The notes: generated by a model from the sequence alone, not told the origin. Positions 1 through 63,654 are shown, numbered from the whole stretch's first letter. The stretch: DNA of 63,654 bases, filler included, from Intoshia linei (GCA_001642005.1; 5 parts of 5 records of this genome joined end to end with filler, not necessarily neighbours in it); one strand, 5' to 3'. Numbers and translations are program-made.

Positions 1-331
1 ACCAGCATCCAGTCAGAAAGAGCTTTTTCAATTACAGGATTATTCAACACAAAAGTGAGAACAAGTCTGTCTGGTAAAACGCTCAATGCATTGTTTCTTA
101 CAAGATTGTTTCCAAAAAGATGTGGATCATCCAGCAAGTTCTGAAGGTTGATTACATTTTTAAAGGATTAAAAAGATTAAGATTGTTTTTTGTGACAATA
201 AATAGTACTGTATTCGTGTCTTCTTTGGATTTATGTCCTTAAAAATTTTGAAAACACGTTTTTAATCGGTTTTATATAAATTATAGTCGAATAAAATCGG
301 TTTTAAAATTTTCGGTTTTTTGCGAGCCCTA
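1..331 (+). mobile_element. hAT transposon 3' remnant (dimerisation-domain fragment plus right terminus)
   Basis: Frame 1 reads TSIQSERAFSITGLFNTKVRTSLSGKTLNAL, matching the hAT C-terminal S-x-x-x-ERxFS motif. It ends in ...CGGTTTTTTGCGAGCCCTA (TAGGG-type terminus) with repeated TCGGTTTT subterminal motifs. Confidence 0.75.
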
Positions 332-474
332 ATTTTTATAGGTATAGTTGATTAAAGTGAAATGGATTAAGACCTAACTTGAAAGTCTAACTTAACAAGT
401 CTTACTAATTTATATTCTTATTTATGTTGTGTTATTGTTATACTGTGTCCATTTTTAAAAATATTATATTATAG

Positions 475-947
475 GGTCTGGATCTTTAGCTGCTCTGTCT
501 GTTCTTGAATCTAGATATACACCAGATATGACTGAAGAGGAAGGAAAGAATTTGGTCAATGACGCTGTTTGTGCCGGTATTTTTAATGATTTGGGTTCTG
601 GAAGTAATGTTGATGTGTGCGTTATTAAACAAGACGTTGTGGACTATATTCGACCATTTAATAATGCAAATATTTCTAAAAAAATGTAATTATAATTTGT
701 TGTGATTGAGTGTTCGCCAGAGACTATCGCGAGATTTTTTTAAATTTATACAATTTTTTCAGACATGGTATTCTGCATCTTTAATTGATTTGAAAAATTT
801 GGCGGCCACGTGTTATTTTTATAAATGTGTATTATGATATATCTGTTTAGGACGGGTGATTACACTTTTAAAAAAGGAACAACCGAAATTATATCAGAGT
901 CTGTGAAAATTTTAAAGATCCAAAAACCTTTAATGTCTGACAATTAA
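475..947 (+). CDS. PSMB7: Proteasome subunit beta type-7 (beta2), last two exons (475-685, 851-947); 5' part outside the window
   Basis: Spliced translation [51 protein letters not shown]...[26 protein letters not shown] is diagnostic of beta2. Splice sites are canonical AG/GT. Confidence 0.93.
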
Positions 948-3900
948 ATTAAATTTTGTTTAGTTATATTGAAAAGTTGTTCTTCGCAAAATTTAGTTAA
1001 ATCTGAAATTTTCTTTTCAGTTGTTTGAATTTCGTTTCTTGAATCCTGAATGTCTACCAATTTTTTACGTATATTCATTTCACTTAATTGTTGATTTTGT
1101 TTATTGTTTTTTTCTTCGTGGTGTATTTGTTCAGTTAGTTCGTTAATTTCTAAAGTATATTGGTCCTTTAGAACGTTGTATCTATTTGAAATGTCTGCGG
1201 CTTCATTAATTTGTCTATCCAATATATCTGATATTTTATTAATATTCTAAATGTATGTAATGTATAAATATGTACATTAGTGATTCTCAACCGGGCATTT
1301 CTTCTGGCGATGATTTCTACTATTTTCGTGGGGGATTAAAATTTGTTAAGTTTTGTTTAATTTTTATTTATAAAAAGGTATATACTTAAATCCGACCATT
1401 TTTACTAAAAATTAAAATGTACCAACCCTTGAGGGGGAAATTCTAGTTTTACCAACTCTAAAAAAAAAAATCCAGTTTTACCAACCCTAAAAGAAAAATC
1501 TAATTTTATCGAATTGCAGAATATTTCCTGAAAATCAGTATCACAGACAAAACAAAATGAAGTTCTTAAATAGATCTATTTATTATATAGAAGGATTATA
1601 GATAAAAATATGTTATAACCGCTTTAGTATTTAATCTGATGATGAAACAAATATAAAATAATAATATAAAATTTTAAAACAAAATTTAAAAGAAATTATT
1701 CATTATGGTTTTTTTCAGTCCTTTAAATATTTTATATTTTTTCTATTAAGTGTTTTGAGTTGTCTTCTTTGTATTTTAAGTATTTTTAACGGCAATACAA
1801 TGGAATCCGCTTGTAAGAGACACTGGATATAAGGAACGAAAATCCAATTATAGTGGACAGGCAATTTGTTTTTTAAAATAAATTATTAATTAAATTTTTA
1901 AATAAGTTTGGTTCAAAAAATTTCCTAAAAACCCCCCTTAAAATTTTGGTTTAAAAAAATTACTAAAACCCAAAATTAAACTAAAATATAAATGAAAGTT
2001 TTACACATTCTACGACTTATCCATTTTTCGGATATAAGAGACGTCCGGTTATAAGGGACAAATTGCTTAGTCCCGATGCGTCTCTTATAAGCGGATTCCA
2101 CTGTACATTCAATCTTTTTTTTTTAACGAACGACATCGAATACTTGGTAGCATTTTTTTTTTCTTAGAAAACATTTTGCAACTGCACTTATAATAATCGA
2201 CTTATAATCAATAATTGATATTGTTAGAAACGCATACTTTTTCAAAATTTTTTTTAAACCAGACATTGTTTCAGACTGGATTTTTCCGATTAATGGGTTA
2301 TATTGTAGGTAAAAGTGGAATTTTCCCTAAAGAGTTGATAAAAGTGGATTTTCCTTAAAAGGTTGGATTTAAGAACATTCTCTTTATAAAAATATTCAGT
2401 TTCCCAAACTGATTTTGTTGGCCAAATTTAAAAACGTTCTAATTTTATACAAACTGATGAACTTTTAGCATGTTAAAGTGTTGTTATGTTACATTATTTC
2501 TATCATAAGGTCAAATTATTGTTATTGTTTTCCTTTATAAGTAAAAAATGTTTAAACTGGAAAAAAAATGGCAACGGTTAGATTAAAAAATTAAAATAAA
2601 AGATAAAGTGACCGAGAAAATTGTGTATTGGCTTACAATTTTCATCTGTCCAGGGTATTGTTGATTCTTCACAACTGCATCTTTTAAGAGTGAGTTTTAA
2701 AAGTTTTAAGTAGTCCCGAAGAAATTGATGAGATCATTAATTAAAGAACTCTTACAATCTTACAAAATAATTATTGGGATATTAAAAATAATGTGTAAAA
2801 TTCGACTGCTTTATTAAATTGTAAATTGGGTTTATGAGACACAGAAATTCAGAAATTAAAATTTTCAGTGATAATTTGTCCACCTACATATCTAAAATTT
2901 TAAACAGCTCTCATTGTTCGTTATACAGTCAAACCTGTATATATTGAACACCTAATATAGTGAACATTAAAAATTATTTTGTTAACAAAAAATCCACTTT
3001 ATATGGAAGTATAGTGAACAATACGGTAATGAACGATGAACACCTTTCAAAATGAAAATAATATTCTATTTTTGTATAATCTCATTGTAATTTGAATCAT
3101 ATAATATGATTTGCATTTTATTTTTACATTATATAATGAACGATAAAAAGCGTAAAAATTTGTCAATTGGAGAAAAAAAATAAAATCATATTGTTTCATG
3201 AGGAAAATAAAACATAGCCAACGAAATATGGCTAAAAAATTTAAATTATCTCTGGGTTGCATTAATGGAATAATTAAAAATTCACACAATATTCTCATTC
3301 AAGGCGATAAGATCATCCGTAATAGAAGCTTTTTTAAAACCTCTAAAATAGATGAAAAACTATTTGAATGAATTGAATTTAAAAGGTTGAAACATTTTAT
3401 TTTATCTGACGAAATGATTAAAACAATGGCTCTAAAATTGAAGATTTTAAGGCTTTAAATGGTTGGATAAGTTGTTTGGAAAAACGTCATTGTCTTGTTT
3501 CAAAAAAGTTATTGGTGAAGAGAGGCTTGTTGATCCCATTCTAATTAAAAATTTTAAGCATATTTACATAAAAAAAATTGCTAATTATAACCACAAAAAT
3601 ATTTTTAATTGTGATGAATCTGGATTGTTTTACAAATGTTCTTCTAACAGAACGGTAACATTATCGAATGTAGATAAAGCATGTGGTAAGTTCAGCAAGG
3701 AACGTATAACTATACTATTCAGTGTAAGCATGTTAGACGAGAAGTTAAAATTATTAATTATTTAGAAAATCTAAAAACCCTTGAGGTTTTAAGAATTTAG
3801 ATTTTGAAAAATTAAATGTTTCCTATAAAAGTAACAAAAAATCGTGGATGACATTAATAATTTTTGAATCACGGTTGTCACATTTAAATTTATGGATGAA

Positions 3901-6510
3901 AAATGAAAATAGAAAAATTCTTTTAATTCTAAACAACACAACTGTTCATTCAAAATGTACTACACAATTAAATATTTCAAAATGTAACTTATGAGGAAAA
4001 ATTGTAACTTTATTAACCTACAAATTTTTTAATTAGTCAATTAATATAGATAATTTTGGTACCACCATGTATGAAATTTGAAACTAATTAACATCAAAAA
4101 ATAACTTTTTCTTGCTTTAGTTATGACGCTTCAAGTGGAAAAATCAGCATTTTAAGGATAATAAAAAGTTCACAAAAACTCTATAATAAAAATCGTTATT
4201 TTTTCTATGTTAGATTCAATATATACAGGTATTAATGTATTTACTTTAGTTTGTTATTTAAATATGATATTATGAGCCCATTCTCTGTCATAAATTAAAA
4301 AAATGATAAATTTAAATTATATGGTACCATATTTCTTTTTACGTTGTTTGTTAGTTTGATTTGTATATTTTCGGAATATTACAAAATTATTATAGAAAAT
4401 TTAATATTAAGGCTCGTTAAAAAATTATAACATCAAAAAATAGAATATACTATATTTTAAAATACATTCTCAAAAGGAATGCATCATAACTACGTCAATG
4501 TTGACTAAAAAAGTAATAACAGTACATGGTAATGTTCAGAAAATTAAACTCTATCGAATATATGTAAAAATAATGCGGTTAGAATTTAAAAACATGAGTA
4601 ATTATTGTTGTATACCATTGACGGAACATCCCCAAAAGCGGTACAATAATTTAAAATTTATTAATACCATAAATGTATAGTGTAAATAATAAGTTAAATT
4701 TGTAACGCCGTGACATTTTATGCGCATTTTGAACCGAATTTATAGTCTAATTACAAGAATAAATTTTTTTGAATTTTAGAAATATCTGTTAACTACGTTC
4801 TTATCTCATTATTCAATCTATTACAAAACCACAATTAATTAAATATTCACAATAATCATCAAAAACGGTTTGATGATCACCTGTAGATCACTTAAATTGA
4901 AATATTTTATTTGCTAGAGAATGGCTCTTATACATAATAATTATGTTTATAGTAAATTTTTTGTGATTATTTAAAACCTCTCTTTCATTTATGAACCACT
5001 ACTGAATTTAATTTATAAATATTACCTCTTCACCATATTTTTCAATTTGGCTCAATTTTGTATATTTTTCTACACATTTAGTCATGTTCTTATCGAATTT
5101 AATTTGATCTTCTCTCAACTAAATTGATTTATTTAACAGTTTTATTTGAGTCTTTAAGGGTCAAAACCACAATTTACCCTTTTAAAAAATAAAATAAACC
5201 TAGAATTTAAAAAGGTATTTTGTGGTTTTACGATGAAGATGTAAGTTTCTGGCGTTGAGATTTACGACAATTTTAATGATTTTAAAACGCATCAAGTATT
5301 TATGTATTTTAAATTCTAGGACTCGTTTTATTTTATAAAAAAAGGGGTAATTTGGGTTTTTGTCCCTGAAGAACTTAATTTCAGATAATTAATTTCGATA
5401 AATCCTAACTTAATTTTTTGGTGGAATTCAAAAAGTCTACATTCGTTACAGCTAGGTACACTGTACCGGTACATTGCAATGTACAATGCATTGTATTATA
5501 AATTATATAAGGTAAATAATATATATTACTTGAGAATTTTGTTTTCGAATATTAGCAATATTGGCTTCAAGCTTCAGGTGATTTTCTAGAATAAAAAAAT
5601 TAATAAATTAATGACAATTCTCACCACGTCTAAATTTAAATTTTAAGGTGTTTCTTTAAGGGAAAATTGAATGAAATAAAATTCCCTTTAAAACCCTACA
5701 AAAAATTGGACCCAAAATTATCTTCAAAACCTTTAACAATTGGTGGAAAAAATTCCCTTAAAAACCTACCAAATGTTGGCCAAAAATTATCTTCAAAATC
5801 TTCACTAATTGATGAAAACAAATTCCTGTTAAATATTTTTTATATTTATTTTGAATTTCACGGACCCAAGCATATAGTTTACATCTACAAAGGGGTCCAG
5901 GGACCCCAATCAAGAACCACTGCTCTAGGTATATCGCTCAAATGAATATTAACAGAGAAGTCTCGTATTCTTACTTATAGTTAGTGTTCCTATGTAATGC
6001 ATGTTATTTATTTCAAAAAGTTAGAGTTCTAGAATTTAATAAAACATAGATTTTAATCCAATAAAAATGTCATGTTCACGTTGTATGAAATTTAATCAAG
6101 TTAAATTATCATTAAATAATCAACATGAACATTGTCAAATCATAATCAAATTGTCCATCATAATAATTATTAAGTTATATTTATACAAGTAATCAATAAA
6201 ACCATATTTTTTTTCAATAATACAGTTGACCTCGTCCACTTTCTTTCTAGTTGATTAATTAAAATAATTGATTATTTTACTTGATTTGCATAATGGAATT
6301 AGCATCAACTTGATTTTGAATGGTATTAATTTTTTTCAAAATGGAATCATATTCTTCTTGTCGAATTTTGAGATGATTTGAAGTTTTAATTTTAATAGCG
6401 GTACCAAGTTTAGTGGATAATTTGCTGTATTGCTGTTGTGAATATCTTAAAATTTTAACGTATTCGACATTATTCGTACTTATTGAATTGACACAATTTT
6501 CTACAACCAT
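944..6510 (-). CDS. Uncharacterised coiled-coil protein of about 213 aa; exons 6510-6281, 6246-6231, 5118-5026, 1246-944
   Basis: Four exons with GT-AG boundaries and compatible phases (2,0,0) give one open frame that is E/K/Q/N-rich and heptad-like. No family recognised. Confidence 0.7.
1376..2382. mobile_element. Foldback/MULE-like non-autonomous element
   Basis: Imperfect inverted ends (CTTAAATCCGACC / GGTTGGATTTAAG), ~29-bp subterminal tandem units at both ends, and a flanking direct repeat TTTATAAAA (1367-1375 and 2383-2391). Confidence 0.5.
1798..2103. mobile_element. pogo/Tigger-type MITE
   Basis: TA|CAATGGAATCCGCTTGTAAGAGAC ... GTCTCTTATAAGCGGATTCCACTG|TA: terminal inverted repeats with a TA target duplication. 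Confidence 0.85.
2926..4000 (+). mobile_element. Degenerate Tigger/pogo (CENP-B-like DDE_1) transposon, 3' truncated
   Basis: TA|CAGTCAAACCTG terminus; MNDKKRKNLSIGEK HTH start at 3136; IFNCDESGLFYK, SKERITILF and NKKSWMT motifs, interrupted by stops and frameshifts. Confidence 0.88.
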
Positions 6511-6561
6511 TTCAAATAGAATTGTTGCATATATTGTAAATATTTACTTTTTGCAAGTGGT

Positions 6562-7450
6562 ATGCTACTTTACATATTTTATTGCACTTTAGCAATATTT
6601 TCAAGTTTTACTGCACTTGGATCTATTCTTTTTCTAGTGGGACTGGTATATTGTAATGGAAAAAGATCGCTTGCATATTACGGAATAATCCACGCTTTAG
6701 TATTAATGTCCATAATACTTTGATTGTACCATTACATTAATATTTTGACCAATACTTTGACACATGGAGCAATGGTTCTGTCAGCCTGCATGGTTGGTCC
6801 TTTTATGCTTACAGCCATCGTGGCGCATTCCTACGGCCTTTTAAAAATAATTTCAAGCAACTATCGAGTCAGAAGAGTATATTCAAATTTCGTACCATTC
6901 ATTTTGGTTTTGCTCAATGTTGTAAATATGCTCGTCTTTGTGATGATTATGAATTATGTAAATATTACGAAAACTATGAAAAGTGGAATTCTTATAGAGT
7001 GTGGATTTACGCAGACAATTGTTGGCTTGTGTGTCTGTATACCTTATTTAAATTTGTTGTATTTGTTTAGATTACGGGTTAGAAATCGAATTGAAATTTT
7101 GGATCCAGATTATCTGTATGAAACTTCAAGTATTTGTACAACAAAAAGCCAGTTTTCTCGAAATTTATCTATATTGGATTCATTTAAGGTTGAAGTTAAA
7201 GATAAATCAAAAATACCATTTTTTGTTAAAGCTACCGTTCTGTTGATTTGCTTAGTTTTAATATTTATTGTGACCAAAATCTATCTTAGTATTTATCATA
7301 TAAATGCTATACATACTGGCAATTTTAATATGGATGGACTCAAAATTATACAAAATGATTAAACATGTTACTGAAGCTGGAATCAATTTCCTTTTAATTT
7401 CTTATTCAATGTATTCAATCTATTCTTATTTCAAAAATGTCAAAGGATAA
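6562..7450 (+). CDS. Multi-pass (6-7 TM, GPCR-like topology) membrane protein with in-frame TGA at 6721; possible pseudogene
   Basis: ATG 6562 is in frame with ORF 6724-7362 across a single TGA. Six hydrophobic segments are in frame, and a seventh (GINFLLISYSMYSIYSYF, ending TAA 7450) lies in another frame, reachable through a GT 7289 - AG 7376 intron. Confidence 0.5.
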
Positions 7451-8214
7451 TGTTTAAAGAACATTAAAAAATCAGAGAAAAATTTACGGATATACATTTG
7501 TAATTATTTATTGATAACAAGATTAAACGCTAATAATATTCTTTATTTTACTAAATTTAACGATTTATCCAGTTCATACTTTTCAATCTAAAATTAATAA
7601 ATTTCAGTGATTGAATTATTATAATTATAATTAGTGATGAATATGATTAGGTTAGATTAATATAATTATATTATAAAAAATTATAATTATAAATTTGTTA
7701 AAATTTTTGGGTCATTGGTAATCAATATAAAATCGGTAAAACCAAAAGACGTAAAAAAATAATTTTTTAGCTTTTATTATTTATTTATATTTATATTATA
7801 TATTATTATATTTATATTATATATTTATTATTTATTTTTTTATTAAATAAGTGATATAATTATCAAAATGTTAATATTTAAATTTTAAATAAATACAACA
7901 TAATATAGTGCAAATATGGAAAATCAGAGCTAGGGATATGATTTTGCCAATGACGAATTTAATATTGTTAAAAAAAATTTCGTTAAAAAAGTTTAGTAAA
8001 TAGTGATTCCAATTTATCACCTTTTATAACTTTACACATATCAAAAAGGTTATTGCTTTCTTCTTCATCATTCACTTCATTTTCGTGGAATCGAATGCGA
8101 TTTTAATCCTCATTTGAAATAGTTTTTTTGTCAATATTATTTTTAATTCTGTATTATCAAATCATCATGAAAGTATGATTACATTTTATATAAACAGTTA
8201 AAAATTAATAAGAG

Positions 8215-8576
8215 AAAATCAAAGATTTCCTACTATCTTTTTTGAATATTCACTTAATAGAAAGGTTGTAATCTTTAATATTATCATTTGAAACAGTTTT
8301 TATGTCAATATTATATGATGAACATTGTAGAATATATTTTAAATTGAATATTTACCAGACCTTTGATTCTTTAAACTATTTTCTTCCTAGCTATTTGAAT
8401 TCCCATACTTCAAAACTTAAAAACTGTTTCTTAAGATATAAATGTGAAGTATTTTTTAATAAATTGGGGCCTCTTTTTAAAATATAAATATAAAGTTCTT
8501 TTATTAATTTGGGGAAGTTTTTAATGAGTGGTCCTGGGCTGCAGCCCATATTGCCCATGCCTTAAAATGGCTCTGC
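8215..8576. mobile_element. hAT-type non-autonomous element fragment (same family as 29032-29500)
   Basis: Near-identical to 29187-29500, including the GC-richer end ...CCCATATTGCCCATGCCTTAAAATGGCTCTG. Confidence 0.8.
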
Positions 8577-9365
8577 ATGTATATTAATATGTGTGAAATT
8601 AACCCCACTTTAGGGGAAAAAATTAATAAATTTAATTCCTGATTAAAAAATATTTATTTATTATTTCAAGCATATTATGCCACTTTACAGGTTAAAACCA
8701 CAATTATCCTTTTTTAACATCAAAAGAATTATAGAATTTAAAAAATATCTTTACTTATATAAAATGCTTTATTTGTCTGTGTTATCGTTTATTTCAATAA
8801 CTAACAGTCTTAGAATTTTATAAAGTCCACATTTCAATTACAGTTTTTTTCGGGTGAAAATAAGATAAATTTCAATTTCACAAAACTTCAAAACTCACAT
8901 CTTACGCTTAAAAAACCCCAATTATCCTTTTTTTTGAAAATCAAACGAGTTGGAGAATTAAAAAAATATACACTGATACAGATTTTAAAATCATAAATTT
9001 AAAAAAAATATCTTCAGGGCCAAAACCCCAAATTAGGCATTATTTAAAAAAAACCAATTTCTAATACAGTTTGCCAGAGTGTGTCTAATTAATTAAGAGG
9101 ATCTATTTTTCATTTTCCGAATATGAGTCCTTCAGGGTCAAACCCCCAATAAAACATACATTCTGGGATGCGTTTGAAACATTAACATTATCGTAAATTT
9201 CAGCTTCAGTAACGCATAAATCATGGTCAAAATCACAAATTAACCTTTATTTTAAAAATGAAACCATTAACATGTCCCAAGTGTTTATTAATTCTTATAA
9301 TTTATTGATACTTTCACATTTTTTAAAATCAATATCATTATAAACGTATTCAGTTCTTTAATTAA

Positions 9366-9531
9366 CCGTTTACTGTCCGCAGATAGAAATGACACGATTT
9401 ATAAAATAAATTTGAGAAGAATATATGATCAATTTTGCTAACTAACAATAATAAATTTCGAAAAAAAAATTAGTTCATTAATACGTGCTAATTACGAGTA
9501 TTCCATTAATGGAACACCTGACAGTAAACGG
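9366..9531. mobile_element. piggyBac-like MITE
   Basis: TTAA|CCGTTTACTGTC ... GACAGTAAACGG|TTAA: perfect 12-bp TIR with TTAA target duplication. Confidence 0.8.
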
Positions 9532-9769
9532 TTAAAGAATTTGAATCAAATATACCAGGATATTTTGATTTTAGAGAGGATACGTAATTTAAAGGAAAGA
9601 TTTTCGCAAAATCATCAAATTTTTTTACATCAATTAATTCGAAAAAATTAAATTCTGCAATATGCAATAGTTATATACGTGTCTAGTGCATAAAGTTTCA
9701 CATTCTGTACTAGTTTTGTTCTAATGCATAAACTCGAAGAGTGAGTGCAGACCTATACTCATAACAGTA

Positions 9770-10066
9770 TAATCAAAGGGAAGCAGCTATGATATTCAAA
9801 AAAGAATTTTTAAAGTGATAATTTTACAAAAATTTCGTTGAGACCCGGAAGAGGGTCTCTGATCAGTAGATTCAGATCTAAATAAATGGAATAATCAAAT
9901 AAAAATACCCATCAAAACGCGAAAACTCCCTTTTCCCAAATCCATAAGCATAGCTTTTTTTTTTGTTCTTGAGAAAATTTAAAATGTCTTGCGAGCTATC
10001 AAACCGCGACAAAACAATAGTAAACACCAAAAACAACACAAAAAAAATTAAATTTTTTTGTTTCAT
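9770..10066 (-). CDS. Candidate neuropeptide precursor (SYAYGF-amide); 3' exon structure uncertain
   Basis: Signal-peptide-like MKQKNLIFFVLFLVFTIVLS, then KKK-SYAYGF-G-KR (basic cleavage, amide-donor Gly, dibasic site). A small GT-AG intron lies at about 9908-9878. Confidence 0.65.
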
Positions 10067-10226
10067 TTAAATTATAAATATATTATTACGCTAATAAATA
10101 ACTAATATACGAAAATAAACAGTATATAAAATATCGATTATTCCTATTAAAACGGAAGCATAACAATTATCGACAAATGAAATAAACAGAATTATTAAGA
10201 TTTATATAAAAGGTTTGAGGTTATGC

Positions 10227-11127
10227 CTATTTTTCTAGTTTAAATCCATCAAAATTAACGTCTTTGACCTTCCAACCGTGGTTATCATTAATATTATTGA
10301 ACAATCTATCAAATTAAAAATAAAAGTGTAATTGAAATATTAAAACATCAATAAATGACGTAAAATGGGATATATACTCAAGAATGCTAATTTATATATT
10401 TATAATTACAAAATTTTAATGAAACTACCTAAAAGATGCCAATGTGAAAATTAGTTTTGAAGGGACCATGTCTGCTACTTGCACGTCATTTTTCAAACTA
10501 ATGAAAAATTTCGATTGAAACGAGAATAGCGGTACATCTGTAAAATCCTTTAATGATATAATTTTTTAGGTACTTTTTACTTTTATCAAAAAAAGGATCG
10601 TTTAATAAGGTGGCCATGAAAAAACTCTTGTTTATGGAATGTATATATTGCTTCCGAAAATCTTGGGACGTGTCGGTCAGGCGTTGTTCAAATTTTGAGT
10701 AAATCTAAACAAAAATGACTACAAATAAAATAAACATGTACCTCATTATCAAATAAATGTTCAATGTCTTTGAGTCGATTAGATTTGACGCAATTTGAAA
10801 TTTTATTAATAATCTTTATAATAATAATTATTATAATTAATAAATATTAATGATTTATAAAAAAATGAAATAACATACTTTATTTGAACCCAATAATAAA
10901 TCTTCAAAGTTAAATGGCAAATTATTGAAAAGTTTCAAGAAAAATAATTGAATTTTGAAATTTACATTGTTTATTGGATGTACAGCAAATAATTCAGAGT
11001 CTTTTTTGTCACCCATAAGAGAATAAACACATTTTATGTGTAATGGAGAGTTTTGGATTTGTAGTAGGTATTTTTTTGACATTTTCAAAAAATTGTGTCC
11101 TTTTAATGGATTTATTAATTTCAACAT
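10227..11127 (-). CDS. MAIP1/C2orf47-like mitochondrial protein (Tim44-like fold), about 5 exons
   Basis: Basic N-terminus, then PINNVNFKIQLFFLKLFNNLPFNFEDLLLGSNK|IINKISNCVKSNRLKDIEHLFDNE|IYSKFEQRL... and C-terminal ASFRLFNNINDNHGWKVKDVNF. The pattern recalls MAIP1; recognised by eye only. Confidence 0.55.
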
Positions 11128-11500
11128 TTTTATTTCCCAATTAATTATAAAGTACTGTATTAAAAAATTGTAAATTATCCATTTTATTGAAGTAATAAAC
11201 TTTAGTTTTAATAAACTTAATTTTTTCTATAATTGTGGATCGTTGTGTACAAAATATTTTAAACACATTATTTGAAAGTAGGTATTGTATTAGACGAGGG
11301 GATAAGGAAATACATGACAATAAATTAATAATTATAATAAAGCATTAAAATTTATTAACATTCTGAATTAATAGTACAGTTGATTAATTGATAAAATAGA
11401 ATGTACATTTCATATTTGATATTGATATAATTTTGATGAAAAATATACAAGTTAATCAGTGTTAAACCTAAAATAAATAAGAAAATTTTACTCGGAAAAG

Positions 11501-12101
11501 TTACTGTAAAACTGTGCATTTCTCCAAGTCAATTTTATTGAAAGAAAAGTTTTTTTGATGGAAAGATTTATTTTTAATGTGAATTTCGGAAATATCTTCA
11601 AAAGAAACAATATATATCTTTTTCGTATCTGTTAGAGCCAACTACAAAGATTATTAAATTAAATTATTATGTGAGGGTTTTGAATTTACAAAAATTATCA
11701 AATAATTGTTCCAAAACAGTTTACTATATGGAATATTATATACAGGCCTGGAACTTTATTTTTGAAACTTTTTTGGCGAACTTGCCAAAATGAAAATTCC
11801 CCAATATTTGATTAAAGAATAATTAGACAAACGAAAAAGCATTAATAAGTCAGTGAGTTACAACATAAATCTGAATTTAAAGTCTAAGTTATATTACCTC
11901 TTCACAATCTTTAATAGAAACTGCAACAATTTCACCAGTCAATTTTTTATTGTTAACCATTTTTATGGAAACAAAATGTCCCTAAAAAATACATAAATTA
12001 TAGGGTCTTCAAATTGACACTTTTTTAATAGTTTGAAAATAATATTTCGTTGTAAATATTACACCACAGTTTTGCAATTTAACTAGGCGACAAAGGTTCA
12101 T
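11501..12101 (-). CDS. Small Sm/LSm-fold protein resembling the LSM12 N-terminal domain; exons 12101-12021 (or 12063), 11981-11898, 11641-11501
   Basis: Phase-0 splices give GHFVSIKMVNNKKLTGEIVAVSIKDCEE|LALTDTKKIYIVSFEDISEIHI, paralleling the LSM12 pattern GxxVS...LxGEVVAFD...LAL...IxxxxISEV. Confidence 0.55.
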
Positions 12102-13379
12102 TTCAAATTTAGTAAATTAAAATTAATTTTTACGTATATAAAAAAGTACATAAAAATTTATGTTATTTATGACGATTTTTAGGATTAAACAGGTTGAAGG
12201 TTTTTGTAACGTTTTTACTTTATTTTAAAAGTTATAACACTCTTTAAGTATAATAAAACAAACAAAAGGGGAAATTAATCAAATTTAAAAAGAAAATAGG
12301 TCTCAAGCCTGGTTTTTTGGTTATGCGAGTGATAATAAAATTAAAAGCGGACCACGACGAAAAAAGGTTGGGTAAACATTGTCTTAATGCTTTGAAAATT
12401 GCAAAACTGAAGTAAATCGTTGAAATTTGAAAAAATAATTTCTATTTTTTAATTAGCGGAATACATAAATAAATACTATCAAATTCAACCAATCATTCAT
12501 TGTAGCATAAGCGCTTCTGTATAAATAGTCCGACTAAATAAAATTATAAAATTTAAATTTAAGGTGTTATTATTAATACTATTAATAAGACAATATATTA
12601 TTAACAAACACAGTTGATTTCTTGGGTTGACATTTGATTTTTACATTACAGGGTGTCATAATTAAATTCAGGGGTATTGCAAAATAATTTTATAATTTTA
12701 ATATAACTAGGGACCTTTACAATTTAATTAACTAAAATCAAACTAAAGTTACATTAATATCAAATAGTAAAGTAATGATTTATAAATGAAAAATAACATT
12801 TATTTACAATGTTAGTAAATGTTGGGAATAAGTGAAGAAACAGGTGCAATTCTAGTCAGAAATTGTCATAATTCTTGTGAAAGGTGTCACACTAAGAATA
12901 CAGTATTTTTAAAATTTTCGCGGTATACCAAGAAAAAACAACCATTTATTAATTGCAAATTTGAATACTGTAGTTTTAAATCTTTTTTTAATTTCGGTCT
13001 GTACTTAAAAAGCTTAAAGGAAAGACTGACTAAAAAAACAAACATTTCATACAAGTACAAGATTACAAAGCCAATTAAATAAATATGTATGATTGGTGAC
13101 AAAGATTAGACTATATTTTAAGGTTTTAGAATATTACCATTGCCATTGAAAACACTATAGTGGGAAATTATTATGGATCTATTTTTACTAAATTATCGCA
13201 AACTTGGTAATAAATACACAATTAAATTCTAGAGACCACAATGATAAAGTTGATTTTAAAATGTTCCAATTAAACAAATGTAAATTTATTTCATCAATTA
13301 ACACTCTCAAATTTATGAACTGCATATGTAGTTTGGATTCCAAATGAGACACCAATGTCAATTTGTATTTAAATTTATA

Positions 13380-13866
13380 GGGTCTTGTTCAGTTTAAGCC
13401 CGTAAAATGAACTTTATAAATGGAACTTTTTGGTCAAATTCTTAAAATTATTTATTTTGATTTTGAAGTAGTTGTCATGTCTAAAATTATAAAAAGCGTG
13501 TAAAGCTTGTCAAAATCACATTCATTATGAACGTTAGTAAAAAGTTAAAATGTACAAGGTGATGGAGATGGCGAATAGATTTATTTTTTGATAATAGCCG
13601 TCTAATCATCCCCAACTCTTGAAACTGATTCATTTATGGGCATAAGAGGTGGCTCCTTTCAAATTTTTGAATTATGCATTGAAATTGTCCTTCAGTACAT
13701 GTGTTCAGTGGAAAATTTTCTGAGAGATTTGTATATCAATAATGTTAGATCATCCAGAAAGATTTGGTGGGACGGTATAGAAGTTCAAATAGATGAGACT
13801 TTCCAGAATATACTTGATCACAATTTTCTAAAGTTCCATTTTACGGGCTTAAACTGAACAAGACAT
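13380..13866 (+). mobile_element. Merlin (IS1016/ISXO2-like) deletion derivative
   Basis: TIR GTCTTGTTCAGTTTAAGCCCGTAAAATG / CATTTTACGGGCTTAAACTGAACAAGAC, 8-bp TSD AATTTATA, and internal DGIEVQIDET (first catalytic Asp motif of Merlin). Confidence 0.88.
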
Positions 13867-14597
13867 AATTTATATCATATATGTAAACAATTTAGTCTGT
13901 TTTTAACAAAACGGCTAATTTTTATTGCCTAAATGGAGTGTTTGTTTAATTATTAAACTATAATACAAAGTGTGTACATATTGAGTCATTAATGGGGCAA
14001 TTCTTTTTGACCTATAGAATAACAAAAAAACTGACCTAAAAATTAAATTTACTGACTTTATCTGACCTTAAAATTTTTGTTTGTTTCTATGGTTAATACC
14101 AACTGAATCTACCGTACCCCAAACCTTCCTTTCGTAGGCCTTAAATTAAATCAATACAATATTTAATACACCTTAATTTTAATATTCGCATAGGCCCCGA
14201 TCATGATGGTGTCGGTCACTTTACATAATAAATTAATATGAATATAACTTAAAATAAGGAATATTTATGCGTGTGATAATAAATATGAATGCAAAGTAAT
14301 ATAAATAAATACAAATACAAAGAACTGCAAATCAAACAAACGATGTAAATCTCATTGTGTCATGTTGAAAATTATTAATGTTTATTGTAGTTACTACAGA
14401 ATTAATGAGACGATTGAGCCTGATGATTCTGACAGAGTTTATTAATATTAAGTACTAATTTTGTAAGCTTTAATCGTATATCTCCCCTTTTTGAAATTTG
14501 TAGTCTATTTATTTTTTTGTCAGTAAATCTAAAACATTTTATGTGTAATTTTGTATATTAATTATTTAAAACTGCTCGTTTCTGTCTCTAATTATTA

Positions 14598-16029
14598 TCT
14601 TTACCTATATAATTATATATTTTAATTATTCTTTGCTACGCAATATTTGTTTGTGTGTGTGTTCCACTTTATTGAAATAACTACCAGTCTTAGAATTTTA
14701 TAAAGTCCACATCGTTTATTTCAATAACTACCAGTCTTAGAATTTTATAAAGTCCACATTTCAATTACAGTTTTTTCCAATAAAAATAATAATAATAATA
14801 ATGTGATAATAAGATACATTGCAATCTCTTCAAACTCACATCTTACGGGTCAAAACCCCCAATTCTACTTTTTTTGAAAATCAAACGAGTTATAGAATTT
14901 AAAAAAATGACACCTTTAGGGCCAACACACCAAATTACCCTTCTTTTTTTATTGAAAACAGCCTTAGAATTTAAAAAAATTTCAATCTGAATAAGTGGCG
15001 CCTTCATGGTCAAAAAAGCCTTTTAGTTTTCATATATTTTTTTTCGAAATTTTTTTTTTATAACAAAAAATGTGAAATAATTAACAGTCCGAAAATTTAA
15101 AAAAAAACTATCTGATAGAGTTTATTCCAGTTGATATAAATACAAAATTTCAACCCCAGAAATCTACGCATTCCCGATAAAAAATAATGTTAAATATATT
15201 ATCAACCAATATTTTTCAAATATTTCGATTAAAATAAAAATTGAAAAATGCGAATATTGATCCTACAATTTTAAAAAAATGTGCACTGAACGTCTACACA
15301 TTTCCAATAATGAAATATGGGTGAAAATCTATATAATTCATTCCTTCGCAATTTTTATATTTCAAATTCTCATTTTCAAAACATTTTCTATAAAATTTAA
15401 AATATAACTACAACAACGAAACTAAAAGTAATACAACTTTGTTAATATCATTTTTATATTTATTAGATCCTTTGTAATATTGGTAAAATTCGCCTGAAAT
15501 ATGTTTATAAAGTGAAGATTCTGTTAATTATAATTAATTAATAATTATTGATACATAATTGGTATTTTTAAGTACATAAATTTATTAAATTGGTACTAAA
15601 TATATATTATCACATTGACAATGACAAAATAGGTTTTTATAATTTTATTTTTTCTGAAATTTATGACTATTTATACTATTTATGACAATTTTTAGGATTG
15701 AACTGATTTTACATTATTTTTAATATTATACACACATGCTGTCTAATAAAATAACAAAATGGGATAACAATTGTTTATAAAATTCAATACGCAAATGTTA
15801 ACAAAAACAAATTAAAATGGAATAATTCAGTTTAAGGTAAAAAATAATGTGATATGTTGTATCCACCTGACACTAATTTGGGAACCACTCCTTTAAAGGA
15901 TTGATAATAGTGAATAGTAGGTTTTTTAAGTTTTGATCCTCAACGTGAATTTATTTTGTTGGTATAATAAAAATGTGCCCTCGGCAGAGCTAGGTACTGT
16001 TTGTACGTAGTACATAACAGTCAACCTAA
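14598..16029 (+). mobile_element. Non-autonomous Helitron-like element, near full length
   Basis: Colinear with 22002-23429; A|TC start, GTTT/GT microsatellite, 3' hairpin followed by CTAA|T; internal ~38-bp direct duplication at 14675-14760. Confidence 0.8.
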
Positions 16030-16159
16030 TTGTTTATAATATTTTTTATATCAATACGAGTATGGTATACAAATAACAACCAAACAGTAAAGCAAAAATT
16101 ACCAGAGTAAATAAAAATACTCACTATTTAAATTAATAATATTATAAATTTGATTTAAA

Positions 16160-16270
16160 ATGGGTGTTAAATTTAGAGCCATCATTGCCATTATACTTAT
16201 TGTCATTTTGGCTATTTCAACAACTGTTATGTTAATTTTATTCTATTTTGAGTATATTTCCGAATGTGAG
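16160..16270 (+). CDS. Possible first exon of a signal-anchor/type II membrane protein; downstream exons unresolved
   Basis: AAAATG start, MGVKFRAIIAIILIVILAISTTVMLILFYFEYISECE, strong donor GAG|GTAAT. Confidence 0.4.
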
Positions 16271-17824
16271 GTAATCATTAAATATTGTTTAAAATTATTA
16301 TACAATTTTGTTAAATTTTACATATCAAAAAATTAAATTTAAATATAATGTATAATTTACTCAATTTAATTTAATATTCACATTGTGCAAGACTGGATTA
16401 GATATATAGCGTTCGAATTGCAAGGAAATGGGATGAAATAATTTTTAATTGGGTTTACTAGGATTTACTTTTTAAATTTTTAAAATTTAGATTTTTTAAT
16501 TTACAATAGTGAATAATTAAAACGATTCTTGTACATTATTATCTCTATTGCTGACTTTTCAGGTACACAGGATAGCTGAAAATACATTTTCATTTTTTTA
16601 AAATTGTTTATACATTTTTGCCCCTTATTTAGTGAACATGAACGTTCAAAATACAAATCGACAGAGACAATGGTGCCAATAGAGAATAACATATCTTAGA
16701 AGTCATTGATACTCGCAGCCAGTGATTTAACCAAAATTTTTAAATGTTATGTTGATTCTATAAATAGACTTATATAAATTTTTAAAGATTAGGGTCAAAC
16801 TTTTATATTGACAATTCTGTCATTAATATTTTGGGATTTACTATTTAATATGTATTTATATTGAACAATATGGGACCACCAAATATATCAACATTTCATT
16901 ATACATCAAATGTTCTTTATTAAATTTAAGTCACCAAATAAAAATATTTTTGTATTACTATATATTATCATTATTATTTTATATTTTTATCGTTTTTAAT
17001 TTTTGCACATTTTTGAATATCGAATAGCTTTTTTTTTTATCAAAATTCAAGGTGCACCCTGAAATAAAAAAGGCTAAGAAACACTGTTCTAGACAATAAA
17101 AACTAATTTTGATTTTTCATGGTTCAATAAAATGCAATGCTGATAAAGTGGCCAATTTCTTGAAATTGTTTTACTATTTTAAATTTCAAAAGCTATATAA
17201 TCTTACAATGTAATGTTCTACATATTTGGAATAACAATGAGTGTCGTTATCATGAAAAATTATTCTATAAATCTTTAATAGTTAACTAATTTCATTAATA
17301 ATGGAATTTTCACATGAGATATGTCACATGTGTGAATATGGGTTAAATAAAATTTATTTTTAATATTTGGGTGTTTCAAAAAGTAGAACATTAACGATTT
17401 TTCATGTAAAATGTGTATATAATGTGGAAGCATAACAAAAATATCAGAGACTAGAGTTTAACCATTTCATTATCATTGGATCAAAATTAATTTTTAAAGA
17501 ATAAAATAATATATTTCATTACTTTATGATGCCCAATTATCTTAAAAGTTTTTATAGATCGCGGGTTTATATAGATCTCAGTTAAAAATGTTGGAGGGTA
17601 AAATATTATTATTATTCTTGGTTTTTTCAAATTTTATCTAAATTAAATTTAACTATTTTACCAAATGACTTAACGACTGCTGTCGTAATGTAAACATAAT
17701 GCAAATGTAATTTTGAATCTTATAAAACATTAAAATGTACAGTATACACAATTTAGTAAACACCAGGATACATTATGTACTAAGGGTATATGTAGTTTTA
17801 ACAAGATTTTATTAGAATTGTAGC

Positions 17825-18059
17825 CAGAACCGTGGAGAGGGGTAGGGACCACACGACCCGGGCTACAATCACCCGTTATGGTGGAACATTTCATTATTAT
17901 GATGGCAATGCAATTTCCAACTGTTATTTTTAATTTTTAGACAATAAACCATCGATTAACCACAATTTATAATATACACGTCTATTTTTAAAATAAAAGT
18001 TTATGTGGGTCTACCATTTCCATCTGAACCGGATCTACTATTGGATCTCCACGGTCCTG
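17825..18059. mobile_element. hAT MITE
   Basis: TIR CAGAACCGTGGAGA / TCTCCACGGTCCTG with perfect 8-bp TSD ATTGTAGC. Confidence 0.88.
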
Positions 18060-18211
18060 ATTGTAGCATGTATTAATTCTATAAATTATTAACAAGAAAT
18101 AAAATACTAAAAAATATAAATTGCCGTTAAATTTTTCTCTTTAAATTATCTCTTGATAAATGTTGATTACAATAAAATATATTAAAAATTGAAAAATAGG
18201 AATCAACGACA

Positions 18212-18371
18212 ATGCAATCACCGATAAATTTGATTAGTACACATACAGTTGAAAATACGGGCGGAATGACAATGAAAAAAATTTTTGAATCTTTGGATAA
18301 AAATTTTACATTTCTTTCAGATAAGACAGATTTTCATTTTACATCTCACGATGAAAGCAGTTCAACAATTG
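18212..18371 (+). CDS. Possible coding exon of unknown product
   Basis: ATG-initiated open stretch of coding-like composition ending at donor G|GTAAC; no partner exons found. Confidence 0.25.
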
Positions 18372-18869
18372 GTAACATATTTTTGTTATTTACAGTTATG
18401 TAGTTAATTTTTAATGTGTCCGTTTTTAAACAAAATGTTTTGAAAGTGAGAAATTGAGATTGATTAATTGCGATTGAAGGAATTATATGGGGTTCTGCGA
18501 AATTTAATTGGGGTTCCGTGAAATATAAATGCGATATTTTTCAATTTAAAGTTTTTCTAAATTACTGTTGTATGCAATGAAACAACATCATTTCCAAATT
18601 TAAATCAAATAAGTTTTAATAAAAGTATTATACGTTGTGAGTATGGGAACCTGAAAAATGATGTTAAAAAGTAATAATAATTCAGATTATCTTTATGAGA
18701 AATATTGTAAAGAAGGTGGGTTTTTACTGGCCCAACTCTCTTGAAATAAGTTATTTACTCTTTATAATGATATTTAACTAAAAAGTTATCTCTCACGGGC
18801 CTGCATGCTTCTTCGTTGTGTGAGGGAGGCAAATGGTTTTACCGGCTAATTTTTACCGGAAAATTCGGC

Positions 18870-19282
18870 TTTATGACCCGTAAGATGTGAGTTTGGGAGG
18901 TTAAAATTTATTTTTCTGACACCCCGAAAAAACTGTAATTGAAATGTGTATTTTATAAAATTCTAAGACTGGTATTTATCGAAATAAACGATAACACACT
19001 CAGACAAACAAAGCATATTATATATAGAGATTCTCAACCTTTAACGTAACTTTTTCACGAATAGAGTTGCTATTGCAACCGATATCATTTCTTTTTCAAC
19101 CTTTATCGTTTTTATATGGAAATTTGAATGCATAAAATTATATCAAATTAAAAACATTTAATTTAATTTACAAAATAATGTTACATGTTAAAAAAATAAA
19201 TTTGATATAATTTTAGGTATTCAAATTTCCATATAAAAACGAAAAAGTTACGTTAAAAATTAAAAATCTCTATAAGTAAGGA
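18870..19282 (-). mobile_element. Helitron 5' fragment interrupted by a GAG-terminal MITE (19027-19270)
   Basis: Reverse complement matches the start of 22002. The insert has TIR GAGATTCTCAACCTTTAACGTAACTTTTTC / GAAAAAGTTACGTTAAAAATTAAAAATCTC and is flanked by TATA on both sides. Confidence 0.75.
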
Positions 19283-19392
19283 TATTTTACAAATTTTTGA
19301 AATTAAATTTACATTCTTTACAATTTACATAAATTATGTTAACCCATATACTCCCAGTGGGACCATATGGTCACACAACATTACATTTATAA

Positions 19393-19492
19393 NNNNNNNN
19401 NNNNNNNNNNNNNNNNNNNNNNNNNNNNNNNNNNNNTTAATTAATTAANNNNNNNNNNNNNNNNNNNNNNNNNNNNNNNNNNNNNNNNNNNN
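19393..19492. other. Assembly gap with artificial TTAATTAATTAA linker (also 43112-43211, 57517-57616, 60869-60968)
   Basis: The same 100-nt N-linker-N pattern occurs four times. Confidence 0.97.
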
Positions 19493-20850
19493 CTTAAAAA
19501 TGACTTAAAAGTTATTTTAACAAAAAATATCTAATAAATTTTGGTAAATTATGGAATCTCTGTATGGACCATATTCATTGCAAACATGATGAACAAGATC
19601 ATGAATGTTTTGTATTTGAATGAATTTATTATATTGTAAATAACCAGAATTCGAGAAATTAAATCGTTAATAAAATCTAAAAAAAGTGAGCTAGAAACAA
19701 ATTTAAAAAAATAAACTGTATAACTAAACATGGAGAACAGTATTATAAGGCGATACCACGTTTAAAAGCTCAAACGCCGATTTCCGTTAAAATAAAGTTC
19801 AGTTTTTATTTTTTCATAATATTTATACAGTGATATTTAAAATGACAAACGCAACTAGAATAGATAGCGTTAAATATTTTTGATTGCGAATTAGTTTTTC
19901 TATTTTAAAAATACACACTTTTAGTGCTAATTGCCTTTGATTCTTTGATAAGTGTGACACCCTAGTACTCATAAACGAGAAACTACTGTACATGTATGCT
20001 TGATAAATACAGTAGCGTAATCGGGTGTATAAACTCATAAAAATGAAGTTATAAATACATTTGGTAACGAGATAATGATATTAAGTACTAGCAGTAACTT
20101 CAATAGTGTACTACTAGAAACTTATATTTCATGTAGAAAATGAATTAACATAATATATTCATTCTAGAATGAAGTAAGTTTAACGATAGTTACTCTAAAG
20201 TTGCTCTATCGTTACTAATACATATAAATTTGGACCAAAAATTTCAAAAAAATGACAAATTGTAATAAAATATGTATAATAATGACAGATTTTTGTAAAT
20301 ATGATAAAAATAAGTCACATCTTGATAAATTCCAATAAATAACCTGAAATTTAAAATAATTTGCATTATGCTCTACTTTTAATAAAAAATTATAATATAT
20401 AATAGGTATTATAAACGATATATAAACTAAAATTTAAAAATGTAGATATTATTAGTTATTGAAATGCATGTGTTTCCAACATAAATACATTAACAATAAT
20501 TAAATAAATTTACTGAATGATTATTCATAGCACATTGGCTTCTACATTATAATTATTATCTATACCAAATCAAAAATTACAATTTACAAGAAAATTTATT
20601 GAGCATTAAAACAATGTAGTACGCGTTCATTTCTAACGTTGATATATTATAAATTATAATATACTGATTATTGATTATTAAAAATAATTTATTTTAGTAA
20701 TGACCAACGAATAAAAATATAAACGAACTTGTATTGTGTAAAACAAAAGAAAAAATGAATAATATTTAAACTTAGTAACAGAACGCACATTTGTATCACA
20801 TTTAAATATTTTAAAAATTAATTAAATTAAAATTAATTTCATAAATAAAA

Positions 20851-23800
20851 ATGGCACAGGGAAATGGACTCATTATGGGTCTATCCAAAATTATTATTAT
20901 CGTCATCAATGTCGTAATTTCGGTAATTTAAAGTTTATATAATTAATATATTATATTCATTCATTTTTATTAGCTGATTGGATTAGCAGGGTTGATATTT
21001 GGTATTGTTTTTAAGGCTGGCTTGTCAAATATGATATTCAATTTAATTTTATCTGTTGAACAACAACAATTATTATTGAATCCAAAAAATCTAGTTGGAA
21101 TTGATGTTTCAACTATGTCAGAACCACTTTCTATTCCATTGATTATTATGGGTCTCTTTTTGTTCTTGACGGGTATTTTTGGATGTTGTGGAATTTGCTT
21201 CAAGAAAAAAATTTTTTTGATTTTGGTATTAAAATTTTATTGTATTGTTAAATTTTTTATATTTATTTTTAGTATACAATTATTATTTCAGTTCTTGTAT
21301 TTATTCAAATTATTATTGTGATTGTACTATGCGTTGGAACGGTAATGTTTCATTTTCATTTTAATTGTATTATTAATAATAATTATTTATTTTGTAGTTT
21401 ACACCACAAATAAAATCTAAATTGGTGACAACTATAAAAACATTTTATCACAATTCGACTACAACTACATCATTTCCTAGTATTGTTTGGAATGCTTTAA
21501 TGGCACAGGTAACAATTTTTATTTATACGTTTATGTTGCTACTATTAAAGATACTATCCTTAATTATATAAAGTAAAATCGTTAAAAATGTATGTTTTTT
21601 TATTTATTTTTCCAGTTTATTTAAGAAAGAAAGGAGAGTCAAGTTTTACAAATTCCATATTCTTATAACAGGTTTTCCAGAGTCATGTTTTATCCCAAAT
21701 TTCAATTTCAGAAATTGAATTCTTCAAAGTTACAATTTAGAATGTTAATTAACGATGATACATTTACTGTACTTCGTTGTCGCAACTTTTAAACTATAAT
21801 GTTTTAAAAATCAGAATTTGAGAATGAAAAATTGCGTATCAATGAACAAAAATCGAAAGAAATCAACTATATAGATTCCCCCCATATTTCTTTATTGGAA
21901 ATGTAAACATATACATTCAATGCACATTTTTTTTCAAATTGTAGGATGACTATTCATTTAACTTTTTTTAATTAAAATATTTTGTAATTATTTAAATTAA
22001 ATCCTTACTTATACAATATGCTATGCAATATTTGTTTGTGTGTGTGTTAGTGTTTATTTCAATAATTACCAGTCTTAAAATTTTATAAATTACACATTTC
22101 AATTACAGTTTTTTCCGAGGTGTTAGAAAAATAAATTTCAATCTCCCAAACTCACATCTTACGCGTCAAAAACCACAGTTGTCCCTCTTTTTGAAAATTA
22201 AACAAGTTGGAAAATTTAAAAAAATATATGCACTGATATGGATTTTAAAATCATAAACATTATTATAAATTTAAAAAATATATCTTCAGGGCCAAAACCA
22301 CAAATTACCCTTTTTTTAATGAAAACAACCCTAGAATTTAAACAAATTTACAGGTGGTACAGTTGTATCCTTTTAACACACACAAAAAATTTCAATCTGA
22401 ATAAGTGACGCTTTCACTGTCAAAAGAACATTTTAGTATTCATATATTTTTTTTCCGAAATATTTTATTAAAACAAAAAATGTGAATAATTTACAGGTCC
22501 GAAAATTAAAAAAAAAAATTATTCTGATAGAACTTATTCCAGTTGATATAAATATTTTTTTTTTGAAATATTTTATTAAAACAAAAAATGTGAAATAATT
22601 AACGGTCCGAAAAAAAAAGATTATTCTGATAGAGCTTATTCCAGTTGATATAAAATACAAAAGTTTAACCTGAGAAATCTACGCATTCCCGATGAAAAAT
22701 AATTTTTAATATATTATGAACCAATTTTAATCTCAGAAGTCTACGCATTCCCGGTATAAAATAATTTTTAATATATTATCAACCAATATTTTTCAAATGT
22801 TTCGATTAAAATAAAAATTGAAAATGTAAATATTGATCCTACAATTTCAAAAAAAATGTCTATACATTTCCAATAAAGAAATATGGGTGAAAATTTATAT
22901 AATTTATTCCTTAGGAATATTTTTTCATTGCTACGCAATTTTTAAATTTCAAAATATCATTTTCAAAGCTTTTTATTTAAAATTTAAATTAAAACTACAA
23001 AAACGAATTACTAAAAGTAATAAAACTTTGTTATTATCATGTTTACATTTATTACAATCCTTTGCAATATTGGTAAAATTCACCTGAAATGTTTATAAAG
23101 TGCTGATTCCGTTAATTGTTTGGTTTTAATTTATTATTACAAACACTAAATTAAAAAAATGGGATAATAATTGTTATTAAAATTCTTTTCGCAAATGTTA
23201 ACAAAACAAAATTAAGATGGAATAATTCACTACAAAGTAAAAAGTAATGTGATATAATGGTTCTGCCTGAAACAAATTTGGGAACCACTCCTTTAAAGGA
23301 TTAATAATAGTGAATAGTAGGATTTCTAAGATTAGATTTTTAACATGAATGTATTTTTTTGGTAGAATAAAAATATGCCATCGGCAGAGCTAGGTGCTGT
23401 TTGTACGTAGTACATAACAGTCAACCTAGTATAGTATAATATAATTTCTATTAATGTCAAATTTAATCTGTGACCACAAAAATTATTGTATAAATTATTA
23501 AAGAGCTTTTAATAATGGTGCGTTATTTTTAAAACAGAGTGTAAATAATATTCAGCTATTTTATATATACATGTATCAAATTTTTAGTTGAAATGCTGTG
23601 GAGTAAATAATCATACGGATTTTGATGGAGCTATTAATTATAATTCTCTTTTTCCCATTATCAACAAAACTAAATATTTTCCAATGGTTTGCTGTAGAAA
23701 TGTTACAAAAATGCCATCATGCGCTCTCAAACCTTTTAATACTACGACATCTTTTGCAAATATAGTAATTTTACATTAAAATTCTTAAAATTGGAACTAT

Positions 23801-24448
23801 TGTGACTATCTCTATTTTGAGTATTACATATTGGAGTATTCTATCGATCCCGCGAAACACAAAAGGTTGATAAACAGTGTTTTTAATTCTGAGGCCTAGA
23901 ACAATGATTATTTTGTATTTTGTGAGTTATGAGTCATTTATCTTAAATTAATTTTTTTAGAGTAGGATTTCCAAAGGTGATGGTTTGAAATGTTTTGGTG
24001 TTTTTTTTCAAGAAATCAAAAAACCTGGACGTTTTGAACTTTTTGGTGGATTTTTTGTATTTGGTGGTCGAATCGTGTTTCGGACAAAAATTTTTCGTTT
24101 CGTTCGTACACATTACCTCAACACGATCCGATGCAGAACTCTAAGTAAGTGATAGTAAGTTGTGGTCATTTATTCATTATAAATAATGTGTCTATAATTG
24201 ATATTCTAATAAAGAATATTTTATTATTATTTACTATGTTAATTATAAACTTTTTATATTTAGGGATGTTGGACTAAACTTGCCAATATTGTATCAGGAT
24301 ATGGTCCCATAGCGATGGGAGTTGCTGGTTCTTTTATTGCAATTCAGGTAATTATATTTTATTTTTTATGAATTTTAAAACTAAAATTAAAATTTAGTGT
24401 ATAATAATATTAATATGCATTTACTTGATTTGCAAACATGAAAACTAA
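20851..24448 (+). CDS. Tetraspanin, 7 exons (20851-20922, 20974-21225, 21273-21341, 21398-21508, 23588-23764, 24264-24347, 24398-24448)
   Basis: Four TM helices, GIFGCCG in TM2, EC2 with KCCG, PMVCC and a terminal GC; all splices GT-AG, phase 0. Confidence 0.93.
22002..23429 (+). mobile_element. Full-length non-autonomous Helitron in tetraspanin intron 4
   Basis: A|TC...CTAG|T insertion without TSD; imperfect hairpin TGTTTGTAC-GTA-GTACATAACA about 10 nt from the 3' end; 5' microsatellite. Confidence 0.88.
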
Positions 24449-26068
24449 TTATTATATAAAATCAAACTTACTTACTAAATATATAAATAAATCGTTATCT
24501 TAATTGTTTCTTTCATATTAACGGCACAATTTACTCTGTCAAAATCAATACTCAATCAAACAATGATATACTTTATTATTGTATTATGATATTATGAACC
24601 GTGATGTTTGTATTCGGCGATATTAGCTTTATCATATTTTTTACATAATGTTAAACTCATTATAATTTGAACAATACTTAAAAATCGAAATATTGATCAT
24701 TATCGATTTAAACGTTATTCTACTGTTTACATAATTGTTTTTAATTGTAATAAATATTTATATTATTTTTTCAAGGCAATTGAATACTGTACAAGTATTG
24801 ATACATTTTATGCTACTATTTTTTTCTCATATTTATCATGTTTAATTGTAATATAAACATTATTATTATTATATATTTTACAGTAACTCAAAATTATTTC
24901 ACTTTGTTGGCTAGAAATTGAAAAAATGGATATACTTGTCAATCAGTTTCAAAAATCAAAGAAAAAAAGATTGTTACTTAAAGTTAAATGTAATAATTTA
25001 ATATGTACGAAATTTTATAAATTTAATCATTATGGTATGTGACTGGAAAATGTTTCAAGAAATTAAATTTATGGAATTTAAAAATTAAATAATTCCAATT
25101 TTTGGCAGCGGTATTAACTGAGGCCATTTATATTTTTACCAGTGATAACCACGTCATACATGGTATTATTTTCTTTAAAAAATTTGAGAATTAATCTATA
25201 TAACAGTAATTACCAGCTAGAGACATGCGACCGCACAAAAGAATAAAAATTGTAAGGTCTTGACCAGGGCCTACAATGATGAGGGTCTAATATTTTAATT
25301 TATTATTATTTAATGTTTATAAAATTTCCTAGTATGTCAAAATTATGATGACCAATGCGATTTTCAACTGTTATTTTTAATTTTTAAGCAATAAATGATC
25401 GATTATAATCGATTTGATTCAATTTTAAAAATTTTTTTTATTATTCACATTATCAGATTGGGAAATACTTTTTACTGTTATAAGAATTTTTTCAATGGTG
25501 TTCCTCGTGTTTTTATTAATTAATGAAAAGTTGATTTCCTTAAAAATAGTCCATTTAAATTTACCAAAATCTTTTATTGGTACTAAATATTTGGACACAC
25601 GATAATGTGTCTTCCCGTTAAATTATTTTAATGTCTAAGACTTATGACGCGCAAAGTATGTATTGGCGTGACATCTTAGAACTTTCACTTAAACCCACAA
25701 AATGATAAAAATTTTTGTGACGCATCAATTAACTCAAATTAGCAAAAATTAAGAGGGTCTCGGTACCGTAGGTTCGACACTACTTGACTGTAGTTAAAAA
25801 TGCTTTCTCGCAGAGATGTGTTGTTGAAAAATGGAAAATATTTTCATATTATAATATGTTCATAACGTGATTTAAGAATAGTTATTGATAAGATTTAAAA
25901 ATTTATATAATCCAGTTATTTTTGAGATATAGTAAAAAATATATTATATTTCAATTTAAAATTATAATTAATTCCATATTTTTATGAAATATTTTCAAGT
26001 ATTCAAAATATAAAAAATAAAAAATAAAAATAGTTTTTCTAGCAGTGTTAAGAAACTATTCACTAGTA

Positions 26069-26876
26069 CAGGCTAATTCCTATTTAACGAAATTTCTCGT
26101 TAACGGAAAAAACTCCTGATTAACGGACTGAATTTTTCTGAAGTACAACCATTCCGTTCAATTTTAACTTAAAATGACTAGCATCATAATATACTAAAAC
26201 TTTTTCAGTTGAAATTAAAAAATTTAGATAGGTAAACATATTATTTGCAGTGGTTCCCGGTTCAAATAGTGTACCGATCCCCCTTTTCAAAATATTTAAT
26301 TTTTTGGACCCTAAGGAACACATGAAATATAAAAAATTGATAAAAAAATACAGGTTTTTCATCATAGGATTTAGTAAATTAGTGTTTTTGAAAAAAATAT
26401 TGATTAAATTAAAATTTTTTTATTGAGAGTTGGTAAAATTTTATTTTTTATTTTAGGTTTTGGATTAGGAAGTTGTTGCTCACCAGATTTATTAATAGTA
26501 AAATCGTATTTTTCAAATAATATTGAAAAAAGAGGACATTTACCGTAAGTGTTAGTAATATTTTAGTTTTATTTTGGGGTTGGAATAAGAGGTTTTTTCG
26601 CAATATTTGATAAAATCGTGTTTTTCAAAAAAATAATGGAAAAAGGGTATTTTTCCATAAGGGTTGATAAATTTTTTATTAATTGAAATATTTTTATAAA
26701 GGTTTCGTAAAATCCAATTTTTCAAAAAAATATCGGTGAAAGTCAACGTTTTCCTGAAGGCTAGGGATGGTATTTTTTGTTAAATTTTCATTATTGTTGA
26801 TAAAAGTGGGATTTTTGAAATATAATAATGTAACAGTCGTTTATTCCAATTATTCCGTTAATGAGAAATTAGCCTG
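26069..26876. mobile_element. pogo/Tc1-type non-autonomous element
   Basis: TA|CAGGCTAATTCC...TTAACG and CGTTAATGAGAAATTAGCCTG|TA. Confidence 0.7.
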
Positions 26877-29031
26877 TACTTCAATTGACACATCTTACCC
26901 TACCTTTTGTAAATCATGTGATATAATTGTATTCTTCTAAATAACTTTTAAAAATTATGAATATCTAGAATAGTATTTTTTAAAGTTATATAAAATCTGT
27001 TTAGAGTTGGTAAGATATAGTATGTTTATTAGTTTGTTACTAATAAGTATTTTTTTAAATTTCGACCTAATTATGGTAAATATATGCTCAATATTTAATT
27101 AAAATTAATTACAAATGACTACAACAGGCATCAAAAACATCAAAAACGATAAAGATTTACTGAGAGGTGATAATAAAATTTTAATTCTAATAATTGAAAA
27201 TTATATTTTTGTTTATTTGTAGTTTATATTATCCTTTGTTGATAGATAAATACAACTACATAAAAATGAATACATTCATAAATTTTTTGAATATTAGACT
27301 TATTTTGTCTTATTGTATTTTTATTGTTATGAGAATCATCAATATTTAACCACTAAAAAATTTTTATATATTCTTTATGATTTATTTATAATTTTTTATA
27401 GAATTAGTTAACACCTCTTACTTTTCCAGTTTTTATAATAAAAAATTATTTAACTCGCAGTTTTCATTAATCAGTAACTCAACTAATCCTCGATTACTAC
27501 TCGAAACCATTGCGAAAATAAAAAATGGGCCCCTAATAAAATTTTTCACAGCCGATACGTAGTGTCACATAGCCTCTAGCCACATCTCTAAAGCTTTGAC
27601 TTGAAATATTAAATTTAACACACAAAATAGTTATTATATTCAGGAATGTATTTTTTTAATGCTCAAGTTGGAAAAATAAGGCCACCATTTTACAAAAATT
27701 TCGTTGAGCCCCGAAGAGGAGTTTCGGTACGGTAAGTTCGGCACTACCTTTAGGAAAAAGAAATTCAAATGCATATTATAATAAGTAAAATTGTAACTGT
27801 ATAATGATTTTACATGACCGTTATACATTTCTAAAAGCATTCGTGCCTTAAATGTTTAAATGTCATTTAATTTTTTGTTGCAAAAACTCCCTAAATAAAT
27901 TAAACCGGTTAAGCATTACTGCGCTAGATCATCAATCAATCATATTGAAAAATAAGATTTATCCCGTCCAAAATTTTATACTCTATTTTAGAGAACATCT
28001 ATTATTCATTATTTGACGATTAACATGCCACAGTTTGCTCATATATGACTTAATGTATGTAATAACACCTTAAAAATACCAAATTTCATAATTTTCAAAG
28101 CAATATTTCATTTCAACAGTTAAATATATAAAATTCGTCAAGATAAATTAACCATGTAACTATTCGTCTTTGTTGTGTATTATTGCAAATTATTTATAAT
28201 TCAGTTATACTCACTCATGTCTAATAAGTCAATATTATTACATTATCTCTACAAATTAACTACATTTTTTAAATATGACTTCAAAACAATCAAAATATAC
28301 CAAAATGTTTAAAAAATCTGTGAGGTTGTCTGTTAATTTGAATATATTTTCAAGTAATCTTAATTTATCATTAAATCCGAAATGAATAGACATTAAAATA
28401 TTCCATGAAAATATGTTTTGATAGTTTATATCAAATAAAAGATGGTGGCATACTACTACTCGTTGGATGGATACACGATTTTTCAATTTTAGTCTCAATT
28501 AGATCTACAATCTTTTTTTTTTAAATAATTCTTTTTTTTATATTTTGTTGATTTTACTTAATTTATTGGCGTCAAAGGAAATTAAAACATTTTAGATTTA
28601 AAAATGGAATATATCAGTATATAAAAAGTGGATCATATTTAATGTTTGAAAACTTCGTATACATCATCATGTATGTAAGGGGTCCCAACCTTTTGAGTAG
28701 CATGTGTAGTGTTCATTGTGCACCAAAATCTTTAAAAATTTACATTCTCGCGGTGAGCAACTTTTTTTGATATTATTTATCAAATTTGCGATATTGAATC
28801 TTGAAAAATTGTATTAACAATTATAGCTTTTTAAATAAACGGTAACTTAAATATATAAATTAAATAAAATAATATTAAATTAAAAAATATATATACGCTG
28901 ATACGGATTTTAAAATTATAAACATTATCATAAATTTAAAAAAATTTAATCTTCAGGGCCAAAACCACAAATTACCCTTCTTTTTTTAATGAAAACAGCC
29001 CTAGATTTTAAAAAAATTTACAGGTGGTACA

Positions 29032-29500
29032 CAGAGCCGTTTTTAGCCACTTCGTGGCCCTGGGCTAAACAAAGGACCGGAGGCCCTTTAAAGTTTTGAG
29101 CGAAGCAAAAAAGTATTTCTAAAAAAAATTTCGAGCGAAGCGATAAAAAAATTATAGGGCCCCTTTTTTGAAAATTAATAAGATCAAATCAAAGATTTCC
29201 TACTTTCTTTTTTGAATATTCACTTAATAGAAAGGTTTTAATGTTTAATAATATCATTTGAAACAGTTTTTATGTCAATATTATATGATGAACATTGTAG
29301 AATATATTTTAAATTGAATATTTACTAGAACTTTGATTCTTTAAACTATTTTCTTTCTAGCTATTTGAATTCCCACACTTCAAAACTTACAAACTGTTTC
29401 TTAAGATATAAGTGTAAATTACTTTTATTAATTCGGGGGCCTTTTTTAATGAGTGGCCCTGGGCTACATCCCATATTGCCCATGCTTTAAAACAGCTCTG
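29032..29500. mobile_element. hAT MITE inserted in a Helitron fragment (about 28890-29580)
   Basis: TIR CAGAGCCGTTTT / AAAACAGCTCTG and 8-bp TSD GTGGTACA; the empty site is visible at 22354-22361. Confidence 0.92.
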
Positions 29501-30574
29501 GTGGTACAGTTGTATTCTGTTAACACAAACAAAAAATTTCAATCCGAATAAGTGATGACTTCACGGTCAAAAAAGCATTTTATAATTTATATATAAATTT
29601 TTGAAAATCCGATTATTCGAAATATATTCCGATTATTGTAAGCGATTAACCGGGTTGTCGATTAATCGATTAATCGGATATCATTCTCTAATGTGTACGT
29701 TCCTATTCCGCTAGTTCAATCATTAATGATTTTTATGTATTTATTTTTGGTTAAGTAGAGCTTTAACAATTTTAAATTTTTAATAAAATTTAAAAATGTA
29801 AAAAAAGATTGATACTGCTATAATGTGAAAAAACTTTTAATTTTAATAATGCATGATTAATACACATTTAGTTACTGGTATTTCGAGATATTTTTGATTT
29901 GACTTTTCAACCTTTTCATTTAAATACGTTGTGCATCACTTATTATATTTATACACATTTTGTTGCAATTCATTCAATGTCATATTCTAAAAATAAATAA
30001 AGCAGTCTCAAATCAGGGATAAATCAAATTTTTCTTTATTATTTAATGTTTTACTATCATTCTGGTAACTTATGATCATCATAAATTGTTTAGCGTCCAT
30101 TGTTAGAAAGAATAACTTGTCCTGGATGATTAAATTTTTGTAATACATTACTAATTTACTAATTTTACGTGTAATAATAATGTTATATAAATGGTTATTA
30201 TTAATTTAAAAAAATAATGTATATAATAATTATAATTAAAAGCTTTTTTAATTTTTAGTTTTATAAACTTTAAATTTTTTATATTAATCAATATTTATAA
30301 GTTTTTTAGAACTATATAAGAACAATTTTTAACCAAATTGGCTTAAAAATATACCTAACATATAATGTTACAAATGTAAATATACTAAAAGGAAATTGTT
30401 CTTTTTTGACGTGCCTTATTGTTAATTATTAATGCCATTTTATAGTATTTTTTAGTGAATGTTTTTTGATATCAAAAATATTTAAATAATTTTCATATTT
30501 TTACAACTCTAAACACAATCTGCATTGCACATTACATATTACTGTCAGCAAAATAAATAATTAATAAACACTTA

Positions 30575-33500
30575 GATAAACATAAGAAAGCAAAGATAAA
30601 CACTCCAGATAAAATATCAACTCCACCACGGAATGACAATTCTATCGGTGACTTAAATCCAATAGAAAATAAGCGAATAATCATAGAAGGAGAAGATGTA
30701 TTCTTGTTAAAAATAAACCAAGACAAACTAGAAAAAGTTTTTATTAATTTTATTTTTAATTAAATGTAAAAAATATATAAAATGTATTCTAGATAATAAT
30801 CGAAAATGCGCCTTTAAGAAAAACAATAAAAAAAAAAACCAATAAAATAGAAAAAGAATCAAACGTAGAAAATATAAAACTGTAAATGATTATCAAAAAA
30901 TAATTATAAAATTATGATAGAAATTTAAAATTGACATTTTTATATTTTCATTCATGTTTAAGTCTTTAGGGTAGAGCCGAAACTACTGTACCCGAGATCT
31001 ATATATATTCCTCTTCGGGTGGCTTGGCGAAATTTATGTAAAATGATGGCTTTTCTTTGAATTTTTAATTTCCAAAAAAATTATATTTTTAAATATCATA
31101 ACTATTTTGTTTGCTAAATTTAAAATTTCAAGTCAATAGCCTTGGAGAGGAGGCTATTGGTTATATGACATTACGCATCGTTTTCGAAAAATTTTTAAGG
31201 CACCTATTTTAATTTTTTAGGTAACTGTAACTTTTTTGGGTAAGCTTGATAGGATCAGCTTTAGTATAACGTTTTTTACTAAAATTGATAAGGTTTATAT
31301 AATTTAATGTAAATGTTTAACCCATTAAAGGTGGTTAAATCTGGTTTTAGGGTAAGTATTGCGTATCAACTAAAAGTGGGAATTTGGAAGATAAATGAAC
31401 ATTGGAATCTTAATTTTATAGTTTTTGAGTATAAGTGACAATAATTGGCTTAAAATGATTTGAAATAATGATTGCCTCTAACAAAAACTACAAAATCTAA
31501 TTGCAAATATACGATTATAATCGTTATTATTAATTATATTAATTTAAATATTAAAATATACATATTCGTATTTATATTACATGATTTAGAGTCAACGTAT
31601 TAAAAAAAGCACCCAAAGATGCAAAACTAAAATCATTAGTATATTCTGGTAATTATATAAATTACTCAAAAAATGCATTAAATTAAATCATAATGATGGT
31701 ACTTAAAATTTAAACTCATTTAGATTTTGCTGGTCCAAATTTTGATGACTACGGAAATGTTATCCCTCACAGCATAATTGGTACAGTCGCTGAATACAAA
31801 TCTGCATGTCAAAAATATTTTAATGTATATTATAATATAGTATCATAATAAAAACTATTAACCATGTATAACTTATATCAATTTAATAGGTTAACTTTGA
31901 TGAAAAAGAAAGCATTGTACCAAATATGTTTGAATCGCCATCTCCGCGATATTCAGAATGTGGCCCTTTTAAAAACTGGAAAAGAAATATTAAAATTCAA
32001 AATAGACAAATCAATAACATAAAAAGTAAATTTATAAAAATTTAGTATTTCAGATTACAATCTGAAAATCTGACATGTGAGTAAAGATTTGAAATAAACA
32101 ACTTTATATCAAACTAGGTTGAATGTTATGTAATACGTACAAACAGCACCTAGCTCTGCCGAGGGCACATTTTTATTCTACCAAAAAAATAAATTCACGT
32201 TAAAAATCTAACTTAAAAATCGTACTATTCACTATTATCAAACCTTTAAAGGAGTGGTTCCCAAACTTGTTTCAGGAATGAATTATATAGATTTTCACCA
32301 TAATTCTTTGTTATAAATGTGTAACGTTTAATGCACATTTTCTTTGAAATTGTAGGATAAATATTTAAATTTTCAATTTTTATGTTAATCGAAATATTTG
32401 ACAAATATTGGTTAATAATATATTAAAAATTATTTTTCACCGGCAATGCGTAGATTTCTGGGGTTAAAATTTTGTATTTATATCAACTGAAATAAGCTAT
32501 ATCAGAATAATCTTTTTTTAATTTTCGGACAGTTATCTATTTAACATTTTTTGTTTTAATAGAATATAATGTAAAATCGACGAAATATAAGGCGATAAAT
32601 TATCTACGAATATTATTTATTATGCGATCCTGAAAATATATTAAAATAAGATGATATTTATTTATAATAATGTAAATATATTAAATATTTAACCATTGAC
32701 AACAGAGCAAAACCTACTATACCTCGAGACTTCTTGTAAATCAAAAATAGGCCCTAGCAATATCTCAAAAGATTTGGATTGTACAGTTTAGATTTGAAAC
32801 AAAAAACCGTTGAATAACATGCAAAAATATACTATTTTTAAATAAAAAAATTTAGGAAAATGACATTTTTTATTACATTAGTATAGTTGTGTTATACATC
32901 TAAAAAGTGGTCACTTTTCGGGCTTTACTGTAGTTTAATCATTTAATTTTCTTTCGATTAACACTAAATTTAAGAGATTAAAAGCGAAATTTTTAAGAAT
33001 TAAAAATTTGTCTGTGTCAATTTAGAAAATTGTAACCCACAGATAATATTATACCTGTGAAATTACCCATTACAGTTAAATTATGTTTTTAAATATAATA
33101 GTATATTTATGTCATTATCATATCTTAGAAGTCACGGGTAAAAAATACAAGGACGTACTAATAAGTGATGTATCTAATTTCCGTGTAAAACGAGAAATGG
33201 CTCAACTAATGGAAAAATTTTTACCAGAAATTGAAAATGGACATGGATGTAACATTCAATATAAATTAATTAACGTTTAAAATAATTAGATCGGAGAAAC
33301 AGTGAATTTTGGAATCAATGTGAATTTATTACTAAACAAAAGAATCCACTTCAGTAATTAAAAATTTTAATTTTATTTTTAATATTTCAATAAAGCATAT
33401 CTCTCAACTTGACACAAAAGGGATTAGATCAATTTGAGTTTATTGGTTTTCCAGCGTTCACAATTCATGAAAAAGGTTTGGCAATTTAAAAATTTAAAGT

Positions 33501-36500
33501 TATTGAATCACTTTAACTTATAATATATAAACCAGTATATAGGTTTATAATGTATTATATAGGTATTAAGGATAAAAGCATAATAACTACAATGTCTCAA
33601 ATAAAAAATCCGTATTTTCGTAAAAGATGGAAGCAATTGCTGGTATCCATTAGAAAAGCAAACTTGCACATTCCGGTATATTAAATGTGACACAATATAT
33701 CAGTGCTTTTCATATTTATGTGATTGTTTACCAAGGGGTGAATACAAAAATTGTAGATGATTGGGATGAATAGGGTTAATGATACATTTTCAGTATATTT
33801 TATTCAATCATCCAATTGAGTAAAATCTTATGAGAAAAAACCAAAATTTGAACAACCCTTAAGGAAAAAGTCCCATTTTGACAATATTTTTTTAAAAAAT
33901 TCAATTTTAATAAACTTTTAGATGAAAAATCCCTATCTAATTCCAAAAGAAAAAACTAAAACTAGAACAAAAATATATGCTTTCCAGGGGGAATACTTTA
34001 AAAAGTTTTATAATCACTACATTACATTATATGAAATTAATATCTTAAATTTACACTAAATACACTAAAATAATCTTATAAAGAATGATTCAAAATTTAT
34101 TTCTGTATTTGTACATTTATTTCGTTGTAAAAATAATTCCCTTATAAACATTTGAGACTGAAAAAACTTGAAAAGATTAAATCAATTTACACAATATTCA
34201 TAATTTTTTTTGACAAAATCTATGAAAATTCGCATTAGAGATTTGCTCACTTTTAATTTAAAATTTTGGTTAAACAAAAAGTTTAATCCGACCCATAATC
34301 AAAAATGTCATATGAAATTATTTTCCAAATAAATTATCATTCCATATAGGACTTTGATAATTTGGATATTATTAATAAAAAGGAATATTCTTTGTTAATG
34401 TCGAATCGAACCAGTAATATCATTCAGACGTCAATTGAAGGTGGTTTTTTATCACAAGATCAAATTGATGATGTCAACAAGTAAATTCTAATTATCATAT
34501 TATAATGCTAAATATTAATACAAAGCTATGTACTATCACACTACTTAAATGTTTTGATTGTAATTTTAACATTTTAACATTAAAACATTTTAAAATTACA
34601 TTTTACAAAATAAAAATACCTCATTTTCCAAAAATGGCAAACTTTGATGTAAATACGATAATGGCTATATTATCAAATATTCCTGTTTCCAAAATTTTTA
34701 TTAAAGGGGCAATTTTTTTAATCTATTTTAAGTTACACATTTCAATCAATATGGTATTCGTTTTTTCTACGAACCTTTTACAGACATTTGTATAATTAAA
34801 CATTTTTATTTTAGAACAAGTCAAAATGTGCACCAAGAATCTGAAAAAGAATGTCAAGAATCTCAAAAATACCCGACATTAGAATTTGATGACTACACTC
34901 TACATTGGCCTGAATTGAATGATGAGGATGACGATAATAATAGCGTACAAAATCCACTGAGTGAAAACATTGCATATCAAAAATGGATATTTTTTGAAAC
35001 TTTTGATATAGACGAAATATCTGAAGAGTGTATCAATATAACAAACAGTGGACCAACTTCTATATCATATAAATGGGTTTTAATGGAAAAAATCAAAAAT
35101 TTTGATATACCAGAAGAAAATATTCACAATTTTTACTTTATTTCACAAAGTGGTACATTATATCCAAATCAACCCCAATCTTTCAAATTTTATTTTAAAT
35201 CCTCTAAAATTGGGATGTATAGGGAAAAATGGTTATTGAAGTTAGAACCATCGTTTGAAAAAGCTGGGCATATTATTATTAGCATGAAAGGTGTTTGTAC
35301 AACGTTGAATAAAGCTAAGGAGAGAAGAAAAAATATTATTACCAAGAATATTAATCGGTTTCAAAATGAAAGAATTAGTAAAAAAATTATTTATCAAATC
35401 ATTGAAGATATCAGACCTTTTGAAAGACCCGTTTCTCCTATTGAATCTTTTCAAACACATGTTGATGTTTTTAAGGGCTATAATCCAAATGTATTTTATT
35501 TTTATCTTTATTATTATTTTTATTATTTTTTTTATCTAGTAATCTTATTTTTTTTATTATTCAGAAAGGAGTAATTTAGGTTTTTGGATTTAATGATATA
35601 AGATTAAAATTTAAGATGTATATTTTTGATTTTGAAATTTATCATTCTTTTTATTCCTAATATTACTTAGAAAAAATATTAAAAATATAGAATTTTACAG
35701 TATTATTTTGACTTTCTGTATCAGTCTCTCATGACTCTCAGTATTAATTTCTGAAATTGTCAGTTTTTTAAAAATATATGGTTAGTAACAATTGGTTTAT
35801 ACATTTATACGCATTTTACGAAAATTTTACTACTACGAGTATATACAAGTAAGTAGAGGCTTAACTATTTAAAATTTCTTTTATTCGCCAAAACTTTAAA
35901 AATTAACTATGATGTTTTTATGTCAAAGTTCATATTTTTTCAAAAAAAATGAAAACCTCAGAATTTACGAACAATATGATGAAATTTATTGAGTTTTATA
36001 AAAATGAAGTAAATAAAACAAAGTAGAGAATTCAAGAAGTACAAAACTTTAATGGGGTTACGATATTTGGTATAAACCTTCATTAAGAATGAATGTAGTT
36101 CTACTTTTTGCCCTTTTATATATTTCTCTTGTGGTTTTTTTAATTGATTTATTTTTGATTTTAAAGATGGTTGTTTTCTTTATAATTTACTTAAAAACGA
36201 TATATGAACATTAAAACTTATTTCGATAAAACCAGAATAAATGAGTTAAAATTTATGCATTAGAAACGAATTTTTGAAACCAGATTCATAGCAACCACCC
36301 CAAAATTAATACTGCATTATAGCTAATAAAATTGGCTTTTATATTAATATTAACATTTTTGTATTAATTTCAATAATTGCATTTGGGGGAAAGTAAATAT
36401 TAGTCGATTTAAAAATTATTTTTAATATTTTTGATAAATTTGATAAAGATAATAATACCTTGCAAAATTTTTTTTCTAGTAAAAAAAGTGGACGCCCCAC

Positions 36501-38692
36501 TGCGAAAGACTAAACTTACTATGCAGAAAGAGACCCGGAAAATGAAAAATATTCCCAGGGTAAATTTATGCAAAAGATACGTAATACCATATAGTCATAG
36601 TAACCTCTTTACGGAATTGGACTTGACGTTTTAAATTTGACGGATAAACAGTTATGATATGCAAAATTATTTTTTTATTAAATGCCGAATTTGGTAATAA
36701 TATGAGGAAAAATTTTCGTTGAGTCCTACCCGAAAACGGCTCTCGGTACGGTAGTTTCGACTGTGTTACTGTGCATATAAATTAATAATTTAAATCAAAA
36801 TGTTGATGAATCATTAAATAGTTGAAATTTCAATAATTTAAAAATCTGTAATCTATCTAAATAGAGTTGAAAAAATTTTGATTTGGTTTGATGAGAAAAT
36901 TAGATATATTAATTATTTTTAAAGTAGTTTAATATTTTATTGATTATTTAAATTTAGCTACATTATTCTGAATCAGCTATCAGAGACTTTAGTAAAATTT
37001 TCAGAGATGTGGCCGGACCAAAATCACAGTGGGATATGAATATTGAATCAATTATATGCAATCTTGATAATATTAAAGATAAAGGGACTAAAAAACAAGA
37101 TATTGTGACAAATGTAAACAAATTGGTTTGTTTACATTCCAAAGAAAAACTTAAACCCATATCTTCAGATAAAATTGCTTTATGGTAATTTATAAAAATT
37201 TCAAACGTAACATTAAACGTCCATCAATTTTTTTTAGGATTGCTATTTATGATAATGCTAATGATTTTAAAACTAATCACAGAATTTATATTTTATAAAA
37301 ATTGAAACTTTTTGGTTTTAGTTTAATTTAAGGTTTTATAAATAAAAATTAAAGTTTCTGACGTTAACATTTACGCCAATGGTAACGACTTTTAAATGCG
37401 TTCCATAATATATTCCTTTTTAAATATTAGCGCTGATTTTATTTTTAAAAAAATAAAAAAATTAGTCTTTAACCGTGAAGAACTCAATATCGGAAATTAA
37501 AATTTGCAATGATGCATCACTTTTGAAAAATTATATTAGCAAATGGGTTTTTAAATAAACGGTAACACAAACATTATATTTTATATAAGTAATTGATGTA
37601 ATGTATATATTTTTTGGTGGTTCACAGGTTTTTTTGCAATACCATCATAAGGGTCTACAGCGAAAAACGGTTGAGAATGTCTGGTTTAAATCACTCCTTA
37701 TTTTCATATACATGTATGTAGGAATTGTTTAATTTTTATTCAAATTAGCTCATTTACCGTAGATTCTTTTACATTTTGTTTTATAATGAAATGATTCAAT
37801 AATTATACGAATACATAAATATAATAATTGTACAATAAATACTATACAAGCATCCTATCGTGCTCCTTATAGTGATCACGGCACGATAAAATAATTGCCG
37901 TCATGAAATTTAAGTTTTTATGAAAAAAATGTCATTGTTCCTATTAAATGTAATTATTGTTGTCAAAATAATAAATTGTTGCAAATTAAAATTATTCAAA
38001 AACTGTACAGCATTTAAAAAAAAGTAATTTAGATTTTAATTTGTGTATTTAACGATAACACATTGATAAACATTCAATTTTAAATGAGTAAAAGACAAAT
38101 TTGATCCTCACCTAACTATGAAAATTATAAAATGTGTTTATCCGTCAAAAACGGTGACGATCTTTGCAATACACTAATATTTAAAAATAATCTTTATTTG
38201 TAGTCGAATAATAATTTCCGAAATTGCCGATAAAATAGCGATTGAATCGATTCGTCTTAAAATTCTTATTGGGTTTAACGAAATTACAGGTATATTATTT
38301 AAAGTCTACTAATAAAATTTAAAATTTTAGACAATTACAACGTAAAACACAAAAAACCAAAAGGAATAATAAATAAATTGCAACAAACAGACACGGAAAA
38401 GGCAAATACCAAAGATAAAGAGGTAAAATATAAAAGTATTATTTATATACATATCTAGAATGTAAATCGAACGAAAAATATGAAAATGAATACAAAAATT
38501 GGATTAGACACAAAAAAATCATTCGATTTGTTAATTTACAACAAGTATTACGATAAATTATACATTTCGGTAAATTTTGTATAAATGAAATTAATTTAAT
38601 TTAATTTTGAAATTTAGACGTACAACATGTTAAAATCATCAGTAAATGATATGGTTGAAATTTTTAAAGAAATGGATAATTTGTACAAATAG
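30575..38692 (+). CDS. MYCBPAP: MYCBP-associated protein (AMAP-1)-like, multi-exon; 5' end unresolved
   Basis: Exons encode FAGPNFDDYGNVIPHSIIG (31724-), SNFRVKREMAQLMEK/NGHG and SEFW (33130-33315), FEFIGFPAFTIHEKG, ITNSGPTSISYKW...EKWLLKLEP...ERPVSP (34816-35490), and last exon TYNMLKSSVNDMVEIF. Motif order matches MYCBPAP as recalled. Confidence 0.75.
32114..32560 (-). mobile_element. Helitron 3' portion, internally deleted
   Basis: Reverse complement of the hairpin+CTAG|T end and of internal blocks of 22002-23429. Confidence 0.8.
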
Positions 38693-38763
38693 AAATATGT
38701 CATCAATTTGTACCTATTTAAATAATTTATTGGCATAATGAAAAAATTATCAATATTTTTATT

Positions 38764-40723
38764 TTAATCGTCATCATCTTCATTGATATCATCAGAGGTT
38801 AACATTGCATATAAACATGGGTCGTTCAAACATCCCTCTATAAATTCATATTTTGTTAATACATTGTCATTATTGGAATCCATTTTTTCAAATATTTCTG
38901 CTGTGCGCTCTTCTGCAGTCTGTGTAATTTTTTTTGATCCAATCATGTTATAAATGGACTAAAATTTAATTATCGATACATTTATTTTGAAACTACACAT
39001 TATATTTTGAAATTTAATGTAGTATTAATCATGAGACTTCTAAATTTAAAATATATTGAACTTAACGTTTCAAGGGTCAACTTTTTTGATGTGGAAGTCG
39101 AATCCAACTCAAGACGCAATGATGAGGATCTAATGAACAATTCGATACTATAATTTTATCATCTTTTAAGTCTTATACGAAATTTAATAAAAGTTGACAA
39201 AATTAAAAATATAAAACTCGGCCACCATACCAAATAACAGCAGACTATAACACTGGTTGTTGGGAATCGCCTCTTGGGGTTATTTTACTGAAATGTTTGA
39301 TTTTTCCAATGGTCCCCATAATTTTATGTGGACATTGGTTTACATTAGAGCTCTGTAATTCCGTCCTAGTCGCAATTAGACACGAGCCGAAGTTCTTGAT
39401 CGGATTAAATTTAGCTAAAGACTAATATTACTGAAATTTTAAAATTCTCATTTGGAATGTTTTCAATTTTTCAAAAATAAAAATTTTTTGATTAATTTTA
39501 ATCACAGGATCACACTAAAACAATTTAAAAAGCCACCAGTTTAACGATTTTAACTTTTAACTCACTTAAGGCCTATGTAGTATAATTATACTTCGGTCAA
39601 TAATAATGTAACATAGTTACCAACCATATACGGAAACGTGCTTGTTTAATTAAATTTAAATTCTCTACAAAAACCATGAAACTCCTCCACCAATCCTATT
39701 TTGCTGAAATTACAATTATATTACGTCTAATTTATCTCTGAATAAAATAAATTAACAGAATCAATAATCATAATTATGATAAAATTTAAATCAGAAACCA
39801 AAAATACAGCCGCACCCTAAAAACAATACATATGCCTAATTAAACATTTTCAACACGAATTTCATAACTCTATAATATAAACAAACCATTCAATTTAAAT
39901 AAATCAAAAATATTATTAAATATACATGATTTCCGTAATAATTACAAGTAAAAATCAATAAATTATTTTACTAGTTTAAGTTATAATAAAGACAAACCCC
40001 TACAGGATATGATTTCAGGTAAATATATATAATATATTATTCCGCATAAATCTCAATACAAGATAATAACAAATAAATGTTGACCCTTAGGTCATAAAAA
40101 ATATTCAAACTATTTCAAAAAAATATCACACATCAGAAAATTACAATGTTTGATAATTTCCAATATAGTTCAAAACAGTCATTAATTAATCAATTAATTC
40201 AAATTAAAATAAAATAATATTGAGTAAAACGGCATATAATGCATTCTAAAAGGTTAAAATGAAATTATATACAAATTTGCAATATAAATTACATTAATAA
40301 TTTCAGACATTTCTTCCCTGGAAATTTCACCATTTCCATCAATATCATACATTAAAAATGCCCATTCGAGTTTTTTCCTGGGATCGTCTGATGATGTTAT
40401 ATTGATTGCCATAAGAAATTCTTTAAAGTCAATGTGACCACTGTTATCAACATCAAATGTTCGAAAAACATGGTCACAAAAATGTTGAGCGTTCCCCTCG
40501 GGAAAAAAGCTGGAATAGACATTAATAAATTTTTCTCTAGATAAATTTCCATCTGGACAATCTCGCTTTAAATGATGAAATAAAATAAAATTCAGTGATA
40601 AAATGAAATTACCATAAATCCTTTATACCACTCCTTAATCTGGAATTTAGTAAATGTGGTTTGATTTTGCAAAAGTCGGATATCATCTTTAGATAGTTTT
40701 TGTTTACTCTTGGATTGCCCCAT
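38764..40723 (-). CDS. Neuronal calcium sensor (neurocalcin/NCS-2-like), 192 aa; exons 40723-40613, 40565-40293, 38958-38764
   Basis: MGQSKS myristoylation motif, EWYKGFM|RDCPDG, EF-hands [24 protein letters not shown] and [12 protein letters not shown]. Confidence 0.95.
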
Positions 40724-42751
40724 GAGTTTTAAATTTGGTAGCTATTGTGGGTGCTTTAAATTTGAAGGCAATAAATATTGTCAATTTATTATATATTGGA
40801 TTAATATTTGAAATATAATTTTAATTTTGCAAAGTTAGTGGAAATGAAAATATAATCAATTTTAAAATTTAGACTGCATACACTCAAATGTTAAATAGTT
40901 GTGCAAATGCAGTTGAATTTTTAAATGGAATATCGTATTAATTTGATAATTTTGCAATATATACAACAAGCACAATTGCTTCAAATTATACTACCTTATT
41001 AAATCGATAAGCACATCTTTCAAAATACTAATCAGCGTAACCAAAGTGGAATTAATCAATTTTTGTTGACCACATTTTAAAATTAACTCATCCAGTATTG
41101 TATTATATGTATATTCTTGTAAATCATTGCTTGTAACTCGTAATTTAAATGACAATCAATAATTTAAAGTACTTTATCCAAAAATGTTATATATCATAAT
41201 TATCAACTGTCATGTAACGAGTTTCAACTAAAAAAAATCAGTTTTTTTATAAATAGAGTAGTAATTAATGATTCTCCAGTTTAGATAATGGAACATTTTA
41301 ACAAATAATCCATATAATTACAATATGTATCTTTAGGATATTGATAATGGCTCATTTACACACAATTTAGTCATCAATGTGATGAATAAAGTTAAGTAAT
41401 CACGTTATCAATGTACAATCTTGCAAAAGTATTTTAAAATGAAATAAAGCATCTAGTTAAATGACAGAGTCTAGAAATATTAATAAATCAATACATATAC
41501 TTCAGGTTATCTAATTTAGAAGCAAGTGTAGACATGTAATTACAAGTACATTATATATATCGTGTATAAAACATTGTACTATATAATAATATTTATATTA
41601 GAATAATTCATTTCAATCAAATTTAATATATTAAAAATTAAATAATACAATTTTAATTCTGATTATTGCCATATTAGATTTTGCAAAACACAGCTTTGGA
41701 TTATAAATATTTTCATCATTTCATTCCGTTTTATTTAGTTGTATTACATCTAAGATATAATTTAATTAGAATACATAATAAAAATTAAATATTTAAGCTG
41801 CCCACTTATATAATAGTGAAACTATATTTCACATACTCAGACGATATGACCATTTGAAAGAAAGAACCATTTTTACGTTCCGATTTACAACTCTCGAACT
41901 CCACTTTACATTCTGTAAAACGATCATTTTTGTAAATTTGTCATTATTGGAATAAAATGTATATTAACGAAAGATATTGCAAACGAAAAATATAATTAAA
42001 AACAAAAAATCGCTAAACGTTATTGCCTCGAATTGTTAAATTTAAATAAATAAAATAATTGGAGAACATTTGTTACATTTGAGTAAAAATATTAATGTTA
42101 TTTATAAAATAGAAAGGAAAGGGATGCTAACTTTTGATTATTGAGTTCAATCAGAGTCTAAATTTGGAGAATATACAAAATTTAATTAATTATTACCTTT
42201 TATGTAAGGTGCCTAAAACATTTGCACGGGTCTGTACATACCATCAAAAAAAACTTGAATAACTCATTTGGTATTGTGATGTTTTAGTTTAAAAAATAAT
42301 TACCATGAAATAAACCGTCGCATTCCATCATTGCCACATTATCGAAATATTTAAATTGCAATATGGGATTGACCTATAAATAATAATAAATAAATTAACA
42401 AATTTTGAAAAAAATCATGTAATATATCAAATAATAATAAAGTCAATAAAGCAAAGCTCGTTATATCCGTAATTACCAATAGCTATCAGACACAACGCTT
42501 CGAAGATTCAAAAGAAGCTAAAAATTTTAGCCAAGTTAGTTGGCTTCATTAGTAATCATAATAATAATTATCATAATACAACTTTGGTAAGTCAGAACTG
42601 GATGAAACTGTAATGCTAAAACCTTTCCATCTATAATAATAAATTACAGTCTAAATATTAGCATCACTAACTTAATTATCGATGAAGTAACACTGATTCA
42701 CCCTGGTTTAATAATGTTTTTAGCTTTAAAACTTGCAATATTATATTACTT

Positions 42752-43111
42752 CACTGCGTTCCAAGTTATTATTCAACGATTAAAAACATTAATAATTTAA
42801 AAAATAGTCACTTAATTCTATTAATTTTTTTATCATAATTTAATCATTGACCATATCAAACTTTAATGTTACAAAAAAATTTATCACGTTTCCAAAAAAT
42901 CATTCTATTTAAGATTTTATATTTTTGGATAATTTTTAATGTCAAATTATTATGCTAATCAACATTTAGGATAATTATGGATAAATCAACATCACTTACT
43001 GTTGACGAAAAAAATAAAATCCTGAAAATGTTAAATAACGGAATTTCGATAAATGAAATAGCTTCAAATTTAGAACACGATCATCGCACAATCCGTCGAT
43101 ATATAGAAAAC
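42752..43111 (+). mobile_element. Tc1/mariner element 5' end with transposase HTH, cut by gap
   Basis: CACTGCGTTCCAAGTTATTAT terminus; MDKSTSLTVDEKNKILKML...EIASNLEHDHRTIRRYI. Confidence 0.78.
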
Positions 43112-43211
43112 NNNNNNNNNNNNNNNNNNNNNNNNNNNNNNNNNNNNNNNNNNNNTTAATTAATTAANNNNNNNNNNNNNNNNNNNNNNNNNNNNNNNNN
43201 NNNNNNNNNNN

Positions 43212-44425
43212 TACATTGAATATATTCATTTGCTAAACTTTTGCATTTTATCAAACCAACAGATGCCACCGCATCACGCGATAAAAGATCGGCTGTATAG
43301 TTTAATACTTCAGGTCGATATATTATGTATAATTATGTATATATATGTCATAATTAAATTCGTCTAACTTCAACATCCATCTAATCAATTCCATTGGTAA
43401 ATTCTTTGACCGACGCATTTCAACAATTGGATTATGATCATGAATTATTTTGCAATATCGTTCTATAATATATCTCCTGAAATGATTAGCTACTTTACAT
43501 ACGGCAAACAATTCTTTTTTTGTGGTACTATAATTTTTTTCAGTGTCACTAAGTTTTTTATTGAAATATTCTACGACTTTGCCACCCTGTAATAATACTG
43601 AAGCCATACCTTCGTTTGAGGCATCACACTTCATAACAAAATCTTATTTATTAGTCATAAATCAATTAATATATATAGTATTAAGTACATAAATCTGCGG
43701 TAAAATGAACACATTCCTAAAAATCTTCGCATTTGTCGCATAGTTTTTTAGGTGGGCATACTTCGTCAAAACACAATACTTTTGATGGATCAACCATAAC
43801 ACCATTTTTATTTATCACATGACCTAACACCTTAATTTCGTCAATTCCAATTATACATTTTTTTGGTTTGACAATTAATCCAGCATTTTGCAATGCCATC
43901 AATACACAATTTAAATTTTTACTATGTTTTTCATTAGAATGCGATGCAATGATGATATCATCGAGATGGACTGTCAACGTTATCAATATTTTTCAGTACC
44001 TGGTCCATCATTCGTTGGTAATTCGATGGTGCATTTGACAGTCCTTGCGGCATCATTAATTCATCAATTCAGTACTGAACGCCGTTTTCCATCGGTCTTC
44101 TTTACATACGGGTATTTGCCAAAATCCATTAATTAAATCTAATGTAGAAAATATTGTACGATCCGATAGAAATTCTAGACAATCTTTAATGTTAGGTGCA
44201 GGATATTTATCTCTAGCAGTATTTGCGTTAAGAGAACGGTAGTCTATAACCATTCTATCTGTTTTGTCCTTTTTTTTATTAAAAAATACCTTGAACTATG
44301 AAAGCTTCTGCTGGCTTCTATAATATCATTACTCAATAATTCTTTAATTAATTTTGAATGTTTTTCTCGCAATTTTATACCAATGGGAAAAGGTTTCATC
44401 ACTCTTAAATTAATGTTAATTAACG
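43212..44425 (-). mobile_element. Degenerate Ty3/Gypsy pol (RT plus RNase H)
   Basis: VIDYRSLN, FSTLDLINGFWQIP, HLDDIII, KCDASNEG, NYSTTKKELFAV, HDHNP; frameshifted. Confidence 0.93.
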
Positions 44426-44966
44426 TTAAATTATTGATATATAATTGGTATTTTTAAGTATTTATTGAATTGGTACTAAATATATATTATCAGTGATTTC
44501 AGAAATGATTCATCACATTGAAAATGACAAAATAGGTTTTTATAATTTTATTTTTTCTGGAATTTATGCTATTTTGACAAAATTTTTAATGAGTGTTTTT
44601 ACTTTATTGTTAAGATTATACAACTCATTCTGTCTAATAAATTATTTCTTTAATTTTATTTTTTCTGGAATTTATGCTATTTATGACAATTTTTAGGATT
44701 GGACGTTTTTATCTTATTTTTAATATTATGCACACATTCTGTCTAATAAATTAAAATGGAATAAGTGACTTTTAAGTGAAAAGTAATGTGATATTATGGT
44801 TTCACCTGAAACAAATTTGGGAACCACTCCTTTAAAGAATTGATAATAATGAATAGTAGGATTTTTAAGTTAGATTTTCAACGTGAATTTATTTTTTTAG
44901 TATAATAAAAATTGCCTTCAGCAGAGCTAGGTCCTGTTTGTACGTAGTACATAACAGTCAACCTAG
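44426..44966 (+). mobile_element. Helitron 3' portion
   Basis: Matches 15520-16029 and 23110-23429; ends in hairpin + CTAG|T. Confidence 0.82.
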
Positions 44967-45399
44967 TATTTTATATTTATCTTAACATTTTTGTATGAAT
45001 TTAATAATGACATTTGAGAGGGTAAATATTAATCGATTTATTTGTTTTTGATAAATGCTTAAAATCAAAAAAGGTATTCACGTGCAAAATTAGCATTTCT
45101 AATAAAAAAAAGTGGACACCCTAATCAATATACATTTTTAATTTCATTAACTTTCTTCCTATCTCTCATTCCACGATAACCGGCTTGAATAGTTGTAGCT
45201 GCAGCTTCCTAAAAAAAGTAAAAAATGGAAAACCGTACAAACTTGTTGCTCATTTAGTGAATATTCAATTAAACTTTTTTTTTGTTCCTGTTGTTCAGAT
45301 TCGTGCTCAATTGATTCCAATTCATTGTCGATCGGGTATGAATTTTTGTCGTTTAATGCATTCTGGTTTTTCTAGAAAATGGTCAATTTTTTAAATATT

Positions 45400-46780
45400 T
45401 CACTTTACCACTGATATTTCGGAATCTTCGTCTGCAAAATCTTGATTGGATTCGCTCAACTTCTCTTGTTCCAATTTTTCAAATGTACTTTCTGGTTCTT
45501 GCTGAATTAAATTGCTCTTTTGGGATAATTTTTCAAATTCTAGTGAATTTTTTTTAGACATTACATCATCTTGTGAGGATGGTCGCAAGATATCTTTAAG
45601 TGATTCATTTTCATGTATGGATTCTTTTTTTATAGAGTCTCTTTTTATGGATTCTCTTTTCACAGAGTCTCTTTTAATTGAATTTCGTTTTGATGCAACT
45701 GATTCTCGTTTTGATGAAATTGAGTCTCTTTTAGGGTTAACATCTTTTCCATTGATTGATTCTTTTTCAGATATAGATTCTTTCTTAGATTCTCTATCCT
45801 TTGAAATCGAACTTTTAATAGTTGGTGTATTTTTTTTCTGAGTGTCTTTTGTAACAATTGAGCTTTTCTTTGATATTACTGTTTCTCGTGAATTTGATTC
45901 GCGTTTTTTTAAATTGTCCCTTATTGGTTTATCAGATTTTATTGATTTTCGTTTTTTATTTTTATTTTCATTTTCTTTGTCAATTTTTTCCGTTTTTCCA
46001 CTATTTTGACTTTCGTTATCTACAGACCCATTAATACTTTTTGATTCACTTTTACGTTTTATAATGATATCTTTAAATTCTTTATCATTTCCTTGTGTTA
46101 AAAATGTTTTCTTTGGTTCACTGAAATCATTAATTTCTTCCTATGTTAATATATAGAAAGACAAATTTTAGTGTATAATATTATATAATAGTTTAATAAA
46201 ATATAAATAATGTAAATAAATGTTACTATAAATCGACAATTGTATACAAGCTCATTTTATTTTAAAAATTAAATCATTATCATCGGTGAAAGTAATCAAA
46301 TATATAATAATAAAAATGAAAATGGCGCCATTGAATAAAACAATCACAGGTAACAAATAACAAATATTAACAAATAAATTTACCATGAAAATTAATGAAA
46401 TTCATCAATTTTTAGTCAAACTACTTTAGCGCTATTTAATACATTTTTTATCACAGGTAACATATGACAAGTGTGAAAATGATCAACAATAAATAATAAA
46501 TTAATTTTTTATTTTATCATTATTCGATATTAAAACGAAATGAAATGAAAAGGTATTATTAAAAATAATAAATTACATTAACTTGCTCTGCTTCCATTTG
46601 TTCTACGGGTAAATCTATATTTACATCCTCACTTTCTGGAACTTGTTCAGCAGTTTTAAGTGTTATTGGTTTTTTTTTCTCTGGTTTGTCTATTTTTTTT
46701 GATTTTATTTTATTAGTTTCATAGCTTGTAATTGGTAATTTTTCTTCCGTTTTCTCTTTTTTCGGTTTTTTATCTATCAT
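45400..46780 (-). CDS. Lys/Glu/Ser-rich low-complexity protein exons (about 46780-46580 and 46140-45409) with 5-residue (K/R)ES(I/L)x repeats
   Basis: An acceptor at 46142-46141 opens a stop-free frame of about 245 codons containing KRESIKRDSIKKESI-type repeats. Start and end are unresolved. Confidence 0.6.
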
Positions 46781-48288
46781 TTCATTTATAGTACATGTAT
46801 TTGAATCGACAACAAAAGCAATGAAAAAAATTTGATAAATATTTATAGAATTTTTATATATTACAGAAAAATGACGTTAGGAATAATAAAATTTTTCTTC
46901 GTCATTTCAATAAAATTTTAAAATCATTTTCTTAACTTTTTTAGCTAAAATAGCATTTCTTTTTTATTTTTCTAAGAGAATTATTGATTATATGCTTAAA
47001 TTCTTGAAAAAAATTGATATTAATTTTTTAATTAGGGGGCGATTCTAAAAAAACCTTTAGAACTAGTCATGAATACGGATCGAAAAAATATCAAAAATAT
47101 CTAATTTTAGATTACATAGAAATTATAGACTACAAATAATTTTGATCAAAATTTTAATTTTTATTGATTAACTTATAAATTTGTTCCACTTCATTTATTA
47201 ACACGATGCATGTGATAACATTTGAAATGTGTTAGCATTTCTATATTTTCCAACTACATATGTACTGCATATGAAGTATATAACACGCGTAGTGTTAACA
47301 CTATAAGATAAAAATTGTGGGTCCCTATATCAAATAAAATAAAATGTCATGTCTTTTTACATACAAAATATTTAATAAATTCTCCAACACTAAGTTATAT
47401 AATAAAAATCCATGATCCATAATTCATAATAACAAATACTGATGATCGGATCAATCATACCCCTGATTCCTCTAATTTTAAAAATAATAATAACTTTACA
47501 TTTTTCTATAAAAAATTCGCATAGAAATCTTAGAGACACCACCTTTCTCTCTTATAATAATTATGGTAGTTTCCAAGTTCCGAATAATGTTCAGTAAACT
47601 TTTATGATATTCATAAATTTATAATATCTATTTTTTCAATATTTTATATAATATATTTACGTATCTGTAACGTAACATTTAATTCTTAAAAATCGGCAAT
47701 TCAAAACAGTTGTATACAAAAAATTTTAATAAAATCGTATCAGGTAAATTTAGAAAAGTAAATGGAAAACTAGTCGTTAAATATAAATTAATACTACTAT
47801 TTACTTTAATAACAAATAATGATTTTATTGATTTGTGCTTTAAGAAAATCTCAATTACAAAATTTTTACTCGAGTCTAAAGATTGTATACACTTTTACAC
47901 ATAAATAATATTTTTAAATTAAATGTGTCAATGCAAACCATTTTATTTCAATGTAATTATTGTTGTTATGTGTTGATAAATTAAGTACTTTATAACTGAA
48001 AGGAATCAATTTCATTCAAATTATAAAAAATGATAGAAATGAATTATAATTAGTGCAGTTTAATAAATGGTTTAATTGTTAAAATTAAAATCTCAAAGGG
48101 GTAATTATATATAATCGTAAATTACTTTTTTTAATTTTTCGTTTATCAAATTTCGATTTTGCTGCTTTTACAAGTAAAACTTCCTTTTCCCTGAAAAGAA
48201 TTATATACAAAATCATCACGTATAATACACTGCGATTTGAGAATAAGTTTTTTCTTGGGCTGGTTTGGTGTAATTGGGTTTCTCGTTT

Positions 48289-49326
48289 TCATTTGAATCT
48301 TGATGGTAATAACTTTGAATATTATATTCTTTACGTCTAACTAATAACTTGCTGTGGTTTCCTAACCTCGAATATGTGGGTACGGGAGCTTTTTCAAATT
48401 TTCTAATATTAATTTTATCGACAATTAATTTTAATTTTAAAAATTACTTGATAAATGCAGATTTGTTGAGGGTTGTAATAAAGGAAGGCCGTACATTTCC
48501 ATAAGGCACTTTGATGAATCTACTCATGGTATTCCCCACAGCCACATAAAAATTTCCATTCTCTAATTGGCGAATATGTCTAATGCGTCTGCCTTTAGCT
48601 GTATATAAACTGAAAATATAAATTTTAGTTTCGTTATATTTTACTATTTCACTCCACCACTGTGGGATTTTATTTTTTGGGAAATGTATGCATTTATGTT
48701 TTTTAGGCTATTTCGAATAGAATTTGGTAATACAAGGTGTTTGGCTGCATCATATTCATTTCCGTTTTCGTATATACTAAATTGCACTTATTAATGCATT
48801 TATTACCATTTACTTTAAAGTTAAGCCATCTATAGGAATATGTTTGATTCTACCAGACATTTGTATCCGACTATGAATAACAGGCTTTATCTAAATTACT
48901 TTTAATTTTAAACATTTAAGTTATTCACTGGTTTTTCACGCTGTGTAGCTTGTTGTACGGGATTTATTATTGTTATATTTTTGTAACTAAAATTTAAATT
49001 TCATTAATTGTTCATTTTTACTTTATTTTTCTGAATGGTATTTTTCCTTGAATGGCAACATAACTCTCTCGGTCCATCAATTTTTCAAATGATTTGATGC
49101 GAGTACCATGAGACGGTGTGCGTATGCTACGGACTGCTCTATCGCAGTTTAACATTGATGTAAGTTCAATCATAAATGTTTCAAACGTTCGGAATTTACT
49201 TCTACAATCACATGATTATATGCACATTATGTTTAACCTATTGATAACAACGTCTCGTCCGCTGAAATATTTTGACCCATTCAAATAGAATCGGACTCTT
49301 TTTGAAGCTATTGGTACGTAGCTCAT
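48289..49326 (-). CDS. Doublecortin domain-containing protein (two DCX domains, DCDC2-like); 3' end uncertain
   Basis: KRVRFYLNGSKYFSGRDVVINR|SKFRTFETFMIELT...AVRSIRTPSHGTRI...YVA, then IYENGNEY...LYTAKGRRI...LENGNFYVAVG...FIKVPY. Introns are about 35 nt. Confidence 0.85.
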
Positions 49327-49796
49327 CTTTAAGTGTTTACTAGTTTCGTATGAATATAAATATTTTTGTGTTCCGTGGACTAATTTCAACAATTTCAACT
49401 GTACATTGTCCAAGTGGTATATTCAAGTAAAAATGTTTTGTACGTTTTGTTAAACTTTTTCCTGTTAAATAGTTAAACGAACACAAATGTAAGTCGATTT
49501 GTTAGGTAAATGTACATAGCATAAAACAATAACAATATATTAATTATGTTACAGTATACTTCTATTCATTCATAACTTAACGATTAATTCATTGGTTGTA
49601 TTGCATTGTTATTTACTCATAGATACAAGTCTAACACTCATGAACTCAATTACTTTCACAATTTAATGATTTTAACGAAAAGAAATGCAAACTCCCGTCT
49701 GCGATACCTGTTAATTTATCAATCTATCAGCCACATACATAACCATGCAATTAAATATTCAATAATATATAACTTTTATTTTCAAAATGTACATTT

Positions 49797-52700
49797 TTAA
49801 TTATGGTATTTTTTTTCAATTTTACCCTGATCAGATATGGTTTTCATTTTATCACTAAAATCAAAAATTAATTATAATAAATTGTTATTATTCTATTTAT
49901 AAGTACTTACGTCATTCTATCAAGCTGTTCATCGTTTAATGTAGTTGAAAGCCACATCCATATCTTGAATAAATTTTTTCTAACCGATAGGGTTAAACCG
50001 TTAACGTAATCATTAAATTCACCCAGAGTTGCACCAGCAAATTGATACACCTAAATTTAATGGATTAAAATAAAATATGGTATACGTAGGATTCCCAAGC
50101 ATCGTCTATTGCAGTTTGACTTGATTCAAAGATGCATACCATTCTAAAACCATTTTTATTTTTTTCATCCTCCCATGCAGGTCTGATACCTTTCTAAAAA
50201 TAAAAGTAAATACTTTCTAAATTCAAGTGTTTGTTGGCTAAGCACAGTAAACAATAACCTGTCATAAAATACCTTTTTTGAGTAAACAGAAAGTAGCCCA
50301 CGGGTAAAGATGAGTAATTATGTGTATGTTAGGAATATCCATTTGAAAAATTTTTAAATCAAATAAGACCACGACTTTTGATTTAAATGTACCCCAAAAT
50401 GAAAATATTTTGAAATTTGATACTAAATTAAATTACAATTTTAAAAATGATCCAACTATTGGTAAAAATGGACAATATATTATTATAGAACAAATAACTA
50501 TAGAAACCAATTTAAAAAGTAGAATACAAATATATAATAATATATTAATATGTAAATTAGTTTAATCTCATTTCAAGGTTAAAATATCTAACCAAAACTT
50601 GTTACAAATTTGTAATGGCCTTTGATTGGTATATAATTTCATTGGCTATTCTAATTACCCACTCCGCTATTTCATTTTCTGAAGTGTTTACATCAAAATC
50701 CGGCCAAAATATTCTTATAAACTTTTAAACCATAATTAAAAAATTTTCATGTTTAGAGAATAATGAATATACTGAATGGGGTATTTTAAAAATATTTTTG
50801 AATAATAAAAATTACCTTAAAAAGGTTCACATCAACATATCCACCGTTGCTACGTATTTCTGTCGGTTTTTTAATGTATTCAAACACTCTAAAACAATAA
50901 ATAAACTATTATATCAACTCAATATTAACAATTCCACTAAATGGTGCAAACATTGGTTTTAAATTTATTTTTTTAAATAATAAAAAAAAATTTTCTAGAC
51001 AGATAAAAATCCGCGGTGAAATTTTCAACTTATCACCCAATAGAAAATTTTTAATTTCAAATAATTTGTGTAATATAAAATTATAAGTTACTGCAAAAGT
51101 TCAAAAGCACTATCTAAATCTGATAAATGTTCAAAATTGTCCCAGGCTGCTCCTCCTTCACTTAAACGTAACGATAGTGTCAATTCAACGGGAAGTGGGT
51201 ATTTATCATTTTGAGTGAGTTCAACGTTCTAAAAAATAAAATAGTTTAATTTTTAGTTATTAATCCAATGCTTCGTAAAGGGATGGATAATATATAACAT
51301 TAATGATCTATTTTAGATGAATTTTATTTGGGTTGTATTCAGAGAAATTTTACCATCAAATTACAAATTAGATACAGTTAAGGTTTTAATTGATTTTCAA
51401 AACCTTTGTGAGCCTATAATTTTTTTAATCACTGGATTCATGAACTTTAATTACAAAAGATTGCATGAATCAAATAGTATTATTCATAATACAAAATTTT
51501 GACACCAATTTACTAGAACAATGGCGACAGAACGGGTGTTTGCGTGTTAAAAATACACTATTTATGATCTTTTGAAGACACGTTAATAAAACATTCACAT
51601 ATGTCAATATAATTTAAAATTTTAATTTATATCAAAAGATTAAAGAAGGTTGAATTCTGTAACATTGAAATTTACATGTTAGGTTCACCCTATTGAAAAA
51701 ATAAAATATATTTTTTTTCCTTCGCAAATTAAAAAAATCTTCACGGCTAAAACCTCAAATTACCCCGTTTTGTGAAAATGAAACATTTGTGGATATCAAA
51801 AAAATCATAAAATTTAAAATCATAAACATTATCATAAATCGCAAAGCCAAAATGTGACTTTTTTACAAAACCAAACTATAGATTACCCTTTTTTTTAAAA
51901 ATGAAAATAGTCCTAGAATTTAAAAAAAATACAATTGATACAGCTATATCCAGGTAACACACAGTAAAAATTTCAATCTGATAAAGTGACGACTTTACAG
52001 TCAAAAAAGCACTTTAGTATTGATTTTTTTATAAACTATTTTATTAAATGTAAAACAACAAATTTGAAATAATTAATGGTCCTAGAAATTACAAAAAAGA
52101 TTATTACTGATACAGCTTATTCCAGTTGATATAGATACAAAATTTCAACCCCATTAATCTATGCATTACTGGTGAAAAATAACTCAATATATTATCAATC
52201 AATATTTTTCAAATTTTCAACATTTCCACAAAGGGATATGGTAGAAATCTTATAAATTAATTCCTTAGGTTTTTTTAATGCTACGCAAAGAATTAAAAAA
52301 ATGCCGGCGGCAGATCTAGGCGTTGTTTGTACGATATGCATAACAGTCAAATTTGTAATTTAATAATTATACCATATTATGGCTTTATTATTTTTCAATT
52401 GGCCAAATTACCTTTTTTTAAAAATTAAACAATTCAGTATATTATAATATAAAACAAAAATGTTGGGATAGTTTTTTAAATAATAAACCCGATGCCAGGT
52501 TCTACTATATTTCCATAGTATTTCTATATTACACAAAAACATCGCAAGATTTCAATTAAATAGTCACATTCTTGCCTAAATTTATCTATAAAATTTAATT
52601 TTAAATTCCAGTGTCACTACTTTGAATTAATTTTAATGATAAACTAATAATTTTATTCATTCATTTCCCAGGTAACGGTTTATGCAGTAAAATTCAAATA

Positions 52701-52815
52701 AAAATATTAAACACAATGTCAAAGTATAAACGATATTAAATTATTCTAATATATAATTAACATGTATTACTTTCTCTTGTTCAGTTTCAACTTTTTCTAC
52801 AGTTTCAGCCATCAT
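49797..52815 (-). CDS. Divergent eIF4E-family protein A, 186 aa; exons 52815-52771, 51228-51092, 50888-50816, 50193-50086, 50050-49911, 49854-49797
   Basis: LFK|KGIRPAWEDEKNKNG, DDAW, VNGLTLSVRK...KIWMW and terminal YH. Exon lengths sum to 561 nt with consistent phases. Confidence 0.9.
51735..52350 (+). mobile_element. Diverged Helitron-family copy in intron 1 of eIF4E-A
   Basis: Colinear blocks with 22160-22930 plus a degenerate 3' end GGCAGATCTAGGCGTTGTTTGTACG...TAACAGTCAA. Confidence 0.7.
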
Positions 52816-52992
52816 TTAAAATATTTTAGAATTAATAATGATGTAAATATTTTTACAAATGAATGTGCGACGACTTAATATTAAAATAACTTTAGTGCTA
52901 ATAGTAATAAGTTATTATTACTAATAACGTAGTTTACATTGTAAATTTTACAATAAATAAAGGTTAAAACTAATCTTTGTAACGCAATTTAA

Positions 52993-53820
52993 CCCTTTCA
53001 CTGTCTGTGTATTCTATGACAGCAATTCTCAACCTTTTTCAGGCCATGTCTTAAAAAAGTTTTGCCCAAAATTCCATGACCCACCTTAAAAAACCTTAAA
53101 ATATCTACTTTTATTTTCAGTAAAATGCTTTATTTATTTAAATTTATACTAGTTAGTGACTGCCTTGGCATTGGCGTTTGTTGCACAATGAATCGTAATC
53201 AATTTCTATTAGTTTATTTAATCTTAAACGCATTATTCCTCGGTTGTTCACATTCAATTTTGACCTCTTCTTACTAAAAATATTGACCACTGCTGAAAAT
53301 CCAGCTTTTACAATCCATATTGTAGGAAAAGCAATAATGCTTGGTTGGACATTATCAAACACAATTGGATTTGATTCTTGAATTCCCATAAATCCAAATA
53401 CACCTTCCTTTTTTATTCGTCTTACTAATTTCAAATCTTTTTTCAAAACTTAAAATAATTAAATCAAGTTCAAGAGTTTTTCAGTTAGTTCAGGACTGGT
53501 TCCATCATCTGGTTCAAAGTTTTGAAGATCTATAAACCTTAATTCCAAATTTATATTTCAAATTCATTATGCATTTATAGATTTTGTTTTGGTTAGCAAT
53601 TTTATGGCTTAATACACCAAATTTTTTTTAATGTTGAAAATTTTCTGTGGCCCACGTTGATAACCCGTTCTATGATATACAACATAATTTTGAAAAACTT
53701 TATTCTTTTATTTTCATATATTTTCTCATAGGTAATTTAAAAATAATAAAATTTTAAATTAAAAAATAAATGCCAGACGTGTGGTGATAGTACATAAAAT
53801 TGCATCAGACAGTGAAAGGG
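52993..53820. mobile_element. piggyBac-like MITE containing a Buster/Charlie hAT derivative (53020-53667)
   Basis: TTAA|CCCTTTCACTGTCTG ... CAGACAGTGAAAGGG|TTAG. The inner element has TSD TTCTATGA and a minus-strand remnant IAFPTIWIVKAGFS...KKRSKL...RQCQGSH (Buster C-terminus). Confidence 0.85.
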
Positions 53821-54381
53821 TTAGACATTACTACACTGTAAAGGTTAATTATTTTATCTGAAACTACTAAAACTGTACGTTAATAAAAAATATTTAAATT
53901 GTTATCCATTCACACAATAGTCACCAAACCTGTTTTTCAGAGCCACCCTTCTAAATTTATTTTTATTATTTGAAGATGCAGAATACAATACTATTTGAAA
54001 GTATATCGCCCACCACACTTGGTAAAAACTAATCTTGTGAACTGTTCTATAAATCAAAATCTTATAACATAAATTTATTAAAATAAAGGCAGTCTCATAA
54101 ATCTGTTAAATAATGTTTATTTTTAAAGGTGGTTCTAAAGATTGCCATCAAAAAATTTCATCTTGTAATAAATCATTAGACAATGCTATTTTTTTCTATA
54201 CAAGTGTACTGTGCAAATTTTCTGATTCGAAACTTTCTCACGCCATTACTATCGTCAATTCAGAACAATTTTAAGCAGAATTGATGAAGATAAGAATGTG
54301 TTTTAAAAGTAAATTGTTCAAAACTTAAAATTAGAGACGACGATTTAATATACAAACTTATATTTAAAAAATCAAACAATT

Positions 54382-55647
54382 TTATTGAGGTTGATGATAT
54401 ATTCTTTTCAAAACAATGGGATTTTGAACTTTACTATTGACCTTTTCTCTAAAAAAATAACAACAAATAAAACATGTAAAACTTGAAAAAGAGATCTTCA
54501 TCAATTGAAGGTATCCTTTTAAGCCAAATCCAAATTTTAAAAACTTGATTACGTACACTTAAAACTACACCATTGATATCATTATTCATATAATCAAAAC
54601 TAGCACCAGCAAACATGAGAACCTAAAAATGTGAAAATTTTAGCAAAAATAATGTGACTATTACAATACTACACCAAGTATCATCAACACAATCTTCTCC
54701 AACAATTATACAATATCGTAATCCGTTCATATTACTGACGTCCTCCCAAGCAGGAGTTATATTTAACTAAATTTCCAAATTAACCCATAGAAATTCAATT
54801 GAATCTTGATAAAATCTCAAAATGGGAGAATTATCAGAGGTCTCACTAAAGTTTAGTGACTAAACAATGAATCGCAGTAAAAAAATTTCTAAATAGTGAA
54901 TTTTAGTGAATCACAGTTGACCAAAGAGATTTTAGTTCTCTTCTATTTTTTTACTGTGATTAACTGAAATGTACTTGGATTCACTATTTAAAAATTTTTT
55001 TACTGCAATTCACTGTTTAGTGAGACCCAATTATCAGAACACATTTTCTACATATAAAGTTAAAATAATTTTTTTATATATTGAGCAATATTAAAATCAT
55101 AAATGATGGAATTTACCTCTACCATCTGAATAAACCCTATGAAAATACAATAAAATTTGCACCGTATAAAAATATATCGACATTTCTATGAAAAAGTTTT
55201 TTGTAAACATTTTTGTAATGTCAAATCCTTGCTTCAAATTGCGTTTATAGAAAAAATTTAAGTTGCCAAAAAGTTACAATGAAATAATAGATGTACTCAA
55301 GCCGACAAAAAATACCTTAAATAATGTGATATCCATTCGTTTTGAATCCTTCAATTGAGAGGGAGTTTTCAGAAATGCAAACAAACTAGAAACAATAAAT
55401 ATATTCCCAAAAAAAATAAAAACTGAAATAAATCTTCAACGTAAGCCATATCCATCACATGTTGAAAATTATCATTCCAGTTATCTTTGTGACTATCTAC
55501 TAGTCTTATAGTCATTGACAAATGAAATGGGAGTGGATATTTTTCATAATTTTGAATGACGCATTTTTTATTTAAATTCTTTCAAAATAAAAGTAAAAGC
55601 AACAAAATAAAAACCTCGCGAATAACTTCGTTTTCTTCAATATTCAT
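54382..55647 (-). CDS. Divergent eIF4E-family protein B, 188 aa; exons 55647-55615, 55578-55424, 55385-55316, 54766-54665, 54622-54483, 54448-54382
   Basis: YPLP...DNW...YVEDLF, DITLFK|LNITPAWEDVSNMNGLR, DDTW, INGVVLSVRNQVFKIWIW and terminal YH. Exons total 567 nt with the same intron phases as paralog A. Confidence 0.9.
54838..55028. mobile_element. MULE-like MITE in intron 3 of eIF4E-B
   Basis: Long inverted arms (GGTCTCACTAAA...GCAGTAAAAAAATTT / ...TTTAGTGAGACC) and 9-bp TSD AATTATCAG. Confidence 0.8.
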
Positions 55648-56212
55648 TTTATATTATAAATTAAAATATAAAATTTACGTTATAAACCTGATTTATAATT
55701 GTAAGTTTATATAGAAACGAATTTACTGCAGTATATTCATTCCAACAGACCGAAAGCATTATGCGATTATACTAATCATAATCCTAGACTCTGAGCTTTA
55801 AATTTTCGAGCTTTGAAATAAAATTTAATTAGATAGTAGATGAAATAAAATCAACAACAAAAGGTAGTGATACCTTAGTACATTTGTACAAGTGCAAATT
55901 TGTAAATAACCAGACTAAAATGTAGTCTTAAAATAGCCATATATTTATTATTATTGTTAAGAATTTAGATTATCTTTTATCTTTTATTTATGCAATTAAT
56001 CTATATGGTCTGTTCGTGATACATCAATAGTAAAATATTTAAATTGAAATAGAAATACACTTTATGATATTTTTTTTTCACGTATGAGTTCAATATATTT
56101 AAAATATATTGTGTTAAGTAAAATTTTAAATGATTAACCTTTGAATAAAAGGTCATGGGTGTGAATGTAATGAATTAGAAATAATTTTACATTTCATAGT
56201 AAATTCTAAAAA

Positions 56213-56939
56213 ATGATGAATAATGTGATGCCTTTACCTTTTCTGACTTTGATGGAATTACAGAGCATGTCAGAAATGCAATTTTCAACCTCTAACCACA
56301 CTTACAATATCCACCAAGAGGCTCATCAAGTTGTTTTGCATAATATTGTAAATCATCAACATTTACGTGATTGTGAAATTTTTGTCAAAAATATTACAAT
56401 AAGTTGGACAATTTGTAATCTATGTGCTTTATTTGAGGTTCACGGTGTCATTGTAACAATCAAAGTTGTATACAAAAAAAACTACATTCTTTGTTTTGTT
56501 CGATATAACAACGCTTGTAGTGCAGCTTTGGCTATTCGTTATATAAACAACATCATCAATAGCTTTACTTGTCAAAAAATATTGGCTTCCCTAAGCGTAG
56601 ACAATCGAAAAATTTTTATTGGGGCTCTTCCAACGGATAAAACTAAACAATGCATTGAACAAGAATTTTTACATAATTGTAATCTATCCATCAAGCATGT
56701 TGACTTTATTTTGTATGAAAATTTACACCCAAAATACTCAAATAGAGGATATGGGTTTCTTGAATATCATTCATATGAAGAAGCTCGGACTGTTCGAAAT
56801 TTTTTAATCGAAAATAAAATCAGCCTTTTTGGTATATTTATCTTAATTTATTGATTTATTAATTTTATTCGTAGGTAAACAAATTACTGTGAATTGGGCA
56901 CACCCCGAAAATACGGTTGATGCAATCACGATGAATCAG
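56213..56939 (+). CDS. hnRNP R/Q family RRM protein (SYNCRIP/A1CF/RBM46/RBM47/DND1-like); exons 56213-56831 and 56875-56939, remainder not found
   Basis: CEIFVKNI (RRM1), SVDNRKIFIGALP..KTK (RRM2), NRGYGFLEY, LFG|KQITVNWAHPE are family-specific motifs. Confidence 0.87.
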
Positions 56940-57616
56940 GTTCGTTTGTTAAGAAATATTTTAAACATGATAAAATGTGTTCACTGTGCAATGCAATTTT
57001 TGTGGTATCAACTATAACATTATACTATCGATATGATAACAATTACAACCGATGTGATAATAACTAAATTCAATGTGATAATCAAATTATTAAAAGTTTC
57101 TGGTATATTTTGACCAACAATTAAATTGTAATTAACGGGAAACGTAATATTGTTGAATCGCACTACCTATGATATATTTTTTTTACGTTTAAAGTGTATA
57201 TTTAAGAAAAATATTCGAATTTTCTGAGTTTAACTTGATAAAAATATCACTGTTATTCGCAGGTTCAATTAACCATAACATAGTTTCAAAATAAAAATAT
57301 AAATTCATTTTGAAAATTATCATCTTTACATTCAAAGTAAGAATAGTCACAGTCAATGTAAAAATAGCTAAATTCAAAATGGAATAACGATTGTCAATGT
57401 GATAACAATTACAATCAATGTAAGAATAATTTGTACAAAAAATTGAGAGGAAAAATTTCAATTAAATTCAAAGTGAGAATTTATTATTATGTTATTATTA
57501 ATATTTTTTTATAATTNNNNNNNNNNNNNNNNNNNNNNNNNNNNNNNNNNNNNNNNNNNNTTAATTAATTAANNNNNNNNNNNNNNNNNNNNNNNNNNNN
57601 NNNNNNNNNNNNNNNN

Positions 57617-58600
57617 ATTAACAAGGCCAAACGGCATCATTCTGAAGTGGTACAATTCTTTGCCAATTGCGAATGCTGTCTTTTTTCTATCTTCTGGATA
57701 AATAGGAATTTGCCAGAATCCGCTCGCTAAGTCCAAAACTGAGAATACCTTTTTATTGTGTAATTCATCTAACAGCTCTGATTGCTTAGCCATTGGAAAT
57801 CCATCTCCCTTGGTAATTGAATTTAAACGTCTAAAATCCAGAACGAAGCGTTAAGTACCATCTTTCTTAGGTACAAATAAATATTTCTGATTTATCAATT
57901 ATTTTGTTTTCAAGCATAGTATTAATTTTTTTATAAAGCTCTGATCTCAAGTGAACAGGTACAGGACAAATAGGACACTTTTTTATGGAACAATTGTTCT
58001 TCAAATCGATATGATAATATTTACCCTTAAGGGAACCTGGTATCTCTGAAAAAATGTGCAAGAACTTTGAAACCAAATTCATGTACGGTTTAGGTGCATC
58101 AACTTTAGTAGAGTTAGAGTTATTATTTATTTGCTGTACTTTCTTTACTTCGATTAATTTCAGTTTTCGATTATTACAGTTAAATAGTATCATATCTCCT
58201 ACTCTTTCATCTACGTTATCAAACTTGCATTTAATTCCTTTTTCGTGTAATTTCTCGAGCCATAGTGCAAAAGGCTCATTATAACCTCTTTAAGGCATAA
58301 AATTGCATTCTTTCAAAGCTAATGTTAACATCACTCCAGCTTTTTATTTCCTTTTTCAGTAGCATCATTGACTCAGAAGTTCCACTTCTTTTGAGGCGAT
58401 TATGCGCCTTTTCACCTATAAGCTCTTTCATCAGGCAAACTTTCTGTGATTCATTTAATTTGTTTGTCTCAGTTTCATTGATACAGATATAAGCCTCAAC
58501 TTTTTCAATCCATCTAATAGGATCTATTGTAAATTTTCCTGTCTTGTCAATTAACTCTCTGGGAGGTACAATCCACGTGTACATGACTTATTATTAAAAT
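57617..58600 (-). mobile_element. Ty3/Gypsy remnant (gag-like segment plus RT N-terminus, internally deleted)
   Basis: WIEKVEAYI gag-like ORF; RFVLDFRRLN, FSVLDLASGFWQIP and MPFGLVN. Confidence 0.9.
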
Positions 58601-58822
58601 GTAGTGATATCCGAAATAAAGAGGAAGATCAATTGTATTTTAAAATATAAAATTTATAAAAACAAATTTATTTTAATAAGTTTATCGTTCAAGTGTTATG
58701 ATATTACAGCAACGCTACACAACTATTACCCAAATACCCTGAATATAAAACAACTCCCTATCTCGAATCTATATCAAATGATATTTCTTCAGATAGTAAT
58801 TTTTTAAGATCATCAACGTAAT

Positions 58823-59536
58823 TTATATAATTACGTTTAAAAGAGAAAAATCATGCTCGCTTCCTAAAAAACTTTTTTGAAAAAAAAGGGCATAATGAGA
58901 AGGAGTTGTCATGACTGTAACCTCCTTTTTAAGGGCATTCATTTTATTTTTAGAATCGTACATTTTCTTAGCATTACTTTCAATTCCATGTGGTCTGAAT
59001 ACCTTCAATGAGGTACTGTCGATAGCTAAAGCCAAATAAGGATAATTTCCTTCCATGGCTATTAAGCGCTTTCTATGATTCCACCATTTTTGCAACAAAT
59101 ATTGATAAAATGGAGAACGCATTCGATCTATACTCTTTTGAATTAGATTTGTCGTAAATCCAAATATTTTGGCGATCAATTTAAATTCATGGCCGTGTTT
59201 TAGCCAATACAAAAAAATTATTACTGAGTCTAGAGTGCACATTTTAAACGACCTTCCTCTTTTTCCGGTTTGATTCATAACACCTAAAATATTTATTAAA
59301 TTTTTTATTCGCTAATATTTTAAAATATACATACCTTCTATTCCATGGTGTAAAATTATTATTTTATCTCTAGTAAAGTTGAGATGTTATATAAATGAGT
59401 TGTCAGAGTCAAAAAATTGATAACACATACTTGTATTATCTTCTGTGAGTTCAACCACATCTTCTAATTCTATGTCAAAATTTCTATTTTCAGTTTTTTT
59501 TGATAATTATTCAAATAACTTTCGATTAATATTCAT
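58823..59536 (-). mobile_element. PIF/Harbinger (IS5-like, DDE_Tnp_4) transposase pseudogene with an apparent intron
   Basis: HTH IFLYWLKHG...IAKIFG, LAIDST, YDSKNKMNALK, GSEHD; GT-AG intron at about 59333-59284; upstream part contains stops. Confidence 0.78.
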
Positions 59537-59984
59537 GCTGCAATTTAAATTTAAATTTTTGTTTTCGATGTGTACAGTTGTTAAGCGTTGAGGTTTAAAA
59601 ATTGAAATGATAAAGCGTTAAAATCAATAAATAAATAAAAATTGTTAACGTAAACCTGAAAATTTAATTTAATTTTTAGTTTAATTGATCAAAATATAAA
59701 TGTTTCCATGATTAAATTATTCACATGTTATGAAAGTTATGGTATGCTAATTTAAATGTACACTTGTAAAATTTTTTCGTAACCATTAGAAACGGGTGTT
59801 AATAGATATTGTTGCTATATTGAATACATTTCACTTTATTGAATAAATACCATTTCTTATACAATATTTCTTAGATATTTCTATAAAATCAATGGGTAGT
59901 CGTTATAGTAATATAGTAACGTTAATTTCAATACTACTCAATATAATTCGATAATGATCATATATTAATATCGTAAATGTCTAT

Positions 59985-60023
59985 ATAATATATAATATAT
60001 AATATATAATATATAATATATAT
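59985..60023. repeat. AT-only short tandem repeat (ATATATA-type, 7-nt period)
   Basis: Direct reading. Confidence 0.8.
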
Positions 60024-60968
60024 GATTTCAATATTGATAGTTATAGTAACTATATTTTAATATTATCGTGTTTTATCCAATATATAATTTTACTTTAAAT
60101 TGAAAAGTTTAAATCAGATTTTATTCAAGGACTATTTAAAATATTTGAATCAAAAAGTTACATTCTTAACTTTGCACCAGTTTCACAAATGTTATTTAAA
60201 TAATGATTTTAAAATGTTAGCGAAGGGCACACAAAATTAAGTCAGTCACTGATATCTTTTTTTATATTATTATTAATATTTAGATATTAATTTTGATTTT
60301 TTGTATGTCTTCCTCTGTAATGTATCAACAAATCGGTTTTTACTGGAAATTTTTTTTGTCGTCCAATTATTATTAATTATTTACCGAAAAATTAATGATT
60401 AATTTTTTTTAAAATATGGTTTTTTCTTTTGAGATTAGATAGAGTAGTTTTTGTTTTAAAAGTTTGGTAAAATGGGATTTTTCAAAAAAATATTGTTAAA
60501 AGCGATTTTTTAAGGGTTTGTAAAATTTTGTTTTTTTTTCAAGAGATTTTGTTAAATTATATGAAATATGCTGAAAATTTTAGATTCGCCTAAAATTTTT
60601 GTATTCACTCCTTGGAGTGACCAGTCCCCCCATGAGAAGCACTGCTATTTATATTGATATTTATTTCGATTCAGATGAATGACAAATGTTGTGTTAACTT
60701 ATAAAAGAGAATTAAGGATTAATTTTAATTGAAAATTATTAATTAAAACTTGCTGACATTGAAATTTCAAGAAAACTGTTTTATTAGACCTAAAATTTAG
60801 ACTCAGAGTAAACCTTCTCAATGTTGAAGTAAATTTTGTGCGGCCGTAGTATCAATGAGAAAAGTAGCNNNNNNNNNNNNNNNNNNNNNNNNNNNNNNNN
60901 NNNNNNNNNNNNTTAATTAATTAANNNNNNNNNNNNNNNNNNNNNNNNNNNNNNNNNNNNNNNNNNNN

Positions 60969-61159
60969 TGGGGTTTTTGACCCGTAAGATGTGAAATTGG
61001 GAGGTTGAAATTTATCTTATTACACGTCCCGGAAAAAACTGTAATTAAAATGTGGTCTTTAAAAAATTCTAAGAGTGGTAGTTATTTCAATAGAGTGGAA
61101 CACACACACAGATACAGACACACAAACAAAAATCGCGTAGCCTTTTATATAAGTTAGGA
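60969..61159 (-). mobile_element. Helitron 5' end, cut by gap
   Basis: Minus strand reads A|TCCTAACTTATATAA..., with GT microsatellite, matching 22002 onward. Confidence 0.8.
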
Positions 61160-61164
61160 TATAT

Positions 61165-61390
61165 GAGGAAAAAAAAGTAAATCTAGCTTATAATTGGTGG
61201 GTAAAAGAGTAATGGAGGCACCTGTATCAACCAGCATGTGGATGGATACATTTGCAATGTTAATAATTACAAAATAGAAGGGGTAGAAGGAGCAATCACA
61301 CATATTATAGTTGAATCGTTGCTAGTTAACTTGTAGAAGGTTTAACCACCTCTGATTCTATAATCTCAACCGACCCAAGTTCAGGTATGT
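61165..61390 (-). mobile_element. LTR-retrotransposon aspartic protease remnant
   Basis: Minus frame INIANVSIHMLVDTGASITLLP contains the retropepsin DTGA active site. Confidence 0.75.
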
Positions 61391-63654
61391 AATATGAAAG
61401 ATATGATAATGGATGAATATCAAAATTTTTCTAAAAACCATACATGTTTCTCTTTTCACAGATATGGAGGTTCTAATTTTGTAAAGGAACGGTTTTATTG
61501 CAAGTGTAACGGAATTGGGTAAGTTCAACAATTTTGTAATAACATTGTTAATGTCTTTTATTGATGTACATCACAGTTGTGTAATAATGGTTTTGAGGGG
61601 TAATATGAACTTTTGAAATTTTTCGTCTCAATTTGAAAGATAAGAATGAATATAGTAATCGAAATAAAATAGGGGTAGTACTGGTATCATTCTCAATCTT
61701 CCCGTCTTGAACATCAGTAACCGAAATATCAACACTTTCAAGTAAATACGATTGTACGGGAGGAGGGTTATCTATTTCAATATTTGATTTACCTATAAAA
61801 TTATCTATTACTTCTTATAAATCAGTAATTTTGAAGATAAATTTAACTAGAAACATTGGTCTACAAGATTTTTTTCTACAGAACTTAAAGTGAATTACCA
61901 TAAGTTAATACTGAATAGTTATGAAGATACTAAATAGATGTACGTAAAGCTTATAAAATACAGTTCCATTTTGTTACAGGGAATATCTGAATTAACAGAA
62001 CTATATGTAACAACAAGTCCATGTAACAAGAATGATGTAGTACAAGAAGTCGTTGTAACAAGTGTCTAGTAACAAGATTGATAGAAACAAGAATATTGTA
62101 AAAAAATCTCCATAAAGCTACACACTAAGACTTAGTGTGAACTAAAACTAAGACTCTACAAAAATTCATGTTTTAATTGTTTTTTTTCTTTAAAAGTATT
62201 AATTACAACTCTCGTAATAAAATCTTATTTAATTTTTTTTAAATGAACATTTTTCCAGTAAATTTAAAAAATCAATTATGTACTTAGGCTTTGGTTGTTT
62301 AAAATATGTATTAAGTGTAAACTGTACAGATTAAAATTAATTAATATCTTAATAATACCTTCGAAATGTAAAATTTGCATCAATACAAAAAGTTTATAAA
62401 TAAATTCAAATGTTAAATGTAACATAAAATGTTATAGTGTAAATGTAGTGTTGCTTGATATTTGTTAATAAATGTAACACTCTTTGTTTTTTTACAGTAA
62501 ATTTGTGTAAATATGAGAAATTTATACTGCAAAATACGCCAAAACATAAATATTTTCAATTATGCACTTAAAAATACACTAAAAAATTTTGGCAACATTA
62601 CTATGTTTTAAATATTAAAATATGTACAACTTTATAATTGTATACAACAAAATAATACTTACAAATTAAGTATAAAAAAATTAAATATTTCATGTAATCA
62701 TAATAATGTGTATCAGTTATTAATATAGTTGTTGAAGCAATTGAACCATATTTCATATATCATATATATTAATACTATTTGACCTATTTATATATAAGAT
62801 CCAATTTTTTGATCATTATAGATAGTATAACAAATACTGAAAATCTTGATTTTTAATATTAAATAAAAATATATATTTTTTCACTTAGCATTACTTTTAC
62901 AAGTCTTAAGCAAACCAGTTTATTTAAATTGTGTTTATTGAATATAGATTAAATTTTTCAAATGTTATTTATATATCATTTTATTTATATCAAATGAAAG
63001 TTAAACAAAAATTAATAATAAACAATATTCAAGAAGCCATTAAGTGTTTGTCAATTTATATAATTGTACATTTCATTTTAGACTGTCGGAAACGTATTTT
63101 GAGTATTATTGATGAATTCTATGAATATGGCGTACTAAGTGAAACATATAATAAAGTGAATATTTCATTTTTATCATAGTATTTTTATTTTTTTCTTATT
63201 TAAGCTTATCGACTACGAACAATTTTGCATATTTACAAAATTTTTATTTGAAAAATTTTACGATGAATCAATTTGTCAAAATCTGTTTCTCTTGCTCATC
63301 AATTTTAATCAATTTGATTATAATAAAATTAACGGTAATTTAATCTTATAGCTTTTATATAAGGCATTCATGTATAATTGAAAAATCTGACATTTATTTG
63401 TTGTCTATCTTGTCTGCAAAAAGTAAGAAACGCATTCGATTCGATAAAATTTTATATAAAAATATATAATTATATATTAAATATATATTATATTTATATA
63501 TAAATATTAGGGTGTCCACTTTTGACACTTTTTGTTGAATTAGAAAAAGTATATTTTACTGAACATTGGAAATGTAATTTAGAACATAAATATCCAAGAC
63601 AAAATTCCAAAGTCCGTAATTTATTCCACCTGAAAATTTTTAAACCTTTTTAAA

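What the first reader, a model, noticed from the sequence alone, without database searches (positions are those of the whole stretch)
49797..55647. Tandem pair of non-canonical eIF4E paralogs that keep the cap pocket but lose the eIF4G/4E-BP face
Seen: two intact, same-strand six-exon genes with identical intron phases (exon 5 is 140 nt in both), strongly diverged from each other and invisible in the ORF track. Aligned by eye to human eIF4E, both retain equivalents of W56, W102-E103, R112, R157, K162 and W166 (cap binding). H37 becomes Y, W43/W46 are replaced by non-aromatic residues (YPLPVELTLS; YPLPFHLSMT), and VEDFW73 becomes AFELL (A) or VEDLF (B). Established: H37/V69/W73 form the dorsal surface bound by YxxxxL-phi motifs, and the eIF4E classes are defined by residues 43/56. 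This pattern fits none of classes I-III. Inference: a lineage-specific cap-binding subfamily acting as repressors or with new partners.
Basis: partly seen in the sequence, partly recalled or inferred. Interest (0 to 1): 0.8.

Follow-up and report, generated by a model that had tools for sequence, protein, structure and literature searches.

The report
Divergent tandem eIF4E genes in Intoshia
Two neighbouring spliced genes of the parasitic orthonectid worm Intoshia linei encode very divergent copies of the mRNA cap-binding factor eIF4E; both keep the cap-binding residues but have a changed surface where eIF4E normally docks its partners, and they are real, already deposited but unstudied genes.

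Summary
The piece is a 14,305-nt Intoshia linei contig. It carries two intact minus-strand six-exon genes with GT-AG introns, intron phases 0,2,0,0,2 and a 140-nt exon 5 in both. They encode proteins of 186 aa (A) and 188/190 aa (B) that are 35% identical.

Both are eIF4E-family proteins: Pfam IF4E scores 87 and 96 bits. An AlphaFold model of B (pLDDT 86) matches solved eIF4E structures at TM 0.77-0.87.

W56, W102-E103, R112, R157, K162 and W166 are kept. H37 becomes Y, W43 becomes L, W46 becomes S or T, and W73 becomes L in A and F in B.

Both genes are already in GenBank. B is OAF66334.1. A is fused, probably wrongly, to the downstream doublecortin gene as OAF66332.1. A third, more degenerate paralogue (OAF66416.1) shares the gene structure and the PLPxxL signature.

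No close relatives turned up outside Intoshia. All three proteins are nearest to class I eIF4E but fail its W43 criterion.

"Loss of the eIF4G face" is plausible for A and weaker for B. It is untested, because I could not establish whether Intoshia also has a canonical eIF4E.

The parts
52771..52815 (-). Gene A exon 1 (ATG at 52815; 15 codons; ends in phase 0)
   Evidence: donor AAA|gtaata. Same start as database protein P0002.
51092..51228 (-). Gene A exon 2 (137 nt): KYPLPVELTLS...W44...SAFELL. Carries the equivalents of H37 (Y25), W43 (L31), W46 (S34), W56 (W44), V69 (A56) and W73 (L60).
   Evidence: for splice sites. for the HMMER alignment to Drosophila eIF4E-1. This exon alone has no Pfam or PDB hit.
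50816..50888 (-). Gene A exon 3 (73 nt), includes the D90 equivalent (D80)
50086..50193 (-). Gene A exon 4 (108 nt): KGIRPAWEDEKNKNGFR...DDAWESY. Carries the W102/E103, R112 and W130 equivalents.
   Evidence: Pfam IF4E at 1e-7 and 32.3 bits for this exon alone. Also.
49911..50050 (-). Gene A exon 5 (140 nt): ...NGLTLSVRKNLFKIWMW. Carries the R157, K162 and W166 equivalents.
   Evidence: IF4E at 9e-4 for this exon alone
49797..49854 (-). Gene A exon 6, with stop TAA at 49797-49799. The public annotation instead splices out at G|GTAAAA inside this exon, into the doublecortin gene.
   Evidence: The read-on tail GKIEKKYHN* matches B's ..KRIYHQPQ* and the last exon of P0003, GKIGVNYAPRL*.
55615..55647 (-). 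Gene B exon 1 (ATG at 55647; 11 codons)
   Evidence: Identical to P0001.
55424..55578 (-). Gene B exon 2 (155 nt): KYPLPFHLSMT...W45...YVEDLF. Carries the equivalents of H37 (Y25), W43 (L31), W46 (T34), W56 (W45), V69 (V58) and W73 (F62).
   Evidence: for the HMMER alignment to human eIF4E in full-length numbering.
55316..55385 (-). Gene B exon 3 (70 nt)
54665..54766 (-). Gene B exon 4 (102 nt with donor GTAATA, as annotated). A weaker in-frame donor, GTCACA at 54659, would add two residues. Carries the W102/E103, R112 and W130 equivalents.
   Evidence: The 54665 donor makes B colinear with A and with P0003.
54483..54622 (-). Gene B exon 5 (140 nt): carries the R157, K162 and W166 equivalents
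   Evidence: IF4E at 4.8e-6 for this exon alone
54382..54448 (-). Gene B exon 6, with stop TAA at 54382-54384

Best explanation
The two genes are old tandem duplicates of a class-I-type eIF4E gene in the orthonectid Intoshia linei. They belong to a small Intoshia-restricted group of very divergent eIF4E paralogues; a third member lies on another contig. Both most likely fold as ordinary 'cupped-hand' eIF4Es and still bind the mRNA 5' cap. The inferred mechanism is the canonical one: the methylated guanine stacked between the W56 and W102 equivalents, hydrogen-bonded by the E103 equivalent, with the phosphates held by the R112, R157 and K162 equivalents. The dorsal surface that canonical eIF4E uses to hold the YxxxxL-phi helix of eIF4G and 4E-BPs no longer follows the consensus. 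This is severe in A (V69A, W73L, L131E, E132S, L135Y) and partial in B (V69, F73 and L135 kept; L131C, E132S). Both also lack the long N-terminal tail and the C-terminal tail that carries S209. A is therefore most likely a cap-binding protein that does not recruit eIF4G in the canonical way, acting as a competitor or working with other partners. B may keep a weakened or re-tuned interaction. Shown here: gene structure, family membership, the fold of B, and the residue equivalences. Inferred: cap binding, loss of eIF4G binding, and any repressor role.
For: Gene models and identical intron phases: matching independent public models. Pfam IF4E for the full-length proteins: 95.8 bits (B), 87.3 (A inside P0002) and 64 (P0003), against a cutoff of 28.7; exons 4 and 5 of each gene also hit on their own. 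AlphaFold2 model of B: pLDDT 86.2, pTM 0.80. Foldseek top hits are all eIF4E structures (Ascaris eIF4E-3, C. elegans IFE-3, Drosophila and human eIF4E) at E about 1e-14 and TM 0.77-0.87. Residue map from HMMER alignments. Class I is the nearest class for all three paralogues. P0003 shares the position and phase of introns 1-4 and the PLPxxL motif, yet has L at W56 and F at W102. So these residues can be lost in this lineage, and their retention in A and B after divergence to 35% identity points to selection. An exon-5 profile search of 1.84 billion representatives found only the three Intoshia proteins as real hits. Non-aromatic substitutions at W73 abolish eIF4G and 4E-BP binding (PMC1260017).
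Against: There is no expression, binding or cross-species conservation data. dN/dS between A and B is 0.72/1.58 by NG86 but synonymous sites are saturated, so this is only weakly informative. Orthonectids are extremely fast-evolving, so a changed dorsal face could reflect co-evolution with an equally divergent eIF4G rather than loss of binding. B keeps an aromatic residue at 73. Exon 2, which carries W43, W46, W56 and W73, is too divergent to hit anything on its own, so its mapping rests on the full-length HMMER alignments. A was not folded.
Confidence: 0.62

Rival explanations
1. A and/or B are simply Intoshia's working general eIF4E. On this view there is no separate canonical copy, and the unusual dorsal residues reflect fast lineage-wide evolution with a co-evolved eIF4G, not a specialised or repressive subfamily.
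For: All three paralogues score best against class I eIF4E. No canonical Intoshia eIF4E surfaced in any search. The cap pocket is intact. B keeps V69, F73 and L135. E. cuniculi, another reduced parasite, has Leu at W73 in its class-I-like eIF4E (PMC1260017).
Against: The searches could not have found a canonical copy. The exon-5 profile was too short to reach even Drosophila or human eIF4E, and the word search missed all ordinary metazoan eIF4Es, so absence here means nothing. The dorsal positions also differ among A, B and P0003 (W73 is L, F and E; L131 is E, C and N), which is not what a single conserved eIF4G interface predicts.
Confidence: 0.25
2. One or both genes are relaxed or decaying duplicates with no function.
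For: Divergence is very high. Four of the eight conserved Trp residues are replaced. The sister paralogue P0003 has lost cap-stacking residues. No transcript-derived copies of the proteins exist in the protein collection: each cluster has a single member, from the genome record.
Against: Both reading frames are intact across six exons (chance probability about 1e-7). All ten splice sites are canonical. Every cap-contact residue is retained in both genes despite 35% identity. The model of B is confident.
Confidence: 0.07
3. Gene A is really the N-terminal domain of an eIF4E-doublecortin fusion protein, as the public annotation has it (OAF66332.1, 835 aa).
For: P0002 joins A's residues 1-173 to two DCX domains. 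The donor it uses, G|GTAAAA, looks good.
Against: That splice removes the last beta-strand of the eIF4E core. The read-on sequence GKIEKKYHN-stop matches the C-termini of B and P0003, including the H200-equivalent His/Tyr region. The homologous GKI codons are coding in P0003. The doublecortin part has its own in-frame Met just before the first DCX domain. An AATAAA lies about 20 nt after A's stop codon (weak evidence in AT-rich DNA).
Confidence: 0.06

Closest known systems
Class I eIF4E (Drosophila eIF4E-1, human eIF4E1; PDB 4ue8, 1ipb)
   Same: Best sequence match for A, B and P0003. Same fold. Same cap-contact residues: W56, W102, E103, R112, R157, K162, W166 and D90.
   Different: W43 is L, W46 is S or T, W113 is M or Y, W73 is L or F, and E132 is S. 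The N-terminus is very short, and the C-terminal tail after the H200 equivalent is missing, so there is no S209 site. Overall identity is only about 26-28%.
Tandemly duplicated Drosophila class I paralogues (eIF4E-3, -4, -5) and eIF4E-6 (PMC3382400)
   Same: A lineage-specific expansion of class I eIF4E by tandem duplication, with shared exon/intron structure. At least one paralogue there (eIF4E-6) binds neither eIF4G nor 4E-BP and does not rescue yeast.
   Different: The Drosophila paralogues keep nearly all eIF4G-contact residues and the class I Trp-43. The Intoshia genes do not, and they are far more divergent from each other.
4EHP / eIF4E2 (class II; PDB 2jgb)
   Same: A cap-binding eIF4E homologue that does not recruit eIF4G and acts as a repressor through other partners.
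   Different: Class II has Tyr or Phe at position 56 and keeps W73. A and B have Trp at 56 and score lower against 4EHP (44 and 33 bits) than against class I (61 and 54 bits).
Compacted eIF4Es of Encephalitozoon cuniculi and the Guillardia theta nucleomorph (PMC1260017)
   Same: Class-I-like proteins with short termini and Leu in place of W73, found in highly reduced genomes.
   Different: Those are single-copy factors in a microsporidian and a nucleomorph, not a multi-paralogue family in an animal. Relatedness to them was not tested here.
Nematode eIF4E-3/IFE-3 (PDB 3m93/3m94, 5abx)
   Same: Top structural matches to the model of B.
   Different: They rank first by a negligible margin over other class I structures. 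Nothing here bears on trimethylguanosine-cap binding.

Membership tests
eIF4E family (Pfam PF01652) | Sequence match to the IF4E profile above the curated cutoff | tested here: met
   B 95.8 bits, A (within P0002) 87.3 bits, P0003 64 bits; cutoff 28.7.
eIF4E family (Pfam PF01652) | Cupped-hand fold: curved eight-stranded antiparallel sheet backed by three long helices | tested here: met
   For B only. AF2 pLDDT 86, pTM 0.80, strand/helix order as in eIF4E. Foldseek TM 0.77-0.87 to eIF4E structures. A was not folded because its spliced sequence has no reference.
eIF4E family (Pfam PF01652) | Cap-contact residues: W56, W102, E103, W166, R112, R157, K162 | tested here: met
   HMMER alignments, (B against human; A against Drosophila). 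All are present in A and B. P0003 lacks W56 and W102.
eIF4E family (Pfam PF01652) | Binds the m7G cap | not testable with these tools
   Needs an m7GTP-resin pull-down or fluorescence titration.
Class I eIF4E (Joshi et al. 2005) | Trp at both position 43 and position 56 | tested here: not met
   Position 43 is Leu in A, B and P0003; position 56 is Trp in A and B. Definition taken from PMC1260017.
Class I eIF4E (Joshi et al. 2005) | Dorsal (S/T)V(E/D)(E/D)FW motif with Trp-73, which mediates eIF4G and 4E-BP binding | tested here: not met
   A has SAFELL and B has YVEDLF. Actual binding was not tested.
Class II eIF4E (4EHP/nCBP) | Tyr/Phe/Leu at 43 and Tyr/Phe at 56 | tested here: not met
   Position 56 is Trp. 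Similarity to 4EHP is lower than to class I.
Class III eIF4E (eIF4E3) | Trp at 43 and Cys/Tyr at 56 | tested here: not met
   The pattern is the opposite (L43, W56). Mouse eIF4E3 scores 20.6 bits for B and is not reported for A.

The most novel reading that the evidence does not exclude
Intoshia linei has no canonical eIF4E at all. In that case these W43/W46/W73-less proteins carry out general cap-dependent initiation, and an animal would have rebuilt, or dispensed with, the universally conserved Trp-73-centred eIF4E-eIF4G/4E-BP interface.
Probability: 0.15. Interest if true: 0.7.

Novelty: new variant of a known kind. Interest (0 to 1): 0.4.

Why it matters
eIF4E is the gatekeeper of cap-dependent translation, and its Trp-73 dorsal surface is almost invariant in animals, fungi and plants. 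An animal lineage with several eIF4E paralogues that keep the cap slot but not that surface gives natural variants for two questions: which contacts are really needed for eIF4G or 4E-BP recruitment, and how translation control is rewired in an extremely reduced parasite. In practical terms, this work corrects a probable mis-fusion in the public annotation (eIF4E-like gene A joined to a doublecortin gene). It also links three scattered entries ('mRNA cap-binding protein', 'doublecortin domain-containing protein 2C, partial' and 'hypothetical protein') into one family. The significance is moderate, because divergent lineage-specific eIF4E paralogues are a known theme and nothing functional has been shown.

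Tried and rejected
- **Exon 2 on its own.** Exon 2 of either gene gave no hit in Pfam or the PDB, even at E up to 10. Its residue mapping therefore relies on the full-length alignments of the database proteins P0001 and P0002.
- **Word-index searches.** Searching with P0001 returned only P0001 itself. Searching with a profile of B, P0003 and A's exons as separate rows returned 15 unnamed protist- or fungus-like eIF4Es that all keep VEDFW-type motifs. It found no other Intoshia protein and no named metazoan references. It evidently missed ordinary metazoan eIF4Es, so it says nothing about whether Intoshia has a canonical copy.
- **Third word search not spent.** No available query by reference would have targeted an Intoshia canonical eIF4E.
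- **No maximum-likelihood tree.** A tree with metazoan class I, II and III references was not built because no such reference sequences were available by id. Class placement rests on the definitional residues and on HMMER scores against PDB sequences.
- **Spurious hits.** P0004 and P0005 from the exon-5 profile search are repeat proteins, not eIF4E.
- **dN/dS.** NG86 gave dN 0.72 and dS 1.58. The other methods failed on saturation, so this is treated as uninformative.
- **Joined gene A not sent to any search or fold tool.** A's spliced protein has no reference. It was searched exon by exon and through P0002, whose first 173 residues are identical to A. Joined A and B sequences were built from window.fa only inside local scripts. 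They were used there for translation, pairwise identity, dN/dS, and a local tblastn against this piece and L001.
- **Literature.** No paper in the library mentions both Intoshia and eIF4E, and nothing was found on trans-splicing in orthonectids.
Full report
**What is there.** The region is 26% GC and has no long ORFs. Stop-to-stop frames on the minus strand contain eIF4E-like peptides. Joining them at GT-AG sites gives two complete genes.

- Gene A exons are 52815-52771, 51228-51092, 50888-50816, 50193-50086, 50050-49911 and 49854-49797. It encodes 186 aa and has introns of 1542, 203, 622, 35 and 56 nt.
- Gene B exons are 55647-55615, 55578-55424, 55385-55316, 54766-54665 (or 54659), 54622-54483 and 54448-54382. 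It encodes 188 or 190 aa and has introns of 36, 38, about 550, about 40 and 34 nt.
- Intron phases are 0,2,0,0,2 in both genes, and exon 5 is 140 nt in both.
- The two proteins are 35% identical.
- The piece holds no third copy.
- An open frame of 186 codons has a chance probability of about 1e-7 at this base composition.

**Organism and existing annotation.** I aligned exon 5 of A and B by reference and searched that profile against 1.84 billion representative proteins. It gave five hits. Two are repeat proteins. The other three are all from the orthonectid Intoshia linei, assembly GCA_001642005.1.

- P0001 (OAF66334.1, 'mRNA cap-binding protein', 188 aa) is gene B exactly. It uses the GTAATA donor at 54665.
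- P0002 (OAF66332.1, 'Doublecortin domain-containing protein 2C, partial', 835 aa) is gene A for residues 1-173. It then splices from G|GTAAAA inside my exon 6 into the downstream gene, which encodes two DCX domains.
- P0003 (OAF66416.1, hypothetical, 196 aa) is a third paralogue on contig LWCA01000938.1.

The contig recorded for P0001 and P0002 is 14,305 nt, which is the length of this piece. The genes are therefore already deposited. No paper in the library mentions Intoshia together with eIF4E.

**The A-doublecortin fusion is probably an annotation error.** Reading on past the predicted donor gives GKIEKKYHN-stop. This lines up with B's C-terminus (..LKRIYHQPQ-stop) and with the annotated last exon of P0003 (GKIGVNYAPRL-stop), which is the final strand of the eIF4E core next to the H200 equivalent. 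The fusion would delete that strand. The doublecortin part also has an in-frame Met just before its first DCX domain. RNA-seq is needed to settle this.

**Family membership.**

- Exon by exon, Pfam IF4E hits exon 4 and exon 5 of both genes. A's exon 4 scores 32.3 bits and E 1e-7.
- The full-length database proteins score 95.8 bits (B), 87.3 (A part of P0002) and 64 (P0003), against a cutoff of 28.7.
- An AlphaFold2 model of B was built from a 20-row alignment in which A's exons entered as separate rows. It has pLDDT 86.2 and pTM 0.80 and the expected order of strands and helices.
- Foldseek against the PDB returns only eIF4E-family structures at the top, with E about 1e-14 and TM 0.77-0.87.
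- A's spliced protein has no reference, so it was not folded or searched as a joined sequence. It was searched exon by exon and through P0002.

| Human residue | A | B |
|---|---|---|
| H37 | Y25 | Y25 |
| P38 | P26 | P26 |
| W43 | L31 | L31 |
| W46 | S34 | T34 |
| W56 | W44 | W45 |
| V69 | A56 | V58 |
| W73 | L60 | F62 |
| D90 | D80 | D81 |
| W102-E103 | W92-E93 | W93-E94 |
| R112 | R102 | R103 |
| W113 | M103 | Y104 |
| W130 | W118 | W117 |
| L131 | E119 | C118 |
| E132 | S120 | S119 |
| L135 | Y123 | L122 |
| R157 | R145 | R144 |
| K162 | K150 | K149 |
| W166 | W154 | W153 |

- Every cap-contact residue is kept in both proteins.
- Of the seven canonical eIF4G/4E-BP contacts listed in PMC1260017 (H37, P38, V69, W73, L131, E132, L135), A keeps one and B keeps three. 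B also has an aromatic Phe at position 73.
- That paper states that non-aromatic substitutions at W73 abolish eIF4G and 4E-BP binding. The prediction of lost binding is therefore reasonable for A and weaker for B.
- Both proteins end a few residues after the H200 equivalent, so they lack the tail with S209.

**The third paralogue as an internal control.** Position and phase of introns 1-4 in P0003 match A and B. This holds once the GTGAGT donor right after ..AWNET is used instead of the annotated read-through. P0003 also shares the PLPxxL motif with Leu at position 43 and the NG..LS.R..F.IW.W block. However, it has Leu at the W56 position, Phe at W102 and Glu at W73. The W43, W46 and W73 changes therefore predate the split of the three genes. 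The cap-stacking tryptophans can be lost in this lineage, so their retention in both A and B at 35% identity argues for continued selection for cap binding. The formal dN/dS (0.72/1.58, NG86) is compromised by saturation.

**Class assignment.** The definitions in PMC1260017 and PMC3382400 are as follows: class I has W43 and W56; class II has Y/F/L at 43 and Y/F at 56; class III has W43 and C/Y at 56. By similarity they are class-I-derived. The table shows phmmer bit scores against PDB chains.

| PDB protein | B | A | P0003 |
|---|---|---|---|
| Drosophila eIF4E-1 | 61 | 54 | 29 |
| Human eIF4E1 | 51 | 44 | 27 |
| 4EHP | 44 | 33 | 14 |
| Mouse eIF4E3 | 21 | none | none |

I could not build a proper tree, because no metazoan reference sequences were available by id. 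Such a tree would in any case suffer from long branches.

**Lineage restriction and its limits.** The full-scan profile search found only the three Intoshia proteins. The word-index searches found no close relatives; the 15 weak hits are ordinary protist- or fungus-like eIF4Es that keep VEDFW-type motifs. This supports a sequence signature restricted to Intoshia within what the databases hold. Three limits apply.

- The exon-5 profile is short.
- The sister genomes (Intoshia variabili, Rhopalura) may not be in the collection.
- Neither search could have detected a canonical Intoshia eIF4E.

Whether A and B are accessory paralogues or the organism's only eIF4Es therefore remains open. That question decides between 'specialised or repressive subfamily' and 'fast-evolved general factor with a co-evolved partner'.

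**Verdict.** These are real, intact, class-I-derived but atypical eIF4E paralogues with an intact cap pocket and a non-consensus dorsal face, strongly so in A and partly so in B. They are part of an Intoshia-specific trio. They are a new variant of a well-known kind: lineage-specific eIF4E expansions such as the Drosophila tandem paralogues, including a non-eIF4G-binding member. They are already present in GenBank but uncharacterised, and one is probably mis-annotated as a fusion.

Noticed in passing
window 52993-53820 (between genes A and B): An 828-bp element bounded by perfect 15-nt terminal inverted repeats, CCCTTTCACTGTCTG. These are the only two occurrences in the window, where 0 are expected by chance. 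It is flanked by TTAA on one side and TTAG on the other. It looks like a non-autonomous piggyBac-like MITE. Its internal 98-aa ORF has no Pfam hit.
   Followed up: partly
window 54859-55021 (intron 3 of gene B): A near-perfect 68-nt-arm inverted repeat that folds as a long hairpin (DNA MFE -39.8 kcal/mol, z -9.6). It is probably a small palindromic MITE.
   Followed up: partly
window about 45190-49385, minus strand: The gene downstream of A encodes two doublecortin (DCX) domains followed by a long Lys/Ser/Glu-rich low-complexity tail. The public annotation fuses it to eIF4E-like gene A (OAF66332.1, 835 aa, 'partial'), probably wrongly.
   Followed up: partly
window 43323-44400, minus strand: Fragments of a retrotransposon pol gene in different frames (RVT_1 and RT_RNaseH Pfam hits), that is, a decayed LTR or gypsy-type element at the contig end.
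   Followed up: partly
window 56213-56854, plus strand: A 213-aa open exon encoding an RRM-type RNA-binding protein (RRM_1 at 6e-12, with a weak match to a second RRM model). It is transcribed divergently from gene B.
   Followed up: no
L001 5146-5400 (I. linei contig LWCA01000938.1, gene for OAF66416.1): The annotated exon 4 of the third eIF4E paralogue reads through a consensus GTGAGT donor that lies right after ..AWNET. Using that donor removes 13 residues and makes the protein colinear with A and B, so the deposited model probably contains retained intron sequence.
   Followed up: partly
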